Source of the DNA: an uncultured Candidatus Saccharibacteria bacterium
Lineage (GTDB): Bacteria > Patescibacteriota > Minisyncoccia > UBA6257 > Colwellbacteraceae
Reading direction: 5' to 3'
DNA: 64,000 nt
NCBI GenBank assembly: GCA_964643135.1
Contig: CAZXPC010000004.1
Coordinates: 4,716-68,715, forward strand
In this document: piece by piece, positions 1 through 64,000 of the stretch
Layout of the letters: each line of letters starts with the position of its first letter
Position numbering within the stretch: the first letter of the stretch is position 1
Program-made: the position numbers and the translations under genes
The notes under the pieces: model-generated
Databases searched by the model: none
Told to the model about the DNA's origin: nothing
Seen by the model: the letters and a program-made list of their open reading frames with translations, nothing else

Positions 1-3
1 GTA

Positions 4-30
4 AAACGCCCCAGTTGTCGGGGCGTTTCT
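4..30 (-). terminator. Rho-independent terminator 3' of rplY
   Basis: Perfect hairpin aaaacgccccag-ttgt-cggggcgttt followed by a T-run on the minus strand directly after the L25 stop at 40. Confidence 0.6.
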
Positions 31-39
31 TGTCTGTTT

Positions 40-699
40 CTATTTTGCGGTCGCTTCGGCGGCGACCTTTTCAGCATCGCGCGCCGCTTTCTTCTCTTCG
101 CCTTCAACTTTGACTTCAGCGAGGTCCGGAGCAACAACCGGAGCGACTTCTTCTTCACGCTGTTCGGAGACGGTGACGATAACGTTACCTCCGTCCAGGA
201 GAATCTTGAACTTGTTATCAGTTGCCAAATCTTTAATGTAAACGCTCTGGTGGAGATTTTCGAGCTTCGAGAGGTCGATAGTGATTTCGGCCGGGATATT
301 CGCCGGCAAGGCCTTGATCTTAAGTTCGTTCAAAGATTTAACCAAGATGCCGCTGAAGTTCTTAACAGCCGGAGCTTCGCCCACAAATTTAACCGGCACG
401 GTGGTCGTGATTTCTTCGTTCATGTTGACCTGGTAAAAGTCGATCGATTGAATCTCGTCGGTTAGATTGTTCTTAGTCACATCGTGGATCAAAACCGGGC
501 GCGATTCGGTACCGATTTTAAGATTAACAATCTGGTTTTCACCGGCAGACTTGTAAGCGGTGCGGAAATCTTTCAGAGCCACTGCGAGGTGCAAGTTTTC
601 GATGTCGTGGCCATAAAGCTCAGCCGGAACAACGCCCTTCTTGCGAAGCGCCGCTGCCTGGCCGCCAAATTTATCTCGTTTCTCAACTTTTAAATCCAT
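40..699 (-). CDS. rplY: 50S ribosomal protein L25 / general stress protein Ctc (long form with acidic, Lys/Ala-rich C-terminus)
   Basis: 219-aa ORF; N-terminal L25/Ctc beta-barrel pattern (KRDKFGGQAAALRKKGVVPAELYG...IHDV...) plus C-terminal charged tail typical of Ctc-type L25. Confidence 0.8.
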   Translation of the reverse strand: MDLKVEKRDKFGGQAAALRKKGVVPAELYGHDIENLHLAVALKDFRTAYKSAGENQIVNLKIGTESRPVLIHDVTKNNLTDEIQSIDFYQVNMNEEITTTVPVKFVGEAPAVKNFSGILVKSLNELKIKALPANIPAEITIDLSKLENLHQSVYIKDLATDNKFKILLDGGNVIVTVSEQREEEVAPVVAPDLAEVKVEGEEKKAARDAEKVAAEATAK

Positions 700-761
700 G
701 TTTTTAGGTAGCCAATATACTATTATAAGCCCTTTAAAATGGCAAGGGCCTGGCGCGCTTA

Positions 762-2180
762 CTAGATCGACTTGATCGAGACATAGAACTGGCTGCCTTT
801 GCCTTCTCCAGCGCTTTCTGCCCAGACTTTTCCGCCGTGGTCTTCGATGATCTTCTTGGCGATGAAGAGGCCTAAGCCGGTGCCAAGTATCTTTTTGCCG
901 GTTTCGCCTTTGTCGCGGCTAAATTGCTGGAAAAGTTTCGGCAAAAGCTCGTCTGATATTCCTAGCCCGGAGTCAGTTACTGCAATCAGGATGTTGCCCG
1001 GAGTTTTAGCATCGTTATTAATCGTAACTTTAACCCATCCGGCGGGAGTGTATTTAATTGAGTTATCCACGAAGTTTAGAATAGTCTGCTTAAACTTCTG
1101 CGCATCAGCTTTGATCTTAGCGCTTTGAATCCGGACATCTAGTGATAGGTCGAGGCCTTTTTTAACGGCCAAACCATGCAGCTCGTCGACAATTTCTTTA
1201 GTCATCTTAATCAAATCAACATCTTCAAAAGTATAATTCATCTTCCCCTCTTCGGCTTTGCGCATGTCGAGCAGGTTATTAACCAAGTCAATCAGCCTGT
1301 TAGCTGAATTGATTATTTTCTCGGTCATTTCTTTAACTTTGTCCGGTATAGCACCCAACTGCCCGTCGCGGATAATTTCGGCGTAGCCTTTTACAACCGC
1401 CATCGGCGCTTTAACCTGGTGCGAGGCGAAAGAGAGGAATTCTGATTTCAATTTATCCAATTCTTTAAGTTTCTCATTGGCGACTTTGAGCTCCTGATAC
1501 AAGAAAGCCCGGTCGAGCGCCACGGCGACCACGTTTACAAAGCTCTCGATGGATTCTTTCTCAAATTTGCTCAAGGTCTCATACTCATGGTTCAGCGCCA
1601 TAATCAATACGCCAATTGTTTTCTTCTCGATCACGAGCGGGTAAATTATCGACGTTTTGATGTTCGCATCTGCCGAGACTTTCTTTAAAGTTTCTGTTGT
1701 AAAAACGTCTTGCCAAATCGGGGCCAGGCCGTTTACGACGCACATCGAGCGGTTCAGCATCACCGTTTCCAAGATCGGGTTCGGCAAAGGCCTCTGGATT
1801 TTCATCGCGTGGAAAGGAATGTCGGTTATCGCCTTTCTGGCCTCAGCCAGGCGTTCCGACCGCGCGAATTTGAGAGGCTTCAGCTCGTCGGTCGCCTCGT
1901 CAAAGGTGAGGATGCCGACCAGCTCGTAATTCAAATCATCGCGGATAGCCTGCGTAATATTGGTCGCGATCTGCTCGGGCTCAAAGTTCTGAATGCTGAA
2001 TTGGTAAAGTTTACGCAAAAGGGAGAGCGTTTTGTTGCGGTTCGCCAGCTCGGCATTCTGGCCATATAAAAGCTGGGCCACATCTTTCAGGTGCTTCTGC
2101 TCCTCGCTCATCGATTCCGCAGGTGGCGCAGCGGGCTGTTCTGTTTTCTCCAGTTTCTTTTTGCGACCCCAAATAGCCAT
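762..2180 (-). CDS. Sensor histidine kinase with GAF domain
   Basis: 472 aa; HisKA H-box (FLSFASHQVKAPMAVVKGYAEI) and HATPase_c G-boxes (GTGLGLFIAKKIIEDHGGKVW); central GAF-like region. Confidence 0.8.
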   Translation of the reverse strand: MAIWGRKKKLEKTEQPAAPPAESMSEEQKHLKDVAQLLYGQNAELANRNKTLSLLRKLYQFSIQNFEPEQIATNITQAIRDDLNYELVGILTFDEATDELKPLKFARSERLAEARKAITDIPFHAMKIQRPLPNPILETVMLNRSMCVVNGLAPIWQDVFTTETLKKVSADANIKTSIIYPLVIEKKTIGVLIMALNHEYETLSKFEKESIESFVNVVAVALDRAFLYQELKVANEKLKELDKLKSEFLSFASHQVKAPMAVVKGYAEIIRDGQLGAIPDKVKEMTEKIINSANRLIDLVNNLLDMRKAEEGKMNYTFEDVDLIKMTKEIVDELHGLAVKKGLDLSLDVRIQSAKIKADAQKFKQTILNFVDNSIKYTPAGWVKVTINNDAKTPGNILIAVTDSGLGISDELLPKLFQQFSRDKGETGKKILGTGLGLFIAKKIIEDHGGKVWAESAGEGKGSQFYVSIKSI

Positions 2181-2313
2181 GAGTTAATTATGGACTAATT
2201 GTAGCATGGGTTATATAATCAAATCACTTTCGGGATTATCCCGCGGCCCCGCTAGAAATAGCGGGGAATTCTCTTTATTTTTCCTTCATCTGCGAAGTTG
2301 TAGCATTGAAGTT

Positions 2314-2706
2314 ATGACTCATATAAAAGATTTTGATGGATGGAATGAGAATAAAAAGGAAATTCACAATCGCGTTGATGGGCCATTTTTCCATACTCGT
2401 GAAATATGGTGGTGCTCACTTGGTCTAAATATAGGCTTTGAGCAGGATGGATCAAGCGATGACTATTATCGCCCCGTACTCATATTGAAAGGCTTGGGAA
2501 GATGGACCTGTCTAGCTGTTCCACTGACTACTTCTGCAAGAGATCATAAGTTGCGCCCCTCCATCGGTGTTGTCGAAGGCAAGGAGGATCGTGCTCTTAT
2601 CTCGCAAATCAGAGTTATAGATGCGAAGCGTTTAGTAAGGAAAGTAGGCTATCTTGAAAGCAATATCTTTGAAATCATAAGAAAAACCGTCAAGGATATG
2701 ATCTGA
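2314..2706 (+). CDS. MazF/PemK-family endoribonuclease toxin with N-terminal extension
   Basis: REIWWCSLGLNIGFEQDG...RPVLILKG...QIRVIDAKRL aligns with B. subtilis EndoA/YdcE (GDVYFADLSPVVGSEQGG..RPVLVIQ..QIRTIDKQRL). Start taken at the internal Met at 2314; the ORF track extends to 2206 with no stop. Confidence 0.6.
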   Translation: MTHIKDFDGWNENKKEIHNRVDGPFFHTREIWWCSLGLNIGFEQDGSSDDYYRPVLILKGLGRWTCLAVPLTTSARDHKLRPSIGVVEGKEDRALISQIRVIDAKRLVRKVGYLESNIFEIIRKTVKDMI

Positions 2707-2718
2707 CGGTTTTTCTCG
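2684..2718 (+). terminator. Rho-independent terminator overlapping the MazF-like stop
   Basis: 11-bp perfect stem aaaaaccgtca/tgacggttttt with an 11-nt loop, followed by T-run. Confidence 0.65.
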
Positions 2719-2809
2719 ACTTACTTGATGTTTGCCTCTTGCGAGGCGAGGCCGAAGCCACTTGTACTTATATCTTATCACGACAAGATACTTAGTCAAA
2801 TGCTAATTG

Positions 2810-3091
2810 TTATCTCAGGCTTGCCGGCACTTCGGCGGCGGGCAGGTCGGCGATGAGGCTGATCGCGGCTTCGCGGCAGACTTCGTGGCTAGCGCGGCCG
2901 AACAACCGCTCATATTGAGCGACAAGCTTATCCAAAGTTTCTTTCGGGTCGCCGGCAATATCAACTTCCCCACTCTTTTGATCAGTGATCTTTAAGCCCT
3001 GCACTTTCCCCGCCTCATTCCAAGCTAAGGGGCCGATAACCAGCTCCTGCTCTTTAATGATTTTTGATGCAATTTGCGCGAAGATAGTCAT
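2810..3091 (-). CDS. Hypothetical small protein (93 aa)
   Basis: ORF with a coding-like amino-acid composition, immediately upstream of and co-directional with the 3095-3949 membrane protein gene; no recognisable motif. Confidence 0.4.
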   Translation of the reverse strand: MTIFAQIASKIIKEQELVIGPLAWNEAGKVQGLKITDQKSGEVDIAGDPKETLDKLVAQYERLFGRASHEVCREAAISLIADLPAAEVPASLR

Positions 3092-3094
3092 GGG

Positions 3095-3949
3095 CTAAGT
3101 ATTTGGATTTTTTTCTTCGGGCTGTCGTGGATCAAGCAAGACAATGCCCATGCTTAGCAAAGTCATTGTCATGGTAAACAACACATCGGCTAAGCTTCCG
3201 TTGTAGTAAGTTGTGAGCGTAGTGGTATATGAGAAAGTAAAATCAGCAAAATAGTTTGCTATGAAACCTGCCAAGACAATGTAAATAGCAGTCCTGTATA
3301 AACCTCCAAAATATTTAAACGACAAGCCGTAAATCAAAATTGATAAACTAAGAATCACTACATCGCCGATTGGATATGCGAGATCGAAGAATAATTTCAG
3401 CTGGTTCATAAACGGAGAAAGGGTGCTATCCGGCATAGTCAGAACTCCTCCCCTAGCCACAACGACGAGCAAATAATAAGATATCGCGATAATAACTGCA
3501 GGAATAACAAAAAGTAATATCTTGCCTTCCATTTTCCTAAGCTCAAACTTGGCGCCAGTCGCTCTAGATAGATTTATAATTCCTATCGCCCATAGGGGCC
3601 AGCTGATTACGAACGACGCATCAGCCCATGAAGGATACGGGACACTCACGCCTAAAATAATGTTGTAGTACAGCCAAATAACCATCCCGAAGCCCCAAGT
3701 TATCAGACCCAGAGATAGAAATGAGACTGCCCTGCCCACCGCGCTACTAAAACCGCCCCAACGCCTAGCCAATAGAAAACCGTAAATGCCTCCAATTAGT
3801 GGGATAATGCCGTACGTATTGCTATAAATGTTAGCCGGTCCGCCTGAGGTAGTTTGAGTAATGTAAAGATATAAAAACCAGCCCATATAAAAAACGAAAA
3901 GCGTCGCTAAGACAGTTAGGAATTTCTTTTGGATGCCTTTTGTGGACAT
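3095..3949 (-). CDS. Polytopic membrane protein, unknown function
   Basis: 284 aa with about 8 hydrophobic helices; no catalytic motif recognised. Confidence 0.5.
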   Translation of the reverse strand: MSTKGIQKKFLTVLATLFVFYMGWFLYLYITQTTSGGPANIYSNTYGIIPLIGGIYGFLLARRWGGFSSAVGRAVSFLSLGLITWGFGMVIWLYYNIILGVSVPYPSWADASFVISWPLWAIGIINLSRATGAKFELRKMEGKILLFVIPAVIIAISYYLLVVVARGGVLTMPDSTLSPFMNQLKLFFDLAYPIGDVVILSLSILIYGLSFKYFGGLYRTAIYIVLAGFIANYFADFTFSYTTTLTTYYNGSLADVLFTMTMTLLSMGIVLLDPRQPEEKNPNT

Positions 3950-3998
3950 ATTTATTGTCAGGTATATACTGAAAACAACTTAAATATTATACAAAAAT

Positions 3999-4385
3999 AT
4001 GGATAAAGACACAAAGCAGAAGTTTGGTTACAAAGGCGGTTACGGTTTGGAGTTAATATTAGATCTAAAGGGCTGTGATCTTTCAGACTTAACCCGCGAA
4101 AAGTTGAAGAGATTTTTTGTGGAATTATGCGATCGGATCAAGATGGTAAGGCATGGCGAACCTCTGTATTGGGAGGATACTTCCGATATTCCTCATCTCC
4201 GAGGCATTTCCGGATTTCAATTTATCGAAACAAGCAATGTTGTATGCCATCCAATCTCCATGCAAAATGCGGTATATCTCAACATATTCTCGTGTAAGGA
4301 ATTTGATACTGAAGATGCAGTAAAATACTGCGTCGAATTCTGGGGAGCAAAATCCGAGGTTCACACTGTTGTACCTCGCACATAA
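3999..4385 (+). CDS. S-adenosylmethionine decarboxylase-fold (SpeH-like, pyruvoyl-dependent) protein, possibly divergent
   Basis: GLELILDLKGCD and GISGFQFIETSNVVCHP...NIFSCK align with SpeH GRHLVAEFYECD and [20 protein letters not shown]...DLFTCG, including the E-S/T|S processing site; the H..WPE motif is altered. Confidence 0.55.
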   Translation: MDKDTKQKFGYKGGYGLELILDLKGCDLSDLTREKLKRFFVELCDRIKMVRHGEPLYWEDTSDIPHLRGISGFQFIETSNVVCHPISMQNAVYLNIFSCKEFDTEDAVKYCVEFWGAKSEVHTVVPRT

Positions 4386-4390
4386 AAACC

Positions 4391-4927
4391 ATGTCTTCTG
4401 ATAAGCAGGCGGCAAAGGAAACTATTCTGGAAACAGATAGTTTAGCGGTAACCTCTAGTAAATCGAAAGATCGCGGCTTAGGTGTTTTTGCAAAACATAG
4501 TTTCCGAGCTGGAGAGTTATTATTTGAAGTTAGAGGCCCAATAATGGCAAGAGGAACTAAATATTCATTATCTGTTGGCTTTGGCCAACACATTGAACCA
4601 AAAACAGAAGACGGCAAAGATGATTTCGGACATTACATGAACCACTCTTGTGATCCGAATGCATTTGTAAAAGTCGTAGCCTCATCTAAAACTCCCTACA
4701 TAGAGATCAGAGCGCGCAGGAATATCAAAAAGGGTGAAGAGTTAACATTTGATTACGCCTCATCAGAATATGAGGTAACAATAAATGGAGTTTCTTGCAG
4801 ATGCGACACAAAGCTGTGTAGGGGTAAAATTCATGGATTCAAAGATCTACCTAAAGATATTTTCGATCAGTATAAAAAAGAGGGAATAATTCCCGACCAC
4901 CTAACAAGTATTTCCAGTAATAATTAA
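4391..4927 (+). CDS. SET-domain protein (putative SAM-dependent lysine methyltransferase)
   Basis: NHSCDPN motif, ELTFDY motif and post-SET cysteine cluster CRCDTKLCRG; 5-bp gap to the upstream SpeH-like gene. Confidence 0.8.
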   Translation: MSSDKQAAKETILETDSLAVTSSKSKDRGLGVFAKHSFRAGELLFEVRGPIMARGTKYSLSVGFGQHIEPKTEDGKDDFGHYMNHSCDPNAFVKVVASSKTPYIEIRARRNIKKGEELTFDYASSEYEVTINGVSCRCDTKLCRGKIHGFKDLPKDIFDQYKKEGIIPDHLTSISSNN

Positions 4928-4947
4928 GGTAGCGCCTCTAGACGCGC

Positions 4948-5283
4948 TTATTTGCCTGGAGTAAAAACCATTAAAAAAATACCGATTAGAGCAAAGACTA
5001 TGCCAAGGTATTCCAAGCCGGTCATTTTGTCCCATTCATTAAACATAAACAAACCAACGGCTATCGTGCTCACGGTAAGAAGAGAATCCGCGATTCCCGA
5101 TCCAATCGCAACACCGACCTTGGAAGTGAGTAGCCCATAAGTTATGAACACAAAGGGAGAGACGAGGATGAGGGCGACAAGCCAAATAGAATAGCGGCTA
5201 TCCTGCCTAGCCCAAATCGCACCTATTGAGTTGGCCAGAAGAGCTACTCCAACAGCCATGACTATATAAAGAATATTTTTCAT
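4948..5283 (-). CDS. Small 4-TM membrane protein (SMR/DMT-like)
   Basis: 111 aa, four hydrophobic helices; size and topology of small multidrug-resistance-like proteins. Confidence 0.45.
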   Translation of the reverse strand: MKNILYIVMAVGVALLANSIGAIWARQDSRYSIWLVALILVSPFVFITYGLLTSKVGVAIGSGIADSLLTVSTIAVGLFMFNEWDKMTGLEYLGIVFALIGIFLMVFTPGK

Positions 5284-5413
5284 ATTGCTTAATTATAACA
5301 TTGCGGGCATTCCAGGAATGAAAAACAAAAAGAATAAATAAAAAAGCCGCATTGCCGAATGTGCATACATGGATAGTATGGATTCTAAGCAATGCGGACG
5401 TCGTCATGCGTGC

Positions 5414-6544
5414 TCACTCACCGAGGATCAGGGCGACGAGATCCGGGAAGACCTCGGTGAAGTCGCCGAAGATCTGGAAGTATGGGTCACCCGGCTCCAA
5501 CTTGTCCCAGGTGATCTTCTCCTTGCCTCCGGCTCCGGAGTAGGAACCCCCGCTCATGGGCGTGAGGTGGACCTCGACAAACCCAGCCCAGGCAGGCACG
5601 AGGGCTTCCTGGGTCTCCTGCGTCTCTTCCGCAAGGTAGTCCTTCTTCACATGCGGCACGCCGCAGATGACGAAGTCCGCCGCAATTCCGCCTCCGAGCT
5701 GGAGGAAGAAGATCCTCTTCTGCCTCGCTTCCTTCATGTAGAGCTCCGTGAAGCGGTGCATGTAGGCGTCAGGGGGCTGGATCACGGCGGGGTTGATGGG
5801 CTTCTCCTGCTTGTACTTCGCAAGGAACTCGTCGTTCCCGTTGTAGCAGTAGTAGCTGAAGATGTTCCCCATTGTGCTGTCTTCCCGGCCAGGGACGAAG
5901 ACCTGCACGCCGTGGATCATCGCCTGGTAGGCCCAACAGTCGTCGAGGTTCGCCGTGGGATCGAACGCGATCATCCCTCGGCGGACCGTCTCTTCGAAGT
6001 ACCAGTTCCAGAGATGGCTCTCGCCCTGCGCTTCGGCTTCGCGCCAGAGGCACTCCATCGGGCCGAGCATGACGCGGGTCGACTCGTCCTCCGGCATGGT
6101 CGTCGTAGTGATCCGCCGGTGGCCAGTCCGTCCGAGTTCCTTCTCCTGTGCGGGAGTGAGCTCCGGATACCTCGGGAGATAGGTGTAGTACGAGTGCGCG
6201 ATGGCTCGGTACCAGCTCTCCTCGTAGTTCGCGCCCGTACACGAGATCGCTGCGACCTTGCCCGCGCGGATCAGTCTCGAGAGCGCGATCCCGCCTTCGA
6301 ACGATGAGAAGGCGCCGGCTAGGGTGACAACGAATTTGCCGCCCTCTTCGCCGTGCCTCTTCATCGTCAGGCCGGCATCGACCATGGCGCCGCCGTTGCA
6401 GTGGCGCTTGTTCTTCACAAGATGGTTCGAAACGGGCGAGTTCGGGTTCGGCGTGTAGTCCCGGTCCACAGGCATGAAGAACGCCTGCAATTCGGGACTC
6501 AGCTGTGCCTTCTTCTCTTCGGGGCTGAGTATTTTTTGCGACAT
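5414..6544 (-). CDS. Deoxyhypusine synthase-like protein (DHS / homospermidine synthase family)
   Basis: Alignable along its length with human DHS: [40 protein letters not shown] vs [63 protein letters not shown] vs [33 protein letters not shown] vs IILGGGVVKHH. The gene is about 60% GC against a background of about 46%. Confidence 0.8.
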   Translation of the reverse strand: [376 protein letters not shown]

Positions 6545-6746
6545 CTGTAGACCTCCATCGATAGTGAGCTATGAAATTGTGAGAGAACTTATCCGCCAGA
6601 TCGGCGGATTTGTTCTATCTCGCCAACCATAGCGGTATCATCTAATCACGAGAGAGAGAGATGGTTGTCAATCTTCCGACAGCGTGGTCAAATCTAGCTG
6701 AGCACCGTTTTTAGCCTTATTTTGACTAATCCAATATAATTTAGGC

Positions 6747-7304
6747 ATGACCAAGACTGGAAAAGTAGTTTATCGTGGCATGGCGGCGGGCAAGCCGATT
6801 GTTATTCGCTATCCTAAAATGAGCGATGCGAAGGCGGCATTGGAATTTATCAATAAAATCTCTCGGGAAAAGAGCTTCCTTAACATACAAGGCAAGCAGT
6901 TGAACATGAAGGAAGAGCGAGCCTTCCTAAAAAAGAATATCTCTGGCATTAAGAAAAAAGTCTGCGTTCATCTCTTCGTCTTGGCTGGGGATCGAATTGT
7001 CGGTTCGGCAACTATGAATCGCGAGAGTATAGATGCTCAAAAACATAAAGCTGAGTTCGGTATAGTTATGGCCAAGGATATGAGAGGCTACGGGATCGGC
7101 AGACTTTTGATGTCGCTCGTTCTGAAAGAATCAGAGCGTAGTATGCAGGGCGTAAAAATGTTCACTCTGAAAGTTTTTGCTAATAACCCTCTCGCATTTA
7201 GAATGTACAGAAAGTTCGGCTTCAAACAGTTCGGCATCTTGCCCAAAGGAGTAACACACAAAGGCAAGCCCGTTGACGAAATATTCATGTATAAAGACCT
7301 ATAG
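6747..7304 (+). CDS. GNAT family N-acetyltransferase
   Basis: 185 aa; acetyl-CoA binding motif region RGYGIGRLLMSLVL and C-terminal FGF..G pattern. Confidence 0.7.
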   Translation: MTKTGKVVYRGMAAGKPIVIRYPKMSDAKAALEFINKISREKSFLNIQGKQLNMKEERAFLKKNISGIKKKVCVHLFVLAGDRIVGSATMNRESIDAQKHKAEFGIVMAKDMRGYGIGRLLMSLVLKESERSMQGVKMFTLKVFANNPLAFRMYRKFGFKQFGILPKGVTHKGKPVDEIFMYKDL

Positions 7305-7326
7305 AAAACAGGTTAACTTTTTAGAT

Positions 7327-7800
7327 ATGACGATAAAAATTAGAAAAGCTAAACGGGCGGATATTGATGCGATTGTTAAGCTTAATTCGGGGCTGACTGA
7401 CTATCACCACAAGATCGATCCGGACTATTGGAGCCCGAGCAGTAAAACGCGCGGACCTTTTAGGAAATTTATTAGCGGACAAATTGGGAAAAGAAACTCA
7501 CTAAGTCTGGTTGCGGAAGATGATGGCAAGGCTGTGGGATACTTTACGGGCAACATATTGGTACCTAAACCAGCAGTAAAGATTAGAAAGATCGGCCACC
7601 TGGGACATGGATTCTTACTGCCGGAGTATCGTAGCCAAGGTATCGCGAGAAAAGCCGGAGAAATGCTGGTTGAATGGTTTAAGAAAAAGGGCATCCGATT
7701 ACTAGAGCTTTCGGTTGACTCTAGGAATAATGTCGGCGTTCGAGCCTGGGAGGGATTGGGTTTTAAAGAGTTTATGAAAAAAATGAAATTGGAGATATAA
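7327..7800 (+). CDS. GNAT family N-acetyltransferase
   Basis: Internal Met start MTIKIRKAKRADIDAIVKLN; HGFLLPEYRSQGIARKAGEMLVEW motif A; GLGF C-terminal motif. Confidence 0.7.
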   Translation: MTIKIRKAKRADIDAIVKLNSGLTDYHHKIDPDYWSPSSKTRGPFRKFISGQIGKRNSLSLVAEDDGKAVGYFTGNILVPKPAVKIRKIGHLGHGFLLPEYRSQGIARKAGEMLVEWFKKKGIRLLELSVDSRNNVGVRAWEGLGFKEFMKKMKLEI

Positions 7801-7804
7801 AAAT

Positions 7805-7963
7805 ATGAAATCAAAATCAATTATTAAAAAGGTTGTTAAAGATAAAAATCAGGATCGCAGGATTTTTGATGCTTCGAGAGATAATAGAGGAGCTGGTGTA
7901 AGAACTCAGGATCTGATCAAAACTATTAAGAAAATCGAGGGAGACTTAACAAAGGATTTATGA
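7805..7963 (+). CDS. Possible small Lys-rich protein (52 aa)
   Basis: Short ORF (MKSKSIIKKVVKDKNQDRRIFDASRDNRGAGVRTQDLIKTIKKIEGDLTKDL) whose stop overlaps the ATG of the next gene (ATGA); below the 60-aa cut-off of the ORF track. Confidence 0.25.
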   Translation: MKSKSIIKKVVKDKNQDRRIFDASRDNRGAGVRTQDLIKTIKKIEGDLTKDL

Positions 7964-8517
7964 TTTACTATGTCACGGGAAGCGATATTAAATTTAAAAC
8001 CGCACAGGATTGTCTAAAAGAGCATGGCATTGATATTGTTCAGAAAACGCTGGATATTAAAGAAATCCAGAGCGAGTCGATCGAAGAGATAGCAATCGAT
8101 AAGGCTAAACGAGCTTTTGAGACAATCAAAGAACCCCTGTTCATTAATGATTCCGGCTGGTTTTTCGCAGGACTCAATGGCTTTCCCGGCGCCTATATGG
8201 CCTATATTAATAGATGGCTTACGGCTGACGATTTGATAAATCTCATGAAAGGAAAAGATAACCGGGAGGTAATTCTAAAACAAGTTGTCGTCTATATCGA
8301 TGAAAAAGGACATAAAATTTTAGAACATGATTCTATCGGCAAGATTTTAGAAAAACCAAGCATTAATATCGGACGACCGTCAGAAATGGTTTCGTCCTTC
8401 TCGGGTGATGATCTGGCCTTAACAGACCAAAGGGCTAAAGGAATTAAAAATATCGGGCCAGAGCAGGAACTCTGGAGTGAATTGGCAGATTGGCTAAGAG
8501 AAACTAAGAGACCCTAA
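7960..8517 (+). CDS. Ham1/ITPase-family non-canonical purine NTP pyrophosphatase paralog 1 (N-to-S variant in the TGN motif)
   Basis: YYVTGSDIKFKTA, LDIKEIQSESIEEIA and FINDSGWFFAGLNGFPGAYMAYI match ITPA motifs FVTGNAKK, IDLPEYQGEPDEIS and ALGGLPGPYIKWF. Confidence 0.7.
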   Translation: MIYYVTGSDIKFKTAQDCLKEHGIDIVQKTLDIKEIQSESIEEIAIDKAKRAFETIKEPLFINDSGWFFAGLNGFPGAYMAYINRWLTADDLINLMKGKDNREVILKQVVVYIDEKGHKILEHDSIGKILEKPSINIGRPSEMVSSFSGDDLALTDQRAKGIKNIGPEQELWSELADWLRETKRP

Positions 8518-8917
8518 CGCCTAAATCTTCGTAGAACCTCAAAAGATATCCATCGGGATCTTGGACAATGAATTGTCGGTTGCCGACCAATGAGTTGTCT
8601 TTGCGATACCACTTTTCATCGATGGGCAAGAAAACTTTGATGTTGTGCTTGCTAATTGTCGCGTAAAGGGCGTCGATCCTCTCAGTTTCGATCTGGAAAT
8701 TAACTCCCCGGCCGAAAGGTAGTTCGAGCTTACCGGTTTGCCACGCACTTTCCGAGGAGAGCTCTTCTAACATGATTTCGGCGTTGCCTTTTTTAATATA
8801 CGCGAACTGATCCTCAGGCCTCTGGTAGACAATAGTAAAGCCTAGTAACTCATAAAAATTGAGGCTTTGCTTGATATCAGAACAAAATAACTCCGGCACC
8901 AACCCGATCGGTTTCAT
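8504..8917 (-). CDS. VOC family protein (glyoxalase/bleomycin-resistance/dioxygenase superfamily)
   Basis: 137 aa; paired beta-alpha-beta-beta-beta module signature (LNFYELLGF..., ...DPDGYLLRFYE). Confidence 0.65.
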   Translation of the reverse strand: MKPIGLVPELFCSDIKQSLNFYELLGFTIVYQRPEDQFAYIKKGNAEIMLEELSSESAWQTGKLELPFGRGVNFQIETERIDALYATISKHNIKVFLPIDEKWYRKDNSLVGNRQFIVQDPDGYLLRFYEDLGVRVS

Positions 8918-8955
8918 GGCCTAAGAATACCATATTAAGATATAATGAATCGATC

Positions 8956-9522
8956 ATGAAAATATCTCAATTGACATATGTCACGGGGAATAATTTCAAA
9001 TTCGAAGTGGCGAAAAAGGCTTTTGCTGGCTCGGGTATTGAGATAACTCAAACCAAGATGGACTTGCCGGAAATACAAAGCGAGAGCGTGGAGGAAATAG
9101 CAGGTCACTCGGCCAAGATCGCAGCGCAAAAGTTGGGCATGCCGGTTTTGGTTGGTGACGTTGGCTATTCTGTTGAAGCGCTTAGTGGTTTTCCGGGACC
9201 GTTTATAAAATATATGAATAAATGGCTAACTGTGCAGGACTGGCTAAATTTAATGCAGGGAAAGGAAAATAGAAGCATGATAATTAAAGAAGCCCTCGCC
9301 TACTGCGAACCGAATTCTGAACCCACAGTTTTTACCGGATCTTTTAACGGACTGGTAGCGCTAAAAGCTGGTCCGCCGGGCAAAAACCCGGTCAACCAAG
9401 TTTGGATACCCGAGGGCTACAATAAAGTTGAAACTGAAATACCTGAAGGAGAGTTGGTTCAGGGCTGGATAAAAACTTCCGGCCATTGGGAGAAGTTAAT
9501 AAAATATTTGAAAACGAAATAA
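8956..9522 (+). CDS. Ham1/ITPase-family non-canonical purine NTP pyrophosphatase paralog 2
   Basis: LTYVTGNNFKFEVA, KMDLPEIQSESVEEIA and VLVGDVGYSVEALSGFPGPFIKYM closely match ITPA consensus motifs. Confidence 0.8.
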   Translation: MKISQLTYVTGNNFKFEVAKKAFAGSGIEITQTKMDLPEIQSESVEEIAGHSAKIAAQKLGMPVLVGDVGYSVEALSGFPGPFIKYMNKWLTVQDWLNLMQGKENRSMIIKEALAYCEPNSEPTVFTGSFNGLVALKAGPPGKNPVNQVWIPEGYNKVETEIPEGELVQGWIKTSGHWEKLIKYLKTK

Positions 9523-9525
9523 AGG

Positions 9526-10077
9526 TTATCTAGGGTTTTTATAGATCCTGTATTCGATAATTTTCCTGACTACTCCCCTAGAGTTAGCCTTGTCATATTC
9601 CTCATAAACTTTGGCCCCCATTGATTCTGGGATTTTTCGGCTCGCAATATTCTCAGGCATAACTGGATAGCGAAGATAATCATAATTTATGTTGGTATCC
9701 GCCCAATCTTTTAAGGCCGCCATCGTTTCCCGACCATATTTTTTACCGTGGGCTGATTTCTTGATCCAGATGCCGAGCTCCGGAGTTGGGGTATCAACAT
9801 CGTGCAACCCTCCGCAACCGATAAACTCACCCGTTTGTTTATCAGTGATAACTATTTGTAGGTCTTTGCCAGCCGCTAAATCTCTGAGGGAATTATTTAT
9901 AAAGTTATCAGTAACAGATATATCCCCTGAAGGCTGAGGGAACATGTGGGTTGCGATTTCCTCTGTAAATTCACGGAAAATATCCTCGCGATAGATCGGG
10001 GAAATCGGAGCCAAGAGCAAATTAGCGGTTTCGATCCTGGAATCTAATAAGTTGAGTTTTTCTTTCGGGGTTTCCAT
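9526..10077 (-). CDS. GNAT family N-acetyltransferase (RimJ/RimL-like)
   Basis: 183 aa; GNAT motif A region around GCGGLHDV...GIWIKKSAHGKKYGRETMAAL. Confidence 0.65.
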   Translation of the reverse strand: METPKEKLNLLDSRIETANLLLAPISPIYREDIFREFTEEIATHMFPQPSGDISVTDNFINNSLRDLAAGKDLQIVITDKQTGEFIGCGGLHDVDTPTPELGIWIKKSAHGKKYGRETMAALKDWADTNINYDYLRYPVMPENIASRKIPESMGAKVYEEYDKANSRGVVRKIIEYRIYKNPR

Positions 10078-10085
10078 ACATCAAC

Positions 10086-11387
10086 TTATCTTTTCAGAAT
10101 ACTCTTAGTTTCGCCTAATAAATCCTCTGCTGAGACTTCGATTTGGGTTTTGTGGACCATGTCTTTGATCTGAATTTTGCCGGATTTTATTTCTTTGGGG
10201 CCGATGATAACGACAACTGGGTATTCGTTTTTCACGGCATAAGCCAGCTGACCCTTAAAGGTATCTTCCTTGCCTAAATATATTTCGGTATTGATGTCTG
10301 CATTTCTTAATTGAGTCGCGGTTTGCTGCACAGTCGAAGCTGACGAGCCATCGAAATTCAAAATCAAAACATCGGCGATTTTGGCCTGCTTTTTCAGCTT
10401 GCCAAGCTTTTCCAGGGCCGCAAACAGCCGATCAACGCCGATTGAAGCGCCGACTGCCGGCAAATTTTCATTGCTAAACTTGCTGATTAGCCCATCGTAG
10501 CGGCCGCCGGAACAAATACTGCCAATCTCGGGGATGTCAGTTAAGATAGTTTCGAAAACCATACCGGTGTAGTACGCCAGCCCGCGGGCAATTGAGAGGT
10601 CGATCACATAATTTTCTTTCGGCACGCCAAGGTGCTCCAAGGCGTTCACGACTTGAAGCATTTCAGCTGAACTAGTCTCTGGGTCAGATATCAATTCTTT
10701 GATTTTGGCCGCTTGGGTTTTAGCCAGTCCTAGGCTTTCGAGGTCGGTAGTCACCTTAGCCCAGCCGAATTTGTCTAACTTGTCGATGACGCGAAAAATA
10801 TCGTCTAGGTCCGGGCTCTTAGCCTTTTCTGAACCGCTTTCAGCAATTAGTTTAGCTAAAACTCGGCGATCACCGATTCGGATCTTAAAATTATCAACGC
10901 CCAGGGCTTTGATGGCAGAATACATGAGCGCGATGATTTCGGCGTCGGCCATGAGACTCTCTGAGCCAACAATGTCGGCATCGCACTGGGTAAATTCTTT
11001 GTAGCGGCCCATCTGCGCGCGCTCGCCGCGGAAAACTTTGCCAATTTGATAACGCTTAAAGGGCCGGCCGAGGTCAGATAAGTTGGCGGCTACAACCCGG
11101 GCCAGGGGCACGGTTAAGTCGAACCGCAGGGCTAGGTCCGAGACATCGCCATCTTCCCCTCCTCCCCGCTTGGCCAACCTAAAAATCTGTTTATTAAATT
11201 CTGGGTCGCCGCCGGTTAGGATTTCTTCGCGTTCAACAATCGGCGTGTCGAGCGGCACAAAACCGAACCGCTCAAAAACTGCGCGAATCGTGTCGAGCAT
11301 CTTTTGCCGCGGAATCATTTCCCCGGGAAGATAGTCCCGGAAACCCGACGCTAAAACTGGTTCGATCCTTTTATTCTTATTGGCCAT
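10086..11387 (-). CDS. hisS: Histidine--tRNA ligase
   Basis: Class II aaRS motifs and HisRS-specific patterns (GFRDYLPGE, RYDGLISKF, GASIGVDRL); start placed at internal Met MANKNKR (11387), overlapping the upstream receiver gene stop by 11 nt. Confidence 0.9.
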   Translation of the reverse strand: MANKNKRIEPVLASGFRDYLPGEMIPRQKMLDTIRAVFERFGFVPLDTPIVEREEILTGGDPEFNKQIFRLAKRGGGEDGDVSDLALRFDLTVPLARVVAANLSDLGRPFKRYQIGKVFRGERAQMGRYKEFTQCDADIVGSESLMADAEIIALMYSAIKALGVDNFKIRIGDRRVLAKLIAESGSEKAKSPDLDDIFRVIDKLDKFGWAKVTTDLESLGLAKTQAAKIKELISDPETSSAEMLQVVNALEHLGVPKENYVIDLSIARGLAYYTGMVFETILTDIPEIGSICSGGRYDGLISKFSNENLPAVGASIGVDRLFAALEKLGKLKKQAKIADVLILNFDGSSASTVQQTATQLRNADINTEIYLGKEDTFKGQLAYAVKNEYPVVVIIGPKEIKSGKIQIKDMVHKTQIEVSAEDLLGETKSILKR

Positions 11388-11847
11388 TGCTTTCGTGATC
11401 TGGCTTGATCTTGCTGATCTCTGCGTTAATGCCGTCAATTAAGTCGCCCTTGTGGATTTCGGCTAGAATTTTCTTGGTTAATTCCGGCAAATTGTCCAGG
11501 TCTTTGGTCTTGTCTAGAAAAGTTACAGCGCCAAGCTCCTTCGCAAAACTTTCATTTTCGACCGAAACTCCCGGCCAGGGAATAGCGAGGCTTGTCAGAA
11601 ACGCGACGTGGATGTCTTTGAGATCGGGGTCGTTTTTATAATCGAGCAGGGCTTCGGTGCCGTTGATGCCGGGCATGCGGATATCCATCAAAACCAAATC
11701 CGGCTTTATTTTTCGAGCCTTGATAAAAGAAGTTTCGGCGTCGATTGCAGTTTCAACCTGAAAGCCGGCGGCCTCGAGGCGCATTTTGGAAATATCGAGC
11801 AAATCCGGCTCGTCATCAACGACGAGTATCAGCGGGGGCGTGTGCAT
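11377..11847 (-). CDS. Single-domain response regulator receiver (CheY-like)
   Basis: LILVVDDEPD...LVLMDIRMPGINGTE...K receiver signature; no output domain. Confidence 0.8.
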   Translation of the reverse strand: MHTPPLILVVDDEPDLLDISKMRLEAAGFQVETAIDAETSFIKARKIKPDLVLMDIRMPGINGTEALLDYKNDPDLKDIHVAFLTSLAIPWPGVSVENESFAKELGAVTFLDKTKDLDNLPELTKKILAEIHKGDLIDGINAEISKIKPDHESNGQ

Positions 11848-11870
11848 AAACTAATAATACCACAAGAAAC

Positions 11871-12272
11871 TTAGCTAAGCTCCTTCATCAGCCGGCCTAC
11901 GTGGTCGATAATTTTATCCATATCATCGGTTTTTCTAATGTAATCCACCGCGCCTATTTCTTCGGCAAATTTGTTGTCGAGCCAAGCTTGGTTTTCCTTA
12001 GCTTCTCCATAGCTGGTTAGGAAACAAACCTTAGTATCTTTGATATCCGGATCGGTTTTGATTGCGGTTACGGCTTCGACGCCGTTCATGCCCGGCATTT
12101 CCATATCTAAGAGCACCAGATCCGGTTTCTGGGATCTAATCATAGCAATGCCCTCTTCGCCGCCCGAAGCGGTGATAACTTTGTAGCCGGCCGCGCCGAG
12201 TTTCAAAGAAAAAATCTCCCGGAAATCGGCGGTGTCGTCTATGACTAAAATGGTTTTTTGTTGATCGGCCAT
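11871..12272 (-). CDS. Single-domain response regulator receiver (CheY-like)
   Basis: ILVIDDTADF...LVLLDMEMPGMNG...K; no output domain. Confidence 0.8.
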   Translation of the reverse strand: MADQQKTILVIDDTADFREIFSLKLGAAGYKVITASGGEEGIAMIRSQKPDLVLLDMEMPGMNGVEAVTAIKTDPDIKDTKVCFLTSYGEAKENQAWLDNKFAEEIGAVDYIRKTDDMDKIIDHVGRLMKELS

Positions 12273-12339
12273 AATGGAATTGAGTATACGATATATAGTA
12301 TATAGGAAAGTTTAATCAAAAAAAAGTGGAGCGGCGAGG

Positions 12340-12513
12340 GACCTGCTTCTCCCCGCCTCTCCCGCTCCCCGGCCCCTCTCCCTCAGGAACCAGGATAATC
12401 CCGCCTCCAAACTCTCTTCCGCCCCTCGGAACCAGGATATTTTTTCTACTGAAAAAATTCCCTACCGCTCGGCTACCCGCCTCCGCAGTTTCCTCAGAGC
12501 GAAACCGAGTTCT
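12340..12513. repeat. Dispersed intergenic repeat, module I (tandem partial copy plus a full 114-nt copy at 12400-12513)
   Basis: 12400-12513 is nearly identical to the reverse complement of 47757-47870 and related to 47572-47635; a shorter direct copy of the ggaaccaggata core lies at 12370-12399. Confidence 0.8.
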
Positions 12514-12569
12514 CGGCTCTGTAGAGGGAGCTTAGAGTAGTAGGAAGAACCTCCAAACTACTCTGAGGA

Positions 12570-12697
12570 GCCTCTCGGAGACGCGTAGGCGTCGAGAAGA
12601 AGAAAATCTAGCAAGATTTATCTGTGGTGACGAAGGGTAGTTTGGGGTTCTGACACGGGAGAGTGGCAAGAGGGATGATATAGCTGGGGGCGCAGAT
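12570..12697. repeat. Dispersed intergenic repeat, module IV
   Basis: Shares gcgtaggcg.cgag...gaagaaaat...gatgatatagctgggggcgc with 52250-52364; the 20-mer gatgatatagctgggggcgc is identical at 12674-12693 and 52345-52364. Confidence 0.65.
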
Positions 12698-14526
12698 CAG
12701 GCTAGCGGCAGAGAGAAGCTGAAGGTTGAGCCTTGGCCTTCAGCGGACTCCACGTAGATCGTGCCGTTCATTTTCTCGATGATTTGCTTCACGATAAAGA
12801 GGCCGAGGCCGGTGCCGCTGATATTGGCTGTGTCTTTGGTCGCGACTCGGTAGAATTTGGTGAAAAGCTTAGCCTGAGCATCCTTCGAGATTCCTAAGCC
12901 GTGATCTTTGATATGAGTCACGAGATTCTTTTCGGTCGTTTCGTGGCTAATCTCAATCGAACCATTACCGACCGTGTACTTAATAGCGTTGCCGATTAAA
13001 TTGACGAGCACTTCGCGGACGCGGCCATTGTCGGCCATGACAGCCGGGGTGGGCGTAAGCGGTGTGTAGACCATCTTGATCCCCTTCTCATCGGCCAAAG
13101 GTTTCAGCTCGCTCAATGTTTCATTTACAACCGGGACAATATCGGTTTTAACCACATCCACTTTGATTTTCCCGGCATCTGACCGGGCCACTTCGAGCAA
13201 ATCTTCAACAAGCCTGATGAGGCGCGCGTTGGCATTCAAAACTTTGGTGATGAATCCTTTGACTTGGTCGGAGACCGGTCCGGCCAGGCCGTCGTTGATG
13301 ATAGACAAGTAGCCCTTAATCGCCGCAACTGGAGTTTTAAGCTCGTGCGCAGCGATGAAAACGAATTCGTCTTTCAAGGCCTGCAATTGCTTGAGGCCCT
13401 CGGTCATTTTGTTGAAGGCGAGCCCCAAGTCTTCGATTTCGTCCCCGGTTTTGATAGTAACCGGCTCATCGAACTTGCCTTTAGCAACGGCTTCGGTGCC
13501 GGCTTCGAGCTGCTGGATCGGACCGACAATTTTATTGGTCAGTAAAACGCTTAAAAGCAAAACGAGAACAAAAACGATCAAAGAAAATATTATGATCTGC
13601 ACTTCCAGCGCAACCAACACTGAATCGGCGTCGGCGCTCGGCCATTCGGCCACTATGCCCCAACCCAAGCCGGTGATATTTGTGCCGGCGGCGATAACCG
13701 GGAGGCCGTTCAAGCTGACATATCTTTGAGTGCGCGCCGTCGAGAGGGATCCCCGGCCGGAGAGAATGTCTTGCGTGATCGGCGAACTACTCAAATTGTC
13801 CGGCAAGTCGCCGGCCCTCAGGCCTTTGCCGATCACGCGGCCGCTTTGATCAAAAATATAAACATAGCCTGTTTTGCCGAGGGCGGCGCTCTGCGCAATT
13901 CGATTCACGGCGGTTAAATTCAATTCAGCGCTCAAAATAGAAATGGCGCAATTGGCTGCGTTCCGGACCGGAGCCGCAATCGTGACCGCGGGGCCGCTGG
14001 CGTTAAAATAGACCGGCCCGATGTAGTCATAATTTTGATTGCCGGCTTCGCTCTTGCAGTTATCCGCACCTGCAAGCGCGGCGGAAACTTTTTTAAAACT
14101 TTCTAAGTTGCTTTCATCGCGCAACTCGGGAGTTTGGCCCAACTTTTGATAGGCCCGGCTGACTCGCGAGATTTCGCGGCCGGTATTAATGTCTATAAAA
14201 GAGGCTTCCTCGATGGCAGAATTGGCATCGATAAGTTGATTCAAGAGAATGCCTCTGGTTTCAGCGGTGAATTCTTTGTCCAGGTCGCTCACGGTCACGA
14301 CGAGTTCGAGATTGCGTTTGGTCTCATCGATGAACCGGTTCACCTCCTGTATTTTCTCGCTGATTAAGTTACTTTCGATCGAGGCGACGCTCTCGTTGTG
14401 CGACTGAGTCACAAAATAAAGGGCGAACAAGCCAGCCAAGATAACGGGCAAGACGCCTATGCCGAGCATCATTAAGAGGATTTTTTTGTGCAACCGGCCG
14501 CCTAACTTGAAAGACTTTTTATCCAT
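12697..14526 (-). CDS. Sensor histidine kinase with periplasmic sensor domain and HAMP
   Basis: 609 aa; N-terminal TM, large extracytoplasmic domain, second TM, HAMP (NKIVGPIQQLEAGTEAVAKGKFD), HisKA (AAHELKTPVAAIKGY), HATPase_c (GTGLGLFIVKQIIEKMNGTIYVES). Confidence 0.85.
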   Translation of the reverse strand: MDKKSFKLGGRLHKKILLMMLGIGVLPVILAGLFALYFVTQSHNESVASIESNLISEKIQEVNRFIDETKRNLELVVTVSDLDKEFTAETRGILLNQLIDANSAIEEASFIDINTGREISRVSRAYQKLGQTPELRDESNLESFKKVSAALAGADNCKSEAGNQNYDYIGPVYFNASGPAVTIAAPVRNAANCAISILSAELNLTAVNRIAQSAALGKTGYVYIFDQSGRVIGKGLRAGDLPDNLSSSPITQDILSGRGSLSTARTQRYVSLNGLPVIAAGTNITGLGWGIVAEWPSADADSVLVALEVQIIIFSLIVFVLVLLLSVLLTNKIVGPIQQLEAGTEAVAKGKFDEPVTIKTGDEIEDLGLAFNKMTEGLKQLQALKDEFVFIAAHELKTPVAAIKGYLSIINDGLAGPVSDQVKGFITKVLNANARLIRLVEDLLEVARSDAGKIKVDVVKTDIVPVVNETLSELKPLADEKGIKMVYTPLTPTPAVMADNGRVREVLVNLIGNAIKYTVGNGSIEISHETTEKNLVTHIKDHGLGISKDAQAKLFTKFYRVATKDTANISGTGLGLFIVKQIIEKMNGTIYVESAEGQGSTFSFSLPLA

Positions 14527-14533
14527 AGACTAA

Positions 14534-15274
14534 TTAAAAAACTCCCATTAGCTTCAGCGACTTCTGGTCGATATAGTTAGTACTAAGCGGTTCGCGGCGG
14601 CCCGAGCCCATGATGTCGTTAGTATAAGGAGCGTTGGTTAAGATGTCGTAACCCTCCGGCAGGCCCATCGAGTGGCCGAATTCGTGGTAAAAGAGCGCGG
14701 ACCGGTTGAGCGCATATTCATCGCGCGTAATAAAATCTCGCGAGAGCAGGAGGCTGCCTTCGGTACCCGCTGCGCCGACTCCCTCATAAATTATCGCGAT
14801 GTCGCGGAAGGCGGCCGGGCCGGTTGAAGCGGCGAAAGTTGGGTCGTAAAGATCGCCATCGGGGTTAAAAGCGCGAGATTCTAATTCCAAAGTGCCTGAA
14901 ACAAGCGCGTGCGGGTTGCCGCGGGCGGTGTCGGCGGTGTCATAAAATGAATCGGCTTCTCTAAGGATAACCGGACGGTCAAAAATTTTGGCGTGGATCA
15001 GCGACCGGCCCAGGAATTGAGTATTGTGAAAATCACTGACTTCTTGAAGCGTCTTTTCCAAGTTTGATTGAATAACCGCAAAATCTGACGGCGCCTGATT
15101 CTTGGGCACGGCATAAAAAACATAAAGATCGATGTCGGCGAGGCTGGTCTGGGGATTGTTATAGACATGCGCCGAGGCCGAAGTAACTTTCGGCGGCCAC
15201 AACAAAGTCGGCAAAATCAATATCACGGCCAGAGCGACGATCGCGGCAGCCAACCAAACATAGGTCTTATTCAT
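14534..15274 (-). CDS. Membrane-anchored zinc metalloprotease-like protein (HExxHxxGxxE)
   Basis: N-terminal TM helix; HEFGHSMGLPEGYD zinc-binding motif. Confidence 0.5.
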   Translation of the reverse strand: MNKTYVWLAAAIVALAVILILPTLLWPPKVTSASAHVYNNPQTSLADIDLYVFYAVPKNQAPSDFAVIQSNLEKTLQEVSDFHNTQFLGRSLIHAKIFDRPVILREADSFYDTADTARGNPHALVSGTLELESRAFNPDGDLYDPTFAASTGPAAFRDIAIIYEGVGAAGTEGSLLLSRDFITRDEYALNRSALFYHEFGHSMGLPEGYDILTNAPYTNDIMGSGRREPLSTNYIDQKSLKLMGVF

Positions 15275-15286
15275 AACCGGCCAAAT

Positions 15287-17902
15287 TTAGAGAGAATATT
15301 GGGCTTTGAGCTGGATCAGTTTGCGGCGGGTGTAGGAACCAATGAATCCGGAGCCTTGAGAAAGATTGGCCGGCGTCAAAACTTCGGCGCGGTATTTCTC
15401 TTGGAGCTTTATTGCGGCGGCTTGGGTCAGTCTGCCGAAATAGCCGCTCACCAAACCCTCGGGGTAATCACCATCTTTAATCAAGATCTGCTGGAGTAAT
15501 TTAACGTCTGACCCTGAGGCGCCGAGCGACAAGTTTCGGCCGAAAGTCCCGGCGATCGCGGCCGCGCTTCCGGAAGTTAGGCTGACTTGAGCGGTGTTAG
15601 TCGATTCATTACCGGCCGGGTCCACGGCGCGCACCAAGTAATAATAAACAGAACCTGGCGGGACAGCAGTGTCGGTCGCTGTGTTAACGGTAATTTGCGG
15701 GAAGATAACGCTGCCGGTCATGCCGGAAACGGAACTGCGGTAAACCTTGGCGTGCCTAAAATCATTTTTAGGATTAACCCAGGCGAGCAAGATGCTAGAG
15801 CCTACTCGGGTCGCGGTAACGGCGGTTGGCGCATCCGGCGGAGTAACGTCAGCCGCGCCGATTAAAGCAAACCTGGTCAAGTGATCGACGTGAGCAACAA
15901 TCTGCTTATTGGCCGTGTCCAGAGTGAAATTGGTAATCTTGACCCAGACGTTCGCTGTGTCGCTGAAATAGCTGGGGGTAAGATTCTGGGGAGTAAGATT
16001 GAGGCTCGCGAGGGTGGCATCGTCGTATGGGAAAGTGATGTCAATAGTTTTCGAAAGAGCATGAATTTCCGCGCCGGCCTGATCTTTAAGAGTCACGTCA
16101 TAAGCTAAACCGACAACTTGAGAAGTTGAGGTCTTCGGCGCTTCAACGGTTGGCTGGACATTCAGAGTAGCGCTGGCGGTCGAAGTAACAGCGGCCGGCG
16201 GAACATCAACTTTGGCGCCGTTCGATAAAGAAACATTGGTTTCCTGAGCGGCTGATGTTTGCACGCTCTTAGCTGCCGGGAGTTCGGCTGATATGCGCTG
16301 CAAGTCGAGCTCGATATTAGAGACTGTCGCGTTGCTCACCCTAACCTCGATCTCGTTTGAACGATAACCAATAAGATTCACAGTTTTGCCGGCGTTGAGG
16401 TGCCAGGTGGAGTTGCCGTGGATCTGGAAAGAGAAACTGCCGTCCGCGCCGGTTTGAGTTTTGCCCGCTGAATTATCCGATGACCAAATGTATATCAAGG
16501 CGAAGGGTGCGGGCGAACCATCGGGGTAGACAACTCGGCCCTGCAAAAGGACTTGAGTTGTTTCGGTCGGCTGAGTCGAAGGTTGAGTCGAGGGCTGAGT
16601 GCTTGGTTCGGTGCTTGGCTGGGTGCTCGGAGGCGGAGGCGGCGTGGTTGAGCTGGTAGAAATGGTGACGGTGAAATTTACTGTAGAGGTTTGAGAGGTG
16701 TTACCGGAGAAACTGACATTCTGGGCACCTGAAACATTAGATACTGACCAGGTGGCTGTAGAAATCGGACTGGCGCTAACTTGCCAGCTACCATTTGTAA
16801 CAGTTAATGAATAGCTTCCGTCTGCGCCAGTTCGCGCGGTTACTGCGCCGGAAGCGGAATTATAGGCTCGGACTTCGGCGTCTGTTACGGCGGCCCCGTT
16901 AGAGAAAGCTACCCGGCCGTAGATAGTGTTAGTGACTGCCGCCGCGTCGAGGGTGGTAGCGGAAGCTGAGACTGTTGATGATGTACCGGCGGAATTAGTC
17001 GCTGATACATAATATGCATAAGCTGTGCTCGCTTGTAAATTATTATCTGTGTAGTCAGTGCTCGTTATCGAATTAGAAAGTAATTGAGTACCTCGGTATA
17101 GGTTATATGTAACTGATGAACCTGACGAAGGAGGATTCCAGGATAAATGAATTGATGTGGAGGATGTAGCTCCTGCTGCAAAGTTTTGCGGTACCGACGG
17201 AACAGTCGGACTAGGATTCGTATTGGTGCCATTATTTATAGCATTGGAGACAGAAACATGCACTTCTGACGAGTTTGTATTCCCAGACGAATCTCTCGCA
17301 ACAGCAGTTACGGTATGAGATCCATTAATAGTTGTTGTAGTATCCCAGGAGGTTTGATAAGGAGAAGTAGTATCTTCTGCTCCGAAATTAATTCCATCGA
17401 TCTTAAACTGGACACCGGCCACGCCAGCATTGTCGCTAGCATTTGCTGATAAAGTCACTGTGCCTGAAATTGTACTGCTATCACTTGGAGAGGTAATAGA
17501 GATTGTCGGCGGCGTTGTATCAGCTTGACCGCCAGTACTTATGGTGCCACCTGTGTTAAAGTGATTGGACCCATAGCCAGTTTCGTTATTTGTGGCTGTA
17601 GATGAAGCCGTAAAATCGTATCTTGTCGACGCTGTTAAACCAGCCAGATCGATACAGTGTTGGAGAACATTTGTTTGCGTTCCAGTTATATCACAACGGA
17701 CGTTGGTGCCTTGTTGAGGGCTTAAAGTAATCGAAGAATTTGATGCCACATCGGTATCCCAAGTGACCCTAGCTGATGTACCAGTAATATTGGTGACTTG
17801 GATATTGCTGATGTTCGGTCCAGCCGCAAGCGCTTCCCTGATCAGAAAAAACACTGACAGCACTGTTAATAAAAACGCAAAAGGCTTTTTAATATAAGGC
17901 AT
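15287..17902 (-). CDS. Large secreted surface protein: Fn3/Ig-like repeats, carboxypeptidase-regulatory-like domains, Thr/Pro/Ser/Gln linker, C-terminal PG_binding_1 domain
   Basis: Signal peptide; TTPPPPPSTQPSTEPSTQPSTQPSTQPTETTQ linker; C-terminal GSDVKLLQQILIKDGDYPEGLVSGYFGRLTQAAAIKLQ, typical of putative peptidoglycan-binding domains. Confidence 0.7.
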   Translation of the reverse strand: MPYIKKPFAFLLTVLSVFFLIREALAAGPNISNIQVTNITGTSARVTWDTDVASNSSITLSPQQGTNVRCDITGTQTNVLQHCIDLAGLTASTRYDFTASSTATNNETGYGSNHFNTGGTISTGGQADTTPPTISITSPSDSSTISGTVTLSANASDNAGVAGVQFKIDGINFGAEDTTSPYQTSWDTTTTINGSHTVTAVARDSSGNTNSSEVHVSVSNAINNGTNTNPSPTVPSVPQNFAAGATSSTSIHLSWNPPSSGSSVTYNLYRGTQLLSNSITSTDYTDNNLQASTAYAYYVSATNSAGTSSTVSASATTLDAAAVTNTIYGRVAFSNGAAVTDAEVRAYNSASGAVTARTGADGSYSLTVTNGSWQVSASPISTATWSVSNVSGAQNVSFSGNTSQTSTVNFTVTISTSSTTPPPPPSTQPSTEPSTQPSTQPSTQPTETTQVLLQGRVVYPDGSPAPFALIYIWSSDNSAGKTQTGADGSFSFQIHGNSTWHLNAGKTVNLIGYRSNEIEVRVSNATVSNIELDLQRISAELPAAKSVQTSAAQETNVSLSNGAKVDVPPAAVTSTASATLNVQPTVEAPKTSTSQVVGLAYDVTLKDQAGAEIHALSKTIDITFPYDDATLASLNLTPQNLTPSYFSDTANVWVKITNFTLDTANKQIVAHVDHLTRFALIGAADVTPPDAPTAVTATRVGSSILLAWVNPKNDFRHAKVYRSSVSGMTGSVIFPQITVNTATDTAVPPGSVYYYLVRAVDPAGNESTNTAQVSLTSGSAAAIAGTFGRNLSLGASGSDVKLLQQILIKDGDYPEGLVSGYFGRLTQAAAIKLQEKYRAEVLTPANLSQGSGFIGSYTRRKLIQLKAQYSL

Positions 17903-17909
17903 GCTTATA

Positions 17910-19352
17910 TTATATACGAGGTGTAAGAGGAGGTATAGTCGGGTTAATCAACATGGTATAGATATCGAGCCTACCGCCGCTTAGAAACTTTCCCAAAAGA
18001 TTCTGATTTTTGTCAGAATAATTTAGTAGAACGTTTTTTACGTCGATAGCTGATTGATTGACGTAATTCGGCTGAGACCAATACAGTGATATCGCACCAG
18101 AAACGTACGCAGCCGAATAAGATGTGCCCGTTCCATTGTTTATATAGCACCCATTTAAAACATCAGAGCAGCTGCTCATAATGTTGGTTGTTTCAATTCC
18201 TATGCCTGCGGCACCTATATCAACCGAGGTCGGACCATAATTTGAAAACGCCGTTAATTGATCTCTCTGATCTGTCGCTGCCACAGAAATAATACTGTTT
18301 AAAGGATAAGATGCCGGATAAAAAGGGGTTAGGTCGTTATTATTATCGACTCCGTTGTTCACAATGCCGAATCCGTTACCTGCGGCTGCAATAAATAAAG
18401 TATTCGGATTAGCGATAAGAACAGCCTGCATCATCTGCAAAAGAGTATTGGAATAATCCCTGCTCCCCCAGCTTAAATTAACAACTTTGATATTCTTGTT
18501 CCCGGCATAGGCGATGGCCTCCGTTATATCAACAATGTTCCCACCATCTGGACCCGACCAGACATCATTACTTGAGAATGCCTTAATGGGAACAATCTTC
18601 GCCCTCCAATTCACGCCAGCAATTCCCTTTCCATTGTTAGCAAGTGCTCCGATTACTCCCGCCATTTGGGTGCCATGACCATTAACATCTGACGTATCAG
18701 TATTACCAGTCGCGAGGGTGTTGCTGCCGACAAGATTAATTCCTGAAAGCATGTTCCCCGCTAAATCAGGATGAGTCTTGTCTACACCCGAGTCTATCAA
18801 ACCGACCTCGATGCTGTTATAAGCATTGTTTGGACCAAATCCAGAATTCCACACATCCAGGAATCGGACATCTGGACTGTATCCAGTCTGGGTGACCTGT
18901 CCCCAATAGGTAACCCCACTCTTAAGCGCCCACTGATTACCCAATAAAGAATCGCTTGGGTCAGACTGCAAACGATAAATATAATTTGGTTCAGAATATT
19001 CTATATAAATTTCTGATTTAATGCTTTGAACAAGCGAAATTATATCAGCCGATGTGTTTTTTGTTAATAATACATAGGTTCGATCTAGGCCAATCGAAGT
19101 AATCGCTGATTGCAACTTAGAGTTAAATTTAAATTGACCCAAAATCTTATCCGCCGAGGCCAAACTATATTTCTTCAAAAAATCTGCAGTTGGAGAATAA
19201 CCCACCTTGAATTTTGCGATTACTTGGCCGGGCATGAAACTCGGCTGAGTTAGAGTTTGGGCCGAAGCTGTGGCAACCGGCGAAGCAACGGCCAAATTGC
19301 TGATATAAAACAACAAAGAAACTAAAGTTAGTATATTTAGTACTTTTTTCAT
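17910..19352 (-). CDS. Secreted S8 family serine peptidase (subtilisin-like)
   Basis: Catalytic triad contexts: GLIDSGVDKTHPDL (Asp), HGTQMAGVIGA (His), GTSYSAAYVSGA (Ser); N-terminal signal peptide. Confidence 0.85.
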   Translation of the reverse strand: MKKVLNILTLVSLLFYISNLAVASPVATASAQTLTQPSFMPGQVIAKFKVGYSPTADFLKKYSLASADKILGQFKFNSKLQSAITSIGLDRTYVLLTKNTSADIISLVQSIKSEIYIEYSEPNYIYRLQSDPSDSLLGNQWALKSGVTYWGQVTQTGYSPDVRFLDVWNSGFGPNNAYNSIEVGLIDSGVDKTHPDLAGNMLSGINLVGSNTLATGNTDTSDVNGHGTQMAGVIGALANNGKGIAGVNWRAKIVPIKAFSSNDVWSGPDGGNIVDITEAIAYAGNKNIKVVNLSWGSRDYSNTLLQMMQAVLIANPNTLFIAAAGNGFGIVNNGVDNNNDLTPFYPASYPLNSIISVAATDQRDQLTAFSNYGPTSVDIGAAGIGIETTNIMSSCSDVLNGCYINNGTGTSYSAAYVSGAISLYWSQPNYVNQSAIDVKNVLLNYSDKNQNLLGKFLSGGRLDIYTMLINPTIPPLTPRI

Positions 19353-19471
19353 GCGCTAGATTTATTAGTTACTAAAACTAGTGATCTCCTCTTGTCATAC
19401 TTCTATTGTATCACAAGTATTGCTTGGGTGCCACCTAAGGACTTCCTTTCTTGTATCCTTGGGCCTGGAGG

Positions 19472-20326
19472 CTAGAGCAGGTTAAAAATCTTCAGCTTTT
19501 CCAGGACTATTCGGTGGACTTCGGCTTCGGAACCGGCGAGGAGTTTATAAGGCGTCGTCTCGTCGGGGTTGTTCTTCAGTGCGTTTTCCATCCCCCTCTT
19601 CCAACCCAAACGGATTTCGGTATTGATATGGATCATGCTGATGCCGGCTTTAATTGCAGCCTGCAAATCTTCTTTGGTGTTGCCTGAGGCGCCGTGAAGA
19701 ACGAGCGGAATTTTGACGGCTTTTTTGATCGCAGTAATGCGGGCAATGTCTAAATTCGGTTCAGGCTGATTTTTGAGCATGCCGTGAATGTTGCCAACCG
19801 CAGGAGCAAATAGGTCGATTTTGGTTTCGGTTACAAACTGGAGCGCCTCTTCGGGAGTCGTCATATGCAAGCCGGCGCCTTCGGGGATGGCATCTAAAAC
19901 TTTCGAGGACTGGCCGATATAGCCGAGCTCGGCTTCGACCAATATAGATGGATCAATTGATTTAACATATTCGACGACTTCTTTGGTGCGGGCGACATTT
20001 TCTTCGAAGGGCAATTTGGCGCCGTCAAAAATAACTGAATCATAGCCGGCCGCGACAACTTCTTTTATCTTTTCCAAGGAATAGGTATGATCGGCGTTTA
20101 GGAAAATGGGATAATTAAATATTTCTCGCAGATTTTGCACGAGTGCTTTAGCCGTGTGGACGCCGATAAATTCTCGTTCGCCTTCTGAAACACCGATATA
20201 AATCGGCACAGCTAATTCTTGCGCGGCATTAAAGATGCCCTTGAGGCCGGCCAGGTCAGAAATATTAAAATGGCCGACTGCGACACCTTTCTCTCCAGCA
20301 GATTTTAGATAATCAATGGCTTTCAT
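19472..20326 (-). CDS. fba: Class II fructose-bisphosphate aldolase
   Basis: 284 aa; VAVGHFNISDL, LNADHTYS, HGASG zinc/phosphate-binding patterns of FBA class II / tagatose-bisphosphate aldolase family. Confidence 0.85.
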   Translation of the reverse strand: MKAIDYLKSAGEKGVAVGHFNISDLAGLKGIFNAAQELAVPIYIGVSEGEREFIGVHTAKALVQNLREIFNYPIFLNADHTYSLEKIKEVVAAGYDSVIFDGAKLPFEENVARTKEVVEYVKSIDPSILVEAELGYIGQSSKVLDAIPEGAGLHMTTPEEALQFVTETKIDLFAPAVGNIHGMLKNQPEPNLDIARITAIKKAVKIPLVLHGASGNTKEDLQAAIKAGISMIHINTEIRLGWKRGMENALKNNPDETTPYKLLAGSEAEVHRIVLEKLKIFNLL

Positions 20327-20358
20327 ATTAAGATATGGATTCCATTATACCAGAGATG

Positions 20359-21591
20359 CTACTTAGTAGCATTATAAATTGCCGCGATTTCGGACGCTAA
20401 CAAAGCGCGGCTGTAAATACGAACATCGTCGATACTTCCTTTGTAGAATCTTGGGCTTGGGTTCCCGCCAGTGCACCAACATCCGATTTGGAGATCTGAT
20501 GTGTTGGTATTGAGCGCCCCGCTCGCGTTAACCGAACTGTTGCTTGCTAGTCCGTTGATATATACTTGAGTTTTCGACCCATCATAAGTATAGACGACAT
20601 AAGTCCAAGTGTCGGCGCTGATAACGTTATTAGCAGACAAAGTGAGAACTCCTGAGACGCCGCCGATTGTATAGACAGCCTTAACATTATTGGGGCCTCC
20701 CTCATTAAGGATCATCCTCATAACATCCCAGCTTGTTTTCGCCATAAAATCTAAAAATGGAGTTTGCGGCTTAATCCAAGCCGATATAGTAATCGGTCCA
20801 GTAATATTTAGTTTTGTATTGTGCGGGATATCGACGTAATCATCTACTCCATCGAAACTGACACAAGCGCCGATCTTACAGTTGGCCCAAGCAGCTCCGC
20901 CGTTCAAAGTACCACCGATGGCGGTCGCATACCCACTTGTATCGCTAGTTGTCGTTCCACTGCCTTCGTCCATTGGCCAATAGCCAACTAGACCAGAGGC
21001 GGCGGCCCATAGTTTTTTGTCCGAACCTTGCTCATAGCGAGCGGGGTCGATGCCGCCGTCAGTTAAACCAGTGCTCTTGGTCAGCTTGGATGATTCGAGG
21101 TGGGCGGTCAGGTTCCAGGAGCCCTCGATGAATGTATAGTAGTTCTGATTAGCTGCTGAGTTAACCGGGTCAATAGGAAGAGCTGCCAAGGAAAGGCCGG
21201 CAGTTGCGCTAAAAGCGATCGGTATCCAGCCCGAACCGGTAGTCGATCTGAGGTTGGCCGAAAGGACACATTTGTACCTCCAGCCAGAGGGCAAAACCGG
21301 CAGGGCAAGTTCATCGCAATCATCGTTTATAAGATTGCCGTCGTCGTCTGTGCCGTTGTCCGGCAGAGAAATATAAACAGTATTAGAAGCAACAAGCAAT
21401 CCCGCTTGTGATTGGTAGAGATTAAGAGAGGCATTAAGAGTGTTGAGGTCGTTGATTCTTTTGGTATCTCGAGCCTGGGCAAGTAGTTCTGCGGGGTTGA
21501 GAACTAGGGCCGTGATAGTAGCAAGAACGGCAAGCATGCCTATTACGACTAGAATTTCGATTAGGGTGAAACCGCGTCTCAATCTATGCAT
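20359..21591 (-). CDS. Type IV pilin-like protein with C-terminal LamG/concanavalin-like domain
   Basis: Prepilin N-methylation/cleavage motif RRGFTLIEILVVIGMLAVLA; C-terminal LamG signature (GSIDDVRIYSRALLASEIAAIYN). Confidence 0.75.
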   Translation of the reverse strand: MHRLRRGFTLIEILVVIGMLAVLATITALVLNPAELLAQARDTKRINDLNTLNASLNLYQSQAGLLVASNTVYISLPDNGTDDDGNLINDDCDELALPVLPSGWRYKCVLSANLRSTTGSGWIPIAFSATAGLSLAALPIDPVNSAANQNYYTFIEGSWNLTAHLESSKLTKSTGLTDGGIDPARYEQGSDKKLWAAASGLVGYWPMDEGSGTTTSDTSGYATAIGGTLNGGAAWANCKIGACVSFDGVDDYVDIPHNTKLNITGPITISAWIKPQTPFLDFMAKTSWDVMRMILNEGGPNNVKAVYTIGGVSGVLTLSANNVISADTWTYVVYTYDGSKTQVYINGLASNSSVNASGALNTNTSDLQIGCWCTGGNPSPRFYKGSIDDVRIYSRALLASEIAAIYNATK

Positions 21592-21601
21592 ACCTAATAT
21601 T

Positions 21602-22873
21602 TTACACCTCGAACCAGCCTTTCACGATGTTCTCCTGAGTTAATTCGAGAAGTTTAGCTTCGCCGAAATAGGCTGAGAAAATTTTGTTCCACAGCGCCTC
21701 TTGGTGGTGGTAAAGATATTTAGTGGCTTGCATCTCATCGGCCAAGCTCATAATGGTGTCGACGAGGTTAAAACTAACTAACACATCAATAGAGCTGTCG
21801 GTATCGAAGTAATCGCCTACCCAATCCAAGCCGCTCCAGAAACTTAGGCTGCCCTTGAAATCAGGAAAGGCTTTGGAAATGCCCACAATGCCCTCTTCGG
21901 CCTTGGACCAATGGAGAGCTTCCGGGTTAACGTGCGGCACAAAGAGACGCCAGTCGTTTTCATCACCCTTAGCGAGATATCTTTGCACAACGAGGAATCG
22001 CGCGCTTTGGGTAACCGCGCCGGGCGTTAGAAGGGTCCTGTTCTCGGCCACATCCCCTCGCAAAAGTGAAATCAGATTCGTAGCGAAATATTTAGGGAAA
22101 GGTCTAAATTTCTCGAAGAGATTGGAATAATATTTAACTTCGTTTAAATAGTGCATAGTGAGACTGATCACGCGCAGAGTCTCGCCGGGGCGGTCCATAA
22201 AAATCGGAATCACAAAAACAAAACCGAGCTCCTTCAAGTGGCTTACCGTATGGTGTTTTTTATAGGCAAATTTTCTGGCGGCGTCGGCCCACTTTTGGCT
22301 AAGCGCCCGCACCTCAATCATCCTCTCTTCAAAATCATCAACGGTTAAGGCTTCGTACTGCTTAAAGAAAACATTATTGAGCCATTGGGCATCTTCCAAA
22401 AACCTGAGAGCGCTAAAAATCTCGAGCAGGTCTTCTTTCTGGAGCATGGCCTCGACAGAATCGTAGCCAAGATTGGCCATGATCTTTTGGGGCGGAACCT
22501 TGAGCAAGAATTCCTTGGCTTTCTCTTTCTTCAGGAACCAGCCCTTTTGCGGCGGCAGGGCTTTGACCGTAAAAGCGACTATTTTTTTAGCCGCGTCGGC
22601 CCCCATCGCTTTTTCGATGCCGATGTAATTAAAAAGCTTGGTGTCGTCTTCTTTAACCTTAGCGATCAACGAATCGAACATGGTCCGGGCAGAGCTTTTG
22701 ATGTTCAGGTTGAACTCTTTGAGTTTTTCGGTAATAACGTATTCGTTCTCCTCGCAAATTCCTTGCATTGTGCCCGCGCGGCCGACGCGCTTATCAAGAA
22801 CGGCTTCGAGATCAGCAAAAGTGGCCTTGTCGGTTCTTAAAATTCGGGCTAGTTTGTCGCTGTATTGGGACAT
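21602..22873 (-). CDS. Hypothetical protein (423 aa)
   Basis: Long ORF, 11 nt downstream of and co-directional with the pilin-like gene; no recognisable motif. Confidence 0.5.
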   Translation of the reverse strand: MSQYSDKLARILRTDKATFADLEAVLDKRVGRAGTMQGICEENEYVITEKLKEFNLNIKSSARTMFDSLIAKVKEDDTKLFNYIGIEKAMGADAAKKIVAFTVKALPPQKGWFLKKEKAKEFLLKVPPQKIMANLGYDSVEAMLQKEDLLEIFSALRFLEDAQWLNNVFFKQYEALTVDDFEERMIEVRALSQKWADAARKFAYKKHHTVSHLKELGFVFVIPIFMDRPGETLRVISLTMHYLNEVKYYSNLFEKFRPFPKYFATNLISLLRGDVAENRTLLTPGAVTQSARFLVVQRYLAKGDENDWRLFVPHVNPEALHWSKAEEGIVGISKAFPDFKGSLSFWSGLDWVGDYFDTDSSIDVLVSFNLVDTIMSLADEMQATKYLYHHQEALWNKIFSAYFGEAKLLELTQENIVKGWFEV

Positions 22874-22909
22874 GGTTTTAACTAATAACTTATAACAAAT
22901 AACTCATAA

Positions 22910-23923
22910 CTAAACTTCTTTGACCTTTATCTCGAAATCGCGCCAGCGCGGATCGGTTTCGAATTGTTTTTTTGAGAGCAATCCTTCAGTCGCGCCAATA
23001 TATTCTACATTAGAAGTGGCATTAGCTGAAGCCAGCCTAATAGCGTATCGGATTTTATCAGGGTTGCATTTGCCTTTGAGACACTCTTCCTTCTGACTGA
23101 CTAAGCCAGAGACGAAGCCGCTGCCGAAGGCATCCCCCGCCCCGGTCCGATCAACGATCTCTTTTTCTTTAAAGGTGCCTGCTTCGTAAATATGAGCTCC
23201 GTCAGAAACTTTAACGCCATTCGGCCCATCGGTTACGACCGCAATGCCAGGAGTCATCAGGTCGAGCTTGGCAAATACTTTCTCCGGCTCTTTGAAATCG
23301 ATACCGGTTAAAGTGGCTGCCTCGCTTTCGTTTAAAACCAGAACCGAAAGATCTTTGAGGTGCCTGATCAAGTCCTCCCGCCCTTCGGACAAGTGCTTGC
23401 CCCCGGGGTTTAACGCTACTTTGATTTTATTTTTTTTAGCATGTGCCAAGAGTTTATCGAAAAGTTTGTAGGAATTGCCGGGCAAAGAAACATAAAGCCA
23501 TTTTGATTTTAGCTTCTTCCAATCAATATCATCCAAGGAAAATTCGTTGACGGCGCCGCGATAGCTTAGAATTGTTCTCTCTCCTTCGCCGAGCAGGATA
23601 ATGCCGTGAGCGGTCAGAGATTTTGAGAGGTGAACAAAGTCAGTGTTAACTTTTTTGTTTCTTAACTTGGATATTATTTCATGTCCGGCCGCGTCGTGGC
23701 CGATCAGCGTAAAAACAGCGGTCTTGAGGTTCTGGTTGGCGAAAGTTACCGAGGCGTTGGCCGCATTGCCGCCCATAGTAAAATAGGCGTAATCAATCGG
23801 GAATTTTTCTCCCAGTGGAATGGCGTAAGCCTTCTTGGAAGGAGTGTCCCAATCGATGGTTTTAAAATTAACCTTCAAAAAAGAATCGTAAGTGGTGGAG
23901 CCGATTGTAATCACATCGAGCAT
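22910..23923 (-). CDS. PfkB-family carbohydrate kinase (ribokinase-like)
   Basis: PfkB signature 2 DRTGAGDAFGSGFVSGL and N-terminal GG motif (TMGGNAANAS). Confidence 0.8.
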   Translation of the reverse strand: MLDVITIGSTTYDSFLKVNFKTIDWDTPSKKAYAIPLGEKFPIDYAYFTMGGNAANASVTFANQNLKTAVFTLIGHDAAGHEIISKLRNKKVNTDFVHLSKSLTAHGIILLGEGERTILSYRGAVNEFSLDDIDWKKLKSKWLYVSLPGNSYKLFDKLLAHAKKNKIKVALNPGGKHLSEGREDLIRHLKDLSVLVLNESEAATLTGIDFKEPEKVFAKLDLMTPGIAVVTDGPNGVKVSDGAHIYEAGTFKEKEIVDRTGAGDAFGSGFVSGLVSQKEECLKGKCNPDKIRYAIRLASANATSNVEYIGATEGLLSKKQFETDPRWRDFEIKVKEV

Positions 23924-23927
23924 AGCT

Positions 23928-24920
23928 TTATTTCCTTTTAATTACTTTTTTCACAGCATCTTTAATACTTTCGACTCCCATGCCGTATTTCTCGATCAAT
24001 TGTTTGGGTTCGCCGGATTCGCCGAAAACATTTTGCATTCCTATAAATTCCTGCGGCACCGGATAATTGCGGGCCAGAACTTCGGCCACCGCGCCGCCCA
24101 GGCCGCCGGATACTTGATGTTCTTCAACTGTCACCACCGCGCCGCATTTCTTGGCTACTTCGATTATTTTTTTCTCATCCATCGGCTTAATAGTATGATT
24201 GTTGACCACAATTGTGCCGATGCCCTCTTTTTCAAGTTCGCGGGCGGCCAAAAGAGCATTATGCAAAAGCGCGCCGCAGCCGATAATAGCGCATTGAGGA
24301 TTCTTCTTGGACTCCCAAAATATTTTAGCTTTACCCGGAACAAATGGTGTTTCGTCGGTCGTAAAAACCGGGCTCTTTTCGCGGGCGAATCGTAGATAAA
24401 CCGGGCCCCAAACTTTGCCGGCGGCGATGGTAGCTTTGCGGGCTTCGATGGCATCACAGGGCACAATTACGCGCATATTAGCCATAACGCGCATGGTCGC
24501 GATATCCTCAACCGCCTGGTGAGTGGCGCCGTCCGGACCAACGGAGATGCCCGCGTGGTGGCCGGCGATCTTAACATTAGAATCGTTATAAGAAATGGTG
24601 GTTCTGATCTGTTCCCAATTACGGCCGGGCGAAAAGGTCGCGTAAGATGAAATGAAGGGAATCTTACCGGAAATGCCGAGGCCGGCGGCGACGGTCGCCA
24701 TATTTTGTTCGGCCACGCCCATCTCAAAAAACCGGTCGGGATATTTCTCGGCAAACTTGTCGGCGCGGGTCGATTCGGTGAGGTCGGCGGAGAGAGCCAC
24801 AACGTTGGGATCTTTAGCGCCCAAAATCAATAAGCCCTCGCCATAGCCGTCGCGGGTCGGCGCTTCCTTGATATCAACAGAAAATATTTTTGGATTTAAC
24901 TTGGCTGTCTTGCTGATCAT
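23928..24920 (-). CDS. Transketolase C-terminal subunit (pyrimidine-binding plus C-terminal domains)
   Basis: 330 aa; transketolase Pyr-domain patterns (FFEMGVAEQNM, ATFSPGRNWEQIR) and C-terminal domain. Confidence 0.85.
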   Translation of the reverse strand: MISKTAKLNPKIFSVDIKEAPTRDGYGEGLLILGAKDPNVVALSADLTESTRADKFAEKYPDRFFEMGVAEQNMATVAAGLGISGKIPFISSYATFSPGRNWEQIRTTISYNDSNVKIAGHHAGISVGPDGATHQAVEDIATMRVMANMRVIVPCDAIEARKATIAAGKVWGPVYLRFAREKSPVFTTDETPFVPGKAKIFWESKKNPQCAIIGCGALLHNALLAARELEKEGIGTIVVNNHTIKPMDEKKIIEVAKKCGAVVTVEEHQVSGGLGGAVAEVLARNYPVPQEFIGMQNVFGESGEPKQLIEKYGMGVESIKDAVKKVIKRK

Positions 24921-24926
24921 TTTGAT

Positions 24927-25211
24927 TTAAGCGTTGATATAGAACAATAATTTAAGAACTATGACGATGACGGGCAAAAGCGTGGTAACAGCGAGAAAGA
25001 GGCTCTTGCTGTCGGCAGGGTTATCGACATATTTAAAGACGTAATAAGAAAAAGCGAGAATCAGAAGGTAGTTTAAGGAAACAACTCCGATAAAAAGCAG
25101 GGCGTCATTGCCGGTTTTGCCAAGCGGAGAAGCCACCATCAATAAAGTATTAACAAAAACCATCACGAGCGTGAGTATCCCGACCATTATCCTCTTATTT
25201 TGTTTGACCAT
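24927..25211 (-). CDS. Small membrane protein between the transketolase halves
   Basis: 94 aa, three hydrophobic helices. Confidence 0.4.
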   Translation of the reverse strand: MVKQNKRIMVGILTLVMVFVNTLLMVASPLGKTGNDALLFIGVVSLNYLLILAFSYYVFKYVDNPADSKSLFLAVTTLLPVIVIVLKLLFYINA

Positions 25212-25224
25212 AATTGTTTATTTT

Positions 25225-26079
25225 TTATTGATGTTCGCTTCTAATCTGTCCGCCCAGAGTTCGCAGCTCATGGAGGGCTTTTTTAGCTTCGTCGGGTTTG
25301 GGGGGCTTGCCGTGCCAGAGGTAGTCGTTTTCCATAAAGCTGACTCCCTTGCCGGGAATGGTGTGAGCGATAATCATAGTCGGTTTCTCATAGATCGCCT
25401 TGGCTTCATTAACGGCATCGATAATTTCAGTAAAATTATGGCCGTCGATTTCCAAAACGTGCCAGCCGAAGGCTTCGTATTTATCTTTGATGGGTTCGAG
25501 CGGCATGATTTTTTCAGTTGGGCCGTCGATTTGGATATTATTGCGGTCCATCAGGGCTGTGACGTTGTTAAGCTTATTCTTGCCGGCAAACATCACCGCC
25601 TCCCAAATATTGCCCTCATCGTGTTCGCCGTCGGAAGTAAAGCAATAGACGCGGTACTTTTTATTATCAAGCTTGGCCGCTAAAGCCACTCCAATCGCCT
25701 GGCTGAGGCCGGATCCGAGCGGGCCGGAAGTGGTTTCAACGCCCGGCAAAGATGTGCGGTGCGGGTGTCCTTGCAAACGCGAGTTTAATTTTCTAAGCGT
25801 CATCAATTCCCTCTTTGGGAAATAGCCCGCTTCGGCCATAGTGACATAACGAACCGGGCAAATGTGGCCGTTTGATAAAATTAACCGGTCGCGATCTTCC
25901 CAGTTCGGCTTCTTAGGGTTGTGTTTCAAGATGTGGAAATAGAAGGCGGTAAAAACATCCGCCATGCCGAGCGGCCCGGCGGAGTGCCCACTCTTGGCCT
26001 CAACCAGAGTCGTAATAATATCCTCCCGGATAGTGTTGGCTTTTTCTTCCAGGAATTTTATCTTTTTGTCGTCGAGCAT
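25225..26079 (-). CDS. Transketolase N-terminal subunit (TPP-binding)
   Basis: GHSAGPLGMADV, LILSNGHICP, TSDGEHDEGN TPP-binding patterns; start at internal Met MLDDKKIKFLEEKANTIR (26079) rather than the ORF-track start 26178. Confidence 0.8.
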   Translation of the reverse strand: MLDDKKIKFLEEKANTIREDIITTLVEAKSGHSAGPLGMADVFTAFYFHILKHNPKKPNWEDRDRLILSNGHICPVRYVTMAEAGYFPKRELMTLRKLNSRLQGHPHRTSLPGVETTSGPLGSGLSQAIGVALAAKLDNKKYRVYCFTSDGEHDEGNIWEAVMFAGKNKLNNVTALMDRNNIQIDGPTEKIMPLEPIKDKYEAFGWHVLEIDGHNFTEIIDAVNEAKAIYEKPTMIIAHTIPGKGVSFMENDYLWHGKPPKPDEAKKALHELRTLGGQIRSEHQ

Positions 26080-26101
26080 TTTGTATTTCTTGCGGTCTTT
26101 T

Positions 26102-26755
26102 TTAAACTTGGGCCAACTCTTGATAGGCCTGAGACGGATTTTTGCTCCTAAAAATATATGAAGCGGACACAATGGCATCAGCGCCGGCCGATTTCACGAG
26201 CGTGGCGGTTTCAGGATTAATGCCGCCGTCTACCTCTATTCTAGCACTGGGATAAGCCGCCCGCAAAAATTTTATTTTCTCCAGGGCTTTCTCATTAAAA
26301 CCCTGGCCGGCAAAGCCAGGAGGGACGGCCAGAACCAAAAAGTAACTGAAGACCATACCGTGTTTTGTGATTTCGCTTTCCGGAGTGCTGACATCAACTC
26401 CGAGAACAACACTGCCTTTATATTTTTCAGCCAGATCAATAAGCCTTTGGCTGTCTTTAATTTTTTCGATATGTACTACCACTCTTTTGACCCCCGCCGC
26501 GAACCACGCTTCGACCGCTGGTTCGGGATCTTCAACCATAAGATGGACTTCGAAATCTACGTTTTGTCCTCGTCTCCAACTTTCAACGATGGGGTTTATT
26601 TTGCGGATATCGGCCGGCGTTCCCCAAGTTACCGCCTTGGTATATTTGCCGTCGCAGATATCTAAATGGATTGAGCCGCTAAATTCGGCCGCGATTTTCA
26701 TCTGATCTTCCGCCTCAGCATAATTTCGGGCGTTAATAGCCGGGATAACTATCAT
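26102..26755 (-). CDS. rpe: Ribulose-phosphate 3-epimerase
   Basis: HLDICDGKY, VHLMV, VDGGI catalytic and metal-binding patterns; start chosen at MIVIPAINAR (26755). An alternative start at 26782 is possible, and the ORF-track extension to 26971 lacks coding character. Confidence 0.75.
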   Translation of the reverse strand: MIVIPAINARNYAEAEDQMKIAAEFSGSIHLDICDGKYTKAVTWGTPADIRKINPIVESWRRGQNVDFEVHLMVEDPEPAVEAWFAAGVKRVVVHIEKIKDSQRLIDLAEKYKGSVVLGVDVSTPESEITKHGMVFSYFLVLAVPPGFAGQGFNEKALEKIKFLRAAYPSARIEVDGGINPETATLVKSAGADAIVSASYIFRSKNPSQAYQELAQV

Positions 26756-26784
26756 GTGAATATTATAACCGAATCCGCTCATAA

Positions 26785-27006
26785 TTAATAAAAAGAAAAA
26801 GGCCGCAGCAACTCTCGTGAGCTGCGCGGACCGTTGGCGGAAAACTTCATTTCCCCTTGTCCTTCTCTGCATGTTCGTAGGGCTGGTGGAGGCGCGGTCT
26901 TTTCCCATGCCGGGGCGGCAAGTTCTGGACCATTGACGTTTCCCATCCTGTCGCCTGATTTTGGCAACCACTAATAGATACTCCTCGGACCGGTTCTCGT
27001 CAAGGA
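26785..27006 (-). promoter_or_regulatory. GC-rich (about 58%) roughly 220-nt leader between rpiB and rpe ending in a terminator-like hairpin; candidate attenuator or cis-regulatory RNA
   Basis: Non-coding stretch in a compact operon; on the minus strand it ends with ccgcgcagc-tcacgagagtt-gctgcgg followed by tttttcttttt about 25 nt before the rpe start. Confidence 0.35.
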
Positions 27007-27474
27007 TTAGGAATTCTCTTCCTGATTCTTCGATTCGATCTCAGTGATTTCGGCAATTCTGCGTTTGTGTCGGCTTTCTTTCGAGAAACTGGTCTGGAGC
27101 CAAGCGCTGACGGTCTGCTTGGCGGTTCTTTCATCCATATAATCGGCGGCGATAGCGAGGACGTTGGTATCGTCATCGTTTTTAGAAGCCACCGCGTGGT
27201 CGGGCGAGATGGCGAGAACAGAACGGACATTTTTGAATTTGTTGGCCACGATGTCGACGCCGGCCCCCGAGCCGCAAATCAAAATCCCTCTAGCGCTTTC
27301 ATATTCCAAAGATATTTTTTGAGCCACGGCGGCGGCATAGACCGGATAGTCATCGGTTGGGTCGTATATTTCGGCCCCCAAGTCGACGATTTGATAGCCG
27401 CTATCTTTGACGAGATTTTTGATAACTTCCTTTAGCTTGAAGCCGCGATGATCGGCGGCAATGTAGATTAACAT
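27007..27474 (-). CDS. rpiB: Ribose-5-phosphate isomerase B
   Basis: 155 aa; RpiB/LacAB family pattern (IYIAADHRGFKLK, ILICGSGAGV). Confidence 0.85.
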   Translation of the reverse strand: MLIYIAADHRGFKLKEVIKNLVKDSGYQIVDLGAEIYDPTDDYPVYAAAVAQKISLEYESARGILICGSGAGVDIVANKFKNVRSVLAISPDHAVASKNDDDTNVLAIAADYMDERTAKQTVSAWLQTSFSKESRHKRRIAEITEIESKNQEENS

Positions 27475-27491
27475 TTGCTAATAGCCAAGAC

Positions 27492-28502
27492 TTAGGCGAG
27501 CTTTTCGATGTGTTTGATCAGGGTCGAAACGTAGCCGTATTCGTTGTCGTACCAGGAAAGGACGTTGACCAAATCGCCGTCGATAACTTTGGTCATCTTG
27601 AGATCAACGACCGCGCCGTAAGGCAAGCCAATCACGTCGGACGAGACGATTTGATCTTCGGTCACCATTAAGATCCCCTGCCAACGCGGTTCGAGGGCGG
27701 CTTTCTTTAAAATGTTATTAACTTCTTCGACAGTAGTTTTCCGTTTAGCGAGCAGAGTTATGTTAGCGGCGGAACCGGTGATGACCGGGTTTCTAAAAGC
27801 GATGCCGTCGAACTTGCCAGCGAGTTCCGGCAAGGCGCGAGTGACGGCGATGGCAGCTCCGGTCGTAGAGGGCGAAACGTTCTGCGCGCCGGCCCGGCCA
27901 CGGCGGTAGTCGGTGCCCTTCACGGGCCCATCAACCAGGTTTTGGGTGGCGGTGTAAGCGTGAACGGTGTTTAAGAGCGCTTTTTGGATGCCGATCGTCT
28001 CCGCGAGAATAGCCATGACGGGCGAAGCGGAGTTGGTGGTGCAAGATGCATTGGATGAGATTTTGCAGGTTTTGACGTCCTGGTCGTTCAAACCCATCAG
28101 CACAGTTTTGCCGTAGTCATTGTCCTCGTCTTTGGCCGGAGCGGTTAAGAGCACGTGCTTAGCGCCGGCGTCTAAATGCACCTTGGCTTTCTCATAACTT
28201 TCGAAAACGCCGGTTGATTCGACAACAACATCGATATCCATATCTTTCCAGGGCAAAGTGGGTGCGTCTTTGATCTGTAAAAACTTAATGGTTTGGCCGC
28301 CCACAACTAAGTTACCGTCTTTGACCTCGATCGGTTTATCGTAGCGACGGTAAACGGTATCATACTGCAATAGATAGGCGAGGTTGTTAACATCACCCAG
28401 GTCGTTCACAGCCACGACTTCAAAATTTTTATTATTGGTGGCTAAAAGCTGCCTCAAGAAAAGCCTGCCGATTCTGCCAAAACCATTAATTGCGATTTTC
28501 AT
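27492..28502 (-). CDS. gap: Glyceraldehyde-3-phosphate dehydrogenase
   Basis: NGFGRIGR Rossmann motif; SNASCTTNSASP active-site Cys region. Confidence 0.9.
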   Translation of the reverse strand: MKIAINGFGRIGRLFLRQLLATNNKNFEVVAVNDLGDVNNLAYLLQYDTVYRRYDKPIEVKDGNLVVGGQTIKFLQIKDAPTLPWKDMDIDVVVESTGVFESYEKAKVHLDAGAKHVLLTAPAKDEDNDYGKTVLMGLNDQDVKTCKISSNASCTTNSASPVMAILAETIGIQKALLNTVHAYTATQNLVDGPVKGTDYRRGRAGAQNVSPSTTGAAIAVTRALPELAGKFDGIAFRNPVITGSAANITLLAKRKTTVEEVNNILKKAALEPRWQGILMVTEDQIVSSDVIGLPYGAVVDLKMTKVIDGDLVNVLSWYDNEYGYVSTLIKHIEKLA

Positions 28503-28533
28503 GTTTTTATATGATCTTATACGGACTACAAGA

Positions 28534-29781
28534 TTATATTATATTCTTGTCAGGATGGCGATTCCAGAAACCGTTCCAGTAAAGAAAGAGGACGAGGCCA
28601 AAAATCATCATGACGGCTCCGTATGTAAAAGCGGCTGATTCACCGAACCACGTCCAGATACTTCCGCCAACGAGACCCGCCAAAAGGGAAGAAACTCCTA
28701 AAGCCGCGGAGAGAAAACCCTCGCCCTGAGCCAGGACCTCAGCATTCACGAGTTTGCTCGCCTTGGCGCGCAAGATGCCGTCTGTCATCGCTGAGTAAAT
28801 GCCAAATAGTATGAACCCGGCATAAACTGAGGCCAAACTGGAATAATTGGCGAGTATAAGATATGAGGATATAGCGACCAAAAATCCGCCGGCGATCACC
28901 TTGCGCTTGCCGACCAAGTCGGAAATCTTGCCGAAAGGAATTGCAAAAATGGCGAAAGAAAGATTGTAGACGAAATAAATTATCGGAACGTAGGCAGCGC
29001 CAAACGGCTTGACCTTGAGAAGCATCAGAAGTATCGGCATCGCGCCCAGCCCAAAGATGAAGACTGCTAATATGAACACTTTGAAATATTGGGGGAAACC
29101 CTTCACCGAGAAACTCAGGTGGTGCGGTATAGACTTACCCTCCAGGCCGCCCCTGATCTCCTTAACAAAGAGGAAGCTTAAAACCGCGAGAGTGCCGATC
29201 AAAAAAGATACGAAAAACAATCCGCGATAATTCTCCGAGGACCCGAATATGTAAATGGCAACGAGCGAACCGAAAACTCCGCCTAAGGTATCCATCGCCC
29301 GCTGATAACCGAAAGATTTGCCGACCTCATGATAGCTAACCGATTCGGCCAAAAGGGCGTCGCGCGCGCCCTCACGCGTTCCTTTGCCAATCCGGTCCAC
29401 CATTCTAATGGTAAAGACTTGCCAGACATTGGTTACAAAAAGCAAGAATAATCGGGCAGAGACCGAAAGCGAGTAACCGGAAACGGCAATGGGCTTGCGG
29501 CGGTGGATGCGGTCGGAAAACCAGCCGGAAATTATCTTCCAAAAACTCGCCAAGGCGTCGGCAAACCCATCCATCAGGCCCAAAAAGATGGGCGGCGCGC
29601 CGAGAACAGTTAGAAAAGCCGGCAAAACGGAGATAACCATTTCAGCCGAAAAATCGTTGAAAAGACTGACCAAGCCGAGGAAAAATATATTTTTGTTCAG
29701 TCCGAATATTTTTTTATCGTTTTCGATCATTCTATCTAGTATATCAGAGGCCAGAGGCCAGGGAATAGACTGCGATCCCAA
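28534..29781 (-). CDS. MFS transporter
   Basis: 415 aa, 12 predicted TM helices, MFS-like loop motif (GWFSDRIHRRKP). Confidence 0.7.
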   Translation of the reverse strand: MGSQSIPWPLASDILDRMIENDKKIFGLNKNIFFLGLVSLFNDFSAEMVISVLPAFLTVLGAPPIFLGLMDGFADALASFWKIISGWFSDRIHRRKPIAVSGYSLSVSARLFLLFVTNVWQVFTIRMVDRIGKGTREGARDALLAESVSYHEVGKSFGYQRAMDTLGGVFGSLVAIYIFGSSENYRGLFFVSFLIGTLAVLSFLFVKEIRGGLEGKSIPHHLSFSVKGFPQYFKVFILAVFIFGLGAMPILLMLLKVKPFGAAYVPIIYFVYNLSFAIFAIPFGKISDLVGKRKVIAGGFLVAISSYLILANYSSLASVYAGFILFGIYSAMTDGILRAKASKLVNAEVLAQGEGFLSAALGVSSLLAGLVGGSIWTWFGESAAFTYGAVMMIFGLVLFLYWNGFWNRHPDKNII

Positions 29782-30214
29782 AAGCCACCGAAACGTTAAG
29801 TGACTCTTTCTGGCCCAGCATCGGGATTTCTAAAATTTGGTCACACTTTTTTAGGACCGCCGGCGACAAACCCTTCACCTCGTTGCCTACTATTAGAGCT
29901 TTTAGCTTAGAGCGGTTAGCTTTGAGGGAGAAATATGGAACAGATCTTTTGTCTTGCTCGATAGCTAAAATTTGGTAGCCGTCTTTTTTCAGCCTCATAA
30001 TAACTTGACTGATGTCCTTGATCTTTTCCCATTCGACATAGTCCTCAGCGTCTAACGATACTTTGGCGAACTGAGTAATTTTTTCTCCAAATTTATCCAA
30101 AGGAGACGGCGTGTAGCCGGTTAAATAAATCTTTTTAACACCGGCGCCGTCGGCCGTGCGGAAAATCGAACCGACGTTATGAAGGCTCCTGACATTATGG
30201 ACTATGACAACCAT
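29744..30214 (-). CDS. SpoU/TrmH-family RNA 2'-O-methyltransferase
   Basis: VHNVRSLHNVGSIFRTADGAGV and LGNEVKGLS motifs of SPOUT MTases; overlaps the MFS gene by 38 nt. Confidence 0.7.
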   Translation of the reverse strand: MVVIVHNVRSLHNVGSIFRTADGAGVKKIYLTGYTPSPLDKFGEKITQFAKVSLDAEDYVEWEKIKDISQVIMRLKKDGYQILAIEQDKRSVPYFSLKANRSKLKALIVGNEVKGLSPAVLKKCDQILEIPMLGQKESLNVSVAFGIAVYSLASGL

Positions 30215-30218
30215 CTCC

Positions 30219-33200
30219 CTATTCTAGCAGAACCGAGAGAGTTATCGCAGGCGAACGGTTCCCCCAATCGTCAAAAGCGCGAAAGACCAGCTCGTGGGCG
30301 CCGGGCGGCGCGCCAAACCGGCCGTAGATCTTAGACTGGTCGGCGTTCTCGGCTCTGAGCAAATTGGCGAACGCTGAGCCATCGATGCTGTATTCGTAAC
30401 CTAGAGAGGCATCGAAGGTGTCGGGGTCAGTCGCGGGCTCTAAAGAGACCGTCGTAGCAGACGTAGCGGCGTCGTAAGAAACTAGAGCGGCATCGGTCGG
30501 AGCAGTCGGAGAAGATTGCGCCGGAGGTGCGTCCTGGAAGTAATATCTGGTTGCGTCAGCGGCGGCAAACTCGAACCGTGCCGGAAACCAGCCCAAAGAC
30601 AACAGATCGTAATATGCCACCGTCACATAATCGGCTGACGTAAATCCGGCGGGGTCTACTGAGAATGCTTTGGCCGAAAAATTGCCATCTTCCCAGTTCA
30701 TGCGGGCCGTACCGCCGTTGATGCTGCCGGGAACACACATTGAAGGCAGGGTGACCATCGAAAAAGAATATCTCTCGTCCGATCTGCCATCACAGCGATA
30801 ATAGTCAACTTTGAGGACTTTGTCTTTCACGAGCGGCTCCTCGCGATTGTCATCGGTGATTACATCTTCATGCTCCGCCGAAGCATCGCTATTAATATAA
30901 AAGATCATCAGCTGATAACTGTCGGGGCTAAAATAGTAAATCTGGGGAACAATCGGCTTACTCACATCAAAACGGCCCTCGATTGTAAATGCGCCGGCGG
31001 TTCGGGGGTCCCGGTAGAAATTAAAACTAGAGAGTAAGTTGGGGATAGAAATGGTTCGCTCGATTACTTCAGAACCCAGGCCGCCCGAGTCGAAAGCTTG
31101 GAATGAAAATTTATAATCCCGGCCGGTTTGGGTAATGGTTTGGGTGGCGCTGGTAGAGCTGGTTGAAATTAATGGCAAAGGCGCCGGGAAACCGTCCGAA
31201 ATATCTTTGATAACGTAGCTGACGCCGGCCGAACCGCCGGAATAATCGGCCGAGGGCGACCAGGCGAACGAGAGAGTTAACTTACCTCGGTCGTATGAAA
31301 TTAAATCGCCCCCGGGAAGCGGAGCGATAGAAGTCGGCGAGCTCCGCGGCTCCGGCAGATTCGCCGAGTTGCGCGGCGAAGGAGCTTCGTCAATTACAAA
31401 ATCGTCGGCATTATTATCGGTGTCGCAGCCGTTGCCTAGAAGCGAGCTCTCAACCGGTGAACCGCAATTTCCATCAGCCCAATATTTGCGCATCAAGCTC
31501 TGGTGGGCGCCGGGATTGGCACCCGACACCGCGGTTTCGACAAAAATATTTTGCGCGGTCCCCCAACCAACGCTATCAATAATGGCGCCGGTATCATTGG
31601 GGCCCTGCCTAATGGCTATGCCGTTATTGTCGGCGATGCTTTCGGAAGTTGCGACATCCGGTGCGGCGGAAATATCAGTAAAACCGCTATTAGCCCAAAG
31701 ATAATATCCGTGCGCAGGTATAAAAGCGTCTGCGCTCCAGGACTTTAGAAGGGTGTCGCTTGCTCCTGTCGCGGTACGCTTCACTAATCGATACCCCTTT
31801 AGATTTACTTGCGTTTCGGTCGGGTTATAGAGTTCGATAAAATCGTTAGTGGTTTTGCCGGCACCGCCGGTTGTTTGGACCTGGCTTATCAATATGTGCG
31901 TTGAGGCCGGAACGGCAGGTGGCGCAGGTGGAGGCGGGGGCGGAACCGGCTCGGGCGAAGGAGCGGGAGTGGGCGAGGGAGTTGGTTCGGGCGCCGGAGC
32001 GGGGCTTGGTGGCGGGGGTGGCGGGCTTGGGTCAGGGGCTGGCGAGGGTTCCGGAGATGGCAGTGGAGCGGGGCTGGGTGACGGCGCCGGGCTGGGCACG
32101 GAAGCGAGCTGGGTCGGATCGACAATGTTAATAGTGCCCGAAAACACCTGGTCGCTCGCGGTTCCGCCGCTTTTCCTTATTTTTATCAAAATATTCGCGC
32201 TGCCTCTGAAGTTTTGCTTGCTGTCCTGAATCATCAGGCGGAATTCTTTGGCCGAAACAGCCGGGCCGGTAATCGCGCTCGTTAAGTAAAAGTTTGATGA
32301 CCCCCAGTCACCGTTCGCATAGATGTTAGATAATACGCCTCCCGACTCGATTGAAATTTTGACGTCATAAGCGACAGCGTCTAGGTTAGCGGCTGAAAGA
32401 GAAACATTGATCTCTTGATTGACCGGGCTGGCCGAAGGAAATAGTAAACTAACATTTGGGGCTGGAGCTGGCGGCGGAGACGAAGACGAGGACGAAGGCG
32501 TTACTACGGGCGCGGGGGCGACATGAGTTGCTGGAACAGGCGCCGGTGCTGGCGGCGGAGACGATTTGGGCGAGGGCGACACATAATTTGAAGAGGAATT
32601 TGTCCTTGAATTGCTAGATTGTATCCGCGCAATTTCAGCCTGAACACTATTAATTTGGCTCCGGATGTCTATGGCCAAGGTGTCGGCATTGACCGGAGCT
32701 GGATCATTTGCGGCGTCATTGGAGATTTGAATAGAATCAGAAATTGAAGAAGCTGATGATTCGGCAACCTTAGATGGGCTCGTGGGTGTGGCGCCGGAGA
32801 GCGCGCTAAGGAAATCACCGATCGCGGCCACTATCGAAGAGCTGACAAAATAAGCGCTTTGGATAACTCCCCCAACGCCGTTGATCCCGGCGCTCACCAC
32901 AGGATCAGCTACCGAGAGAACTGCGCCTTCGGCCCGGTGAGCCAGGCTAGCCGGCGGAGCGATGAGGCAGGGCTTCTCCGGATCTTGAGTGCTGTTGGCT
33001 GAAAGGCCATCGAGAGATGACATAACGTCAGCCACAATTTTGTCGCCCTTATATTTCAGATAGACATCGGTAAAGCTGTGGCCCCAAAAATCATCACCGG
33101 TTTGTAAATCAATATGCGTGTTGGGTTGTAGTGTATTCATGAAAGGGACGCGGCTCACCACCCCAGCTATAACTTTATCGGTGTCGGAAGTGGTCCACTT

Positions 33201-33716
33201 GCCGCCGCCGGCAACGCGCGCCGAGGGGGTAGCAACGCTATACACGCCCAGTGACGCCGCCGGAACGCCGCCAGTTTTGCCGGCAATAGCATCGTAAAGA
33301 CTGTTGGTATAAAAATTGCCCTGCGAATAACCAACCAAAAGGACTTTCTGGGTGGCAATTTGCTCGCTCGCCGATCTCTGCATCTCGATTAAGTCATAAT
33401 CATCAACCTCTCCCGAATCGAGAGTTTTTTGAACAATCGAATCTGACAAGTCAGCCAACCCACCCCAGTGCGACGGGTTGAAGAGATATTGATAATCTAT
33501 TGCTTGATTGTCAAAGATGTCTCCAACTCGCGCCTCAAGCCATCGTTGATTTGTCTCAGCTCCTTTTCTGTCAGTAAAAATACCGTTTATGGCAGAAATA
33601 GTGTATCCGACCTGAGCACATCTTATTGGTGAGTTGGCAGCAAGAACTAATTTGGTTGAAAAAATAATCAGTACTACGATCCAAATAAAAACAATTTTTA
33701 ATTTATGTATAACCAT
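30219..33716 (-). CDS. Large secreted protein: alpha/beta-hydrolase (lipase-like GYSQG) domain, Pro-rich linkers, lamin-tail domain (LTD)
   Basis: Signal peptide; GxSxG motif LLVGYSQGNFY; long PAPAP/PSPEP linkers; LTD signature QVQTTGGAGKTTNDFIELYNPTETQVNLKGYRL. Confidence 0.7.
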   Translation of the reverse strand: MVIHKLKIVFIWIVVLIIFSTKLVLAANSPIRCAQVGYTISAINGIFTDRKGAETNQRWLEARVGDIFDNQAIDYQYLFNPSHWGGLADLSDSIVQKTLDSGEVDDYDLIEMQRSASEQIATQKVLLVGYSQGNFYTNSLYDAIAGKTGGVPAASLGVYSVATPSARVAGGGKWTTSDTDKVIAGVVSRVPFMNTLQPNTHIDLQTGDDFWGHSFTDVYLKYKGDKIVADVMSSLDGLSANSTQDPEKPCLIAPPASLAHRAEGAVLSVADPVVSAGINGVGGVIQSAYFVSSSIVAAIGDFLSALSGATPTSPSKVAESSASSISDSIQISNDAANDPAPVNADTLAIDIRSQINSVQAEIARIQSSNSRTNSSSNYVSPSPKSSPPPAPAPVPATHVAPAPVVTPSSSSSSPPPAPAPNVSLLFPSASPVNQEINVSLSAANLDAVAYDVKISIESGGVLSNIYANGDWGSSNFYLTSAITGPAVSAKEFRLMIQDSKQNFRGSANILIKIRKSGGTASDQVFSGTINIVDPTQLASVPSPAPSPSPAPLPSPEPSPAPDPSPPPPPPSPAPAPEPTPSPTPAPSPEPVPPPPPPAPPAVPASTHILISQVQTTGGAGKTTNDFIELYNPTETQVNLKGYRLVKRTATGASDTLLKSWSADAFIPAHGYYLWANSGFTDISAAPDVATSESIADNNGIAIRQGPNDTGAIIDSVGWGTAQNIFVETAVSGANPGAHQSLMRKYWADGNCGSPVESSLLGNGCDTDNNADDFVIDEAPSPRNSANLPEPRSSPTSIAPLPGGDLISYDRGKLTLSFAWSPSADYSGGSAGVSYVIKDISDGFPAPLPLISTSSTSATQTITQTGRDYKFSFQAFDSGGLGSEVIERTISIPNLLSSFNFYRDPRTAGAFTIEGRFDVSKPIVPQIYYFSPDSYQLMIFYINSDASAEHEDVITDDNREEPLVKDKVLKVDYYRCDGRSDERYSFSMVTLPSMCVPGSINGGTARMNWEDGNFSAKAFSVDPAGFTSADYVTVAYYDLLSLGWFPARFEFAAADATRYYFQDAPPAQSSPTAPTDAALVSYDAATSATTVSLEPATDPDTFDASLGYEYSIDGSAFANLLRAENADQSKIYGRFGAPPGAHELVFRAFDDWGNRSPAITLSVLLE

Positions 33717-34340
33717 TTAATTAGCAAATGAATTTAAATCGATATCACAGGATGTTTTGCCTATCGAACCGCTTTCAAGATGTTCATAGAAGTTATGACT
33801 TGTAGTTTTTCTCTCCTGTGTATTTGTTTGAAGATTTGCCAAGAACTTGTCATATTTATCAATCGCCGTTAGAGACGCGCTCTCGTCGACCCCCTTTGGA
33901 CCAGAGATAAGCCTGGCAACGCAAAAGAAAGCTGCATCTTCTTTGTTTGCAACGGCACCTACCGTCCCACTATTCACAATCGGCTGGGTGAATTCCATCT
34001 GAAGCGCCAGTGCGTATTGCAAAAGAGCGGCTCGGGTTTTGGCGGAGTTCGGGTATTTGTTAAAAATGGCCAGCTCAACATCGTCGCGGATGCCGTTTTG
34101 ATTGGCATCAACACCCTCAATGGTCTTATCAGCCTCCGCGCCTGGGTCCGGCGGCAGGTTTTTGCCCAGCACATCGTCCAGCGTTAACTTAGTGGCATGA
34201 ATTTTAGCCACCGCCTCGGCCGTCTTCTGGGCTTCAAGCACATAGGGCACGCGGGCGATAAGCAAAACCACAAATGCGGCGGCTAATATGCCCAAGCCCC
34301 ATAAAATTTTTCTGACCATAATGCCGGTTATCATAACCAA
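33717..34340 (-). CDS. Membrane-anchored hypothetical protein
   Basis: 207 aa, N-terminal TM; start abuts the stop of the upstream giant gene (translational coupling). Confidence 0.5.
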   Translation of the reverse strand: MVMITGIMVRKILWGLGILAAAFVVLLIARVPYVLEAQKTAEAVAKIHATKLTLDDVLGKNLPPDPGAEADKTIEGVDANQNGIRDDVELAIFNKYPNSAKTRAALLQYALALQMEFTQPIVNSGTVGAVANKEDAAFFCVARLISGPKGVDESASLTAIDKYDKFLANLQTNTQERKTTSHNFYEHLESGSIGKTSCDIDLNSFAN

Positions 34341-34406
34341 ACCGGCATGAAGAAAAACTAAAAAACTTCCAAAGAAATCTTCATGTCTAAATCCCCGCCC
34401 TCGATA

Positions 34407-35426
34407 CTATTTGCCGAAAGTCTGATCTATATAATCGTAAACTGCCTTAGAAATGTCTTTGATGCTTGAAGCCAGGCTATTATAATCTTGGCCCTTAGTC
34501 ATGACGCACAGTATGTAGCGGTTCTTGGGGAAATAAACCACGCCGCAATCGTGAAGTTCTTTTTCGCTATTCGGGTCATGCGCATCGCCGAAAGCCCTTT
34601 CCCCGAATTTATGAGCCACCACTATGCCGTTCGGCACGCCGGCCACAATGCCGTTCGTGAATGTCGTCTGGCTCAAGAGGCTCAGAGCTTTTTCGGACAT
34701 ATCGCGGCTCAAATACGTGGAATTATAGAGAATCCTAAAGAAATTGGCGTAGGTTTTGACGGAAACAAAGTCAGACTGGGAATCTTTTTGATCCGCCGGC
34801 GTCTTAACTCCGAAGTCAGCCGAAACCGAGCTAATGTCGGCTCCGGTTATGTTATTAGACAGCGGCAAAAGAGCGTTATTATCGGAATACTTGATCATTC
34901 TTCCGATCAAATCTTCGATGGTATAAACACTGCCGGGCACCAAGGCATTTTTAGTCTTGAAAAATTCATCTTGATTCAGGTCGGTTGTACCATTATATGA
35001 AACTTCTTTGCTCAGTAATGAGGGGTTGGTTTCCGCCGATTTCAAGAAAGAAACCATCAGGGGAACTTTCATCAGACTAGCCGGAGAATATGGCACTTCG
35101 TCGTTGATGCCGAACCATTTGCCATTGCGTCTATCAAAATAAATTGATATTTGCTCAGCCGACTTGCTCTTGATAGCCTGGTTAACCAGGCTTACCAGGT
35201 TATCCTTTAACGGTTTAAAGGTTGTTGTGTCTTCGGCGGTATCAACCAAGAGCAGCGGGTTGATAAATTGGTAAGTGTTGGTCGAGAGAGTCGATTGGCG
35301 AACTTGTTTGATGCTTTCTGTTGCGGGCGGTTGGTTACTGAACCGGCCGATGCCAAAACCGGCGGCAAAAATAAGCAGAGCAACAACTAATGGCAAGACA
35401 ACTTGCTTTCTGAGCTTCATTGGCAA
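34407..35426 (-). CDS. Class A beta-lactamase-like / PBP-like serine hydrolase
   Basis: SxxK (SLMK), SDN (YSDNNA) and KxG-like (HKFGE) motifs in correct order; N-terminal TM anchor. Confidence 0.6.
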   Translation of the reverse strand: MPMKLRKQVVLPLVVALLIFAAGFGIGRFSNQPPATESIKQVRQSTLSTNTYQFINPLLLVDTAEDTTTFKPLKDNLVSLVNQAIKSKSAEQISIYFDRRNGKWFGINDEVPYSPASLMKVPLMVSFLKSAETNPSLLSKEVSYNGTTDLNQDEFFKTKNALVPGSVYTIEDLIGRMIKYSDNNALLPLSNNITGADISSVSADFGVKTPADQKDSQSDFVSVKTYANFFRILYNSTYLSRDMSEKALSLLSQTTFTNGIVAGVPNGIVVAHKFGERAFGDAHDPNSEKELHDCGVVYFPKNRYILCVMTKGQDYNSLASSIKDISKAVYDYIDQTFGK

Positions 35427-35493
35427 AATTGTAATGGAAAAATCGCTATAAGTCCATGATATAGTAGATATAAAATTGATATACGGTTGATAA

Positions 35494-35862
35494 TTATTTG
35501 GTGCCGAGCTTTTTGGTTGAAGATATAAAATTGTTTAATTTAACTCCTAGGTTTTGCATCTCAAGATACAATTGCGAATAAGCTGGATCTTTTACGAAGC
35601 CACGGTCTTTGAGTGTCTCGAGCCAGTGCATAGCCTCGATCAATGAACCACGAGCATTGTAATTGAATTTATTGCGATCCAGATAATGAAAACGGCCGAA
35701 TCCTTCGGCTATGTTAGCCCCGACAGAATCGACGGATCTTATAAATTGATCACCTATTATGCTTTTCGTTTTATAGTCAAACACTGTATAGATCTTCCAG
35801 CTTTTTGCCGAAACACCGCAGGCTAGCTGATAAACCTCTAAATCTTTTAAATCCATAATCAT
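35494..35862 (-). CDS. Four-helix-bundle protein (TIGR02436; 23S rRNA intervening-sequence protein family)
   Basis: DLEVYQLA...DQFIRSVDSVGANIAEGFGRFHY...GSLIEAMHWLE matches the family consensus. Confidence 0.75.
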   Translation of the reverse strand: MIMDLKDLEVYQLACGVSAKSWKIYTVFDYKTKSIIGDQFIRSVDSVGANIAEGFGRFHYLDRNKFNYNARGSLIEAMHWLETLKDRGFVKDPAYSQLYLEMQNLGVKLNNFISSTKKLGTK

Positions 35863-35901
35863 ATTCTACACGTCGGACATGAAGAAAATATGAATATCAG
35901 A

Positions 35902-35927
35902 AAAACCAGCGTTAAGCTGGTTTTTCT
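35902..35927. terminator. Bidirectional intrinsic terminator
   Basis: aaaaaccagc-gttaa-gctggttttt perfect hairpin flanked by A/T runs, between convergent or tandem genes. Confidence 0.6.
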
Positions 35928-35962
35928 TAATATCAATAGTTATCTATTGGCTATCTCTTCTT

Positions 35963-37063
35963 CTACATCATTGAGTTAATCTTCGCGCGGGTCTTTGGGC
36001 CAACTACGCCGTAACCTGGAAGGCCTGGGCCAGAGATTCCCATTCTGACTTGGAAGTGCTTAACAGCGGCCAAAGTCAATTGACCGAAGAAACCGGTGAT
36101 TCCGTCAGTGAAATCGCCCTGGGCCTTGAGGAAGTTCTGAAGAACTATGACCTCGTTGCCCTTGGAACCGATATTCAAAGCCTTGGTCAAAATTCCCGGA
36201 GGAATGTGGCCAGAATTACCAACCGTCAATGCATTGATCTGCGCGATCAAAGCGTTAATTTGCGCCTGAAGGTTAGCGATTATTTCAGCCTGAGTCGGGG
36301 TTGTGGAAGGGGGTGGTGGTGGAACAACCGCAACAGTAGTGTCGAGAGTGATCGTGTCTGAGACAGCCGCCGAGACGTTACCTACCGTGTCCCTAAACTT
36401 CGCGTAAACGGTTTTGAGGCCGTTGCCGGAGGTTAGAGTCCAGTTTTTGGTAGTAGCGTAGTTTTCCCAGATAGCTCCGGTGAAATTTACATCGTTAGAT
36501 ACAGACATGTTCGATACTCCAGATGAATCAGCGGCACCCAAGCTCAAAGTAACACTGGTTGTGTTAGTAGTTGCCGCGCCGGCGTTAATGGTCACGAAAC
36601 CATTGATCGGAGCAGTCGTGTCGGACGGAGTGGAAGATCCTCCCCCGCCGCCACCGCCTGATCCGCCGCTACCGCCAGTAGGACACTGAGAACCGGTAGG
36701 CGTAAAAGTCATTGTTCCTGTATCATTGGTACCGCCTTCGGTAATAATCACAGTAGAAATTCCAGCACTGCAGCCGGCATTTGAAAGAGTGTTGCCGGTA
36801 CCGACAGTACCGGACACTGAAATAGTGCCGGTAGACGTGACAGTGAACGTAGCGTTCAAGCCATCAGCAGAAGACATAACTACATCCATGCTCGAAGCAT
36901 CAACGACCAGAGACTTAGCCACTGATCCTGACTTGATGGTCATGCCAGCAGTTATGTCTGTATCAGCGCTCCAAGATAAGTTGGAAGCTAAAGCCGCATT
37001 GACTCCGGCAATCAAAGCCATGAGTCCGATCGCTAAACCTAGTTTAAATTTATTTTTAATCAT
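35963..37063 (-). CDS. Secreted Gly/Thr-rich surface protein with C-terminal PG_binding_1 domain
   Basis: Signal peptide; GGSGGSGGGGGGGSS linker; C-terminal GSKGNEVIVLQNFLKAQGDFTDGITGFFGQLTLAAVKHFQ. Confidence 0.6.
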   Translation of the reverse strand: MIKNKFKLGLAIGLMALIAGVNAALASNLSWSADTDITAGMTIKSGSVAKSLVVDASSMDVVMSSADGLNATFTVTSTGTISVSGTVGTGNTLSNAGCSAGISTVIITEGGTNDTGTMTFTPTGSQCPTGGSGGSGGGGGGGSSTPSDTTAPINGFVTINAGAATTNTTSVTLSLGAADSSGVSNMSVSNDVNFTGAIWENYATTKNWTLTSGNGLKTVYAKFRDTVGNVSAAVSDTITLDTTVAVVPPPPPSTTPTQAEIIANLQAQINALIAQINALTVGNSGHIPPGILTKALNIGSKGNEVIVLQNFLKAQGDFTDGITGFFGQLTLAAVKHFQVRMGISGPGLPGYGVVGPKTRAKINSMM

Positions 37064-37136
37064 TATTGATGTGTGTTTAATCGCAGATTCGACCTTAAGG
37101 AGATTAAGACCTGCGACCTAGACAACTAGGTTTGTG

Positions 37137-38432
37137 TTAGATGTTGTGGATCATGCAACCAAGGATCGTCCCAGCACCCGGGTCGGCAGAGAAGGTAGCT
37201 GTTAAGGTGTCTGCAGTTGGTACAACCTTGTTCAAGCTGACAGAGTTAGCTGAGGCGTCTAGTGAACAGGCCACTACTGCCGTTGACCTTAAACCAGTCA
37301 TAGTGAACGCGTTTGAAGTGGCGCCACCGCCGTAAGTCGTGCTGCGGATCATTGCAAACTGGTTCTGAATCAATGAAGTGGTAGCTGGAGGGGAAGTCGG
37401 GGTAAGAACAAGGGCTCCTGTACCGTACTGGATTGTTGTTTTAGATGTAGTGTTAGATGAACCAAGAACGATTGTCTGAACAGCTGCGCCAGTACCGATC
37501 TGGATACCGTGGGCAGTTGCGCCGTTACCGATCAAGATAGCGCCAGCTGCAGTACCACCTTCTAAGGTAAGCGTTGAGCTTGCGTGAGCAGAACCAACGG
37601 CAACAAGGTCAGCGCCGGTTGCGTCAGCGCCAACGTTGATAGTTGTTGTTTTTGCAACAGCATCGTTACCAACGTTCAAGTTTCCTGTACCAGCGTTGAT
37701 GGTGGTAGCAGAAGTTGAATTGGTTGAGCCGAGAACAACAGTGTTTACGGCTGCGCCAGTACCGATCTGGATACCGTGGGCAGTTGCGCCGTTACCGATC
37801 AAGATAGCGCCAGCTGCAGTACCACCTTCTAAGGTAAGCGTTGAGCTTGCGTGAGCAGAACCAACGGCAACAAGGTCAGCGCCGGTTGCGTCAGCGCCAA
37901 CGTTGATAGTTGTTGTTTTTGCAACAGCATCGTTACCAACGTTCAAGTTTCCTGTACCAGCGTTGATGGTGGTAGCAGAAGTTGAATTGGTTGAGCCGAG
38001 AACAACAGTGTTTACGGCTGCGCCTGAACCAATGCTTATTGTTTTTGCAGTAGCACCGTTACCGATCGAGATACCGCCAGTGTTTGCGGCACCGATTGAA
38101 ATGGTTGATGATGTTGCGTTGTCGAACAATGTGTTAGCGCCCCCGGTGACTGCGCCGTTGTAGGTAGTGGCACCGGTTGCGGTAGCGTTACCAAGCGTTA
38201 ATGTGCCCGTGGTCAAAGCGCCGCCCATCAAGATGTTCGATGCGGCTGCGGCTTCGAGGGTTAAGGCTCCGCTGCTGGTTGCTGTTAATGCGCCAAAAGT
38301 CAAAGTTGCTGAAGCTCCGTTGACTCCGACTACTCCGACCATCAAGGACAGTACGCCCAAGATGAGTCCTAATTTTGTTAATTTGTTTTTAATCATTTTT
38401 GTAAAATTTGTAATTGTTTTTTGGGGAATCAA
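37137..38432 (-). CDS. Secreted Ala/Thr/Gly-rich repeat protein (adhesin-like) containing a perfect tandem duplication
   Basis: Signal peptide; an 89-aa unit (…GSTNSTSATTINAGTGNLNVGNDAVAKTTTINVGADATGADLVAVGSAHASSTLTLEGGTAAGAILIGNGATAHGIQIGTGAAV…) occurs twice identically, then a third diverged copy. Confidence 0.7.
   Translation of the reverse strand: MIPQKTITNFTKMIKNKLTKLGLILGVLSLMVGVVGVNGASATLTFGALTATSSGALTLEAAAASNILMGGALTTGTLTLGNATATGATTYNGAVTGGANTLFDNATSSTISIGAANTGGISIGNGATAKTISIGSGAAVNTVVLGSTNSTSATTINAGTGNLNVGNDAVAKTTTINVGADATGADLVAVGSAHASSTLTLEGGTAAGAILIGNGATAHGIQIGTGAAVNTVVLGSTNSTSATTINAGTGNLNVGNDAVAKTTTINVGADATGADLVAVGSAHASSTLTLEGGTAAGAILIGNGATAHGIQIGTGAAVQTIVLGSSNTTSKTTIQYGTGALVLTPTSPPATTSLIQNQFAMIRSTTYGGGATSNAFTMTGLRSTAVVACSLDASANSVSLNKVVPTADTLTATFSADPGAGTILGCMIHNI
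37483..38016. repeat. Perfect 267-bp direct tandem duplication (2 copies) inside the adhesin-like gene
   Basis: Identical antisense ORFs at 37636 and 37903 are offset by exactly 267 nt; the sequence is nucleotide-identical across both units. Confidence 0.85.
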
Positions 38433-38684
38433 ATTCTTATATCTTCGATTTTTGTTTTTTGGAGTAAACCGACCTTAAGATGTTTTACTCTAAAAAAACA
38501 AATGTTTAATCGAGTCTAAAAATTTGAGGTTTATAATTTTATACTTTTCCTTCTTATGATTATCACGAGCTTCTAGACGGCTCACGAGAATCTGCGACCT
38601 TTCCATAAACCGCATTTTGCGGATTGCAATTATTATAACATAGCAAGGCTTCGGGTGCTGAAAGATCAAACTGTGGATATCTTC

Positions 38685-38820
38685 CCGCCTCCGAAATCCG
38701 ATCTACCCTTCAGGGCACAGCATAAATCTCTGCTGAGATTTTGCTTTCCGCTCACCCGCCTACGCGGGCTTCCGCGAATCCCTTCAGAATAGATTCGGAT
38801 TTCTCGGCTATGCTAAGGAG
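38685..38820. repeat. Dispersed intergenic repeat, module II (hairpin/TIR element) containing module III
   Basis: Termini cccgcctccgaaatccgatctaccc ... agattcggatttctcggctatgctaaggag are mutually inverted and homologous to the termini of 52031-52223; interior 38731-38787 is homologous to 47668-47727. Confidence 0.75.
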
Positions 38821-38889
38821 TGTGTTGTGAAAATTGCAATCGACGCAAAGGGTCACAATATAAAACGTCTCTTCGGGTAGAAAATTACA

Positions 38890-38917
38890 AACGGCAACCG
38901 TGTGGTGTTGCCGTTTG
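38890..38917. terminator. Intrinsic terminator 3' of the 38941 gene
   Basis: aaacggcaac-cgtgtggt-gttgccgttt perfect 10-bp stem flanked by A/T. Confidence 0.6.
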
Positions 38918-38940
38918 AAGTTGCCGATTAAGATTGCTGT

Positions 38941-40011
38941 TTAAATCAGGTCGTTGACCTTGGCGCGGGTTAGCGGGCCAAAGTTGCCATAGCCCGGCGA
39001 ATTAATACTCGTAACAATGCCATACTTTATCTGGAACCGGCCGACGGCGGCTCTGGTACGGAGGCCGAAGTAGCCTGTAACCAAGCCTTCGGGGTAAATA
39101 TCTTTGCCCTGGTTCTTGAGGAACATTTGGAGCCGGCTGACCTCGATGCCGGTTGAACCGAGCGATAGTGACTTCAAGAAAAGGATGCCGACCATGATAT
39201 TGCCGCTTGGATTTCCACTCGTATCAATACTGCTACTCAACCCGGGCGGGATCGGCATAGGTGACGGCATTGACGTCGGAGCCGGGGTAGGGCTTGGAGC
39301 GGCTGGCGGAACATATGAATAGTCGAGCGTAACTGTCGCTGAAGCTAACGGGGAAAGATTGTGGGCGGCGTCCCTAAATTGAGCGTAGACAGTTTTCGAA
39401 CCGCTGCCGGAAGAAAGAACCCAATTTCTGGTCGAAGCGAAAGACTCCCAAGACATACCGTAGAAATCCGGAGCGGAGCCAATAATCATTTCGGTCGCGC
39501 CGGTTGCGGCAAGACCGAGAGTAACACTGGTAGAGTTTACCACTGTCGCTCCGTTATTAATCGAGACAGAAACATTGGTCGGGGCATATTGATCAACCGG
39601 ACTGGTACTGTAAGAAGTGCTTTTTATCGGCGCGGTATAAAAGCTCCATGAATAGGGCAGGCCGGAAAGGGCTACTCCTTCGGCGGAGTTCGCCGCAGAA
39701 ATGGTCGCCATATATTGGGCGCTCAGATGGCTGTAGCTACTATGAGCCAAGCTAACTGTTTTGGAATCGGTCCAAGTGGCGGTGTAATTTTCTGGAGGAT
39801 TGGTCGAGAAAACCAAGGAAGATGGATTCATAATCTCGGAAAAGGTTATGACGATCGGATCGAGAGTATTCTGATGAGTTGAATTATTGGCCGGGTAGAC
39901 GCTCACAACATATGGCGTGTTAGCTGCTTTGACCGACGAAGAGCCGATAACTAAAAAGGAGGCCACTGCAAACACTCCAGTGAAATGCTTTATAATATTA
40001 AGTTTTGTCAT
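38941..40011 (-). CDS. Secreted surface protein with C-terminal PG_binding_1 domain
   Basis: Signal peptide after MTKLNIIKHF (start chosen at 40011; ORF track extends to 40053); Pro-rich PAAPSPTPAPTSMPSPMP linker; C-terminal GSTGIEVSRLQMFLKNQGKDIYPEGLVTGYFGLRTRAAVGRFQ. Confidence 0.6.
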   Translation of the reverse strand: MTKLNIIKHFTGVFAVASFLVIGSSSVKAANTPYVVSVYPANNSTHQNTLDPIVITFSEIMNPSSLVFSTNPPENYTATWTDSKTVSLAHSSYSHLSAQYMATISAANSAEGVALSGLPYSWSFYTAPIKSTSYSTSPVDQYAPTNVSVSINNGATVVNSTSVTLGLAATGATEMIIGSAPDFYGMSWESFASTRNWVLSSGSGSKTVYAQFRDAAHNLSPLASATVTLDYSYVPPAAPSPTPAPTSMPSPMPIPPGLSSSIDTSGNPSGNIMVGILFLKSLSLGSTGIEVSRLQMFLKNQGKDIYPEGLVTGYFGLRTRAAVGRFQIKYGIVTSINSPGYGNFGPLTRAKVNDLI

Positions 40012-40119
40012 AATGTAGAAAATTATATCACATTCGCGCAAAACAAAAACCACCCGTTTTTAGGCGGGTGGAATTTGTTTGATTTAGAAAGTCTCAAGTC
40101 AATCTAAACCAGTATCTGC

Positions 40120-43100
40120 TTAGTGCTGGAGGTTCTCTGAGTCCAACGGCAAGTTCTTCACTAAGAAGTCGTTGTTCCAGTCAGTTGTGCCAACAGTGTG
40201 GCCGCTAGCTGAAACGTCGGACCAGATGAAGCTTGGGTAGGTTGAACCGCTGTTTGCGCCCTGGATAGTTAAGCCAGAGTCAGAGTCGGTCGTGGTGGCA
40301 GCAACAGTCGAACCGGCAGCATAGGTGCTGGTTACAAGAGTAATGGTTGTTACCTGTACGCCTGCGTTAGCAGAGACAGCGGTAACGTTCAATACTACCT
40401 GGTTGTCAGTACCGTTAGTACACTTGATCGACAAGATGCTTGCAACAGTGGTGGTAGTGTTACCAGTTCCGTTAATAGCATCGTAGGCGTTACAAGTGAA
40501 GCCATCGGTCGTAACCAAAGTACCGGTGATGTTGCCAATTGTGTTGGTGGCAGCGCCAGTTTCGGTCAAGATGATGGTTCGGCCAGTCGTAATGGTACCG
40601 AATGATCGGACCTCGTTGGTGCCGCTTCCTGATCCACCCAATTCTTCAACCTCTCCAGTGTTGGTTTGGCTGTAGGTGTCATCCGAAACAGAAGTCATGA
40701 TCGTGTAGCGCTTGTCGCTAGCAGTCACGGTACCTGAGTTATCAACATCCTGGTAAGCAAAACCAGTGGTCGGCGCGTTGTGAGCCGTGGTCGGCGCAGC
40801 AACTGAAGTCGAGATACTGCTGGTTGAGCCGTTGTCTGAAGCGATAGTTGCCTTAAGAGCGTAGTTAACCGAAGCGCCGCCGCTAACTTGCTGTTCCACG
40901 TTAAGTGTGCCAGCAGCGTTAGTCGGAACGAAGATGAATCGGCAAACCAAGGCAGTTGCATCACAGACCGCGTCAGAGTTAGTGACGTCGAGGATTGTGA
41001 AGACACCGGTGATCTGCTGGCTTGAATCAGAGTTCCAAAGAGCCGGAGCAGTAATAACTACTTCCGAAGTCTTGTTAACGGTGAAGACAAGCTTGTTCCA
41101 GCCGACAGTGCCGCCGTTGGCTGCGATGTTCAATTTGTCCAAAGTGATGCCGGTACCGTTCGAGATAACTGTGGAAGGTAGGGCAACGTTGGTAAGCATC
41201 GGGGTGGAAGCGTAAGCGTACATAGCGTTAGCTGGTGAGCTTACGGTCGTTGTAGCGTTAGTACCGGTTGAGCTGGTGGTCTTGTACTGGGTCAAGGTAG
41301 CTGTGATAGCTTCACCTGAAGTACCAGCGTTGAAACCAACTGTTCCCAAGACTGCGTCAACGTGAAGCACCTTGGTAACAGAGGTAACTGGGATAGACAA
41401 GCCGGTGAAGGCTACTGTGGTCGACCCTGGCATGGTGGCTAAGACGTTGTTAGACGAGTCCTTCAATTGAACTGACGAGACTGAAGTTGCCGCAGCAAGG
41501 GTTACAGTTACGTCGGTCAAAGTGTAGGTGTCGTTCGTCGCTGTCCACTTCCAGGCGCCGATCGTGTTCGTTGAATTGTCGAACAAGTTCTTAGCCAAAG
41601 GAGTAGAAGCGTCCAAACCGCTAGCAATCGTGCCGGTGGCGGCAGTAATGATCTGGCCCGAGAAGACTGCTAAGTCAGTGCTGGTGGAGCTGCTCGTACC
41701 GTCAGCTTTGGTGTACAAAGATGTCGATGAGGAAGCAGTCACGCCGACAACATCCATCTTAGTGATGATGGCATCGCCAGTTGTAATCGAAGTACCGATA
41801 TCTGCGTAGACATCAATCTGGGCTGTTCCGTTGATCGGAAGAGTGTGAGAGATGGACCAAGTGTTAGCGCCGGCGGTCGTGCTGACAGTCGGTTTAACAT
41901 TGGCTTCGGCAGTACCGTTGTAAACGATCTTGACGTTGGTCAAGTCATCAGCAGTGAAGGTCGTGCCAGTAGATGTAGCGAAGTCAACGCCAATTGTGTT
42001 GAGGTTGATTGCTTCGGTAGAGCTGCCAGTTAACTGGAACGAAGCCATCTTGTAGTTAGTCTGAGGAATAACCGTAGTCTGGTTCGTGTAGTTAGATGTC
42101 TTGGCGATAGTCAAAGTTCCGGCCTTAACGGTAACAGTGTTAGCTGAAACCGCGGCAGGAGGAACAGTTGAAAGCACGCCGGAGACTGAACCCTGCGCGT
42201 TGTTAGCCGTACCTGCGTTCAGCCTGGCCTGTAAGGTGTCGGTTGAAGCGAGGGTAGGAGTACCATCGGCGTCGTAGACGTCAGCCCGGATTTCAACAGT
42301 GTTAACACCGACTGGCAACGTTGTGTTGACAGTGTAGTTTGTCGAACCGCTGGTTGAAATGTTCTGAGTGCTGCCGTACTGAGCGCCGTTGATTACGATT
42401 CGGCCGTTGCGGAGTGAACCGACAGCTGAACCGCCAACTGCAGTGTAAACAACCTGGGCATTCAATGAGTCCAACTTAACTGGTTCGCCGTAAACGGTAA
42501 AGTTAAATTTACCAAGAGATACGTCCGAAGCGTTAAGAGTAACGTTGCCTGATGGAGAATCAGATGCCTTTTGGACAGTGATGCTGCCAGGGGTAACGGT
42601 TTGCGTGCCGCCGGTTGGCTTAGTACCAGTGATGGTAAGACCAACGCCGTACTGAACATCGATCAAACCGATGTCAGCCACAGAGCGCAAGTTGAAGGCG
42701 AAGGTTCGGTTAGAACCGCCGACAACGTCAGCTACAACTTTGAATGTCCTTGAACCAGCTAAAAGCTTAACTGGAGCAGCGGAAAGGTCAAAGGTAACGT
42801 AACCGTTAGAATCAAGCGATGGGACTGCTGAACCAACCAAAGCTCCATCTACGTAGAGACGGAAGTTTCGGATGTCAGAGTAAGCGATTGATCCAACTTC
42901 GTGAAGCGCTAACCATTTTAGCCAAACATCTTTGCTAACGCTCAAGGTGTAGGTACCCCATACGGTGATATCTACGCCAGGGTTAAGAGAAGTGTTGGTT
43001 GAAGGGTTGTTGCTTGCACCGTCGGTAAAGCTAACAGCTGAAAGGTTCGCTGAAGTTGCAACGGTCATCAAGTTGCCAGACAAGCTGGTTGGGGTGACGG

Positions 43101-43941
43101 TACCGTTTGCAGTGAATCCAGTCATTCTGATGCCGATCGTTGAACCGGCTGAAGCGTTGCCGATGTCGGCTTTAACAGAAATGACCTTTGAGCCATTAAC
43201 TGTGAACAAGCCGCCGGCGTTGGTGAAGTTGATAGCACCGCCGCTCGTTACTGAAGCGCCGTCGGTAAGACGCATTGCGCCATCGTAAAGATAGACGTTC
43301 GCTAAATCAGAGTCAGCAGAGATACCAAACCTCTGAAGGTTGACTGCTGTAACTACGCCAGAACCGGTAAAGGTGACGTGTAGGAAGTCAGCGCCTGCCT
43401 CTCCAAGGTTAGAAACCGTGCTAACTACAACAGTTCTAGAAGCTGGGGTGTCAGACGATAGGAATGCTGACACGCCTGAAGCTGGAACTGGAGTTGGGGT
43501 CGGAGTTGGGGTCGGAGTTGGGGTCACAACAACGCCACCGAGACTGGCGATCTTAGCCCTAGTGATAGGACCGAAGAAGCCGGTTGCTGGTACGCCGTGT
43601 AATTCCTGCCATCCCATTAAAGCTGCTTTGGTTTTTAAGCCAAAGTAGGTGGTCTCAAAACCAGGGCGTCCTGCGCCGTCCGATGAAGGAGCAACGAGTG
43701 AGCCGTGGGTGTTGAGGTAGATTTGCAATTGGCGAACATCTTCTCCGACAGATCCGACTGTGAGGTTTCGGGTCCATACGTAGGTAGATGAGGAGCCTTG
43801 CAAAGCTGCTAACTGAGCTTGTAAGGCTGCTAACTGAGCTTGCAAGTCAGAAACAGTAGCCGCGTGAGCAGCGCCTGAACCAACAAGAAGAGTTACAGCC
43901 AAAAGAGCGACAGTCGCAATCTTTTTAAATGCGATACTCAT
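40120..43941 (-). CDS. Giant (1273 aa) secreted surface protein with N-proximal PG_binding_1 domain and long beta-rich Thr/Ser/Gly/Ala-rich body (candidate S-layer/adhesin)
   Basis: Signal peptide; LQAQLAALQAQLAALQG heptad; VGEDVRQLQIYLNTHG...GFETTYFGLKTKAALMGWQ PG-binding motif; TPTPTPTPTPTPVP linker. Confidence 0.7.
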   Translation of the reverse strand: MSIAFKKIATVALLAVTLLVGSGAAHAATVSDLQAQLAALQAQLAALQGSSSTYVWTRNLTVGSVGEDVRQLQIYLNTHGSLVAPSSDGAGRPGFETTYFGLKTKAALMGWQELHGVPATGFFGPITRAKIASLGGVVVTPTPTPTPTPTPVPASGVSAFLSSDTPASRTVVVSTVSNLGEAGADFLHVTFTGSGVVTAVNLQRFGISADSDLANVYLYDGAMRLTDGASVTSGGAINFTNAGGLFTVNGSKVISVKADIGNASAGSTIGIRMTGFTANGTVTPTSLSGNLMTVATSANLSAVSFTDGASNNPSTNTSLNPGVDITVWGTYTLSVSKDVWLKWLALHEVGSIAYSDIRNFRLYVDGALVGSAVPSLDSNGYVTFDLSAAPVKLLAGSRTFKVVADVVGGSNRTFAFNLRSVADIGLIDVQYGVGLTITGTKPTGGTQTVTPGSITVQKASDSPSGNVTLNASDVSLGKFNFTVYGEPVKLDSLNAQVVYTAVGGSAVGSLRNGRIVINGAQYGSTQNISTSGSTNYTVNTTLPVGVNTVEIRADVYDADGTPTLASTDTLQARLNAGTANNAQGSVSGVLSTVPPAAVSANTVTVKAGTLTIAKTSNYTNQTTVIPQTNYKMASFQLTGSSTEAINLNTIGVDFATSTGTTFTADDLTNVKIVYNGTAEANVKPTVSTTAGANTWSISHTLPINGTAQIDVYADIGTSITTGDAIITKMDVVGVTASSSTSLYTKADGTSSSTSTDLAVFSGQIITAATGTIASGLDASTPLAKNLFDNSTNTIGAWKWTATNDTYTLTDVTVTLAAATSVSSVQLKDSSNNVLATMPGSTTVAFTGLSIPVTSVTKVLHVDAVLGTVGFNAGTSGEAITATLTQYKTTSSTGTNATTTVSSPANAMYAYASTPMLTNVALPSTVISNGTGITLDKLNIAANGGTVGWNKLVFTVNKTSEVVITAPALWNSDSSQQITGVFTILDVTNSDAVCDATALVCRFIFVPTNAAGTLNVEQQVSGGASVNYALKATIASDNGSTSSISTSVAAPTTAHNAPTTGFAYQDVDNSGTVTASDKRYTIMTSVSDDTYSQTNTGEVEELGGSGSGTNEVRSFGTITTGRTIILTETGAATNTIGNITGTLVTTDGFTCNAYDAINGTGNTTTTVASILSIKCTNGTDNQVVLNVTAVSANAGVQVTTITLVTSTYAAGSTVAATTTDSDSGLTIQGANSGSTYPSFIWSDVSASGHTVGTTDWNNDFLVKNLPLDSENLQH

Positions 43942-44370
43942 TTTGTAAATTAATTCGTAAAATCTTTTTGTATTATTTGGATGATACCTTGCAAGTTACC
44001 ATCATCGACCAGCTGCTCTACACATGTGAGGTTTGTGCCTTTCCCACCTCGGCCCCTCAGCCCACTTGTGAGGTGAGGGGCTAAGGCGAGGTATAAAGCG
44101 GCGAGCTGATGTTTGCAAAGATCCTAGTAACAATTTCGGACGGGGCAGATCTTAAAAAAGAAATGACCTCGAGTGAGGCGATGACGTGAACGAAACAGGT
44201 ACGAAGGATTCACCTCGGAAACGAGGAGACGCCTTGCGCCTGTAAAAATATTTGCTTAGGTAGGCCTCACTTCCTGCCTAAATCAATATTTACTTAATGC
44301 TAGCACGTGAGATCACATGCTTGCAATAGGGTAAAACGCGGCGTCAACCGCAACGTTACATGGCAGGTTC

Positions 44371-44392
44371 GACAGCTTGCGCGCCAACTCGG
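44371..44392. repeat. Dispersed intergenic repeat, module V (22-mer shared with 52146-52167)
   Basis: gacagcttgcgcgccaactcgg identical at both sites, within a 460-nt structured non-coding spacer. Confidence 0.6.
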
Positions 44393-44403
44393 ACAAGCTA
44401 AGT

Positions 44404-45090
44404 TTACCGGGTGATTGCCGTTTGGGTAGGAAGGGAGACTTCGAGGGACTCGAAGTAGCTGTTGGGGCCTCCCCCGCCGATACGCTTAACTAGCTGTTTT
44501 TCGATCAGGTTTTGGATGTCGTTCCGGATGGTTCTTTCGCTCACTTCAGGCATGGCTTCCAAGATGTTTCTTAAACGGCAAAATGGAATTTCCCGGACGT
44601 GGCGGAGAATTGATCTTTGGCGATCTGTTATCGAATCCCGCTCTGAAGATGCGCTGACAGACCTAAGCTTTATCTCTATTGGCGCGATAGATTTTTTGGA
44701 CTCGATCAGTTTATTCGGCAAAGTTGAAGCGGCAAACATTCCTGAGATATCGAGGTCGTTGCCGGTTGAAGCCAACTTGATGGAAGCCTGGTGCGCTTGA
44801 ATTGCCGTTTGGAGATTGCCCAGCTCCCGCCTCAAGACCATGGCATTCACAGTTTTCATCTCTTCCACAGACTCGGCAAGGGAGATCAGGCGTTCTAACT
44901 TATCCACAGGGCTCGCAAAAATATCTGACATTTGATCTTTAATATTTGACAGCGCCGGCAAATTGGCGAGGAAATCAACCGCGGCATTTTCAATTTCTTT
45001 CCGCAATTCGGCATTGGTCATAACGGCGGCGCAGCGAAAAACGGCATAAGAGATGTCGTGGCACTTTTGGCTGATCGGGCTGAGAGACAT
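44404..45090 (-). CDS. Hypothetical protein with C-terminal winged-helix DNA-binding domain (DeoR-like HTH)
   Basis: C-terminal RQRSILRHVRE...RLRNILEAMPEVSERTIRNDIQNLIEKQLVKRIG resembles a wHTH; true start possibly the internal Met at 45021. Confidence 0.4.
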   Translation of the reverse strand: MSLSPISQKCHDISYAVFRCAAVMTNAELRKEIENAAVDFLANLPALSNIKDQMSDIFASPVDKLERLISLAESVEEMKTVNAMVLRRELGNLQTAIQAHQASIKLASTGNDLDISGMFAASTLPNKLIESKKSIAPIEIKLRSVSASSERDSITDRQRSILRHVREIPFCRLRNILEAMPEVSERTIRNDIQNLIEKQLVKRIGGGGPNSYFESLEVSLPTQTAITR

Positions 45091-45174
45091 AATGTGGAAA
45101 ATTGTAATATGGAAACGGCAAGTTAGTCAAAGGACTCCTCGAAACAAATTGGTTTCTTCGCTATACTATTTATT

Positions 45175-46785
45175 ATGGCAAAGCGAACTGTGGTGATGGT
45201 GGTGATGGATGGATGGGGGGTCGGTAAAAGGGATGACACCAATCCGATTTATATTAAAAATCCTCCGACGATTAATTTTATTAAGCACAATTATAAGGCC
45301 GGGGTTTTGCAGGCTTCGGGCATTGCGGTCGGCTTGCCTTGGGATGAGGAAGGTAATTCGGAAGTTGGCCACTTAACGCTGGGGTCGGGGCGAGTTTTGT
45401 ACCAGCACTACCCGCGCATAACTTTGGCGATACGGAGCGGAGCTTTTTTCAGCAACGAAGTTTTGCTCGCGGCGATTAACAAGGCTAAGGCGGCGAAAAA
45501 GAATGTCAACATAATAGGCGTCTTGTCCGAGGGCAATGTCCACGCCTCGCTTGATCACCTGCATGCCCTAATCGAGCTGGCTAAAAGAGAAGCAGTAACG
45601 CAGATCAACCTGCATCTTTTTACAGACGGCAAAGACGGACCGTCGAAACACGGGGCGCAGCTTTTACGGGGCATCGGGAAAAAGGCTGAAGAGATAGCCG
45701 GACAGGGCCAAGGTGCTTTGCAAGTTAAACTGGGCAGCGTCGGCGGCCGGTACTATGGAATGGACCGTGATGGACATACGGACAGGACCGAGAAAGCGTA
45801 TATGGCGATATTTGGGCAAGGTGAAGGCGCCACCTCTGCTAACGCCGGGGAAACACCTCCAGGCGATTGGTTTGAGAAAGCGGCGGAGTATGTTGAGAGC
45901 CAATATAAAGCAGGTATTACTGATGAGTATATTACGCCAACGGCGGTTGACTCAACCGGTGCGGTTAAAGATGGCGACAGCGTTATATTTTTCGATTTCA
46001 GGGAAGACAGCATGAGGCAGATCACCGAAATGTTTCTAAATGACCCGAGGCAGAAGACGGAAGACCGGAAGCTAAATATTGTTACGTTTACAAATTACAA
46101 TGACAAATATGATTTGCCGGTGGCCTTTCCGCCTGAAGATGTAAAAAATCCCCTGGGGAAAGTTATATCGGACAGCGGCCGAACGCAATTAAGAATCGCC
46201 GAGTCGAATAAATACGCTCACGTAACCTATTTCTTCAACGGGTTTCAGGAGGTGCCGTTTAAGAATGAATATCGGGCGCTGGTCCCCTCTCAAAACGTGG
46301 CGCGGCACGACGAACACCCGGAAATGATGGCGCAGGAAATTACCGAACGGGCGCTGGCGGCTATTGCCGAAGGTATTTATGATTTTATTCTGATTAACTA
46401 TGCCAACGCCGATATTGTGGCTCATACCGGCAATTACAACGCGACTTTAAAGGCGGTCGAGGTAGTTGACGAACAGATTAAGAGGCTAACCGAAGCGGTG
46501 CTGAAGGCCGGCGGAGTGATGCTCATTACCGCAGACCACGGCAATGCCGAGAAGCTGATCGAACCGGATACGGGCCTGCCGGAGACTAAACACGATAAAT
46601 CGCCGGTACCGGTATATATCATCGGCCGGGAGTTTGCGGCGCCAAAGGACGACTTTGTGGTAGCCCAAACAGAAAACGAGAGCGCCGGGCTGATTTCGGA
46701 CGTGGCGCCGACAATCTTGGAAATAATGGGGCTGAAGGCGCCGGAAGAAATGACGGGGATATCGCTCCTGCGGATTTTGCAGTAG
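45175..46785 (+). CDS. gpmI: 2,3-bisphosphoglycerate-independent phosphoglycerate mutase
   Basis: VVMVVMDGWG, SEVGHLTLGSGR, ADHGNAE metal-binding motifs of iPGM. Confidence 0.9.
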   Translation: MAKRTVVMVVMDGWGVGKRDDTNPIYIKNPPTINFIKHNYKAGVLQASGIAVGLPWDEEGNSEVGHLTLGSGRVLYQHYPRITLAIRSGAFFSNEVLLAAINKAKAAKKNVNIIGVLSEGNVHASLDHLHALIELAKREAVTQINLHLFTDGKDGPSKHGAQLLRGIGKKAEEIAGQGQGALQVKLGSVGGRYYGMDRDGHTDRTEKAYMAIFGQGEGATSANAGETPPGDWFEKAAEYVESQYKAGITDEYITPTAVDSTGAVKDGDSVIFFDFREDSMRQITEMFLNDPRQKTEDRKLNIVTFTNYNDKYDLPVAFPPEDVKNPLGKVISDSGRTQLRIAESNKYAHVTYFFNGFQEVPFKNEYRALVPSQNVARHDEHPEMMAQEITERALAAIAEGIYDFILINYANADIVAHTGNYNATLKAVEVVDEQIKRLTEAVLKAGGVMLITADHGNAEKLIEPDTGLPETKHDKSPVPVYIIGREFAAPKDDFVVAQTENESAGLISDVAPTILEIMGLKAPEEMTGISLLRILQ

Positions 46786-46794
46786 AATGTAATT

Positions 46795-47163
46795 ATGAAA
46801 GGGATTCTAAATTTACTCGCGGCGTGGGTGGGAAACGGCATAGCTTTGTGGCTCGCCGGGCATTACATTCCGGGTATCAATGTTTCAACCGATATTAAGG
46901 AGATCGCCATCGCGGCGGGAATATTGGCCCTAATCAATCTTTTTATCAAACCTTTGTTGAAGCTGGTCTTAAGCCCGATTATCTTAATAACGCTGGGGCT
47001 GGCCGTGATCGCTATTAATGCCTTTACGATTTACGTTATGATCCAGTTGGTGCCTCAGATTGTGTCGATACCGGCCCTGGCTTCGGGCGCTGGACTTTTG
47101 ACGCTGCTTTACGTTACGATACTCGTCAGCGTAATTAACATTATTACGCGGAAGATTATCTAA
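46795..47163 (+). CDS. Phage-holin-4_2 / DUF360 family membrane protein
   Basis: LLAAWVGNGIALWLAGHYIPGINV...LINLFIKPLL... matches the DUF360 consensus (W..N..AL..A....PGI.V). Confidence 0.6.
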   Translation: MKGILNLLAAWVGNGIALWLAGHYIPGINVSTDIKEIAIAAGILALINLFIKPLLKLVLSPIILITLGLAVIAINAFTIYVMIQLVPQIVSIPALASGAGLLTLLYVTILVSVINIITRKII

Positions 47164-47178
47164 TAGCATCATATAAAA

Positions 47179-47568
47179 ATGAACTACATCAATATCGGTA
47201 TCCTTATTACAGCCATTTTGTCGACAGTTTTTGTGCTGATTCAGGACCGCGGTTCGGAAGGCGGGGCATTTACCTCCGGCGACATGGGCGGCTTTTACCA
47301 GAAAAGGCGCGGTATGGAAAAGACTATTTTCATTATGACCGTCTTATCGATTGCCTCTTTTGCCGGTTTCTCGCTTCTCAGAATCACTCACTTGGGCAAC
47401 GTTGCACCGGCGCCAATCAGCGCCAACCCGATCGAGATTAAGACTGATAACCCGAATGTTAAGGTCACGACGACTCCTGTTCCGCCCGGAACAACTGCGC
47501 CCGCCCCTGCGCCAACAACTCCAACACCAGCTCCGGCACCGGCCCCTGCTCCAGCGCCTGCTAAATAA
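47179..47568 (+). CDS. secG: Preprotein translocase subunit SecG with Pro/Ala/Thr-rich C-terminal tail
   Basis: VLIQDRGSEGGAFTSGDMGGFYQKRRGMEKTIFIMT matches the SecG core (LLQ.GKG....G.......RRG.E..L); second TM; tail APAPAPTTPTPAPAPAPAPAPAK. Confidence 0.65.
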   Translation: MNYINIGILITAILSTVFVLIQDRGSEGGAFTSGDMGGFYQKRRGMEKTIFIMTVLSIASFAGFSLLRITHLGNVAPAPISANPIEIKTDNPNVKVTTTPVPPGTTAPAPAPTTPTPAPAPAPAPAPAK

Positions 47569-47571
47569 ACC

Positions 47572-47870
47572 CCCGCCTCCGAATCTGCCTCTGCCCCTCG
47601 GAACCACAGGTGATCTCTACTGAAACTCGCCCTCCCTCATCCCACTCCGGGAAACACAATAATTTCTTGCTAGAAATTTTGTTTTTGCTCACCCGTCTTC
47701 ACGGGCTTGCGCAGATTCCCTTCATGGAACAAGGTCGGGCTAGTCTACATAGCCAAAGAACTCGGTTTCGCTCTGAGGAAACTGCGGAGGCGGGTAGCCG
47801 AGCGGTAGGGAATTTTTTCAGTAGAAAAAATATCCTGGTTCCGAGGGGCGGAAGCGAGTTCGGAGGCGGG
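47572..47870. repeat. MITE-like element: 37-nt terminal inverted repeats (module I) flanking an internal module III
   Basis: 47572-47608 (cccgcctccgaatctgcctctgcccctcggaacca) vs reverse complement of 47834-47870 (cccgcctccgaactcgcttccgcccctcggaaccagg); 47757-47870 is about 95% identical to reverse complement of 12400-12513; interior 47668-47727 homologous to 38731-38787. Confidence 0.8.
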
Positions 47871-47905
47871 TTCTCTAAATAAGAACTTTGAGATAAAATA
47901 CTATA

Positions 47906-49504
47906 ATGCGGATCAAAAAAATCTTTACTTCTCTAAACAAAACCGAGGCAATGGTCCTGATAGGAGCCTTCCTCATCTTTGTCCTCTCGGCATCTATTAA
48001 AGTGGCTTTATATGTTGAGTCGAATACCAGGATTGTTCCCGCTAAGGGCGGCGAGCTGAGGGAGGGAATGCTCGGCCAGCCGGTTTTTATCAGCCCGGTT
48101 ATCCCGACGACCAACACCGACCGGGAACTATCGAAGCTCGTTTTCGGAACGCTTGACGACATTGCTGACAGCATCACGCATTCCGGCGATGCGGCTGACG
48201 GAAAGACCTGGAACGTCAGAATTAAGCAGGGAGTTCTTTGGCAAGACGGCAAACCGGTAACTTCCGACGACGTGATTTTCACGCTCGGAGTAATCCAAGA
48301 CAAAGCCAACAACTCGCCTCTTTTTAGTTCGTTCCAGGGAATCACAGCAGAAAGGGTGAGTGAACTCGAGGTCAAGTTCACCCTACAGTCGGCCTACGCC
48401 CTTTTCGACGAGGAGAACCTGAAGAGCCTCGGCCTTATTCCCCAGCACCTCTTTTCCGACTCGGAGATCCAAAATGCGATTAAGCTTTCGGTCTATGGAC
48501 TGAAGCCGATCGGATTCGGACCATACCAGGTAGACTCGTATGACAAGGATGACCGCGGTTTTATCAGCGCTTTGTATTTGAGCTCAAACTCAACTTACTT
48601 TAGGGGCGAGCCGAATATTTCAAAATTTACAGTTAAATTTTATAAGAACGACGCCGATTTGATTAATGCTTATAAGAGAGCGCAGATCGATGCTTTCGGG
48701 TTGGGAAACGCTGCCCCGCTTTTGACGAACCGAGACGGCGGCCTTAAAGACAGCTTGGACATCAGGCATAATCTTTATAACTTAAAGTATTCTGGCTACT
48801 ATGCTCTCTTTATCAACCAAATTTACGACGATAAGAATATTCAGAACATTAAAGTGCGCGAGGCGCTGGCTAAGTCTTTGGACGTTAATAAGATTACGCG
48901 AGATATCTTGGGCGACTACGCGACTCCCCTCTATGGCCCGGTAAGCTCAACTCTGAAAGACCCGGCTACCTTCGACGCCAGCATATTGAGCGGCTTGAAA
49001 GTGACTATAACCTTGCCTGATCAGGACTTTTTGGTAAAAACGGCCGGTGAAATCAAAGCGGCCTGGGAAGCCGCCGGAGTTGAAGTTACTCTTAATACTC
49101 TGCCGCTCGATAAAATCCAAGACGCCATTAAGAAAACCGACTACGAAATAATTCTATTCGGCAACGTGACCGGCCCGTCCGGAGACTTGTTTTCGTTCTG
49201 GCATTCATCGCAAAGATTTTACCCGGGCAACAATTTATCTCTCTATCAAAATAAGAAAGTGGATAATTTGATCGAATCTTTCGGCAAGGATTTTGATGCC
49301 GATAGCCGGACCGCTGACTTGAAGCAAATAAGCGACATAATCGCGGCTGACTACCCGGCGATTTTCCTGTATTCTCCGCAATATATTTACGTGGCCGCGC
49401 CGAGCCTGCGCGGAATCGACCCGAACCTGACTGTCAGTAACTCATACGACCGTTTCCTTAATGTTGAGAAGTGGTACCTCAGGACGAGCCGGGTGTTTAG
49501 ATAG
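47906..49504 (+). CDS. ABC transporter substrate-binding protein (peptide/nickel family 5)
   Basis: 532 aa; N-terminal TM/signal anchor; size and motifs of the SBP_bac_5 family. Confidence 0.65.
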   Translation: MRIKKIFTSLNKTEAMVLIGAFLIFVLSASIKVALYVESNTRIVPAKGGELREGMLGQPVFISPVIPTTNTDRELSKLVFGTLDDIADSITHSGDAADGKTWNVRIKQGVLWQDGKPVTSDDVIFTLGVIQDKANNSPLFSSFQGITAERVSELEVKFTLQSAYALFDEENLKSLGLIPQHLFSDSEIQNAIKLSVYGLKPIGFGPYQVDSYDKDDRGFISALYLSSNSTYFRGEPNISKFTVKFYKNDADLINAYKRAQIDAFGLGNAAPLLTNRDGGLKDSLDIRHNLYNLKYSGYYALFINQIYDDKNIQNIKVREALAKSLDVNKITRDILGDYATPLYGPVSSTLKDPATFDASILSGLKVTITLPDQDFLVKTAGEIKAAWEAAGVEVTLNTLPLDKIQDAIKKTDYEIILFGNVTGPSGDLFSFWHSSQRFYPGNNLSLYQNKKVDNLIESFGKDFDADSRTADLKQISDIIAADYPAIFLYSPQYIYVAAPSLRGIDPNLTVSNSYDRFLNVEKWYLRTSRVFR

Positions 49505-49556
49505 AATTTGGGCGGGTGAAACCTTCTAGCCGCCGAAGTGTTATACATAATAGAGG

Positions 49557-49745
49557 ATGGTGCACCAAATGCCCGAAGACATCCACGTGACTGCGGAAGG
49601 CCACTGTGAGCAGTGCGGAGAGGAGAAGGAACTCCAGAATGGGCAGCTGGTCTGTCCGAGCCTCAACGACGGGAAGCATGCGATTTCTCTGGGGATCAAT
49701 TTCATCCACAACACCCTAGAGAAGGCCCGCAAACACCACCACTGA
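49557..49745 (+). CDS. Possible small zinc-ribbon protein (62 aa)
   Basis: CEQCG...18 aa...CPS Cys pairs; locally elevated GC (about 57%); ends in HHH. Confidence 0.3.
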   Translation: MVHQMPEDIHVTAEGHCEQCGEEKELQNGQLVCPSLNDGKHAISLGINFIHNTLEKARKHHH

Positions 49746-49959
49746 CTAGCACAAAAGTCGGGGGTGGCATTTTTCAAGCCAAAAATGCAAAATTGACATT
49801 AAAAGCCGTTGAGGCTAGAATATAATCAATTACTAAGCTTAAGTTTATAGATATTGTTGCCTCTCCCTAACCCCCTTCGTTACCACGTATTTGAATTTTT
49901 TTTGAATTTTAACGAATAGCTCGCCTCTCTTTATTAGTAATCAGGCCCATTTGCGATAA

Positions 49960-50041
49960 GGGCGGATGGTGGAACTGGCATACACCTGCGTCTCAGAAGC
50001 GCAGTCCGCAAGGATTGAGGGTTCAAATCCCTCTCCGCCCA
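49960..50041 (+). tRNA. tRNA-Leu (anticodon CAG), class II with long variable arm
   Basis: Manual fold: acceptor GGGCGGA/TCCGCCC; U8; 3-bp D-stem GTG/CAC with 11-nt D-loop GAACTGGCATA (compare E. coli tRNA-Leu GAAUUGGUAGA); anticodon stem TGCGT/GCGCA with loop CTCAGAA (U33, anticodon CAG); 13-nt variable arm; T-arm GAGGG-TTCAAAT-CCCTC; discriminator A73; CCA not encoded. Confidence 0.85.
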
Positions 50042-50086
50042 CAATAGTTATAAAAATAATTAGAAAAATAATATTAATTAATAGGT

Positions 50087-52027
50087 ATGTTAAATACTAA
50101 CACTGGTGCAGCAAGCGACCTTACAGCTAGCCCTTCCACGGCGGAAGGCCAAAAAGCCGAAATAAAAAGCAGCGAGACAAAAAGCAGAGAGTCGAGGCCA
50201 AGAACCGGCGGCCGAGGACCCGGACGATCGGGGGGGCACGGCGGACATAAGTCCGGCGGGCATTCCCATTCCGGCGGCGGACATTCTGGTGGACCTGGCC
50301 ATGTTTCCAAAATAACCTCACCCTTAAAGGCTAAGGTTATTAAAACTGTTAAGCATGAGGGAGCGGCTGATTCAACCCGGCTCGTCCCGCTTGGAGGCTT
50401 GGAAGAAATCGGCCGCAATATGTCTTATGTCGAACACAAGGACGAAATTGTGATTATCGACATGGGCATTCAATTCCCAGAGGAAGAAACGCCCGGCGTG
50501 GATTTTATTATCCCCAACATTGATTCATTGGTGCCGAAACGGGCCAATATCCGCGGCGTGGTTTTGACGCATGCTCACTTTGACCACATCGGCGCCGTCC
50601 CCTACCTAATCGGCCGCTTGGGCAACCCGACAATTTATACGACCAAGCTGACCAAGGCGATTATCGAAAAACGCCAGGAGGAGTTTGTAAACGCGCCGAA
50701 ATTGAACATTGTAGTCGTGGACAGCGGCGACAAGGTTAAGATCGGCAAACAGTTGGAGTTAGAATTCTTCGGCGTGGATCACACGATTCCCGACACGGTC
50801 GGTGTAGTCGTCAAAACGCCTCAGGCTAATATCGTCCACTTTGCCGATTTCAGGCTCGATTATAACGATGCCGACGAACCGCAGCGCTTGGATGAATTTA
50901 AACGGATCGGCGAGCTTGGCATCCACACCTTTATGGTGGACTCGACTAACGCCGACAAGGCCGGACACTCGCTGTCTGAAAAGGTGGTGAAGAAAAACTT
51001 GGAAATCATTATCAATAAGGCGGGCGGGCGCATCATTCTCTCGACCTTCTCATCGATGTTGACGCGTATCGCCGAAATTATTGCGATCTGCGAGAAATCG
51101 AAGCGGAAGGTTTTCTTAAACGGCCGCTCGATGAAAGATGTGGTGCAGATCGCGCAGACTTTGGGCTATGTTAAGTTCGGCAAAGATTCGGTTCTGCCGA
51201 TGGAAGAAATGCACAAGTACAAAGATCATGAGATTATGATCATTACAACCGGCGCGCAGGGCCAAGAAAACGCCGGCCTCATGAAAATTGTGAACGGCGA
51301 GCACAAACACGTAACAATTAAGCAGGGAGATACGATGATCTTCTCATCGTCGGTTATTCCGGGCAACGAGCGGTCAGTGCAGAACCTTAAGGACAACCTC
51401 TGCCGCCAGGGCGCCAAGGTTTACAACACTGATATTATCGACATCCATGCCTCCGGCCACGCGCCCAAGGAAGACTTGGAAATAGTGATCAAGCTGATTA
51501 AGCCTAAATTCCTGATGCCGGTTCACGGCCACTACTTTAAGCGCCACGCGAATGGCGAAAACGGCGTGGAGGCGGGCATGAAGAAAGAAAACATTAAGCT
51601 GTTAGACAACGGCCGAGTTGCACTCTTAACCAACAGCACATTCACAGTTACTGAAGAGGAGGTGCCAGCGCACTACGTGATGGTGGACGGCCTAGGCGTC
51701 GGTGACGTCGGCGAAGTTGTCTTGCGCGACCGGAAGATACTCTCGCAGGAAGGCATGGTGGTCATTATTACGACAATCGACCGCAAGACCGGCAAGGTTT
51801 TAAAGAACCCTGACATAATTTCGCGTGGATTTATCTACCTTAAGGAAAATCAGGAGATCTTGAACGATATTCGAAAGAAAATTCGCATCATTACGGGTAA
51901 GATTCGCGTGGGCGATGCGCTGGACGCAGACTACTTGAAAAACATGATGCGCGACCAGATTGGGCAATACCTCTACAACAAGACTTATCGCCGACCGATG
52001 GTGCTGCCGGTTATTATTGAGATTTAG
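50087..52027 (+). CDS. rnj: Ribonuclease J (metallo-beta-lactamase/beta-CASP) with Gly/His/Arg-rich N-terminal extension
   Basis: HAHFDHIGAVPYL (HxHxDH), beta-CASP motifs and C-terminal domain; first roughly 80 aa low-complexity (GGRGPGRSGGHGGHKSGGHSHSGGGHSGGPGH). Confidence 0.85.
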   Translation: MLNTNTGAASDLTASPSTAEGQKAEIKSSETKSRESRPRTGGRGPGRSGGHGGHKSGGHSHSGGGHSGGPGHVSKITSPLKAKVIKTVKHEGAADSTRLVPLGGLEEIGRNMSYVEHKDEIVIIDMGIQFPEEETPGVDFIIPNIDSLVPKRANIRGVVLTHAHFDHIGAVPYLIGRLGNPTIYTTKLTKAIIEKRQEEFVNAPKLNIVVVDSGDKVKIGKQLELEFFGVDHTIPDTVGVVVKTPQANIVHFADFRLDYNDADEPQRLDEFKRIGELGIHTFMVDSTNADKAGHSLSEKVVKKNLEIIINKAGGRIILSTFSSMLTRIAEIIAICEKSKRKVFLNGRSMKDVVQIAQTLGYVKFGKDSVLPMEEMHKYKDHEIMIITTGAQGQENAGLMKIVNGEHKHVTIKQGDTMIFSSSVIPGNERSVQNLKDNLCRQGAKVYNTDIIDIHASGHAPKEDLEIVIKLIKPKFLMPVHGHYFKRHANGENGVEAGMKKENIKLLDNGRVALLTNSTFTVTEEEVPAHYVMVDGLGVGDVGEVVLRDRKILSQEGMVVIITTIDRKTGKVLKNPDIISRGFIYLKENQEILNDIRKKIRIITGKIRVGDALDADYLKNMMRDQIGQYLYNKTYRRPMVLPVIIEI

Positions 52028-52030
52028 TCA

Positions 52031-52223
52031 TCCGCCTTCGAAATCCGAATCTACCTTTCGCTTAGCTCTCTCCTCGTCGAGGTGCTTCCAAGCTGTCTCG
52101 GGAGACCGCTCACGGCCGCTTGGCCTAGGGGTTTAGTCTCCCTGCGACAGCTTGCGCGCCAACTCGGGGGAGCTAGAGCTCAGGATAGATTTCGGATTTC
52201 TCTCGGCTATGTAGAGCTAAGAG
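52031..52223. repeat. Dispersed intergenic repeat, module II (hairpin/TIR element) containing module V
   Basis: Termini tccgccttcgaaatccgaatctacc ... gatagatttcggatttctctcggctatgtagagctaagag are mutually inverted and homologous to 38685-38820; contains the 22-mer at 52146-52167 shared with 44371-44392. Confidence 0.75.
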
Positions 52224-52249
52224 CCGTAAACCATAGCCCCGCAGGGAAC

Positions 52250-52364
52250 ATCGCGCAGGAGCGTAGGCGACGAGCGCGAAGAAAATTTTGAGCACAAAAT
52301 TATTCTGTTTCCCGAGGAGGCTGTGGTTGGAGGCTCGGGGTGGAGATGATATAGCTGGGGGCGC
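52250..52364. repeat. Dispersed intergenic repeat, module IV
   Basis: Homologous to 12570-12697 including the identical 20-mer gatgatatagctgggggcgc. Confidence 0.65.
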
Positions 52365-52431
52365 GGAGCTCATCACCCGAAAAAGAAAAAGGCCCGCTGA
52401 GAGATGTGAATCTATCGTCGGGTTTTGTCGT

Positions 52432-52653
52432 TTAGAGCCACCAGGCTGGCCAGTCGTCTTTGAAATAGAGCAGTGAGCCCATCATGAATTCGAAGATTGC
52501 CACACTCATGACGCTGAGCCATTCGTCGGCCCAGACTGGGTGAAAAACGACCTGCTCGACGGTTCCGATGAGGAACACGACCATGATGAAGACGATCACG
52601 CCGACGAGCATCCGGATAGAAAGCCGAGTACTCCAGTGCAGATTACTATCCAT
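52432..52653 (-). CDS. Possible small membrane protein (73 aa)
   Basis: Two hydrophobic helices; GC somewhat above background; weak support. Confidence 0.3.
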   Translation of the reverse strand: MDSNLHWSTRLSIRMLVGVIVFIMVVFLIGTVEQVVFHPVWADEWLSVMSVAIFEFMMGSLLYFKDDWPAWWL

Positions 52654-52699
52654 CCCATCACTACATCTTAGTTATAGCCCTCAGAATTGATCCGGTCAA

Positions 52700-53683
52700 T
52701 TAAATCAACCCAACCTTTTCGCGGACTTCGGCCATGGTTTTTTGGGCGATCTTTTGGGCGGTTTTAGCGCCGGCGGCTAGAACTTTGTTAACCTTGGATT
52801 TGTTCTTGAGGATTTTGGCGCGGTTTTGCTGAATCGGTTTCAGTGCTTTAATAATCAAGTCGGCTAATTCTGACTTAAACTCGGAATATTTTTTATTAGC
52901 TGAGCGCAAGACAATATCTTCCACCGGTAGGCCGGAAAATTCGCTATAGAGCATTACGAGATTCGAAATGCCGGGGCGGTTGACGGGGTCGTAGTCGACG
53001 TTGGACATGGAGTCGGTCACAGCCGACATAACTTTCTTTTTGATAACTTCCGGCGAATCGTGCACAAAGATACAACCCAGCGGCTGAGACTTGGACATTT
53101 TTTTCGACGGATCTTGCAGGCTCATCACGCGCGGCGTTTTGGTCACAACTGCTTTGGGATCTTTAAATGTTTGTCCGAAGCGCGTATTGAAAGATCGGGC
53201 GATGTCGCGAGTAAGTTCGATGTGCTGGCGCTGATCGTCCCCTACTGGAATAGCTTCGGCGTGGTAGAGCAAAATGTCGGCGGCCATTAAAACCGGGTAC
53301 TCAAAGAGGCCGACGTTGGGCACTTGGCCCTCGGCGACTTTTTCTTTGTATTCCACCATGCGTTCCAGCTGGGAAACGGTGATGACGGTGTTAAAAATCC
53401 ACTGTAAATTGGCGTGCTCGGGAACGTCAGACTGAACGAAAAGGACAGACTTTTTTGGATCCAATCCGGCGGCTAGAAGATCAACAGCCAGATCGAAAAC
53501 CCGAGTTTTCATTTCTTCGCGGGTAAACTTCTGGGTCATGGCGTGCAAATCAGCAATGAAGTAAAAACAGCGATATTGGTTCGAGTTCTGCAGATCAACG
53601 GCTTGGCGGAGCATGCCGAGATAGTTGCCGATGTGGAGGTCGCCGGTCGGCTTCACACCGCTTACGATTATGGGTTTGGTCAT
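52700..53683 (-). CDS. trpS: Tryptophan--tRNA ligase
   Basis: TGDLHIGNYLG (HIGH-type) and KMSKS motifs, TrpRS-like overall; start at internal Met MTKPIIVSG (53683), 7 nt after the ileS stop. Confidence 0.85.
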   Translation of the reverse strand: MTKPIIVSGVKPTGDLHIGNYLGMLRQAVDLQNSNQYRCFYFIADLHAMTQKFTREEMKTRVFDLAVDLLAAGLDPKKSVLFVQSDVPEHANLQWIFNTVITVSQLERMVEYKEKVAEGQVPNVGLFEYPVLMAADILLYHAEAIPVGDDQRQHIELTRDIARSFNTRFGQTFKDPKAVVTKTPRVMSLQDPSKKMSKSQPLGCIFVHDSPEVIKKKVMSAVTDSMSNVDYDPVNRPGISNLVMLYSEFSGLPVEDIVLRSANKKYSEFKSELADLIIKALKPIQQNRAKILKNKSKVNKVLAAGAKTAQKIAQKTMAEVREKVGLI

Positions 53684-53690
53684 ATTTAAA

Positions 53691-56600
53691 TTATAGCTTT
53701 TTGAGGCCGATCCAAACGTCTTCGCCGCTGATTTTGGTTTCGGAAAGGGCGGTGAATTTGTCGGTTTTCTTGTAATGGATGGCAGCGGTGCCGGTGTTGC
53801 TCTTAAGAGCATCGAGGTGGGCTTCGATCGCGGCTTGGATATTTTCGGAAGCCTCGATATAAAGCTCGATCTTGTCGCTCGGCTTCAGATCGGCATCTTG
53901 GCGGAGGGCTTGGACGGCGCGGTTAAGTTCGCGCATGGCGCCTTCGCGTTTTAGATCTTCGGTCAGGTTGGTGTCTAAAATAATTTCTTCCTTAGCGCCT
54001 TTGTCGAAGATCACTTTCTTAACATTAATCTCATCGGACAAGACTTCCAGCAGTTCGCCATCAAGGTTTAGGGGGTTATTTCTAATGGTGAGGCTGGCTA
54101 ACGGCTGACGAACTTTGATATTAGCTTCGGCCCGCTTGGCCAAACCGGCGGCGGCCAGGCGGCGAACTTCTTCCATCTTTTTATTTAGATCTTTGTCGAT
54201 AAATTTGGCGTGAACTTCGGGCCAATTGTCGAGGTGGACGGATTTATCGCCCGCGGCCATGGATTTGTAGAGCGCATCGGCAAAAAAGGGCGCGAAGGGA
54301 GCAATCATTTTCGAGATTTCGAAAATCACAAAAAGCAGAGTTTTAACCATGTCGTTGCGATCGCGGCTGCGGCGGATATACCAGCGCGAGAGGTCGTCGA
54401 CCAGGCTTTCCAGCGAGCGGGCGGCGAGGCCGATTTCATACTTATCCAGGCTATCGGTAGCAAATTGGACGGTTTCGCTGAGGCGGGACAAAATCCACTT
54501 ATCTAAAACGTGGTTAGGGTGCGGGTGCTCGGGCACGGGGTTGGGCGTGTGTTCAAGCGTTTCGGAAAAGAGATATGAGTTGTAGAGAATGCCGAAAAAC
54601 CTACGTGAAACTTTGCCGAGATCGGCTTCGTCAAAATCTTTATTCTCACCGGGCGGATTAACAGTATAGAAATACCAGCGGATGACGTCGGCGCCGTATT
54701 TATTGATCATTTCCCACGGATCGACGATATTGCCCTTTGATTTAGACATTTTTTGGCCGAATTTATCGTGGATTAGGCCAAGCGAGATCACGTTTTTGTA
54801 AACTTCTTTCCGGCCGAGAATGACACCCACCGCGAGCAGAGTGTAGAACCAGCCGCGGGTTTGATCCATGCCTTCGCTGATATAATCCGCCGGGAAACCG
54901 ACGCCGATCTTGTCGATCAGATCTTTATTTTCGAACGGATAGTGGACCGAGGCAAAAGGCATGGCGCCGGAATCAAACCAGACATCAGCCACGTCGGGGA
55001 TGCGCTCCATGCGTACCATTTTCCTAGAGTTCTTTTTGCCTTTATTCTTTGGTATACATTTCTCGCACTTCAAATGGACCCGGTCAATATAGGGGCGGTG
55101 AAGGTCAACTTTGCCGACCTTGTTGTATGAAATATTTTTGAAAATGATCTCGCGCCACTCGCCCGGCTGGAGCGGAACCACTGCCATGGAATCTTCGTTA
55201 GAAAGATTCTTCACGGCGGCCTCGAGCATCCAGAGAGGATCGCCGTGGCTTACAATCAAAATAGTTTTGCCTTCATGGGCTGAATCTACTTCATCCAAGA
55301 ATTGGAAAACCCTCTCTTTTACTTGGGTCAGAGTTTCCCCGCCTGAAGGGGCCTTAAGGAATTTCTCGGTAACGTTGTCGAAAAAGCTGTTATATTCTTT
55401 GGAAGTTTTCCAGTTGAAAATACCGGCATTGATTTCGCCCAAACGCTTGTCCTCGATAACCTTGGCGCTGATAGTTTTGCTCAATATTTTGACCGTCTCT
55501 TTAGCGCGAGCGAAAGGCGAAACGTAGATGAGGTCGATTTTTTCTTTTTTGAGGGCTTTCGCGGCAGCATCGGCGGCAGCCTTGCCTTCTTTGGTTAAGT
55601 GAGAAATTTTGCCCTTGGTTTCGGGGCCGGAAGCCATAACATCTTTAACATTATGTTCGGCTCCGCCGTGGCGCATCAGAATAAAGCGGTTGTTTTGAAC
55701 GGCGCTGGACTCAAGGTCGGCCAGGCTTTCTACAACCTTCACGTGGCCTTCTTTACACTGCCAGATCGGCAGAGGGGTGGCCCAATATCTTTCGCGCGAG
55801 ATAGCCCAATCTTTAGCTTCTTTGATCCATTCGCCGAACCGGCCGGTTTTGATTGAAGCGGGAATCCAGTTGACCTTATTATTAGCGGCCATCAATTTGT
55901 CACGCAAAGTCGACATAGCGATAAACCACGAATCCATGGCGTAATAAAGAAGCGGGGTCGAACAGCGCCAGCAAAAAGGATATTCGTGGGTATAAGGTTC
56001 GGTTTTGACTAGGAAATTTTCTTTGTCGAGATGATCGAAGATGCGCGATTCGGTGTCTTTCGCTTTGGCGTAAAAACCGCCGAGCTTGGGCACGTCTTTA
56101 ATGAAGAGGCCGGACTTCTCAACGGTGTGATGCTGAGGAAGCCCTAGCTTTTTGCCTAAGTTGTAGTCGTCTTCACCATACATGACGGCCGTGTGGACCA
56201 CTCCGGTGCCGTCGGTTGTCGTTACAAAATCAGCCGGGTAGACATGATAAGCTTTTTTGGCTGTTTGGCTTTTTTGCTGGAAGGGCTTAATGTCCCAAAG
56301 CGGCTCGTAAGCCAGGCCAACCAAATCTTTGCCTGTTAAAACGCCTATTTCTTTGCCTTTGGTGGTCTTAGCAAGAGGCATGTCGTGGAAATAGACGCCC
56401 TCTTTGTCGTGGATATCCTTGGCGATAATCCAATATTCCGGCTCGCCCGACCGACTGGCACCGCCGACTTTGTGTTCGATCGTGACATATTTGATCTTCT
56501 CCCCAACCGCCAAAGCCACGTTGCCCGGCAAGGTCCAAGGAGTTGTAGTCCACGAGAGAATATAAACATTACCGTTGGCTTTTAAATCTTTAGAAATTTT

Positions 56601-57263
56601 CTGACCTTTTTTGACGCGAAATTTGATATAGACCGAGGCGTCGGTTGTCTCTTTATAACCCTGGGCGATTTCGTGAGAAGAAAGCGCGGTACCGCAGCGC
56701 GTACACCAAGGCACAATTTTGTGGCCTTTATAGAGCAGTTTCTTTTGCCAAGCCTGGGCTAAGATCCACCAAAGCGATTCGATATATGTTTTTTTATAAG
56801 TAACGTAAGGATTTTTAAGATCAACCCAGTAGCCGGTGCGCTCGGTCATCCGCTCCCACTCGTCTTTATACTGCCAAACCGATTCTTTGCAGCGCTGATT
56901 GAATTCGGCAATGCCGTATTTTTCGATATCTTTTTTAGACTTGAAGCCGAGCGCTTTTTCAACTGCTATTTCCACCGGCAGGCCGTGAGTATCCCAGCCG
57001 GCTTTGCGGGGCACGTAATAACCCTTCATCGATTTATAACGGGGAATGATGTCTTTATAGCTTCGGGAGAGCATGTGGTGAAGGCCAGGCGAACCGTTGG
57101 CAGTCGGCGGGCCTTCCCAAAAGTTAAATATCTTAGGCGCTTCCTCCCCCTTCATCTGCCTTCGTTGGGCGAGAGATTTTTCGAAAATATTATATTTTTT
57201 CCAAAAGTCGAGAACTTTTTCTTCGAGATTGGGGAGATTGAATTCTTTTATGTTCTTCAGCAT
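53691..57263 (-). CDS. ileS: Isoleucine--tRNA ligase carrying an inserted histidine-phosphatase (PGAM-like) domain
   Basis: Class I motifs PPTANGSPGLHHMLS (HIGH) and KMSKSKGN; editing domain; zinc-knuckle CWRC/CEKC. Residues about 526-700 (nt about 55164-55688) contain RHGGAEHN ... LIVSHGDPLWML, the two catalytic-His motifs of the phosphoglycerate-mutase / histidine-phosphatase superfamily, inserted between IWQCKEGH and DLHRPYID. Confidence 0.85.
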   Translation of the reverse strand: MLKNIKEFNLPNLEEKVLDFWKKYNIFEKSLAQRRQMKGEEAPKIFNFWEGPPTANGSPGLHHMLSRSYKDIIPRYKSMKGYYVPRKAGWDTHGLPVEIAVEKALGFKSKKDIEKYGIAEFNQRCKESVWQYKDEWERMTERTGYWVDLKNPYVTYKKTYIESLWWILAQAWQKKLLYKGHKIVPWCTRCGTALSSHEIAQGYKETTDASVYIKFRVKKGQKISKDLKANGNVYILSWTTTPWTLPGNVALAVGEKIKYVTIEHKVGGASRSGEPEYWIIAKDIHDKEGVYFHDMPLAKTTKGKEIGVLTGKDLVGLAYEPLWDIKPFQQKSQTAKKAYHVYPADFVTTTDGTGVVHTAVMYGEDDYNLGKKLGLPQHHTVEKSGLFIKDVPKLGGFYAKAKDTESRIFDHLDKENFLVKTEPYTHEYPFCWRCSTPLLYYAMDSWFIAMSTLRDKLMAANNKVNWIPASIKTGRFGEWIKEAKDWAISRERYWATPLPIWQCKEGHVKVVESLADLESSAVQNNRFILMRHGGAEHNVKDVMASGPETKGKISHLTKEGKAAADAAAKALKKEKIDLIYVSPFARAKETVKILSKTISAKVIEDKRLGEINAGIFNWKTSKEYNSFFDNVTEKFLKAPSGGETLTQVKERVFQFLDEVDSAHEGKTILIVSHGDPLWMLEAAVKNLSNEDSMAVVPLQPGEWREIIFKNISYNKVGKVDLHRPYIDRVHLKCEKCIPKNKGKKNSRKMVRMERIPDVADVWFDSGAMPFASVHYPFENKDLIDKIGVGFPADYISEGMDQTRGWFYTLLAVGVILGRKEVYKNVISLGLIHDKFGQKMSKSKGNIVDPWEMINKYGADVIRWYFYTVNPPGENKDFDEADLGKVSRRFFGILYNSYLFSETLEHTPNPVPEHPHPNHVLDKWILSRLSETVQFATDSLDKYEIGLAARSLESLVDDLSRWYIRRSRDRNDMVKTLLFVIFEISKMIAPFAPFFADALYKSMAAGDKSVHLDNWPEVHAKFIDKDLNKKMEEVRRLAAAGLAKRAEANIKVRQPLASLTIRNNPLNLDGELLEVLSDEINVKKVIFDKGAKEEIILDTNLTEDLKREGAMRELNRAVQALRQDADLKPSDKIELYIEASENIQAAIEAHLDALKSNTGTAAIHYKKTDKFTALSETKISGEDVWIGLKKL

Positions 57264-57334
57264 GAGCTAAATTCTATCAAAATCAGCCTAGTTTTACTAG
57301 AATTTGACACGATTTTGGCGAGTGTCAAAGGCTC

Positions 57335-57476
57335 ACAAACCCTCCCCTCAGGAACCGGGATAAATCTCTTCCAGCGAGAGATTTTCCCTCAGCGCTCAGC
57401 CAGTGGTCGCCGTAATATAAAACGGCGCACCTAGCTCCACTGGCTTCCGCGATGTTCCTTCAGAAAGGGTTTGTTC
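57335..57476. repeat. Dispersed intergenic repeat (related to module I core ggaacc.ggata) with inverted termini, in the ileS 5' leader
   Basis: cacaaaccctcccctcaggaaccgggataaatc ... gaaagggtttgttcg; termini acaaaccct / agggtttgt inverted; several internal hairpins (gccagtgg...ccactggc). Confidence 0.55.
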
Positions 57477-57490
57477 GTTATGGAAACCAC

Positions 57491-57523
57491 AAAAAAGCCC
57501 CCGGCTAAGAAAATGCGGGGGCG
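57491..57523 (-). terminator. Intrinsic terminator 3' of the 57530 gene
   Basis: Minus strand: cgcccccgcattttcttagccgggggc followed by tttttt. Confidence 0.6.
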
Positions 57524-57529
57524 ATCGGC

Positions 57530-58537
57530 TTAACCGAGCCTGTTACGGACGGCGACGCAGACGAAGTCGCCCGAGACAAACTCTTCGACGGTGATCGTAT
57601 CGAGGTGGAGAACCTCGCCGTGGAAGGTTGCCTTGACTAGGGAGTCTCGGCCGTTCGCGCGGACTTCTTCGATCGCGCTTACGTAGGGCTTGCCTTCTTC
57701 AACCAGGCCGGCTTGCTTGGCCTCTCGGAGGATCACTCCAAAGGCCACGATGCGGGCCGGCTTCTGCTTCAAGAGCTCCATTCTCTTCATCACATCTCCG
57801 GGCAATTGCCCCTTGGAAGAGAGAGTGATGTTGCCCACGATGTCCGTTTTCAACGGGCCGCCGAGCCGGTCGAGGAGGTGGCGCACGATCGGCTCTGCGG
57901 TAACTAGGCCGCCGAACATTTCGCCGAGCTTGAGGCTCCCGCCGGGAATGGTGACCAAGATCTCGGTCGGAACCTGGACCCGGTTCGGGTTGGCGTGATG
58001 CTCCACCATCTTCGGCGCGTTGCCGTTCGGCTCGTTCCGCTTGTTCCAATCCAGCCAGTTGCCATGCTGACGTCCGGTTCCGATACCAACAGCCGGATCG
58101 TCTGAGATGGGCGGAACTTTCGGACCGGTCTTCTTCACAGGCGGGAAAGATGCGATCCTCCTGCCCCTCGGAGGAGGTGGCGGGGGCCTGAGAGATCTCG
58201 CGTCGACGTGGCTCTCATCCCAGAGACGCTCCGATACGATGGGCGATAGCCCAGGATCAGGCGGCTTAGGCTCCACGACCGGCGCGGACTCAGGTTCCGG
58301 AGCCGGCGGCAGAGGGGGCGGTTCCGCCTCCACTGCGACAGCTTTCGGTTCTGGCGGGATCGCGGCCGGCTTCGGGACAACGGGCTTCAGAGGAGACGGC
58401 TTCGCGAGGCCCTTCTCGATCAATGCATCGAGGGCCTTGTTCACTTCGGGACATGAGATCCTCTCTTCGCTCATCAAGCGGCCGAGTGTGTACATCTTGT
58501 CGAAGTATTCTCGTTGCTTAACTATGTCGAACGTCAA
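57530..58537 (-). CDS. Pro-rich hypothetical protein, GC-rich (about 60%)
   Basis: 335 aa; central PPxP-rich region; strong third-position G/C bias unlike its neighbours. Confidence 0.5.
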   Translation of the reverse strand: MTFDIVKQREYFDKMYTLGRLMSEERISCPEVNKALDALIEKGLAKPSPLKPVVPKPAAIPPEPKAVAVEAEPPPLPPAPEPESAPVVEPKPPDPGLSPIVSERLWDESHVDARSLRPPPPPPRGRRIASFPPVKKTGPKVPPISDDPAVGIGTGRQHGNWLDWNKRNEPNGNAPKMVEHHANPNRVQVPTEILVTIPGGSLKLGEMFGGLVTAEPIVRHLLDRLGGPLKTDIVGNITLSSKGQLPGDVMKRMELLKQKPARIVAFGVILREAKQAGLVEEGKPYVSAIEEVRANGRDSLVKATFHGEVLHLDTITVEEFVSGDFVCVAVRNRLG

Positions 58538-58559
58538 GGTAATTCCCTAACTGATCGTC

Positions 58560-60296
58560 CTACATTTTCTCAAGAGTGTCAACGCCAAGAAGGTTGAGGC
58601 CGGTTTTGAGGATTTTGGCGGCGGTGGAGATGAGGGCGAGGCGGGCGTTTTTGGTTGGAGCATCAGCCTTCAAAACCGGCTCGACTTGGTAGAAATGATT
58701 GATTGATTTCGCTAGATCATATAAGTAGTTGGCTAACTCATTCGGGTAGTATTCCTTAGCGACTCGCTCCAAGACCTCGGGGAAACGGTCGAGTTTTTGG
58801 ATAATTTCCAGCTCAAGTTCAGTGCTCAAGTATTTAACTTCTATTTTGCTGGTTGCTTTGCTTTTTCGCAAAATACTTTTAAGTCGAGCGTATGAATACT
58901 GCAAGTACGGACCGGAGTCTCCTTCAAATGAGAGCATCTTATCCCAATCAAAGGTGATGTTGGATAGCCGGTTTTGTGAAAGGTCGTTATATTTCAAGGC
59001 ACCGATCGCCACAACTTTGGCGATTTTATCATTTTCGCCTGCTGAGAGACCACGGTCCTTTTCGGCGATGATCTTCGATGTCTTTTCGATGGCCTCAGCA
59101 ATGACGTCTTCCATGAAAATGGTTTTACCGGCTCGGGTGGAGAGCTTTTTGCCGTCTTCTCCCAAAACAAGGCCGTGGGCAACGTGGACCAATTCGGTTT
59201 CTTTGGCTTTTGTTAGTTCCGGCAGAAAATCATTTTTAGCAATTGCGAAAAGTTGTTTAAAGTGAAGTTCTTGTTCGTTACCGATCTCATAAATAATCTT
59301 GGCCGGGTGGTATTTTTTAATTCGATAAATAATATTGGCGATATCGCGGGTTAAGTAAAGCGTTGCGCCGTCAGATTTTTCGATCATGGCCGGGGGCAAA
59401 CCCAAATCGTCTAGCGGGATTATCAACGCACCTTCGCTGCGAACCGCGATTTCTTCGTGAACCAGATATTCGATGATTTTCTTTAAATCTTTTTCATAAA
59501 AACTTTCGCCGATTTCCAGCTCAAACTTAACGCCGAGTGTTTTGTACATCTTATTGAATTCCCTAACCGCTTCGGCGCGGAAATTTTGCCACAGCTTGCG
59601 GTTGGCTTCGTCCCCTGCCTCGAGTTTCCTAAATTCTTCTTGGCCTTTTTTCTCCAACTCGGGATTGGTTTTGGCTTCAGCCGTGAAACGGACATAAAGC
59701 TCGAGCAAGTGCTTGATTGGTTCGGTTTTGAGCTTCTTTTCATCGCCCCACATATTGTAAGCCGCCGTTAGCTTGCCGAACTGCACTCCCCAATCACCCA
59801 GATAATTCCAGCGAATTGTTTTATAGCCTAAGAATTGATGAATATTAGCGATGGCGTCACCAATAATGGTCGAGCGGAAGTGGCCAACATGCATGGGTTT
59901 GCCTATATTGGGCGAGGAATACTCGACGATGACCTTGGTATTCTTGCCCACATTAACTTTTCCCCAATTTTTTGTTCGGGAGATGTTTAGAAATTCTTTT
60001 TGGATGGCTGCTCTGGTAAACCAGATATTAATAAACCCCGGTGCGGCGATATCGATTTTTTCGATCAAGTTTTTTGGCGCGGCGTGGACTAGAAATTCCT
60101 TAACATAATTAGCGGCCTGCATCGGACTCATTTTCTTTTGCTGATTCTCCTTGGCCACCACAAAAGCGATATTGGTCGCCAAGTGGCCGTGAGTTTTTAT
60201 TTCCGGCGGGGCCAATTTATACGAAAGATTAGGAAACCCGCTATTTAAAAGTTTTTTTATCCGGGCGCCAAGCATGATACAATTCAAGAATAACAT
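58560..60296 (-). CDS. argS: Arginine--tRNA ligase
   Basis: SSPNIGKPMHVGHFRSTIIGDAIANI (HIGH region), ArgRS N-terminal and DALR anticodon-binding domains; start could alternatively be the Met at 60275. Confidence 0.9.
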   Translation of the reverse strand: MLFLNCIMLGARIKKLLNSGFPNLSYKLAPPEIKTHGHLATNIAFVVAKENQQKKMSPMQAANYVKEFLVHAAPKNLIEKIDIAAPGFINIWFTRAAIQKEFLNISRTKNWGKVNVGKNTKVIVEYSSPNIGKPMHVGHFRSTIIGDAIANIHQFLGYKTIRWNYLGDWGVQFGKLTAAYNMWGDEKKLKTEPIKHLLELYVRFTAEAKTNPELEKKGQEEFRKLEAGDEANRKLWQNFRAEAVREFNKMYKTLGVKFELEIGESFYEKDLKKIIEYLVHEEIAVRSEGALIIPLDDLGLPPAMIEKSDGATLYLTRDIANIIYRIKKYHPAKIIYEIGNEQELHFKQLFAIAKNDFLPELTKAKETELVHVAHGLVLGEDGKKLSTRAGKTIFMEDVIAEAIEKTSKIIAEKDRGLSAGENDKIAKVVAIGALKYNDLSQNRLSNITFDWDKMLSFEGDSGPYLQYSYARLKSILRKSKATSKIEVKYLSTELELEIIQKLDRFPEVLERVAKEYYPNELANYLYDLAKSINHFYQVEPVLKADAPTKNARLALISTAAKILKTGLNLLGVDTLEKM

Positions 60297-60309
60297 AAAT
60301 TCACAACAA

Positions 60310-61425
60310 ATGGTCGTCTACAACCAAATCAATCTGCCGTTGGAGCGCAAGAAGATCTTGAAAAAGACAGTGGTTATGCTTTTGTCATTGAAGGGGGTGA
60401 CCAGCATTCTTTTCTATACTGTAATGATTTATTTCCTGGCTTTCATGACAGGCTCATTTTGGTTCTCTTATTTTGAAAAATCCGGTCAATCAAGCTCATC
60501 TATTTGGGAGCACCTTTCGATCTACATTATAGTAATTGGATTGGTAACCGTAACTTTGATCCGCGGAATTATTGCTTATATCTATCAATCTTATTATTAC
60601 AAATCCTATAAATACGAGTTCCGGGATGACGGCGCCTCAATAACCAAGGGGGTTGTCTCTCGGTCAACAGGAAATGTGCGCTACGAAAAACTCCAGAATG
60701 TTTATGTCGACCAGGATATTCTTGATCGGGTCTTCGGGCTTTATGACGTCCACTACGAAACTGCCGGCGAAATTTCCGAACCCTATTATCACGTCGATGG
60801 TTTAAATCAAGAAAATGCGGGTAAGTTGATAGCGTTTCTAAATGCCGAGTCGAAAGGCCATTCTAATATAACGGCGCCCGCGGCGGTAGAGATTCAGCAA
60901 TCAGCATTTGTCCCAGAAGATAGAACCGCGCTTTTGAGCTCGGAGAATATCAAACCAACCAATCCGATTTTAGCGCGCGCGCTAATCTTGACCATGGTCA
61001 TGATGATAATCATGCCAGTCGTCTTTTTCATTTTATCTATCCCCCTTTCTAAAGTTCTTGTGCAGATAATGAGCCTGAAACAGTTCCTTGTTTTGTCAGA
61101 GGTAGCGGCCATAGCGTTTAGCATATACGCGATTATTTATAGCTATTTCTACTATAAGAATTATTATTTCGACTTCGGTCCAGAAAAAGGGGAAATAATT
61201 ACGAGGGTTATCGGAACGAGAACTACTTATATTTATTATGACCGCATTCAGGATATAAACATTATTCAAAGCGCCGTTGACAGATTGCTCGGCTTATACA
61301 ATATCTACATATCAACGGCATCAGGCGAAACTATTAGGATGTTGAGCTTCCATAAAGATGAGGCTGGAAAAATAAGAGACTTCTTGCTCAAAAAGGCTAA
61401 AACTTATCGCGGGGGCGGATTGTAG
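60310..61425 (+). CDS. Membrane protein with two bacterial PH (bPH_2 / YdbT-like) domains
   Basis: Two TM hairpins each followed by a bPH_2-like segment (YEFRDDGASITKGVVSRSTGNVRYEKLQNVYVDQDILDRVFGLYDVHYETAG; YYFDFGPEKGEIITRVIGTRTTYIYYDRIQDINIIQSAVDRLLGLYNIYISTASG). Start uncertain (ORF-track start 60274 would overlap the argS start). Confidence 0.6.
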   Translation: MVVYNQINLPLERKKILKKTVVMLLSLKGVTSILFYTVMIYFLAFMTGSFWFSYFEKSGQSSSSIWEHLSIYIIVIGLVTVTLIRGIIAYIYQSYYYKSYKYEFRDDGASITKGVVSRSTGNVRYEKLQNVYVDQDILDRVFGLYDVHYETAGEISEPYYHVDGLNQENAGKLIAFLNAESKGHSNITAPAAVEIQQSAFVPEDRTALLSSENIKPTNPILARALILTMVMMIIMPVVFFILSIPLSKVLVQIMSLKQFLVLSEVAAIAFSIYAIIYSYFYYKNYYFDFGPEKGEIITRVIGTRTTYIYYDRIQDINIIQSAVDRLLGLYNIYISTASGETIRMLSFHKDEAGKIRDFLLKKAKTYRGGGL

Positions 61426-61497
61426 CCACGCCGAAGATTAAAGCCATTTTATAAAAATTGATTTTGAATCGGAGCGGGGGTAGGCTGAAATTAGCAT

Positions 61498-62136
61498 ATG
61501 AAGGCGGTTATATTCGATATTGATGGTACGCTCACGCCGGAAATCTCGTGGCTATTTTTGACCGAAGCTCTGGGCGCGTCTAAAAGCGAGCATTTAGAGA
61601 TATTTAACAGCATGAAAGCCGGTGAAATTGACCTGCCCCTGGCAACCAGCCAGTTACTTCGACTATGGCAAGCGAGCGGACAGGCTAATTTGGGAAAACT
61701 TAGAGAAATTTTTGACAAAGTAAGTCTGCGTGAAGGAGCGCTCGAAATCGTGAATTACCTGCGAAGCGAAAATTATAAACTCTGCCTCATCTCCGGTTCG
61801 ATGGGCTTATACGCCGAGACGATTGCTAAAAAGTTAGGGGTTGAAGCGTATTTCAGCAACACCGAGCTGATTTTTGATAAGGCCGGCCAATTAATCAATT
61901 TTAAATATCAGCCGGACCAGGGCGCGATCAAACTAAAACAGCTTATGGAATTTTGCGCGCGCGAAAATATAACGCTCAAGGATTGCGCGGTGATCGGCGA
62001 CAGCGGAAACGATTTGGAAATTTTTAAAGCAACCGGACACGGCATTATTTTGAAGGGCGGCACACCGGAGCCCACCCTCGGGGACGCTGCTTGGAAAAAA
62101 ATAGAGGATTTGGGGGAAATTAAAGCCATTTTATAA
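61498..62136 (+). CDS. HAD-superfamily hydrolase (phosphoserine-phosphatase-like)
   Basis: Motif I FDIDGTLT, motif II ISGS, C-terminal GDSGNDLE. Confidence 0.75.
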   Translation: MKAVIFDIDGTLTPEISWLFLTEALGASKSEHLEIFNSMKAGEIDLPLATSQLLRLWQASGQANLGKLREIFDKVSLREGALEIVNYLRSENYKLCLISGSMGLYAETIAKKLGVEAYFSNTELIFDKAGQLINFKYQPDQGAIKLKQLMEFCARENITLKDCAVIGDSGNDLEIFKATGHGIILKGGTPEPTLGDAAWKKIEDLGEIKAIL

Positions 62137-62192
62137 AAATTGATTTTGGTTCTGCCCGGTAGTACGCTGAAATTAGGATTCGAGGGTTTGAC

Positions 62193-62762
62193 ATGGAAAT
62201 CATCAAGCCGATTGAAGAAGAGCAAGCGAAGCGGCCCACGCCCGAGCAATTGGGAGAGCTCGTTTCGAACCTTGAGGAACTACTCAAGACCGAACCGGTC
62301 ATCCACTACGCGGAACCGGTTCCGCTTGATACAATCGCCGAGGCTTTCCGCGTTCCACCATCAAGGCTGAACAGAAAAAACCTCGGCAAAAGTTCGCCGT
62401 ACCCGATCTCCAAGCCTGGAAGGATCCCGCCAGAACTCTTGGGAGAGACGCTCGCCGAGATCGAATTCTATAAGTACGACGAGTCTGAGTTCGAAGGGGA
62501 GATCCAGGTCTTCGAGTCGACCATGCTCATCGACCCGGATGGCATGACCTTCGTTTGGGACAACGAGTGCCACGGCGAAGAGTGCCACCAAGCTAACGCC
62601 AAAGCCCGGGGACTTCTCCTCGAAGCCGGCTTCCGAGAAGTCTCAACGGATGACTACGGCGAAAAGCCGAAGTCTGTGGAGATCAAACTCGAACCGACCG
62701 GAACAACCGTGGAGGCTCCCGACGGCGAAGACAAAGGCCAGGACCCAACGGCGATCGAATAA
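62193..62762 (+). CDS. Acidic hypothetical protein, GC-rich (about 60%)
   Basis: 189 aa; CHGEECH pair; strong third-position G/C bias. Confidence 0.45.
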   Translation: MEIIKPIEEEQAKRPTPEQLGELVSNLEELLKTEPVIHYAEPVPLDTIAEAFRVPPSRLNRKNLGKSSPYPISKPGRIPPELLGETLAEIEFYKYDESEFEGEIQVFESTMLIDPDGMTFVWDNECHGEECHQANAKARGLLLEAGFREVSTDDYGEKPKSVEIKLEPTGTTVEAPDGEDKGQDPTAIE

Positions 62763-62871
62763 CTCCTGGCTCTCACAACGCACCACACCGGCAAAGTGGT
62801 GCTGTTTTTTAATGATTTTGTTGCTTGACACAATTGGCTTAATATTCTAAACTCGCCCCGAGGCTGTTTGC

Positions 62872-63627
62872 TTGTTCTACTGGAAAAATCTGACTCAGGC
62901 GAAGCGAAACGTGAATTACCTCACGCTCGCGGCGATCGGGTTCATCTTCATTCTGGCTACGAAAGTGTTCATCCCTGGGGCAATCCCATTCGACACTTTC
63001 CAAGTCTGGGAGGCGAAAGGAACCTTCTGGGAAGTCTTCCAGACGTCTTGGTTCGCCTTCGCATGGGCTGGCGCCGTCACAACCTTCGTGTGCGCTGTCA
63101 CCCGAAACGACTGGTTCAAGAATCTCAATGCAGAGGCGTATCTAGAACGAGGCCTCTTGATCAGCATCATCGCAGGAGTTACGGAGGAGATCTCCTTCAG
63201 GTGGATCTTCTTCTACTCATCGATCGCGCTGGTCCAGGGGCTCAACTGGATTCTCTTCGGATGGACGGGCCACGGGCTTCTGGAGTGGCTCTTCGTCAAT
63301 GTACTGGGACGGGGGGCAAACGTTCTCACTTTCCATGGTCTATCCTTCTATCTGGTAGGCGGAGCGGCGTGGTCGGTGGGAGCTGGAATCCTGGCTGCGA
63401 ACGGATTCTTCCAGAACGGCCACCGCTATCTCGGCACATTCGGCTACGTCAATTCCTGGTTCGTCGGCATGCTCTTCTTTAGAATCATGCTGCTGCACGG
63501 AATTGTGGCCGCGATCGCAGTCCATTTCCTCTACGACATGCTCATCTTTGTTATCCAATACATCGATGCGCGGATCGAGAGGCGGCAAGGCTACGCAATA
63601 CCGAGTCGCTCTTTGTTCCTACGATAG
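62872..63627 (+). CDS. CPBP-family intramembrane metalloprotease (CAAX protease / Abi family), GC-rich
   Basis: Motif 1 GVTEEISFRW (EExxxR), motif 2 FHGLSFY, motif 3 HFLYDM, in multi-TM context. Confidence 0.7.
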   Translation: MFYWKNLTQAKRNVNYLTLAAIGFIFILATKVFIPGAIPFDTFQVWEAKGTFWEVFQTSWFAFAWAGAVTTFVCAVTRNDWFKNLNAEAYLERGLLISIIAGVTEEISFRWIFFYSSIALVQGLNWILFGWTGHGLLEWLFVNVLGRGANVLTFHGLSFYLVGGAAWSVGAGILAANGFFQNGHRYLGTFGYVNSWFVGMLFFRIMLLHGIVAAIAVHFLYDMLIFVIQYIDARIERRQGYAIPSRSLFLR

Positions 63628-63632
63628 AACCA

Positions 63633-63670
63633 GCTCGCACGAGGACTCGGTCCAAAGGCGAGCGTTTTTT
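63633..63670 (+). terminator. Putative terminator after the CPBP gene
   Basis: gctcgc...gcgagc stem followed by tttttt; loop is long, so tentative. Confidence 0.35.
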
Positions 63671-63700
63671 ATTTATCCTTAGCCGCTATATACTAAACTC

Positions 63701-64000
63701 ATGGCAGACTTAGCGGTAAATAAACGTGCGCGGTTTGATTATGAAATACTCGAAACCTTTGAAGCAGGCATCGAGCTATTTGGGTTTGAAGTAAAGGCGA
63801 TCCGCGCCGGGCGGCTAAATTTAAGCGGCAGCTATGTTATTATCCGCGGCGAGGAAGCGTATTTAATTAATGCCGATCTGCCGGCATATCAACCGCTCAA
63901 CACACCAGCCGATTATGACCCGAAGCGCTCGCGGCGGCTGTTGCTTCGCAAAAACGAAATAAAAGAACTGATGGGTCGAGTTAAAGAATCCGGCTTGACA
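63701..64000 (+). CDS. smpB: SsrA-binding protein SmpB (5' part; runs off the window)
   Basis: MADLAVNKRARFDYEILETFEAGIELFGFEVKAIRAGRLNLSGSYV matches the SmpB N-terminus (NKKARHDY.I.E..EAGI.L.G.EVKS.R.G...L). Confidence 0.85.
   Translation, partial: MADLAVNKRARFDYEILETFEAGIELFGFEVKAIRAGRLNLSGSYVIIRGEEAYLINADLPAYQPLNTPADYDPKRSRRLLLRKNEIKELMGRVKESGLT

Follow-up and report, generated by a model that had tools for sequence, protein, structure and literature searches.

A putative pyruvoyl-dependent decarboxylase and a SET-domain methyltransferase that recur as neighbours in uncultured bacteria

Prokaryotic SET proteins are usually assumed to be involved in histone mimicry or host manipulation. 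To our knowledge, only BurB has been demonstrated to take a free metabolite as its substrate, and we know of no SET enzyme that methylates a free polyamine. BurB and MSMT are SET methionine S-methyltransferases of the bacterial DMSP methylation pathway, in which BurI and SMMDC serve as the S-methylmethionine decarboxylases (PMC12542666, PMC7496086); SET enzyme and decarboxylase there work on a single small cationic amino acid, as the present pair may also do. The gene pair described here resembles that system in having a small SET enzyme (172-180 aa, with a post-SET segment and a tail) encoded with a decarboxylase; its SET protein, ORF2, has 178 aa against the 172 of BurB, and shares with it the motifs DYASxE and I.G.K.LP. 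It differs in that the partner there is PLP-dependent (of the DAP-decarboxylase type), whereas here it is a putative pyruvoyl enzyme of the AdoMetDC fold; R133 and H138 of BurB are replaced here, many loci have the decarboxylase but no SET gene, and the module contains neither an aminotransferase nor an aldehyde dehydrogenase.

For the decarboxylase, ORF1, the closest described proteins are those termed SpeDC, homologues of AdoMetDC (SpeD) that have been neofunctionalised to pyruvoyl-dependent L-ornithine decarboxylases (ODCs) (Li, Liang, Phillips and Michael, J Biol Chem 2023, PMC10407285) and of which there are also phage examples (PMC9992855). PMC10407285 assigns catalytic roles to the processing Ser, a His and a Cys, and gives Gln, Thr, Phe and Tyr in the central region as the diagnostic residues of SpeDC.

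The decarboxylase gene

In the 64-kb stretch of DNA analysed here (the window), ORF1 lies at positions 3999-4385 of the + strand and encodes 128 amino acids, in which neither a hydrophobic nor a signal segment was found. It matches the Pfam family AdoMet_dc (PF02675) at 4.5e-13 (49.9 bits, cut-off 25), with residues 19-127 spanning positions 2-106 of the 107 in the profile. Searches of PDB sequences with ORF1, both as a single sequence and as a 28-sequence profile, gave nothing at E <= 1, and the evidence for the fold comes from a predicted structure. Ranked against the PDB, the AF2 model (pLDDT 90.3) has as its top five matches chains of class 1b AdoMetDC (T. maritima 1vr7/1tlu/1tmi and A. 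aeolicus 2iii), at TM 0.72-0.82 and rmsd 1.8-2.2 Å. The central motif reads ...QFIE-T78-S79-NVVC-H84-PISM...FS-C99-K, so that the Ser, the His (+5) and the Cys (+20) are spaced as are S63/H68/C83 of T. maritima, with PISM where TWPE stands in AdoMetDC. T78, S79, H84, C99, Q74 and Y93 are invariant among 28 ORF1 homologues, and ORF1 is probably a proenzyme with a predicted cleavage at T78|S79 and H84 and C99 as catalytic residues. A sequence-only reading of this DNA had already proposed the AdoMetDC fold, the E-T|S processing site and an altered H..WPE motif for this protein; the Pfam match and the model both bear out the first of these, and the motif the other two.

The same reading had called ORF1 SpeH-like and the pair two SAM-related enzymes, an assignment with which the details disagree. 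ORF1 has neither the [E/D]-S-H cleavage motif nor the H-T-W-P-E loop, carrying E-T-S-N and H-P-I-S-M instead, and it reaches only 21.2 bits against the NCBIfam AdoMetDC equivalog TIGR03330, for which the cut-off is 75.65. Even the sole known AdoMetDC within the SpeDC clade, a phage homologue, keeps D-S-H where ORF1 has T-S-N. Judged from its sequence, ORF1 is not a SpeH/AdoMetDC. Its motifs fit the SpeDC signature in the diagnostic Q74, T78 and Y93; if the diagnostic Phe is the residue after the His, as the HF of the validated domains would suggest, ORF1 has Pro there. Local alignments to two validated ODC domains scored 114 and 141 (32-42% identity) and those to AdoMetDCs 41-44, with approximate sequences for T. 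maritima and, read by OCR from Fig. S5, for the ODC domains. The IETS motif of ORF1 is identical to that of the D. phosphitoxidans ODC domain, whose activity is lost in the S229A mutant (PMC10407285). A search of a phage collection yielded just 10 weak matches with no validated ODC among them; the phiM12 AdoMetDC sequence from that collection served as a contrast to ORF1. The likeness to SpeDC extends from the class 1b fold and the Ser/His/Cys set, with Thr before the Ser, Gln five residues upstream of it and Tyr nine after the His, to the size (about 120-130 aa) and to abundance in CPR bacteria. ORF1 thus most probably belongs to the SpeDC clade, as a protein of ODC type descended from AdoMetDC and with L-ornithine as its predicted substrate.

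Within that clade ORF1 represents a subtype, QFIETSNVVCH[PA]LP, in which CH[PA]LP follows the cleavage site; the validated domains with which it was compared belong to another subtype, with GHF[AS][NE] at that point. We know of no assayed member of the CH[PA]LP subtype, and clade membership leaves the substrate unfixed, as the AdoMetDC of phage phiN3 illustrates. The SpeDC-type superfamily comprises some 1,800 cluster representatives, and its subtypes differ in their genomic partners, these being SET or NNMT-like genes, DUF3326, and speE or a second SpeD. The neighbours of the ORF1 subtype are SET, NNMT-like and EamA-like genes and a kinase triad, rather than the speE, casdh/casdc and hss genes found with SpeDC: among the 25 commonest Pfam families of 130 neighbours of the subtype, there were no speE, casdh, casdc, hss, DS or agmatinase genes. 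A classical polyamine operon was considered and rejected on the absence of polyamine genes from those families.

The SET gene and its pairing with the decarboxylase

ORF2, at 4391-4927 of the + strand, encodes a 178-aa protein that consists of a SET domain, a putative post-SET zinc cluster and a C-terminal tail of bacterial type (IHGFKDLP...), and in which neither a hydrophobic segment nor a signal peptide was found. It matches Pfam SET (PF00856) at 2.1e-18 (67.1 bits, cut-off 22.4) and contains NHSCDPN (84-90), ELTFDY (117-122) and the post-SET cysteines C136/C138/C143. Across 52 sequences N84, H85, C87, P89, E117, C136, C138 and C143 do not vary, and Y122 hardly does. The AF2 model (pLDDT 92.6) has the pseudoknot fold of SET domains; at E <= 0.001 there are 342 PDB matches to it, the best 50 of which are all SET-domain methyltransferases. 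By its motifs and model, ORF2 is a complete SET/post-SET methyltransferase, in which C87, C136, C138 and C143 are predicted to form the zinc cluster; the earlier description of a SET domain with NHSCDPN and a post-SET Cys cluster is in full agreement with this.

In structure, the model matches the SET domain of MLL1 at TM 0.56-0.70 and BurB at TM 0.57-0.69. By sequence profile the best match is to MLL1-type enzymes (3.5e-29, vs 7e-21 for BurB), and GxG, NHSCxPN, ELxFDY and the post-SET CxCx4C of MLL1/SET1/SET2 are all present in ORF2; for the post-SET segment, however, BurB is the best PDB match. (A query with the whole tail was swamped by spurious matches to designer-PPR repeats; the BurB alignment succeeded with a shorter query.) Unlike MLL1, ORF2 and its family have a SET-I insert, the part that forms the peptide groove, that is shorter by about 14 residues; ORF2 is also without accessory domains or complex partners, has the extra C-terminal tail, and has a metabolic enzyme as its genomic partner.

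The two genes are separated by five bases (AAACC) and lie on the same strand, as the operon arrangement proposed earlier had it, and neither a promoter-like site nor a terminator was found between them. A promoter-like sequence, TGGACA-16-TATACT, occurs on the + strand at 3943..3970, in the 49-bp divergent intergenic region 5' of ORF1; with 10/12 matches, and with sites in the region no more numerous than expected from shuffling, it is compatible with a bicistronic ORF1-ORF2 transcript. No Rfam family scored above threshold anywhere in the window, so there is no riboswitch clue to a ligand.

The pairing is real and recurrent in many uncultured bacteria. Of the 37 non-redundant related loci, 19 have a SET gene (45-60% identity) immediately 3' of the decarboxylase, and in nine protein clusters the two domains are joined in a single polypeptide. 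These fusions are found on both archaeal and bacterial contigs (one is labelled Nitrosopumilales archaeon) with both motif sets intact; their neighbourhoods revealed no additional conserved partner. Since two loci (L011, L014) and the fusions retain the pair and lack the TM284-p93-kinase triad described below, the constant partner of SET is the decarboxylase and not the triad. The decarboxylase family has a distribution at least twice as wide as that of SET, and at 18 of 39 loci it has no methyltransferase nearby. One locus (L125) has a SET orthologue without any decarboxylase, and one other orthologue (L123/L124) adjoins a degraded one. No description of the decarboxylase-SET association was found in the searchable literature. 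The sequence-only reading had suspected a functional link, to be doubted if profile searches put ORF1 outside the AdoMetDC fold or if the pair were never syntenic elsewhere; the profile and the model place ORF1 within that fold, and the synteny in many genomes and the fusion in some support the link.

One could argue that the genes are neighbours simply because the genomes are compact, and that the enzymes are functionally unrelated, given that CPR genomes are gene-dense, that about half of the related loci have no SET gene and that one SET orthologue stands alone. This is very unlikely: the adjacency is kept down to 45% SET identity and in differing flanks (with or without the triad, or with LPG_synthase_C/EamA), the fusion lineage has conserved both active sites at 55-65% identity, and the association as a whole goes beyond chance.

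Another possibility is that ORF2 is a protein lysine methyltransferase, acting on the decarboxylase itself (its processing, activity or assembly) or on some other cellular protein, in which case linkage and fusion would reflect an enzyme-regulator pair. The closeness of its profile to histone methyltransferases, together with a full set of catalytic elements and an intact post-SET cluster, fits such a role, as does the tightness of the linkage, and the decarboxylase has conserved lysines at K24 and K100, the latter adjoining the catalytic Cys. These are equally kept in SET-less orthologues, however, no lysine being specific to SET-partnered decarboxylases. The missing SET-I residues, the persistence of SET orthologues beside a degraded decarboxylase or none at all, and the small-molecule methyltransferase families and DMT transporters of the same neighbourhood also speak against it. 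Modification of protein lysines, which the earlier reading had put forward, is rather unlikely and not the best-supported explanation.

Neighbouring genes

Small pyruvoyl decarboxylases are known to be paired with transporters, as in HdcA/HdcP (histidine) and in the chlamydial AaxB/AaxC (arginine:agmatine exchange). The aaxABC genes are mentioned in PMC2720952. Something similar may exist here. TM111 (4948..5283, - strand), convergent with SET, encodes a small EamA/DMT-like protein of 111 aa with four hydrophobic segments; it has a weak match (0.0059) to TMEM234, which we take to be a DMT-type membrane family, and its orthologues match EamA at 1e-05 in L007 and weakly in L003. A link to the decarboxylase is seen at 17 of the 39 non-redundant loci, and at those without SET the gene lies only 3-17 bp away. 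Its product is a candidate for the transport of the substrate or product of the decarboxylase-SET pair. The resemblance to the Hdc and Aax pairs lies in the small putative pyruvoyl decarboxylase beside a membrane transporter, with the EamA-like gene adjoining at SET-less loci; the decarboxylase fold is a different one, the transporter here is of the four-helix DMT type, and one or two methyltransferases are present in addition.

Divergent from ORF1 is a conserved triad of genes on the - strand. The first, TM284 (3095..3949), encodes a polytopic membrane protein (284 aa, at least five hydrophobic segments) without a Pfam or NCBIfam match; at 19 of the 39 non-redundant loci it adjoins the decarboxylase, and is then 46-60% identical. 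The second, p93 (2810..3091), encodes a soluble protein of 93 aa with no significant Pfam match, whose orthologues (48-71% identical) always occupy the same position between TM284 and the kinase. The third (762..2180) is a histidine kinase of GAF-HisKA-HATPase_c architecture by Pfam and a candidate regulator of the module; a kinase accompanies the decarboxylase at 16 of the 39 type-c loci, and one does so at the Peribacteria locus L032 as well.

At several related loci a second kind of methyltransferase is found. Genes of the NNMT/PNMT/TEMT type (PF01234) adjoin the decarboxylase in L007, L024, L045 and L055 and lie near it in L032 and L043, occurring together with SET in L043 and L045; none was found in the window. 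All of their solved relatives are small-molecule enzymes (NNMT structures match at 4e-32), and L123 has a gene of the PEMT family. Though NNMT, PNMT and INMT have a class I Rossmann fold unrelated to SET, the place beside the decarboxylase in the first four of these loci suggests the same logical role for both.

A divergent homologue of deoxyhypusine synthase (DHS; 5414-6544, - strand; Pfam DS 1.6e-17) lies upstream of TM111, with 486 bp between it and the end of SET. It scores 30 bits against its equivalog, far from the cut-off of 304. The sequence-only reading had combined it with a SpeH-type AdoMetDC and the SET protein into an unusual polyamine or protein-lysine modification pathway, which would be hypusine-like, and had suggested that SET could be a host-targeted effector. 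In favour of such ideas, the three genes fall within 2.6 kb, the DHS homologue retains the Lys of its W-x-K motif, and the relatives are Patescibacteria, many of them episymbionts (PMC11665869). The homologue is indeed where it was said to be, but it does not belong to the conserved module: its GC content of 60-65% stands out from flanks of about 40%, and it accompanies the decarboxylase in only 1 of 39 non-redundant loci, that of the window itself, and is absent from some 120 related loci. As a GC-rich island found only in this genome, it is a foreign insertion. No spermidine synthase, the partner that an AdoMetDC requires, was detected by tblastn in the 64-kb window, and ORF1, being of ODC type and far below the equivalog cut-off, does not fit an AdoMetDC role. 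As for an effector, the SET protein carries no signal for secretion, it occurs fused with a metabolic enzyme on archaeal and bacterial contigs, and small-molecule methyltransferases can take or share its place. Synteny and composition together largely refute this reading, to which we give almost no credence; the folds, operon, T|S site and gene link it had described stand, and the SpeH identity, DHS context and host effector are not supported.

Possible reactions of the pair

The explanation that fits best, which we hold tentatively as quite possible rather than established, is that ORF1 makes a primary amine, probably putrescine, and that SET N-methylates it. The ORF1 proenzyme would cut itself at T78|S79, with S79 becoming an N-terminal pyruvoyl group (as the conserved Ser/His/Cys suggests), and would then decarboxylate a cationic amino acid, most probably L-ornithine to putrescine and not S-adenosylmethionine. 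ORF2 would use SAM to methylate the resulting amine to an N-methylated putrescine; in chemical terms, putrescine can be seen as the side chain of lysine carrying one more amino group. TM111 would carry the substrate or product across the membrane, and the divergently transcribed TM284-p93-histidine-kinase triad would sense or regulate. The decarboxylase catalytic core is the same in SET-plus and SET-minus loci, the differences being merely phylogeny-linked, so the substrate of ORF1 should not depend on SET. Together with the wider distribution of the decarboxylase, this suggests that the amine is formed first and methylated second. A small molecule is probably to be favoured over a protein as the target, given the NNMT/PNMT/TEMT and PEMT neighbours, the BurB precedent and the DMT-type transporters, and the module as a whole probably yields a methylated small amine rather than a modified histone or host protein. 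Counter to the best explanation are the lack of speE, CASDH/CASDC or hss beside this ORF1 subtype, the SET profile being closest to MLL1-type protein lysine methyltransferases, and the SET genes found with a degraded decarboxylase (L123/L124) or with none (L125). We know of no role for N-methylputrescine in these organisms.

The order of the steps could instead be reversed, with a BurB-like ORF2 making S-methylmethionine and ORF1 decarboxylating it to DMSP-amine (dimethylsulfoniopropylamine); the pair would then carry out the opening two reactions of the DMSP methylation pathway, using a new decarboxylase fold. ORF1 does descend from an enzyme that binds a sulfonium amino acid, SAM, and BurB matches ORF2 in size and architecture, at 27-29% identity in structural alignment, besides being the best post-SET match. 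In both characterised clusters (BurB-BurI, PMC12542666; MSMT-SMMDC, PMC7496086), the SET enzyme is paired with the decarboxylase of its product. The SMM decarboxylase of Spartina arose from an ODC by few substitutions (PMC11464771), so the two specificities are neighbours. PF01234, by its name, also includes thioether S-methyltransferase, and one fusion carries the Nitrosopumilales label. The record name of locus L061, Ga0115005_10056021, presumably denotes a marine sample, and was counted on the same side; those of most loci (Hain-, NC_groundwater) suggest groundwater, a point against the route. A SET-made substrate is nonetheless a poor fit to the 18 of 39 decarboxylase loci with no methyltransferase nearby and the same core. 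The SAM-contact residues R133 and H138 of BurB align with N132 and R137 of ORF2; the module has no aminotransferase, oxidase or aldehyde dehydrogenase; BurI and SMMDC are PLP enzymes of a different fold; and the two methyltransferases of L043 and L045 would be redundant. This route is accordingly considered unlikely.

The differing partners of the SpeDC-type subtypes imply that the single label "ornithine decarboxylase" may hide several activities. A SET enzyme locked to a small decarboxylase also provides a testable hypothesis for the whole SET subfamily, that of methylation of the decarboxylase substrate or product. If true, it would be the first SET-type polyamine N-methyltransferase or, alternatively, point to a new S-methylmethionine decarboxylase fold; should the sulfonium route be the correct one, CPR bacteria and some archaea would make DMSP-type or dcSAM-like sulfonium compounds. 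For the metabolically minimal CPR bacteria, the module would mean a methylated cationic metabolite provided with its own transporter and sensor kinase.

The predicted decarboxylase and its superfamily

The AdoMetDC-fold ORF and the SET ORF, placed 5 bp apart by the sequence-only reading, are confirmed by their coordinates and Pfam matches. ORF1 (3999-4385, +; 128 aa) matches AdoMet_dc at 4.5e-13 (49.9 bits), covering the profile almost end to end, and ORF2 (4391-4927, +; 178 aa) matches SET at 2.1e-18, with a spacer of five bases; searches for hydrophobic segments found none in either protein. A promoter-like site with 10 of 12 consensus matches -- which in this region are no more frequent than in shuffled sequence -- lies at 3943-3970, inside the 49-bp divergent spacer 5' of ORF1. 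A scan of the ORF1-ORF2 junction found no promoter-like and no terminator-like site, and the arrangement is compatible with a single transcript.

The best five PDB matches of an AlphaFold model of ORF1 (28 homologues as input; pLDDT 90.3) are class 1b AdoMetDCs, four chains from Thermotoga maritima and one from Aquifex aeolicus (TM 0.72-0.82, rmsd 1.8-2.2 A, identity 16-17%), bearing out the proposed fold; PDB sequence searches with ORF1 gave no match. S79, H84 and C99 are invariant in the family alignment and are spaced like S63, H68 and C83 of T. maritima, which are needed for self-processing and catalysis (PMC10407285). At the cleavage site, Thr stands where Glu is expected before Ser, and TWPE is missing; both are features given by Li et al. 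2023 (PMC10407285) for the SpeDC clade, made up of AdoMetDC homologues that no longer act as AdoMetDCs and instead decarboxylate L-ornithine, with diagnostic Gln, Thr, Phe and Tyr residues and 'at least 1,000' members, CPR bacteria included. In two fusion proteins the ornithine decarboxylase (ODC) domains have the pattern ...Q[LI]IETS...H...Y.D.FSC..., and ODC activity is abolished by S229A in the IETS of a fusion ODC domain (PMC10407285). The ORF1 string is QFIETSNVVCH...YLNIFSC. Alignment scores for ORF1 were 114 and 141 against these two domains (32-42% identity), whose sequences were obtained by OCR of a supplementary figure, versus 41-44 against AdoMetDC domains, the T. maritima sequence used agreeing with the paper's residue numbers.

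The one genuine AdoMetDC within the phage 'ODC clade', from a Sinorhizobium phage, retains D-S-H at the cleavage site, whereas T-S-N is invariant in the ORF1 family. The ORF1 subtype differs from the validated SpeDC ODC domains in the residues immediately after the catalytic His. By its motifs ORF1 is not a SpeH/AdoMetDC, and the earlier label 'SpeH-like' has to be dropped in view of the T-S-N, the missing TWPE and the far better alignment with ODC domains; it is most probably an ornithine-type amino-acid decarboxylase, as predicted from sequence.

Searching 1.84 billion cluster representatives with a profile gave 1,780 relatives at E <= 0.001, with Q-x-[IV]-x-T-S...H...FSC common to nearly all of the best 150 of them. 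Subtype (a), QLIETS..GHF.E, resembles the validated fusion domains; subtype (b) reads QFIxTSNI.IH[TA]LD; and subtype (c), to which ORF1 belongs, reads QFIETSNVVCH[PA]LP, shows 60-87% identity among Patescibacteria and extends to MAGs labelled delta-proteobacteria, Planctomycetota and Acidobacteria. Superfamily members occur fused to, among others, spermidine synthase, a second AdoMetDC domain, DUF3326 or SET. In one homologue (P0242, 260 aa) a CxxCxxCC zinc/iron-chelating domain is fused N-terminal to the decarboxylase, and the decarboxylase at L033:5357-6133, in a locus labelled Methanosarcinales, has a ~140-aa N-terminal extension.

Subtype (b) overwhelmingly adjoins DUF3326 or is fused to it (loci L059-L120, e.g. 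L064, L069, L071, L084 and L085; proteins P0317 and P0331). DUF3326 accounts for 41 of 137 neighbouring proteins in the metagenome loci of this subtype, and spermidine synthase or saccharopine-dehydrogenase-type proteins for only a handful. DUF3326 is PavB in the gene cluster that a 2026 preprint proposes for pavettamine, a hydroxylated polyamine, and decarboxylase-DUF3326 looks like a separate, widespread, uncharacterised module. The subtype (b) neighbours in L059-L120 also include AAA_21/AAA_15 ATPase domains (11/137), HNH (5/137) and a phage portal protein, which suggests that defence islands or mobile elements carry some of the copies. For subtype (c) and other genome loci, 130 neighbours were scanned and the 25 commonest families among them include no classical polyamine gene, and a search of the 64-kb window for spermidine synthase, DUF3326 and a second SpeD found none.

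Linkage of the decarboxylase and SET genes

Related loci were gathered through the decarboxylase (34 from species-representative genomes, 80 from metagenomes), with several more through SET, and scored with HMMs made from the window's genes; removal of near-identical loci left 40 of subtype (c). In 19 of the 37 with sufficient flank (16/34 once those fetched through SET are excluded), SET immediately follows the decarboxylase, usually after 2-38 bp. With 38 clusters (47-60% identity, E <= 1e-42), the SET orthologues are a distinct set, well apart from other bacterial SETs, the next match reaching only 1e-16. Among the independently fetched SET loci, the upstream decarboxylase is intact in L006 and L121/L122 and missing in L125; in L123 (5681-5908) and L124 (2179-2406), a degraded copy that has lost its N-terminal 40 residues and contains an internal stop lies 5' of an intact SET, the same sequence having come from two independent samples.

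In an archaeal MAG (L034), decarboxylase and SET form a single 276-aa ORF. Such fusions fall into nine clusters: one contains the L034 protein, and the other eight are 55-65% identical to it. Since they have a common linker and retain both catalytic motif sets, they represent a single ancient fusion that has been kept, in archaeal (RadA, Nre, RNA polymerase subunit) as well as bacterial (ComEC, RND efflux, FtsH) contexts. Of SET's neighbours, only the decarboxylase is constant. The pairing recurs across related loci; pure coincidence, a poorly supported explanation of the adjacency, is highly improbable. At another fusion locus, L061, a GNAT gene lies directly 3' of the fusion gene.

The deoxyhypusine-synthase (DHS) homologue (5414-6544, -; Pfam DS 1.6e-17), taken by the sequence-only reading for a pathway member, is excluded from the module by its sharp GC island (60-65% vs ~40% in flanking genes) and by its adjoining the decarboxylase in this genome only, among the related loci compared. 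It is very divergent (30 bits vs a 304-bit equivalog cut-off), with only the C-terminal ...SGAGGKEKITWDKL... aligning to archaeal DHS structures; a SpeY-like role is one candidate function. The gene was probably acquired horizontally, and recently, from a GC-rich donor, and is best seen as a foreign insertion upstream of TM111. The polyamine or protein-modification pathway, or host effector, originally suggested is poorly supported and extremely improbable.

Other neighbouring genes

TM111, a small EamA-like membrane protein (4948-5283; four hydrophobic segments; orthologues 111-113 aa), is linked to the decarboxylase in 17 of 39 loci. In SET-less loci its gene lies 3-17 bp from the decarboxylase, as if SET had been inserted into a decarboxylase-transporter core. 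A triad consisting of a 270-284-aa polytopic membrane protein (TM284 in the window), a 92-95-aa soluble protein (p93) and then a histidine kinase is linked in 16-19 of 39 loci, about half of subtype (c), divergent from or co-directional with the decarboxylase; it occupies 762-3949 (-) in the window and is also present in L003, L006-L010, L012, L015, L017, L019, L029, L041-L056 and L121. The membrane and soluble proteins have no significant Pfam match, nor TM284 an NCBIfam match; the triad may be a split sensor kinase responding to a signal connected with the module's metabolite. A PemK/MazF-like toxin gene (2206-2706, +; 2.9e-10) with a ~60-aa N-terminal extension is inserted between kinase and p93; it was seen there in no related locus, and no obvious antitoxin was identified.

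Methyltransferases of the NNMT/PNMT/TEMT family (PF01234) directly adjoin the decarboxylase in L007 (3905-4654, -), L024 (8352-9158, +), L045 and L055, and lie nearby in L032 (5577-6434, +) and L043. L007, the closest genomic relative (84% identical), has no SET; in L043 and L045 the PF01234 gene occurs together with SET. All solved relatives of these PF01234 enzymes are small-molecule N-methyltransferases (NNMT 4e-32, INMT, PNMT). Here a family best known from animals adjoins the decarboxylase in uncultured bacteria, CPR among them. In L123 a PEMT-family methyltransferase gene lies just 5' of the degraded decarboxylase. In L011 (6116-7940), L014 (6999-9838) and L016 (1-2450), LPG_synthase_C (aminoacyl-phosphatidylglycerol synthase-type) and full-length EamA genes flank the decarboxylase in place of the TM284 triad, a hint of some connection with lipid head groups or the cell envelope.

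The region 6747-10077, downstream of the module, holds a series of small 'housekeeping-repair' genes, namely three GNAT acetyltransferases, a glyoxalase-fold gene and a pair of Ham1p-like (ITPase) paralogues (7960-8517 and 8956-9522). An Rfam scan of window 1-64000 gave no family at gathering score, tRNA included.

The SET protein and a candidate pathway

In the ORF2 family the GxG, NHSCxPN, ELTFDY tyrosine and post-SET CxCx4C are all invariant. The ORF2 model (pLDDT 92.6) resembles MLL1-type histone methyltransferases (TM 0.56-0.70, identity 25-28%) and, about equally, BurB (TM 0.57-0.69, identity 27-29%), a bacterial SET enzyme that converts free methionine to S-methylmethionine. The sequence profile puts MLL1 (3.5e-29) ahead of BurB (7e-21), but ~14 residues of MLL1's SET-I insert are missing, and the best PDB match of the post-SET segment is BurB, with which it has in common DYASxE and an I.G.K.LP tail absent from MLL1. 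Fold and sequence therefore fit protein and small-molecule substrates alike. The conserved C-terminal tail KDIFDQYKKEGIIPDHLT (4853-4912, residues about 155-172) gave strong spurious PDB matches to designer pentatricopeptide-repeat proteins; as modelled, it is probably a PPR-like helical hairpin (helices 155-164 and 169-177).

Protein-lysine methylation, of the decarboxylase or another protein, would agree with the gene linkage and the MLL1-like profile but not with the companion small-molecule methyltransferases, and is rather unlikely. A small-molecule target is favoured by the second and third methyltransferase families that occupy the same position, by the transporters and by the precedent of BurB. 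SET is at most half as widespread as the decarboxylase, whose catalytic core is identical whether or not SET is present, no active-site column and no lysine separating the two groups; both points argue for decarboxylation first. Our tentative proposal, the best supported of the readings, is that ORF1 would self-cleave at T78|S79 to give a pyruvoyl enzyme and decarboxylate ornithine or a near analogue, yielding a primary amine, which ORF2 would then N-methylate; the small DMT-type protein would transport substrate or product, and the triad would regulate the module. The reverse order, in which SET makes S-methylmethionine for decarboxylation by the AdoMetDC-derived enzyme, has good grounds: both characterised clusters pair a BurB-type SET with a decarboxylase of its product (PMC12542666, PMC7496086), a plant S-methylmethionine decarboxylase evolved from an ODC (PMC11464771), and ORF1's ancestor bound a sulfonium amino acid. 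That order is nonetheless unlikely, given the many loci without any methyltransferase, the BurB SAM contacts not conserved in ORF2 and the absence of downstream enzymes.

A limited literature search, with many journals outside its coverage, found nothing linking a SET domain to a pyruvoyl/AdoMetDC-fold decarboxylase and nothing on SET proteins in CPR bacteria. The decarboxylase family was described in 2023 and SET domains are known; what seems new is the recruitment of this decarboxylase clade into a previously undescribed decarboxylase-methyltransferase(-transporter-sensor) module. This comes as a moderate surprise and is valuable mainly because two small soluble proteins are enough to test it directly.

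What the first reader, a model, noticed from the sequence alone, without database searches (positions are those of the whole stretch)
5369..6550. Deoxyhypusine-synthase homolog with foreign base composition (about 60% GC against about 46%)
The DHS-like gene aligns with eukaryotic DHS across its whole length, yet bacteria lack eIF5A. Its GC content and third-position bias differ sharply from flanking genes, and the composition shift stops at the gene borders. The high GC produces a spurious 312-aa antisense ORF. This points to recent horizontal acquisition from a high-GC donor and a non-canonical role, such as homospermidine synthesis or EF-P modification.
Basis: seen in the sequence. Interest (0 to 1): 0.55.

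Follow-up and report, generated by a model that had tools for sequence, protein, structure and literature searches.

The report
GC-rich SpeY-like polyamine gene, CPR bacterium
A polyamine-synthesis gene in a tiny uncultured (CPR) bacterium is much richer in G+C than its surroundings, but this is an old, inherited trait shared with its relatives in other hosts and not evidence of a recent import.

Summary
The gene at 5414..6544 (-) has 61.4% GC and GC3 0.84, against 42% GC locally and a mean GC3 of 0.54. The shift is confined to the CDS.

The 312-aa antisense ORF is a by-product of the high GC3. It is nevertheless the protein on record for the public NCBI contig.

The protein is a divergent deoxyhypusine-synthase-fold enzyme from a family widespread in Patescibacteria (CPR). 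It keeps the catalytic Lys and the NAD-contact residues. It has lost the two aspartates that anchor spermidine, as the agmatine-coupling enzyme SpeY/CdmS has. In 81 of 151 loci its relatives sit next to arginine decarboxylase, agmatine deiminase/amidase or agmatinase genes. A SpeY-type role in homospermidine synthesis is therefore most likely.

"Recent acquisition from a high-GC donor" is not supported:
- All eight members of its subclade have GC3 of 0.82-0.96, in hosts with GC3 from 0.43 to 0.91.
- Seven of them sit at a near-constant log-odds offset above their host.
- The closest homologue (72%) co-occurs, in one sample, with the host's closest HisRS relative (71%).
- Synonymous sites between the two copies are near saturation.

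The cause of the persistent GC enrichment is unexplained. It is not ordinary codon optimisation.

The parts
5414..6544 (-). DHS-fold (PF01916) gene, 376 aa. Divergent CPR-wide subfamily and probable SpeY-type agmatine-coupling (diagmatine) synthase. GC 0.614, GC3 0.84.
   Evidence: ORF. Pfam DS 64 bits. AF2 pLDDT 89.9 and Foldseek top hits all DHS. Residue mapping to human DHS. Composition.
5369..6307 (+). 312-aa antisense ORF in the codon-aligned frame. A by-product of high GC3 and not a gene, yet it is the protein on record for the 71.9-kb NCBI contig.
   Evidence: Only 2 sense TTA/CTA/TCA codons, and 19% of synonymous shuffles give a run at least as long. The same frame is fully open in L003, L165, L167 and L168. 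Exact look-up finds P0362 with source NCBI, while the true protein P0001 comes only from Logan.
5340..5397 (-). Intrinsic terminator: a long hairpin followed by a U-tract, directly after the stop codon. Conserved with the 72%-identical homologue.
   Evidence: Alignment with L003 shows conserved blocks and compensatory changes. Both sequences fold the same way, z -3.3 and -3.7. Inverted repeat I2.
6643..6672 (-). Conserved promoter-like block ATTGACA(A/G)CCATCTCTCTCTCTCGTG(A/T)TTA, containing a TTGACA -35-type hexamer (6666..6671). 28 of 30 nt are identical to L003.
   Evidence: Alignment A1 and coordinates. The simple sigma-70 scan found no canonical -35/-10 pair, so promoter function is inferred from conservation only.
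6545..6640 (-). 5' leader with a long hairpin (core 6591..6609) and the Shine-Dalgarno GGAGG (6552..6556).
   Evidence: Fold -31.9 kcal/mol, z -3.55. RBS conserved with L003. Coordinates.
3999..4385 (+). 128-aa AdoMetDC-fold protein about 1 kb from the gene. Candidate SpeDA-type pyruvoyl arginine decarboxylase that would supply agmatine. This is an inference.
   Evidence: Pfam AdoMet_dc 49.9 bits and no NCBIfam equivalog. The literature reports SpeD-derived ADCs usually clustered with speY, including in CPR (PMC10407285; PMC13625781). Only one other locus (L076) has a homologue nearby.

Best explanation
What it is. The gene is a long-resident member of a Patescibacteria-wide branch of the deoxyhypusine-synthase superfamily. 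It is not a recent import.

Likely function. It most likely works like SpeY/CdmS. With NAD and a catalytic lysine (K348) it would transfer the 4-carbon moiety of one agmatine onto a second agmatine, giving bis(guanidino)homospermidine. Agmatinase-like or deiminase-plus-amidase enzymes would then trim this to homospermidine. In this genome the nearby AdoMetDC-fold protein may be the arginine decarboxylase that supplies agmatine.

The GC enrichment. It is a heritable property of the gene's subclade. In seven of its eight sampled members, synonymous sites sit at a roughly constant log-odds offset (about +1.4 to +2.0) above the host's own GC3. That pattern fits a mutation-versus-bias equilibrium: either selection for GC or RNA structure in this mRNA, or GC-biased gene conversion. 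It does not fit a decaying foreign signature.

Shown: fold, conserved residues, family gene context, composition statistics, and matched divergence with HisRS.
Inferred: the substrate, the role of the AdoMetDC-like gene, and the nature of the force keeping the gene GC-rich.
For: FUNCTION
- Pfam DS is above threshold.
- The AF2 model has pLDDT 89.9, and all top PDB matches are DHS.
- Conserved against human DHS: K329 to invariant K348, W327 to W346, E323 to E342, and the NAD contacts D238 to D222, D342 to D361, E137 to E109.
- The two spermidine-anchoring aspartates are replaced: D243 by invariant N227 and D316 by invariant Y335.
- These are the two positions that distinguish agmatine-coupling CdmS/SpeY (Phe204, Leu286) from human DHS (PMC10981699).
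- Within 5 kb of the gene in 151 distinct loci: ADC-like in 46, agmatine-deiminase-like in 43, N-carbamoylputrescine-amidase-like in 29, agmatinase in 18. In all, 81 of 151 loci have at least one.
- This is the partner set described for SpeY clusters (PMC13625781).

RESIDENCY AND GC
- L003 (72% aa) has GC3 0.82 in a 40% GC context.
- Codon identity at conserved residues is 0.63, against 0.53 expected at saturation.
- HisRS's best relative (71%) is in the same run as L003 with matching composition, and L173 shares response-regulator-then-HisRS synteny with the window.
- The promoter block and the terminator are conserved between the two copies.
- Subclade logit shifts are +1.43 to +1.97 in seven hosts with GC3 0.43-0.74, and +0.23 in the outgroup L004.
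- Family-wide, the gene ranks at the 83rd GC3 percentile and is top in 27 loci against 8.7 expected.
Against: - No enzyme of this CPR branch has been assayed.
- Its scores against the SpeY-type NCBIfam models are far below cutoff: the window protein scores 20.8 bits on NF001980 (cutoff 450) and does not reach E 0.001 on NF002699; across the 32 members the best E-values are 2.4e-17 and 9.3e-13.
- The residues replacing the two aspartates (Asn, Tyr) differ from those in CdmS (Phe, Leu).
- In this window, and in the solitary subclade loci, none of the four usual partner genes lies nearby. None is found anywhere in the 64 kb.
- That L003 and L174 come from one organism is inferred from a shared run and matching composition. 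It is not demonstrated.
- The DHS-like gene sits in different neighbourhoods in the window and in L003, so it has moved at least once.
- One subclade member (L170) lives in a very GC-rich host, so a GC-rich ancestral home for the subclade is possible.
- No mechanism for the GC offset was demonstrated.
Confidence: 0.6

Rival explanations
1. Old horizontal transfer with incomplete amelioration. The common ancestor of the window's host and the L003 organism received the gene from a GC-rich member of the same CPR subclade (L170- or L168-like). The copies are still drifting down towards host composition.
For: - The subclade includes GC-rich hosts: L170 with GC3 0.91 and L168 with 0.74.
- GC1 and GC2 and the amino-acid composition are also GC-shifted, as after long residence in a GC-rich genome.
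- speY and speDA genes are reported to spread mainly by HGT, especially among CPR and DPANN organisms (PMC13625781; PMC10407285).
- The gene's location differs between the window and L003.
Against: - Synonymous sites between the two low-GC-host copies are close to saturation.
- Despite that, each copy keeps roughly three quarters of the maximum possible GC3 excess, which neutral decay would have largely erased.
- The offset is nearly the same in seven hosts rather than scattered by age of transfer.
- In every mid-GC host the gene is still the GC3 maximum of its locus.
Confidence: 0.2
2. One reading: a recent horizontal acquisition by this genome from a high-GC donor outside its lineage.
For: - The compositional step at the CDS borders is sharp (+0.18 GC, +0.30 to +0.37 GC3).
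- The gene lies in a low-GC accessory-looking stretch of GNAT, Ham1, SET and glyoxalase genes.
Against: - The best non-self homologue is only 72% identical and also sits in a low-GC context.
- All homologues at 50-60% identity that carry a name are CPR.
- Divergence is matched with HisRS in the same sample.
- Both intergenic flanks are host-like in composition, and there are no direct repeats, integrase or tRNA at the borders.
- There are no phage or plasmid relatives.
Confidence: 0.07
3. Ordinary translational selection. The gene is very highly expressed and uses the host's optimal codons.
For: - Family-wide, the gene and the ADC-like first enzyme of the pathway both have modestly raised GC3 (+0.09 and +0.11), while the downstream enzymes do not.
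- The gene has a strong Shine-Dalgarno sequence, its own promoter-like block and its own terminator.
Against: - The bias raises G over A (0.77 against 0.38) as much as C over T.
- In L168 the adjacent rplJ and rplL genes show C preference (0.90) but no G preference (0.51), while the DHS-like gene shows 0.93 and 0.95.
- Housekeeping genes of the window have GC3 of only 0.55-0.64.
- GC1 and GC2 are also raised.
Confidence: 0.08
4. A true deoxyhypusine-type protein-modifying enzyme, acting for example on EF-P or another translation factor.
For: - The catalytic Lys and the NAD site are retained.
- In two subclade loci the gene lies next to translation genes: lepA in L165 and rplJ-rplL in L168.
Against: - Both spermidine-anchoring aspartates are lost.
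- EF-P lies within about 3-6 kb of the gene in only 3 of about 151 loci and is never adjacent.
- The dominant gene context is agmatine metabolism.
Confidence: 0.03
5. The GC-richness is kept by a second, overlapping antisense gene (the 312-aa ORF).
For: - The antisense frame is open for 297 to 377 codons in all five subclade genes checked.
- The ORF is the one called on the NCBI contig.
Against: - The length is within expectation from codon usage alone (19% of shuffles).
- Its start codon lies inside the terminator hairpin.
- The translated sequence is low-complexity and rich in Arg, Leu, Val and Asp, as is typical of antisense reading of GC3-rich genes.
Confidence: 0.02

Closest known systems
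[quoted passage not shown]
   Same: - DHS fold, NAD site, catalytic Lys, and the Glu323-equivalent residue.
- Loss of both acidic residues at human positions D243 and D316.
- Family-wide clustering with arginine decarboxylase plus either agmatinase-like or deiminase-plus-amidase genes.
- Occasional pairing with an AdoMetDC-derived decarboxylase.
   Different: - Sequence is far below the NCBIfam SpeY-type cutoffs and about as distant from SpeY as from archaeal or eukaryotic DHS.
- The replacing residues are Asn and Tyr, not Phe and Leu.
- The protein is longer (about 370 aa), with extra helices.
- In this window and its subclade the gene stands alone with its own promoter and terminator, and it carries a strong GC3 excess.
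Eukaryotic/archaeal deoxyhypusine synthase (human DHS 1DHS/6XXJ; P. horikoshii 7CMC)
   Same: Overall fold (TM 0.61-0.77), NAD-dependent chemistry implied by conserved residues, and the Lys in the ...W-x-K motif.
   Different: - Only 14-18% identity.
- Spermidine-binding D243 and D316 are absent, and the H288 region differs (GGGVVKHH in human, GGGIAADF here).
- No eIF5A/aIF5A substrate exists in bacteria.
- The gene context is agmatine metabolism.
Plant DHS-derived homospermidine synthase (Senecio and others)
   Same: A DHS-fold enzyme recruited to make homospermidine rather than to modify a protein.
   Different: The plant enzymes are close paralogues of DHS that still use spermidine plus putrescine. 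This family is an ancient separate branch, probably agmatine-dependent.
Bacterial HSS (Blastochloris viridis 4TVB)
   Same: The end product, homospermidine, and the NAD cofactor.
   Different: The fold is non-homologous, there is no catalytic lysine, and the enzyme is putrescine-dependent (PMC4725965 abstract; PMC13625781).

Membership tests
Deoxyhypusine synthase superfamily (Pfam PF01916, DS) | Sequence match above Pfam's gathering threshold | tested here: met
   64.2 bits against a cutoff of 27, covering residues 66-371.
Deoxyhypusine synthase superfamily (Pfam PF01916, DS) | DHS three-dimensional fold | tested here: met
   AF2 pLDDT 89.9 and pTM 0.89. All of the top 50 PDB matches are DHS, with E down to 4e-12 and TM 0.61-0.77.
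Deoxyhypusine synthase superfamily (Pfam PF01916, DS) | Catalytic (enzyme-imine) lysine and NAD-contact acidic residues | tested here: met
   K348, W346, E342, D222, D361 and E109 are invariant in 32 family members. They align with human K329, W327, E323, D238, D342 and E137.
Canonical DHS (modifies eIF5A/aIF5A with spermidine) | Passes the curated DHS equivalog models | tested here: not met
   Best score is TIGR00321 at 30.1 bits against a cutoff of 304. The others score <=26 bits against cutoffs of 350-434.
Canonical DHS (modifies eIF5A/aIF5A with spermidine) | Spermidine-anchoring Asp243 and Asp316 (human numbering) | tested here: not met
   They are replaced by invariant Asn227 and Tyr335. 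The role of these residues is taken from PMC10981699.
Canonical DHS (modifies eIF5A/aIF5A with spermidine) | A lysine-bearing IF5A-type protein substrate encoded by the organism or nearby | tested here: inconclusive
   There is no EF-P/IF5A gene in the window. EF-P lies within about 3-6 kb of the gene in 3 of about 151 loci and is never adjacent. The full genome is not available.
SpeY / CdmS (agmatine-homocoupling synthase) | Non-acidic residues at the D243 and D316 positions, with the Glu323 equivalent and the Lys retained | tested here: met
   N227 and Y335, with E342 and K348 retained. CdmS has F204 and L286 with E293 and K299. The residues differ, but the loss of both acidic side chains is shared.
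SpeY / CdmS (agmatine-homocoupling synthase) | Gene clustering with arginine decarboxylase and agmatinase-like, or deiminase-plus-amidase, partners | tested here: met
   Met for the family: 81 of 151 loci. Not met for this window, where none of the four partners is found in 64 kb and only an AdoMetDC-fold gene lies 1 kb away.
SpeY / CdmS (agmatine-homocoupling synthase) | Passes the curated SpeY-type models (NF001980, NF002699) | tested here: not met
   NF001980 scores 20.8 bits against a cutoff of 450 for the window protein. Across the 32 members the best E-values are 2e-17 (NF001980) and 9e-13 (NF002699).
SpeY / CdmS (agmatine-homocoupling synthase) | Forms bis(guanidino)homospermidine from agmatine plus NAD | not testable with these tools
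   Requires an enzyme assay or expression in E. coli lacking speB, as in PMC13625781.
Recently acquired genomic island or foreign gene | Composition deviating from the host | tested here: met
   GC is +0.13 to +0.20 and GC3 is +0.30 to +0.37 above the host.
Recently acquired genomic island or foreign gene | Nearest homologues come from the putative donor type and not from the host's own relatives | tested here: not met
   The nearest homologue (72%) is in a 40% GC context and co-occurs with the host's nearest HisRS relative. The named homologues at 50-60% are CPR.
Recently acquired genomic island or foreign gene | Insertion signatures: flanking direct repeats, tRNA target, integrase or transposase | tested here: not met
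   There are no direct repeats within 4800-7300. The only tRNA is at 49960. The neighbours are GNAT, SET, AdoMetDC-like and membrane proteins.

The most novel reading that the evidence does not exclude
A gene-specific force keeps this polyamine-synthesis gene GC-rich in whatever genome it lives in. The force would amount to a roughly constant log-odds push of about 1.5-2 at synonymous sites, also visible at non-synonymous sites, and it persists across CPR hosts from 40% to 60% GC.

The most interesting version is selection on the mRNA itself. A GC-rich, highly structured transcript might have its translation or stability tuned by polyamines, which bind structured RNA. That would give product feedback on the first committed enzymes, and the ADC-like partner gene shows a milder version of the same bias. 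A less exotic version is locus-specific GC-biased gene conversion.
Probability: 0.15. Interest if true: 0.7.

Novelty: new member of a known kind. Interest (0 to 1): 0.4.

Why it matters
1. Metabolism. The result assigns a probable function, SpeY-type agmatine-dependent homospermidine synthesis, to a large uncharacterised DHS-fold family that is common in CPR bacteria. These organisms' minimal metabolism is of wide interest. None of the NCBIfam DHS or SpeY-type equivalog models tested reaches its cutoff on this family.

2. Method. This is a clear counter-example to the habit of reading a sharp GC or GC3 step as recent horizontal transfer. Here the anomaly is old, is inherited, and scales with host composition.

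3. Annotation. The anomaly has a practical cost. On the public contig the wrong strand was called, so metabolic reconstructions of that genome would miss the enzyme.

4. Open question. The cause of the constant GC offset is unexplained and could be tested with population or expression data.

Tried and rejected
- Rfam scan of the window found nothing, so no known RNA explains the GC-rich stretch.
- The sigma-70 consensus scan found no canonical promoter upstream. The conserved TTGACA block is therefore only promoter-like.
- The source databases gave no organism names for the key proteins. Host placement rests on named hits to RNase J (Colwellbacteria/Paceibacterota, 70-77%) and HisRS (Doudnabacteria, 64%), which do not agree at class level.
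- Phage and plasmid collections gave no match.
- The GTDB genome scan did not contain the window's species; the best hit was 58%.
- Flank comparison between the window and eight subclade loci found no shared neighbours of the DHS-like gene. The only shared synteny is response regulator then HisRS, with L173.
- Supplements of the SpeY paper are not held, so no characterised SpeY sequence could be aligned directly. The NCBIfam SpeY-type models were used instead.
- The other 60%-GC ORF (57530..58537) was considered as a 'native GC-rich gene'. It is a Pro/Ala-rich low-complexity protein and not a fair comparator.
- The antisense ORF as a real gene was rejected.
- Translational selection was rejected as the main cause.
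- The NJ tree uses a simple distance method on divergent, compositionally biased proteins. Its subclade is corroborated by the shared HLTPMS(A/G)G loop, but deeper branching was not relied on.
Full report
**1. What is there.**

The finding's interval combines two ORFs. One is a 376-aa ORF on the minus strand (5414..6544). The other is a 312-aa ORF on the plus strand (5369..6307). The minus-strand ORF is the gene:
- It matches Pfam DS (PF01916) at 64 bits over residues 66-371.
- It has 1522 homologues in a 5.8-billion-protein collection. The best 120 are 49-72% identical over the full length.

- The gene has GC 0.614 and GC3 0.84. The 55 long ORFs of the window average GC 0.479 (sd 0.049) and GC3 0.538 (sd 0.092).
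- The immediate surroundings (3000-10077 without the gene) are 41.8% GC, and the rest of the window is 49.0%.
- The step coincides with the CDS. Both intergenic spacers are 39-44% GC, and each 30-codon block has GC3 of 0.73-0.93.
- Two independent Logan assemblies contain the same sequence, so it is not an assembly chimera.
- The only other ~60% GC stretch (57530..58537) is a Pro/Ala-rich low-complexity ORF.

**2. The antisense ORF.**

It lies in the codon-aligned antisense frame, where stops arise only from sense TTA, CTA or TCA codons. The gene has two of these. Synonymous-codon shuffles give a longest antisense run of 245 ± 58 codons, and 19% reach the observed 297. In four relatives the same frame is open end to end. 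Its ATG lies inside the terminator hairpin. It is a by-product.

Even so, exact look-up shows that this 312-aa product is the protein on record for the 71,949-bp NCBI contig. The real protein is recorded only from the Logan assemblies. The unusual composition has apparently led to a wrong-strand gene call.

**3. What the protein is.**

- It is far below every curated DHS equivalog cutoff: 30 bits at best, against cutoffs of 304-434.
- It is equally far below the SpeY-type models: the window protein scores 20.8 bits on NF001980 (cutoff 450) and does not reach E 0.001 on NF002699.
- Plain sequence search against the PDB finds only the C-terminal ~45 residues.
- A 32-sequence family profile aligns with human and archaeal DHS.
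- The AlphaFold model (pLDDT 89.9) matches only DHS structures, at TM 0.61-0.77 and 14-18% identity.

Residues invariant in the family, with their human DHS counterparts:

| Family residue | Human DHS residue | Role |
|---|---|---|
| K348 | K329 | enzyme-imine lysine |
| W346 | W327 | substrate pocket |
| E342 | E323 | substrate pocket |
| D222 | D238 | NAD contact |
| D361 | D342 | NAD contact |
| E109 | E137 | NAD contact |

By contrast, human D243 and D316 are replaced by invariant N227 and Y335. The Thermus study of CdmS/SpeY reports that these two positions (Phe204 and Leu286 in CdmS) are what set the agmatine-coupling enzyme's pocket apart from human DHS (PMC10981699).

**4. Gene context across the family.**

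I collected about 170 loci and clustered all ORFs within 5 kb of the gene in 151 distinct loci. The four most frequent neighbours were:

| Neighbour | Loci |
|---|---|
| Alanine-racemase-fold arginine-decarboxylase-like protein | 46 |
| Agmatine deiminase homologue | 43 |
| N-carbamoylputrescine amidase homologue | 29 |
| Agmatinase (above the TIGR01230 cutoff) | 18 |

In all, 81 of 151 loci have at least one. This is the partner set of the SpeY pathway: arginine to agmatine, two agmatines to bis(guanidino)homospermidine, then ureohydrolase or iminohydrolase plus amidase to homospermidine (PMC13625781).

EF-P lies within about 3-6 kb of the gene in only three loci and is never adjacent.

In the window itself none of the four partners is present in 64 kb. 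A 128-aa AdoMetDC-fold gene lies 1 kb away. AdoMetDC-derived arginine decarboxylases ('SpeDA') are reported to be clustered mostly with speY, including in CPR and DPANN genomes (PMC10407285). That assignment is an inference here.

**5. Is it foreign?**

*Host.* RNase J has relatives at 86-88%, and the named ones (70-77%) are Colwellbacteria/Paceibacterota. HisRS's best named hit is a Doudnabacteria MAG at 64%. The host is a CPR bacterium whose species is not among the GTDB representatives.

*Closest relative.* The gene's closest relative, P0002 (72% aa, run SRR28285715), has GC3 0.82 next to an RNase R-like gene with GC3 0.43. At 256 conserved degenerate residues the two genes share the codon in 63% of cases, against 53% expected from codon usage alone. 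Synonymous sites are therefore close to saturation.

*Noncoding flanks.* Despite that saturation, the flanks keep a 30-nt TTGACA-containing block, the Shine-Dalgarno sequence, and a long terminator hairpin with compensatory changes. The transcription unit is conserved as a unit.

*Matched divergence.* The best non-self relative of the window's HisRS (P0243, 71%) is found in the same run, SRR28285715. Its contig has matching composition (GC3 0.40-0.46) and similarly saturated synonymous sites. A second contig carrying the identical protein (L173, run SRR22388081) also shares response-regulator-then-HisRS synteny with the window. So the host's closest known relative most likely carries the gene's closest known relative at the same divergence. 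This is the pattern of vertical descent, or at least of acquisition before the two lineages split.

*Insertion signatures.* No direct repeats, tRNA or mobility genes flank the gene. No phage or plasmid relatives exist.

**6. The anomaly belongs to the gene's subclade, not to this genome.**

An NJ tree and a shared HLTPMS(A/G)GSYSGAG loop place the window next to P0050, P0055 and P0118, and then next to P0017, P0030, P0034 and P0037.

In all seven further loci examined the gene is the GC3 maximum among the called genes. In L168 it exceeds the adjacent rplJ and rplL (0.95 against 0.77).

Gene and host GC3 in the subclade:

| Locus | Gene GC3 | Host GC3 | Logit shift |
|---|---|---|---|
| L003 | 0.82 | 0.43 | +1.80 |
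| Window | 0.84 | 0.54 | +1.47 |
| L167 | 0.87 | 0.61 | +1.46 |
| L172 | 0.87 | 0.62 | +1.43 |
| L165 | 0.92 | 0.65 | +1.87 |
| L171 | 0.91 | 0.70 | +1.50 |
| L168 | 0.95 | 0.74 | +1.97 |
| L170 | 0.96 | 0.91 | +0.74 |

The 60%-identical outgroup L004 has a shift of only +0.23.

A near-constant log-odds shift that tracks host composition is what a mutation-versus-directional-force equilibrium predicts. Imports of various ages would scatter. A rough calculation points the same way. With the synonymous 'memory' left between the window and L003 (about 0.2 for the pair), neutral decay from any possible starting GC3 could not leave about 0.3 of excess in both lineages.

Family-wide there is a milder tendency. 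GC3 is above flanking ORFs in 118 of 134 loci. The gene sits at the 83rd percentile on average and is the top gene in 27 loci against 8.7 expected. The ADC-like partner shares this tendency (+0.11), but the downstream enzymes do not.

**7. What kind of bias.**

In the subclade both C over T (0.86 in the window against 0.47-0.52 in host genes) and G over A (0.77 against 0.38) are raised. Ribosomal protein genes next to the L168 copy show C preference without G preference. GC1 and GC2 are also elevated: GC12 is 0.49-0.54, against 0.45 for orthologues with host-like GC3 (residual sd 0.014).

So this is GC enrichment as such and not classical codon optimisation. The data do not show whether the cause is selection on the mRNA (structure, stability or regulation), locus-specific GC-biased gene conversion, or a very slow relaxation from a GC-rich ancestor. 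I rank the first two together as most likely and the third as the main rival.

**8. Verdict.**

- The functional guess (non-canonical, homospermidine-related) is supported and sharpened to a SpeY-type, agmatine-dependent reaction.
- 'Recent acquisition from a high-GC donor' is not supported.
- The enzyme is a new, uncharacterised member of a known kind.
- The persistent GC offset that scales with host composition, and the wrong-strand annotation it appears to have caused, are the points worth remembering.

Noticed in passing
window 53691..57263 (-): A 1190-aa class-I aminoacyl-tRNA synthetase (IleRS-like: tRNA-synt_1, Anticodon_1, DUF5915). A complete histidine-phosphatase domain (PF00300, 115 bits) is inserted at residues 528-691, splitting the catalytic domain.
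   Followed up: no
window 5369..6307 (+), same place as the finding: The spurious antisense ORF is the protein on record for the 71.9-kb NCBI contig, and the true DHS-like protein is absent from that source. This looks like a wrong-strand gene call caused by the atypical composition.
   Followed up: yes
window about 3000..10077: A stretch with lower GC (41.8% against 49.0% elsewhere), full of small accessory-type genes: three GNAT acetyltransferases, two Ham1/ITPase paralogues flanking a glyoxalase-fold gene, a SET-domain protein and an AdoMetDC-like protein. This stretch is absent downstream of HisRS in the relative (L173/L174), where an AstE/AspA-family gene follows instead.
   Followed up: partly
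L167 13256..14119, L172 3482..4336, L173 1825..2652, L174 1418..2245: An AstE/AspA-family (succinylglutamate desuccinylase/aspartoacylase-type) gene recurs. It lies immediately downstream of the DHS-like gene in L172 and two genes (about 2 kb) downstream in L167, and next to HisRS in the host's relative (L173/L174). It has no homologue in the window. A link to the polyamine pathway is possible but untested.
   Followed up: no
loci L005-L164 (ADC-like partner genes, e.g. L024 4412..5791): The arginine-decarboxylase-like gene clustered with the DHS-like gene is also GC3-elevated relative to its neighbours (+0.11, 83rd percentile). The deiminase, amidase and agmatinase partners are much less so.
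   Followed up: partly
window 57530..58537 (-): A 335-aa ORF with a Pro/Ala-rich low-complexity N-terminal half. It has GC 0.61 and GC3 0.74, no Pfam match, and sits between the IleRS and ArgRS genes.
   Followed up: no
window 6560..6639 (-): The 5' leader of the DHS-like mRNA folds into a long, stable hairpin (-31.9 kcal/mol, z -3.55). L003 has a different, shorter hairpin at the same position. It could be a stabilising or regulatory element.
   Followed up: partly
L170 11418..14331: In the GC-rich subclade host, two amine-oxidase-family (PF01593) genes lie 6-9 kb downstream of the DHS-like gene. This may be polyamine catabolism.
   Followed up: no
L085 (JAEYQK010000054.1) and L138 (JBAZVO010000005.1): Family members occur on contigs binned as Acidobacteria (58% identity, and here the gene's GC3 of 0.63 is below its flanks at 0.72) and as Woesearchaeota (46%). 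These are either mis-binned CPR contigs or real transfers outside CPR.
   Followed up: no

Follow-up and report, generated by a model that had tools for sequence, protein, structure and literature searches.

ERIC/IRU sequences are 127-bp imperfect palindromes that are found between genes in either orientation, carry internal insertions at fixed sites, and keep their structure through compensatory changes. The ∼125-nt folding repeat described here, which is a previously undescribed family, resembles them in length, imperfect palindromy, intergenic location in either orientation, internal insertion, and compensatory changes. However, it shows no sequence similarity to them (blastn against 5,426 complete E. 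coli genomes found no match to its units), it is found in another host phylum, its fold is branched, and its stem sequences diverge far more between copies. A REPIN consists of two inverted REPs with a spacer between them, and exploits a RAYT (PMC3337134). Like REP/REPIN, our repeat is extragenic, present at high density, non-coding, and hairpin-forming in single strands; it occurs singly or in inverted pairs, has no terminal inverted repeats or target duplications, persists and diversifies within a lineage, and in a related genome lies beside a Y1/HUH transposase-like gene. On the other hand, its unit of 120-147 nt has a three-way junction, whereas a REP is a simple palindrome of 20-40 nt. 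In addition, its paired partners are different sub-types that do not pair mutually into one hairpin, there is no GTAG-type conserved 5′ tetranucleotide at the foot of the stem, and no cognate RAYT gene was found within 64 kb. With Correia (Neisseria), RUP/BOX (pneumococcus), and BIME (E. coli) elements, it shares mosaic gaps with modules in alternating orientation, located near promoters and terminators, where transcription is possibly altered and assemblies are broken. Nevertheless, the terminal inverted repeats and the TA or short duplications that are clear in Correia and RUP were not found here, and BOX and BIME consist of shorter modules without branches. Finally, PATE, which derive from IS200/IS605, similarly lack inverted ends and duplications, are strand-specific and hairpin-dependent, and tend to land beside a short AT-rich motif and beside each other. 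They differ in that no fixed 4-5 nt target can be defined for our repeat, its two internal hairpins are unlike, and no TnpA gene with these ends was found.

The repeat was noticed in the window (the whole 64-kb stretch of DNA that was analysed) between two minus-strand genes, encoding a sensor histidine kinase and the first of two response-regulator receivers. The kinase gene is upstream of both receiver genes, and all three are on the minus strand. A first-pass annotation had described a non-coding gap of ∼420 nt built from dispersed repeats, which separates the kinase from the two receivers. All of this holds, since the spacer is non-coding and 424 nt long (12273-12696), the gene order is as described, and similarity within the window is highly significant (BLAST E-values down to 1.5e-43). 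The spacer consists of three copies of a single ∼125-nt repeat, two full ones arranged head-to-head and a truncated one alongside. The remainder is a hairpin, a T-run, and promoter-like boxes ahead of the receiver genes. The features of the locus are as follows.

11377-11847, minus strand: second single-domain response-regulator receiver (Pfam Response_reg, E = 2.1e-15)
11871-12272, minus strand: first single-domain response-regulator receiver (Pfam Response_reg, E = 1.7e-22)
12273-12317, minus strand: promoter-like region of the first receiver, with boxes TATATACT / TATACT 10-40 nt upstream of the ATG (comparable boxes in relatives)
12318-12368, minus strand: imperfect GC-rich hairpin, then 8-9 T on the coding strand (fold of -25 kcal/mol)
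About 12345-12399, minus strand: truncated copy directly 3′ of a full copy, its 5′ end missing on the folding strand; keeps ...ATTATCCTGGTTCCTGAGGG...GGCGGGG (read from the sequence)
12400-12521, minus strand: full copy that folds on the minus strand, in sense orientation to the operon (covariance model, E = 7.8e-26)
12522-12535, no strand assigned: head-to-head junction, where the 5′ leader motifs (CTCTACAGAGCC type) of both full copies meet (sequence and flank comparison)
12536-12659, plus strand: full copy that folds on the plus strand, its G-rich one (covariance models, E = 2.7e-11, 2.9e-23, and 1.8e-19)
12660-12696, plus strand: 3′ flank of the plus-strand copy, with the 20-mer GATGATATAGCTGGGGGCGC at 12674-12693 (flank listing)
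12697-14526, minus strand: sensor histidine kinase (dCache, HAMP, HisKA, and HATPase_c; ORF and Pfam), with a stop codon that abuts the spacer

What had been annotated as two separate modules, "Module I" and "Module IV", is one family in opposite orientations (12400-12521 and 12536-12659). Module I had been seen as a partial and a full copy in tandem; both are present, with limits corrected to about 12345-12399 and 12400-12521. Module IV is likewise a genuine repeat, but the copy is 12536-12659, and the 20-mer assigned to it lies outside the copy. This 20-mer has exact matches only at 12674-12693 and 52345-52364, in the same position relative to copy 52219-52337. Because its folding strand is the plus strand, copy 12536-12659 is antisense to the kinase and receiver genes; its P1 stem AGAACCCCAAACTAC is identical in copies of a relative (L023 and L030:7129). 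The other full copy has a near-identical twin, since 12400-12525 and the reverse complement of 47744-47870 are 96% identical over 127 nt (E = 1.5e-43), or 98% over 114 nt, with similarity to the twin 47748-47870 extending to about 12527. Copy 12400-12521 is therefore recent. Within the truncated copy, 12374-12398 matches 57340-57363 at 92% (BLAST). A 69-codon ORF at 12326-12535 is a spurious ORF created by the repeats.

Covariance models detect exactly seven full copies in the window (E-values of 1e-11 to 1e-34), the next match scoring 15 bits vs. 46 bits for the weakest of the seven. The model for the G-rich strand was built from match columns with gaps written as N, and a model for the C-rich strand finds an identical set of copies. 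Units are 119-147 nt long. The seven full copies are all intergenic, and confined to five of the seven long intergenic gaps. BLAST with the spacer also gives weaker but significant matches at 38683-38817, 47572-47625, 52201-52367, and 57340-57363, and a 34-nt motif pattern has four matches in the window vs. none in 100 shuffles. Outside the kinase-receiver spacer, the copies and related elements are the following.

38684-38812, minus strand: solo copy, the most canonical one, between a terminator-like hairpin and the start of the next gene (covariance model, E = 7.8e-34)
47572-47625, minus strand: truncated copy directly after a SecG-like stop codon (78% identical to 12400-12454)
47626-47744, minus strand: full copy, head-to-head with 47748-47870 (covariance model, E = 2.8e-22)
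47748-47870, plus strand: full copy, the near-identical twin of 12400-12521, ending 35 nt before the start of a solute-binding-protein gene (covariance model, E = 5.7e-25)
52030-52205, no strand assigned: variant element with the outer stem of 38684-38812 and a different, long-hairpin core (sequence comparison)
52219-52337, plus strand: full copy, followed by the second 20-mer at 52345-52364 (covariance model, E = 1.1e-21)
57332-57478, minus strand: full copy, GC-rich hairpin enlarged by a 34-nt insertion (covariance model, E = 3.5e-11)

The variant element 52030-52205 is not detected by the covariance models. Most sites at which the annotation had placed further modules (38.7, 47.6-47.9, 52.0-52.4, and 57.3-57.5 kb) indeed carry the repeat, but the site at 44.4 kb shares nothing with the spacer; it has a single 31-mer (44370-44400) in common with 52145-52175 of the variant element. 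Head-to-head pairs occur at 12.4-12.66, 47.63-47.87, and 52.03-52.34 kb. The partners in these pairs are 41-50% identical and have different stems, and the junction arrangement of 12522-12535 recurs at 47744-47748 and 52205-52219. The junction between a fragment and a full copy is also found at 47572-47625/47626 in the window and at 7100-7128/7129 in the relative's L030. The three truncated copies all lack their 5′ end and are each located just 3′ of a full copy. Copy 57332-57478, which is flanked by a terminator and by the promoter region of a gene for a 1190-aa class-I tRNA synthetase (probable IleRS), has a syntenic counterpart in the relative at L030:12141-12269. A T-box leader was considered for this copy and rejected, because it has no T-box sequence and most copies are found elsewhere.

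Because the source is a metagenome-assembled genome and assemblies break at repeats, the pattern might be thought to arise from chance similarity, low complexity, or faulty assembly. This is extremely improbable with BLAST E-values down to 1e-43, covariance-model E-values down to 1e-34, and a motif that none of the 100 shuffles contains. Moreover, the family is present in separate assemblies from other samples, and an independent Logan assembly matches window positions 9378-12445 (3068 nt) without a mismatch, its contig ending at 12445 inside the young copy. For 12273-12445, the left part of the spacer, this agreement makes an artefact of a single assembly improbable.

Each copy folds alone into a common architecture. 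On the G-rich strand, an outer stem of 15-20 pairs, several of them G·U, is broken by a conserved internal loop (tandem G·A/G·A, CUGAAGGG facing CCCUGAAGGG) and ends in a three-way junction that carries a GC-rich hairpin (loop GNAG) and an AU-rich hairpin (loop AGCA). The nucleotides of the junction and internal loop are conserved while the helices covary, and it is the outer stem that varies most among copies. In an alignment of 17 sequences, from a sample in which only two genomes carry many copies, 92.6% of cells are paired vs. 36-51% in slid controls, and both partners vary in 39 of 41 pairs, counts that come from alignments fitted to the model and are thus biased towards structure. The observed pairing values were reached by none of 500 shuffles. 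MAFFT and RNAalifold alone recovered one hairpin, and a structure-guided alignment was required. The fold is strand-asymmetric, and the folding strand is the G-rich one: the C-rich strand has 23 A·C vs. 7 G·U cells, and all 14 copies fold better on the G-rich strand, by 2-22 kcal/mol (mean 13.6).

No match to a known structured RNA was found for this fold. Rfam at gathering thresholds gave no match over the window, and nothing on four relatives' loci (L023-L025 and L027). Relaxing the threshold to E-values of up to 10 on two repeat-bearing gaps gave only hits below half the gathering score, mostly to eukaryotic miRNA and lncRNA models. By eye, we rejected a hammerhead (CUGAAGG instead of CUGANGA, G at the cleavage-site H, and GAAA not conserved), an integron attC site (AGGAAC...GTTCCT does not fit RYYYAAC...GTTRRRY), and a K-turn (unsuitable loop sizes). 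The units could nevertheless be structured RNAs kept by the host (3′-end protectors, insulators or terminators, or protein-binding small RNAs), which were multiplied by duplication and act here on the kinase and receiver transcripts. Conserved junctions with helices that covary, here very strongly, are equally expected of a functional RNA, and G·U pairs are enriched on one strand. A tandem G·A loop is, in addition, a common protein- or metal-binding motif, and there are syntenic copies in two species, as well as a diverged single copy in the gap between RNase J and tRNA synthetase genes of a relative whose RNase J is 79% identical. We regard this reading as unlikely. Copies are oriented either way relative to flanking genes, about half being antisense, and solo copies, which have no convincing -35/-10 boxes of their own upstream, are preceded by a terminator and followed by the next promoter. 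This placement and mixed orientation fit selfish DNA better than a cis-regulatory RNA. No unit is followed by a U-run, paralogues are more alike than syntenic copies, and the family is missing entirely from closely related genomes, which is hard to square with an essential role.

In the related genome whose RNase J is 86% identical, the syntenic 17-kb stretch contains seven more copies, all intergenic. Almost every copy is closest to another copy in its own genome, while syntenic pairs are 33-52% identical; copies are thus homogenised within genomes. Presence and absence also differ between the two species. Between iPGM and holin, the window has 9 nt and L030 has 280 nt with two copies, and the SecG-to-SBP gap contains 2.5 copies in the window vs. 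one in L030. The family has a narrow distribution: relatives with less than about 79% RNase J identity lack it, and so do two at 70 and 83%. When 185,579 species-representative genomes, a set evidently without the window's own genome, were scanned for the motif, 21 singletons turned up in unrelated phyla, none of which was confirmed by the covariance model and which are therefore chance matches. A metagenome scan via RNase J yielded three loci only, at 59-61% identity and without units, and viral contigs, plasmids, and phages gave no match. Within-genome similarity of this kind could also result from gene conversion instead of movement.

No target-site duplication was found at 15 copies, nor were terminal inverted repeats: the two ends (CCCGCC... 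/ ...GTAGA) defined by the 96%-identical pair are not inverted repeats of each other. Flanks show a loose tendency to be AT-rich; TTAT-like and TCTA-like motifs recur in them, but no constant word was seen at a constant distance. We saw no transposition event, within-population empty-site allele, or target-site signature, and none of the window proteins matches a transposase or reverse-transcriptase family (Pfam). Classical miniature inverted-repeat transposable elements, moving by double-stranded cut-and-paste with the outer stem as terminal inverted repeats, would also be small, non-coding, intergenic, and multi-copy. In our repeat, the outer stem does behave like inverted ends of 20-30 bp, the variant 52030-52205 combines the outer stem of another copy with a different core, and one gap shows presence/absence between species. 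However, the outer stem varies more than the rest of the unit, whereas ends are usually the most conserved part of such elements, none of the 15 copies has a target-site duplication, the boundaries of the most similar pair are not mutual inverted repeats, and a strand asymmetry in wobble pairs is unexpected for a purely double-stranded mechanism. These elements are therefore a quite unlikely explanation.

Comparison with relatives shows how the repeats relate to the kinase-receiver junction. Kinase orthologues are 54-65% identical and their neighbours are conserved. With unchanged gene order, the kinase-to-receiver gap is 93 nt in one relative (L025) and 40 nt in another (L028), and the spacer in the window is therefore an expansion. 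Spacers in other relatives are equally long (527 nt, 724 nt, and at least 648 nt), all without this repeat, which makes the site a general hot spot for non-coding DNA, the repeats being one of several fillings. TATACT-type -10 boxes are found 10-25 nt before the ATG of the first receiver in every relative (L024, L025, L027, and L028), including those with tight junctions, and separate transcription of the receivers thus probably predates the repeats. The T-run and promoter segment is 83% identical over 42 nt between the window and L027, and a T-run near the end of a long non-coding stretch is found in L027, L029, and the window. The hairpin at 12318-12368 is partly formed by the end of the truncated copy and resembles an intrinsic terminator. 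This hairpin and its T-run are not distinct from shuffled sequence (z = -0.7), and a terminator consensus scan made no call there. The added structured DNA, together with the hairpin and T-run, probably reduces read-through from kinase to receivers. The proposal that the insertion may alter operon structure is thus partly supported: the gap is enlarged compared with some relatives, but receiver promoter boxes are found in all of them, and there are also long spacers free of units.

These relatives also bear on whether the spacer is a regulatory leader or small-RNA gene specific to the two-component system, with similarity elsewhere being secondary. Consistent with this, TTGACA-N17-TATAGT/TATACT-type promoters are found straight after the kinase stop in L024, L027, and L029, followed by 450-650 nt of non-coding DNA, and in L023 a copy with the outer stem of the window copy lies right after the kinase stop. 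Apart from the T-run/promoter segment, however, the window spacer shares nothing with the long spacers of relatives, and units are also found beside unrelated housekeeping genes. The outer stem shared with L023 was rejected as a sign of orthology, since it recurs after RNase J in the genome of L023. We therefore find a locus-specific leader very unlikely. Multiplication through the intergenic regions of two species instead suggests that the repeat is most likely selfish mobile DNA rather than a kinase-specific control element.

Taken together, the lack of inverted ends, duplications, Rfam matches, and a transposase in the window, combined with within-genome resemblance and presence/absence between species, points to a REPIN/ERIC-like non-autonomous repeat. 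Our main reading, to which we assign a probability of about 0.6, is that the repeat is a non-autonomous mobile element multiplying via a single-stranded intermediate of its G-rich strand, with an HUH/Y1 route as the likeliest. The family, its fold and strand asymmetry, its homogenisation within genomes, its presence/absence between species, its lack of inverted ends and duplications, and its narrow distribution are shown by the data, whereas we infer that it moves, through which intermediate and by which enzyme, and how it would affect transcription. As with REP/REPIN, a tyrosine (HUH/Y1) transposase encoded elsewhere would act on the single-stranded DNA, an RNA intermediate being the alternative route. 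In the 79% relative (L035/L037), a tyrosine-transposase-like gene with an HUH motif adjoins the single copy, between RNase J and tRNA synthetase. It scores 25 bits against the REP-associated family, where the cutoff is 80, and its flanking hairpins are unrelated. New copies would settle where they do no harm: directly behind stop codons, in the stretch from a terminator to the following promoter, and beside or inside resident copies. At the present locus, copies have widened a junction that spans 40-93 nt in some relatives and at which the receivers probably already had a promoter. More speculatively, and with rather low probability, the family may represent a new class of branched, strand-specific element that copies via RNA or single-stranded DNA without inverted ends or duplications, and is maybe an RNA module co-opted by the host. 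On this reading, the uniform 5′ truncation of the three fragments could hint at copying from the 3′ end, as in target-primed reverse transcription. With or without co-option, the family would fill a few percent of a streamlined Patescibacteria genome of roughly 1 Mb.

The repeats have a modest consequence for the two-component system, in that they increase the distance between kinase and receivers, but the receiver promoter boxes are older than they are. More generally, repeats of this kind break metagenome assemblies exactly at gene junctions and can create spurious ORFs. Genomes of Patescibacteria (candidate phyla radiation) are very small and tightly packed, so dense repeat families are unexpected in them, and in the literature searched we found no description of REP-, MITE-, or ERIC-like repeats in this group. 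Owing to its unusually clear covariation and clear folding strand, the family described here is a good system for two questions, namely how non-autonomous elements without inverted ends are recognized, and whether the streamlined genomes of episymbionts tolerate or exploit such repeats.

As the first-pass annotation had proposed, the spacer that separates a sensor kinase from two single-domain receivers is built from repeats that recur elsewhere in the window. All genes around it are on the minus strand. The features concerned are as follows.

12697-14526, minus strand: dCache-HAMP-HisKA-HATPase sensor kinase, upstream of the spacer
12273-12696: spacer (424 nt)
12536-12659: second full unit in the spacer, opposite in orientation to 12400-12521
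12400-12521: full unit in the spacer
about 12345-12399: truncated unit in the spacer
within the spacer: 37-nt flank carrying a 20-mer found once more, in the corresponding flank of the 52.2-kb unit
12318-12368: hairpin and T-run ahead of the receiver gene
12273-12317: promoter-like boxes ahead of the receiver gene
11871-12272, minus strand: receiver 1, downstream of the spacer
11377-11847, minus strand: receiver 2, downstream of the spacer, followed by histidyl-tRNA synthetase
38684-38812, 47626-47744, 47748-47870, 52219-52337, and 57332-57478: further units
52030-52205: eighth element, with the outer stem of the 38.7-kb unit but a different core

When the window was compared with itself, 12400-12525 was 96% identical over 127 nt to the reverse complement of 47744-47870 (E 1.5e-43), with weaker spacer matches at 38.7, 47.57, 52.2, and 57.34 kb. 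A further dispersed site, annotated at 44.4 kb, is tied in only by a 31-mer that also occurs at 52145-52175. The window contains four occurrences of a 34-nt motif that is absent from all 100 shuffles, and every matching place falls within the window's only seven long intergenic gaps. An independent Logan assembly is identical to the window over 9378-12445 and ends within the youngest unit. Judged by eye, the matching intervals follow one common plan of ∼125 nt. A first covariance model, made from the single unit 38684-38812 and its predicted fold, retrieved six more full-length copies (E 1e-8 to 1e-15), every one of them on a single strand, and the correct-strand model identifies exactly seven units, including the spacer pair, the second of which it bounds at 12539-12659, at 46-123 bits (next match, 15 bits). 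By this plan and model, what had been annotated as separate modules is one family, which no Rfam family matches. A 69-codon GTG ORF on the plus strand (12326-12535), wholly inside the C-rich strand of the spacer units, is almost certainly spurious; the repeats can seed false gene calls.

Elsewhere in the window, two consecutive genes, encoding a HAD hydrolase and an unknown 189-aa protein, are each directly preceded by one copy of a 68-nt direct repeat (61437-61504 and 62119-62186, 82% identical) that extends into the gene start; the repeat may serve both genes as a leader or promoter module. Two tandem 267-nt repeats (37416-37949, 91% identical) and a weaker third match of 34 nt at 38047 lie within a 431-aa gene of unknown function (37137-38432), which encodes a repeat-domain protein. 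A PemK/MazF-like toxin domain is present in a 166-aa protein (2206-2706, plus strand) adjoining a GAF-domain histidine kinase (762-2180).

Independent folding of every unit gave the same shape, which on the G-rich strand has the following parts.

5' leader: type CTCTACATAGCC
outer stem: 15-20 pairs, several of them U·G
internal loop: symmetric tandem G·A, CUGAAGGG opposite CCCUGAAGGG
three-way junction, arm 1: GC-rich hairpin with loop GNAG; an inner G·A/G·A loop is often present
three-way junction, arm 2: AU-rich hairpin with loop AGCA
3' end: type GGAGGCGGG

Among 17 sequences from four assemblies, standard pairs fill 92.6% of cells, compared with 36-51% when partners are slid by 1-3 columns, and both partners vary in 39 of 41 pairs, in alignments that were fitted to the model and so favour the structure, although the independent single-sequence folds nevertheless agree. 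No shuffle out of 500 reached the observed pairing values. Read on the C-rich strand, the pairs include 23 A·C versus 7 G·U cells, and the G-rich strand folds better in all 14 units compared (by a mean of 13.6 kcal/mol); the G-rich strand is therefore the one that folds.

Homologues of the kinase and RNase J place the window in Patescibacteria, near Candidatus Colwellbacteria/Paceibacteria, and relatives keep the same gene order at the two loci. GCA_040384205.1 (contigs L030 and L023; RNase J 86% identical) has seven strong units within 17 kb, occupying the same gaps as in the window. These include the SecG/solute-binding protein gap, the RNase J/tRNA synthetase gap (a head-to-head pair), and the region upstream of a large class-I tRNA synthetase gene (probable IleRS), where orientation is as in the window; its kinase contig breaks off within a unit directly after the kinase stop. 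A 79% relative (L034-L036) carries one diverged unit, occupying the RNase J/tRNA synthetase gap. No units were found in relatives with RNase J identities of 83 and 70% (L038 and L039) or 59-61% (L031-L033), or at five further kinase loci (L024, L025, L027, L028, and L029). Scanning GTDB representative genomes for the motif yielded chance singletons only, and viral, plasmid, phage, and E. coli collections contained no match.

Between the 57.3-kb unit and the probable IleRS gene lies a palindrome, TTGACAC-N11-GTGTCAA (57303-57327), with a similar one in the same position at L030:12096-12123; it is an operator-like or divergent promoter element. The long gap at 49505-50086 holds tRNA-Leu(CAG) (49960-50042) and a short Cys-rich ORF (∼49560-49745) and no unit; a unit (4764-4886) is present in the equivalent L030 region, together with a different 178-aa gene. 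An uncalled minus-strand ORF of ∼78 codons with a hydrophobic product (52424-52660) lies between repeats and a tRNA synthetase gene and, if real, would reduce the non-coding part of that gap from 672 to ∼396 nt. The window (35494-35862, minus strand) and a relative (L037:209-574) share a gene of the "23S rRNA intervening sequence protein" family, a four-helix-bundle protein.

The suggestion that the repeats altered two-component operon structure is partly supported. Because the kinase-to-receiver gap is 93 nt in L025 and 40 nt in L028, the 424-nt spacer is an expansion. However, every relative, tight-gap ones included, has TATACT-type boxes a short distance upstream of the receiver ATG, and long spacers exist that are free of units: L024:2683-3406 (724 nt), L027:10879-11405 (527 nt), and L029:3955-4602 (at least 648 nt). 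Each of these three has a strong promoter-like site directly after the kinase stop (near-consensus TTGACA, 17-18 nt, TATAGT/TATACT/TATTTT), and a T-run plus promoter segment is common to the window and L027. Judging from these sequences, a promoter of the receivers' own probably predates the arrival of the repeats. The hairpin and T-run at 12318-12368 are an unproven candidate terminator of kinase transcripts. The L027 and L029 spacers both finish with a T-run, share the short motifs CCCTAGTGYCCAGCTC and GGGAATCTRGGGA, and each contain a 30-32 codon ORF; those of L024 and L027 have no Rfam match. The three unit-free spacers may harbor an unannotated small RNA or small-protein gene. Non-coding DNA has accumulated repeatedly at the kinase-receiver junction, and in this lineage the filling consists of units.

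Several findings bear on how the units spread. One pair in the window is 96-98% identical, most pairs are 40-60% identical, and nearly every unit has its closest relative within its own genome. Syntenic units in the two species share just 33-52% identity, with junction and hairpin-tip sequences in common and outer stems that are wholly different, yet paired. The phosphoglycerate mutase-holin gap is 9 nt in the window versus 280 nt with two units in L030. All three truncated units lack the 5' part (folding strand) and lie immediately 3' of a full unit, two of them with the identical junction ...GGATAAT before the new unit. Head-to-head pairs, whose partners differ in sub-type, hold 10 of 15 units. 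A classical miniature transposon is unlikely, since the unit ends show neither terminal inverted repeats nor target duplications, the flanks being merely AT-rich. No window protein matches Pfam transposase or reverse transcriptase families. The conserved junction nucleotides could reflect a host function, which we consider doubtful. A cis-regulatory RNA is argued against by the mixed orientation of units relative to genes and by the position of solo units, which follow a terminator, precede the next promoter, and have no promoter themselves.

We favor, at a probability of roughly 60%, a non-autonomous repeat whose copying within the genome involves a single-stranded intermediate derived from the G-rich strand, because of the wobble-pair asymmetry and the absence of double-strand transposon hallmarks. 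The leading candidate route would be a tyrosine transposase, in a REP/REPIN-like manner; an RNA route is the alternative, kept open because the 5' truncations are uniform. Some strain variants of the 79% relative carry a tyrosine transposase-like gene (HUH motif NHYHLLL; L037:7270-7917 and L035:2598-2700), which separates the RNase J stop from the single unit. It scores 31 bits against Pfam Y1_Tnp (cutoff 23), covering only the C-terminal half of the profile, and 25 bits against the REP-associated tyrosine transposase family (cutoff 80). Its 3' end and the interior of its 5' part carry hairpins of the type TTGCTGACGT...ACGTCAGCAA, which bear no relation to the units. The lineage thus possesses enzymes of this kind, but the gene does not connect them to the repeat family. 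A literature search returned no such repeat family for this phylum, and the unit represents a new and well-structured variant among bacterial interspersed repeats.
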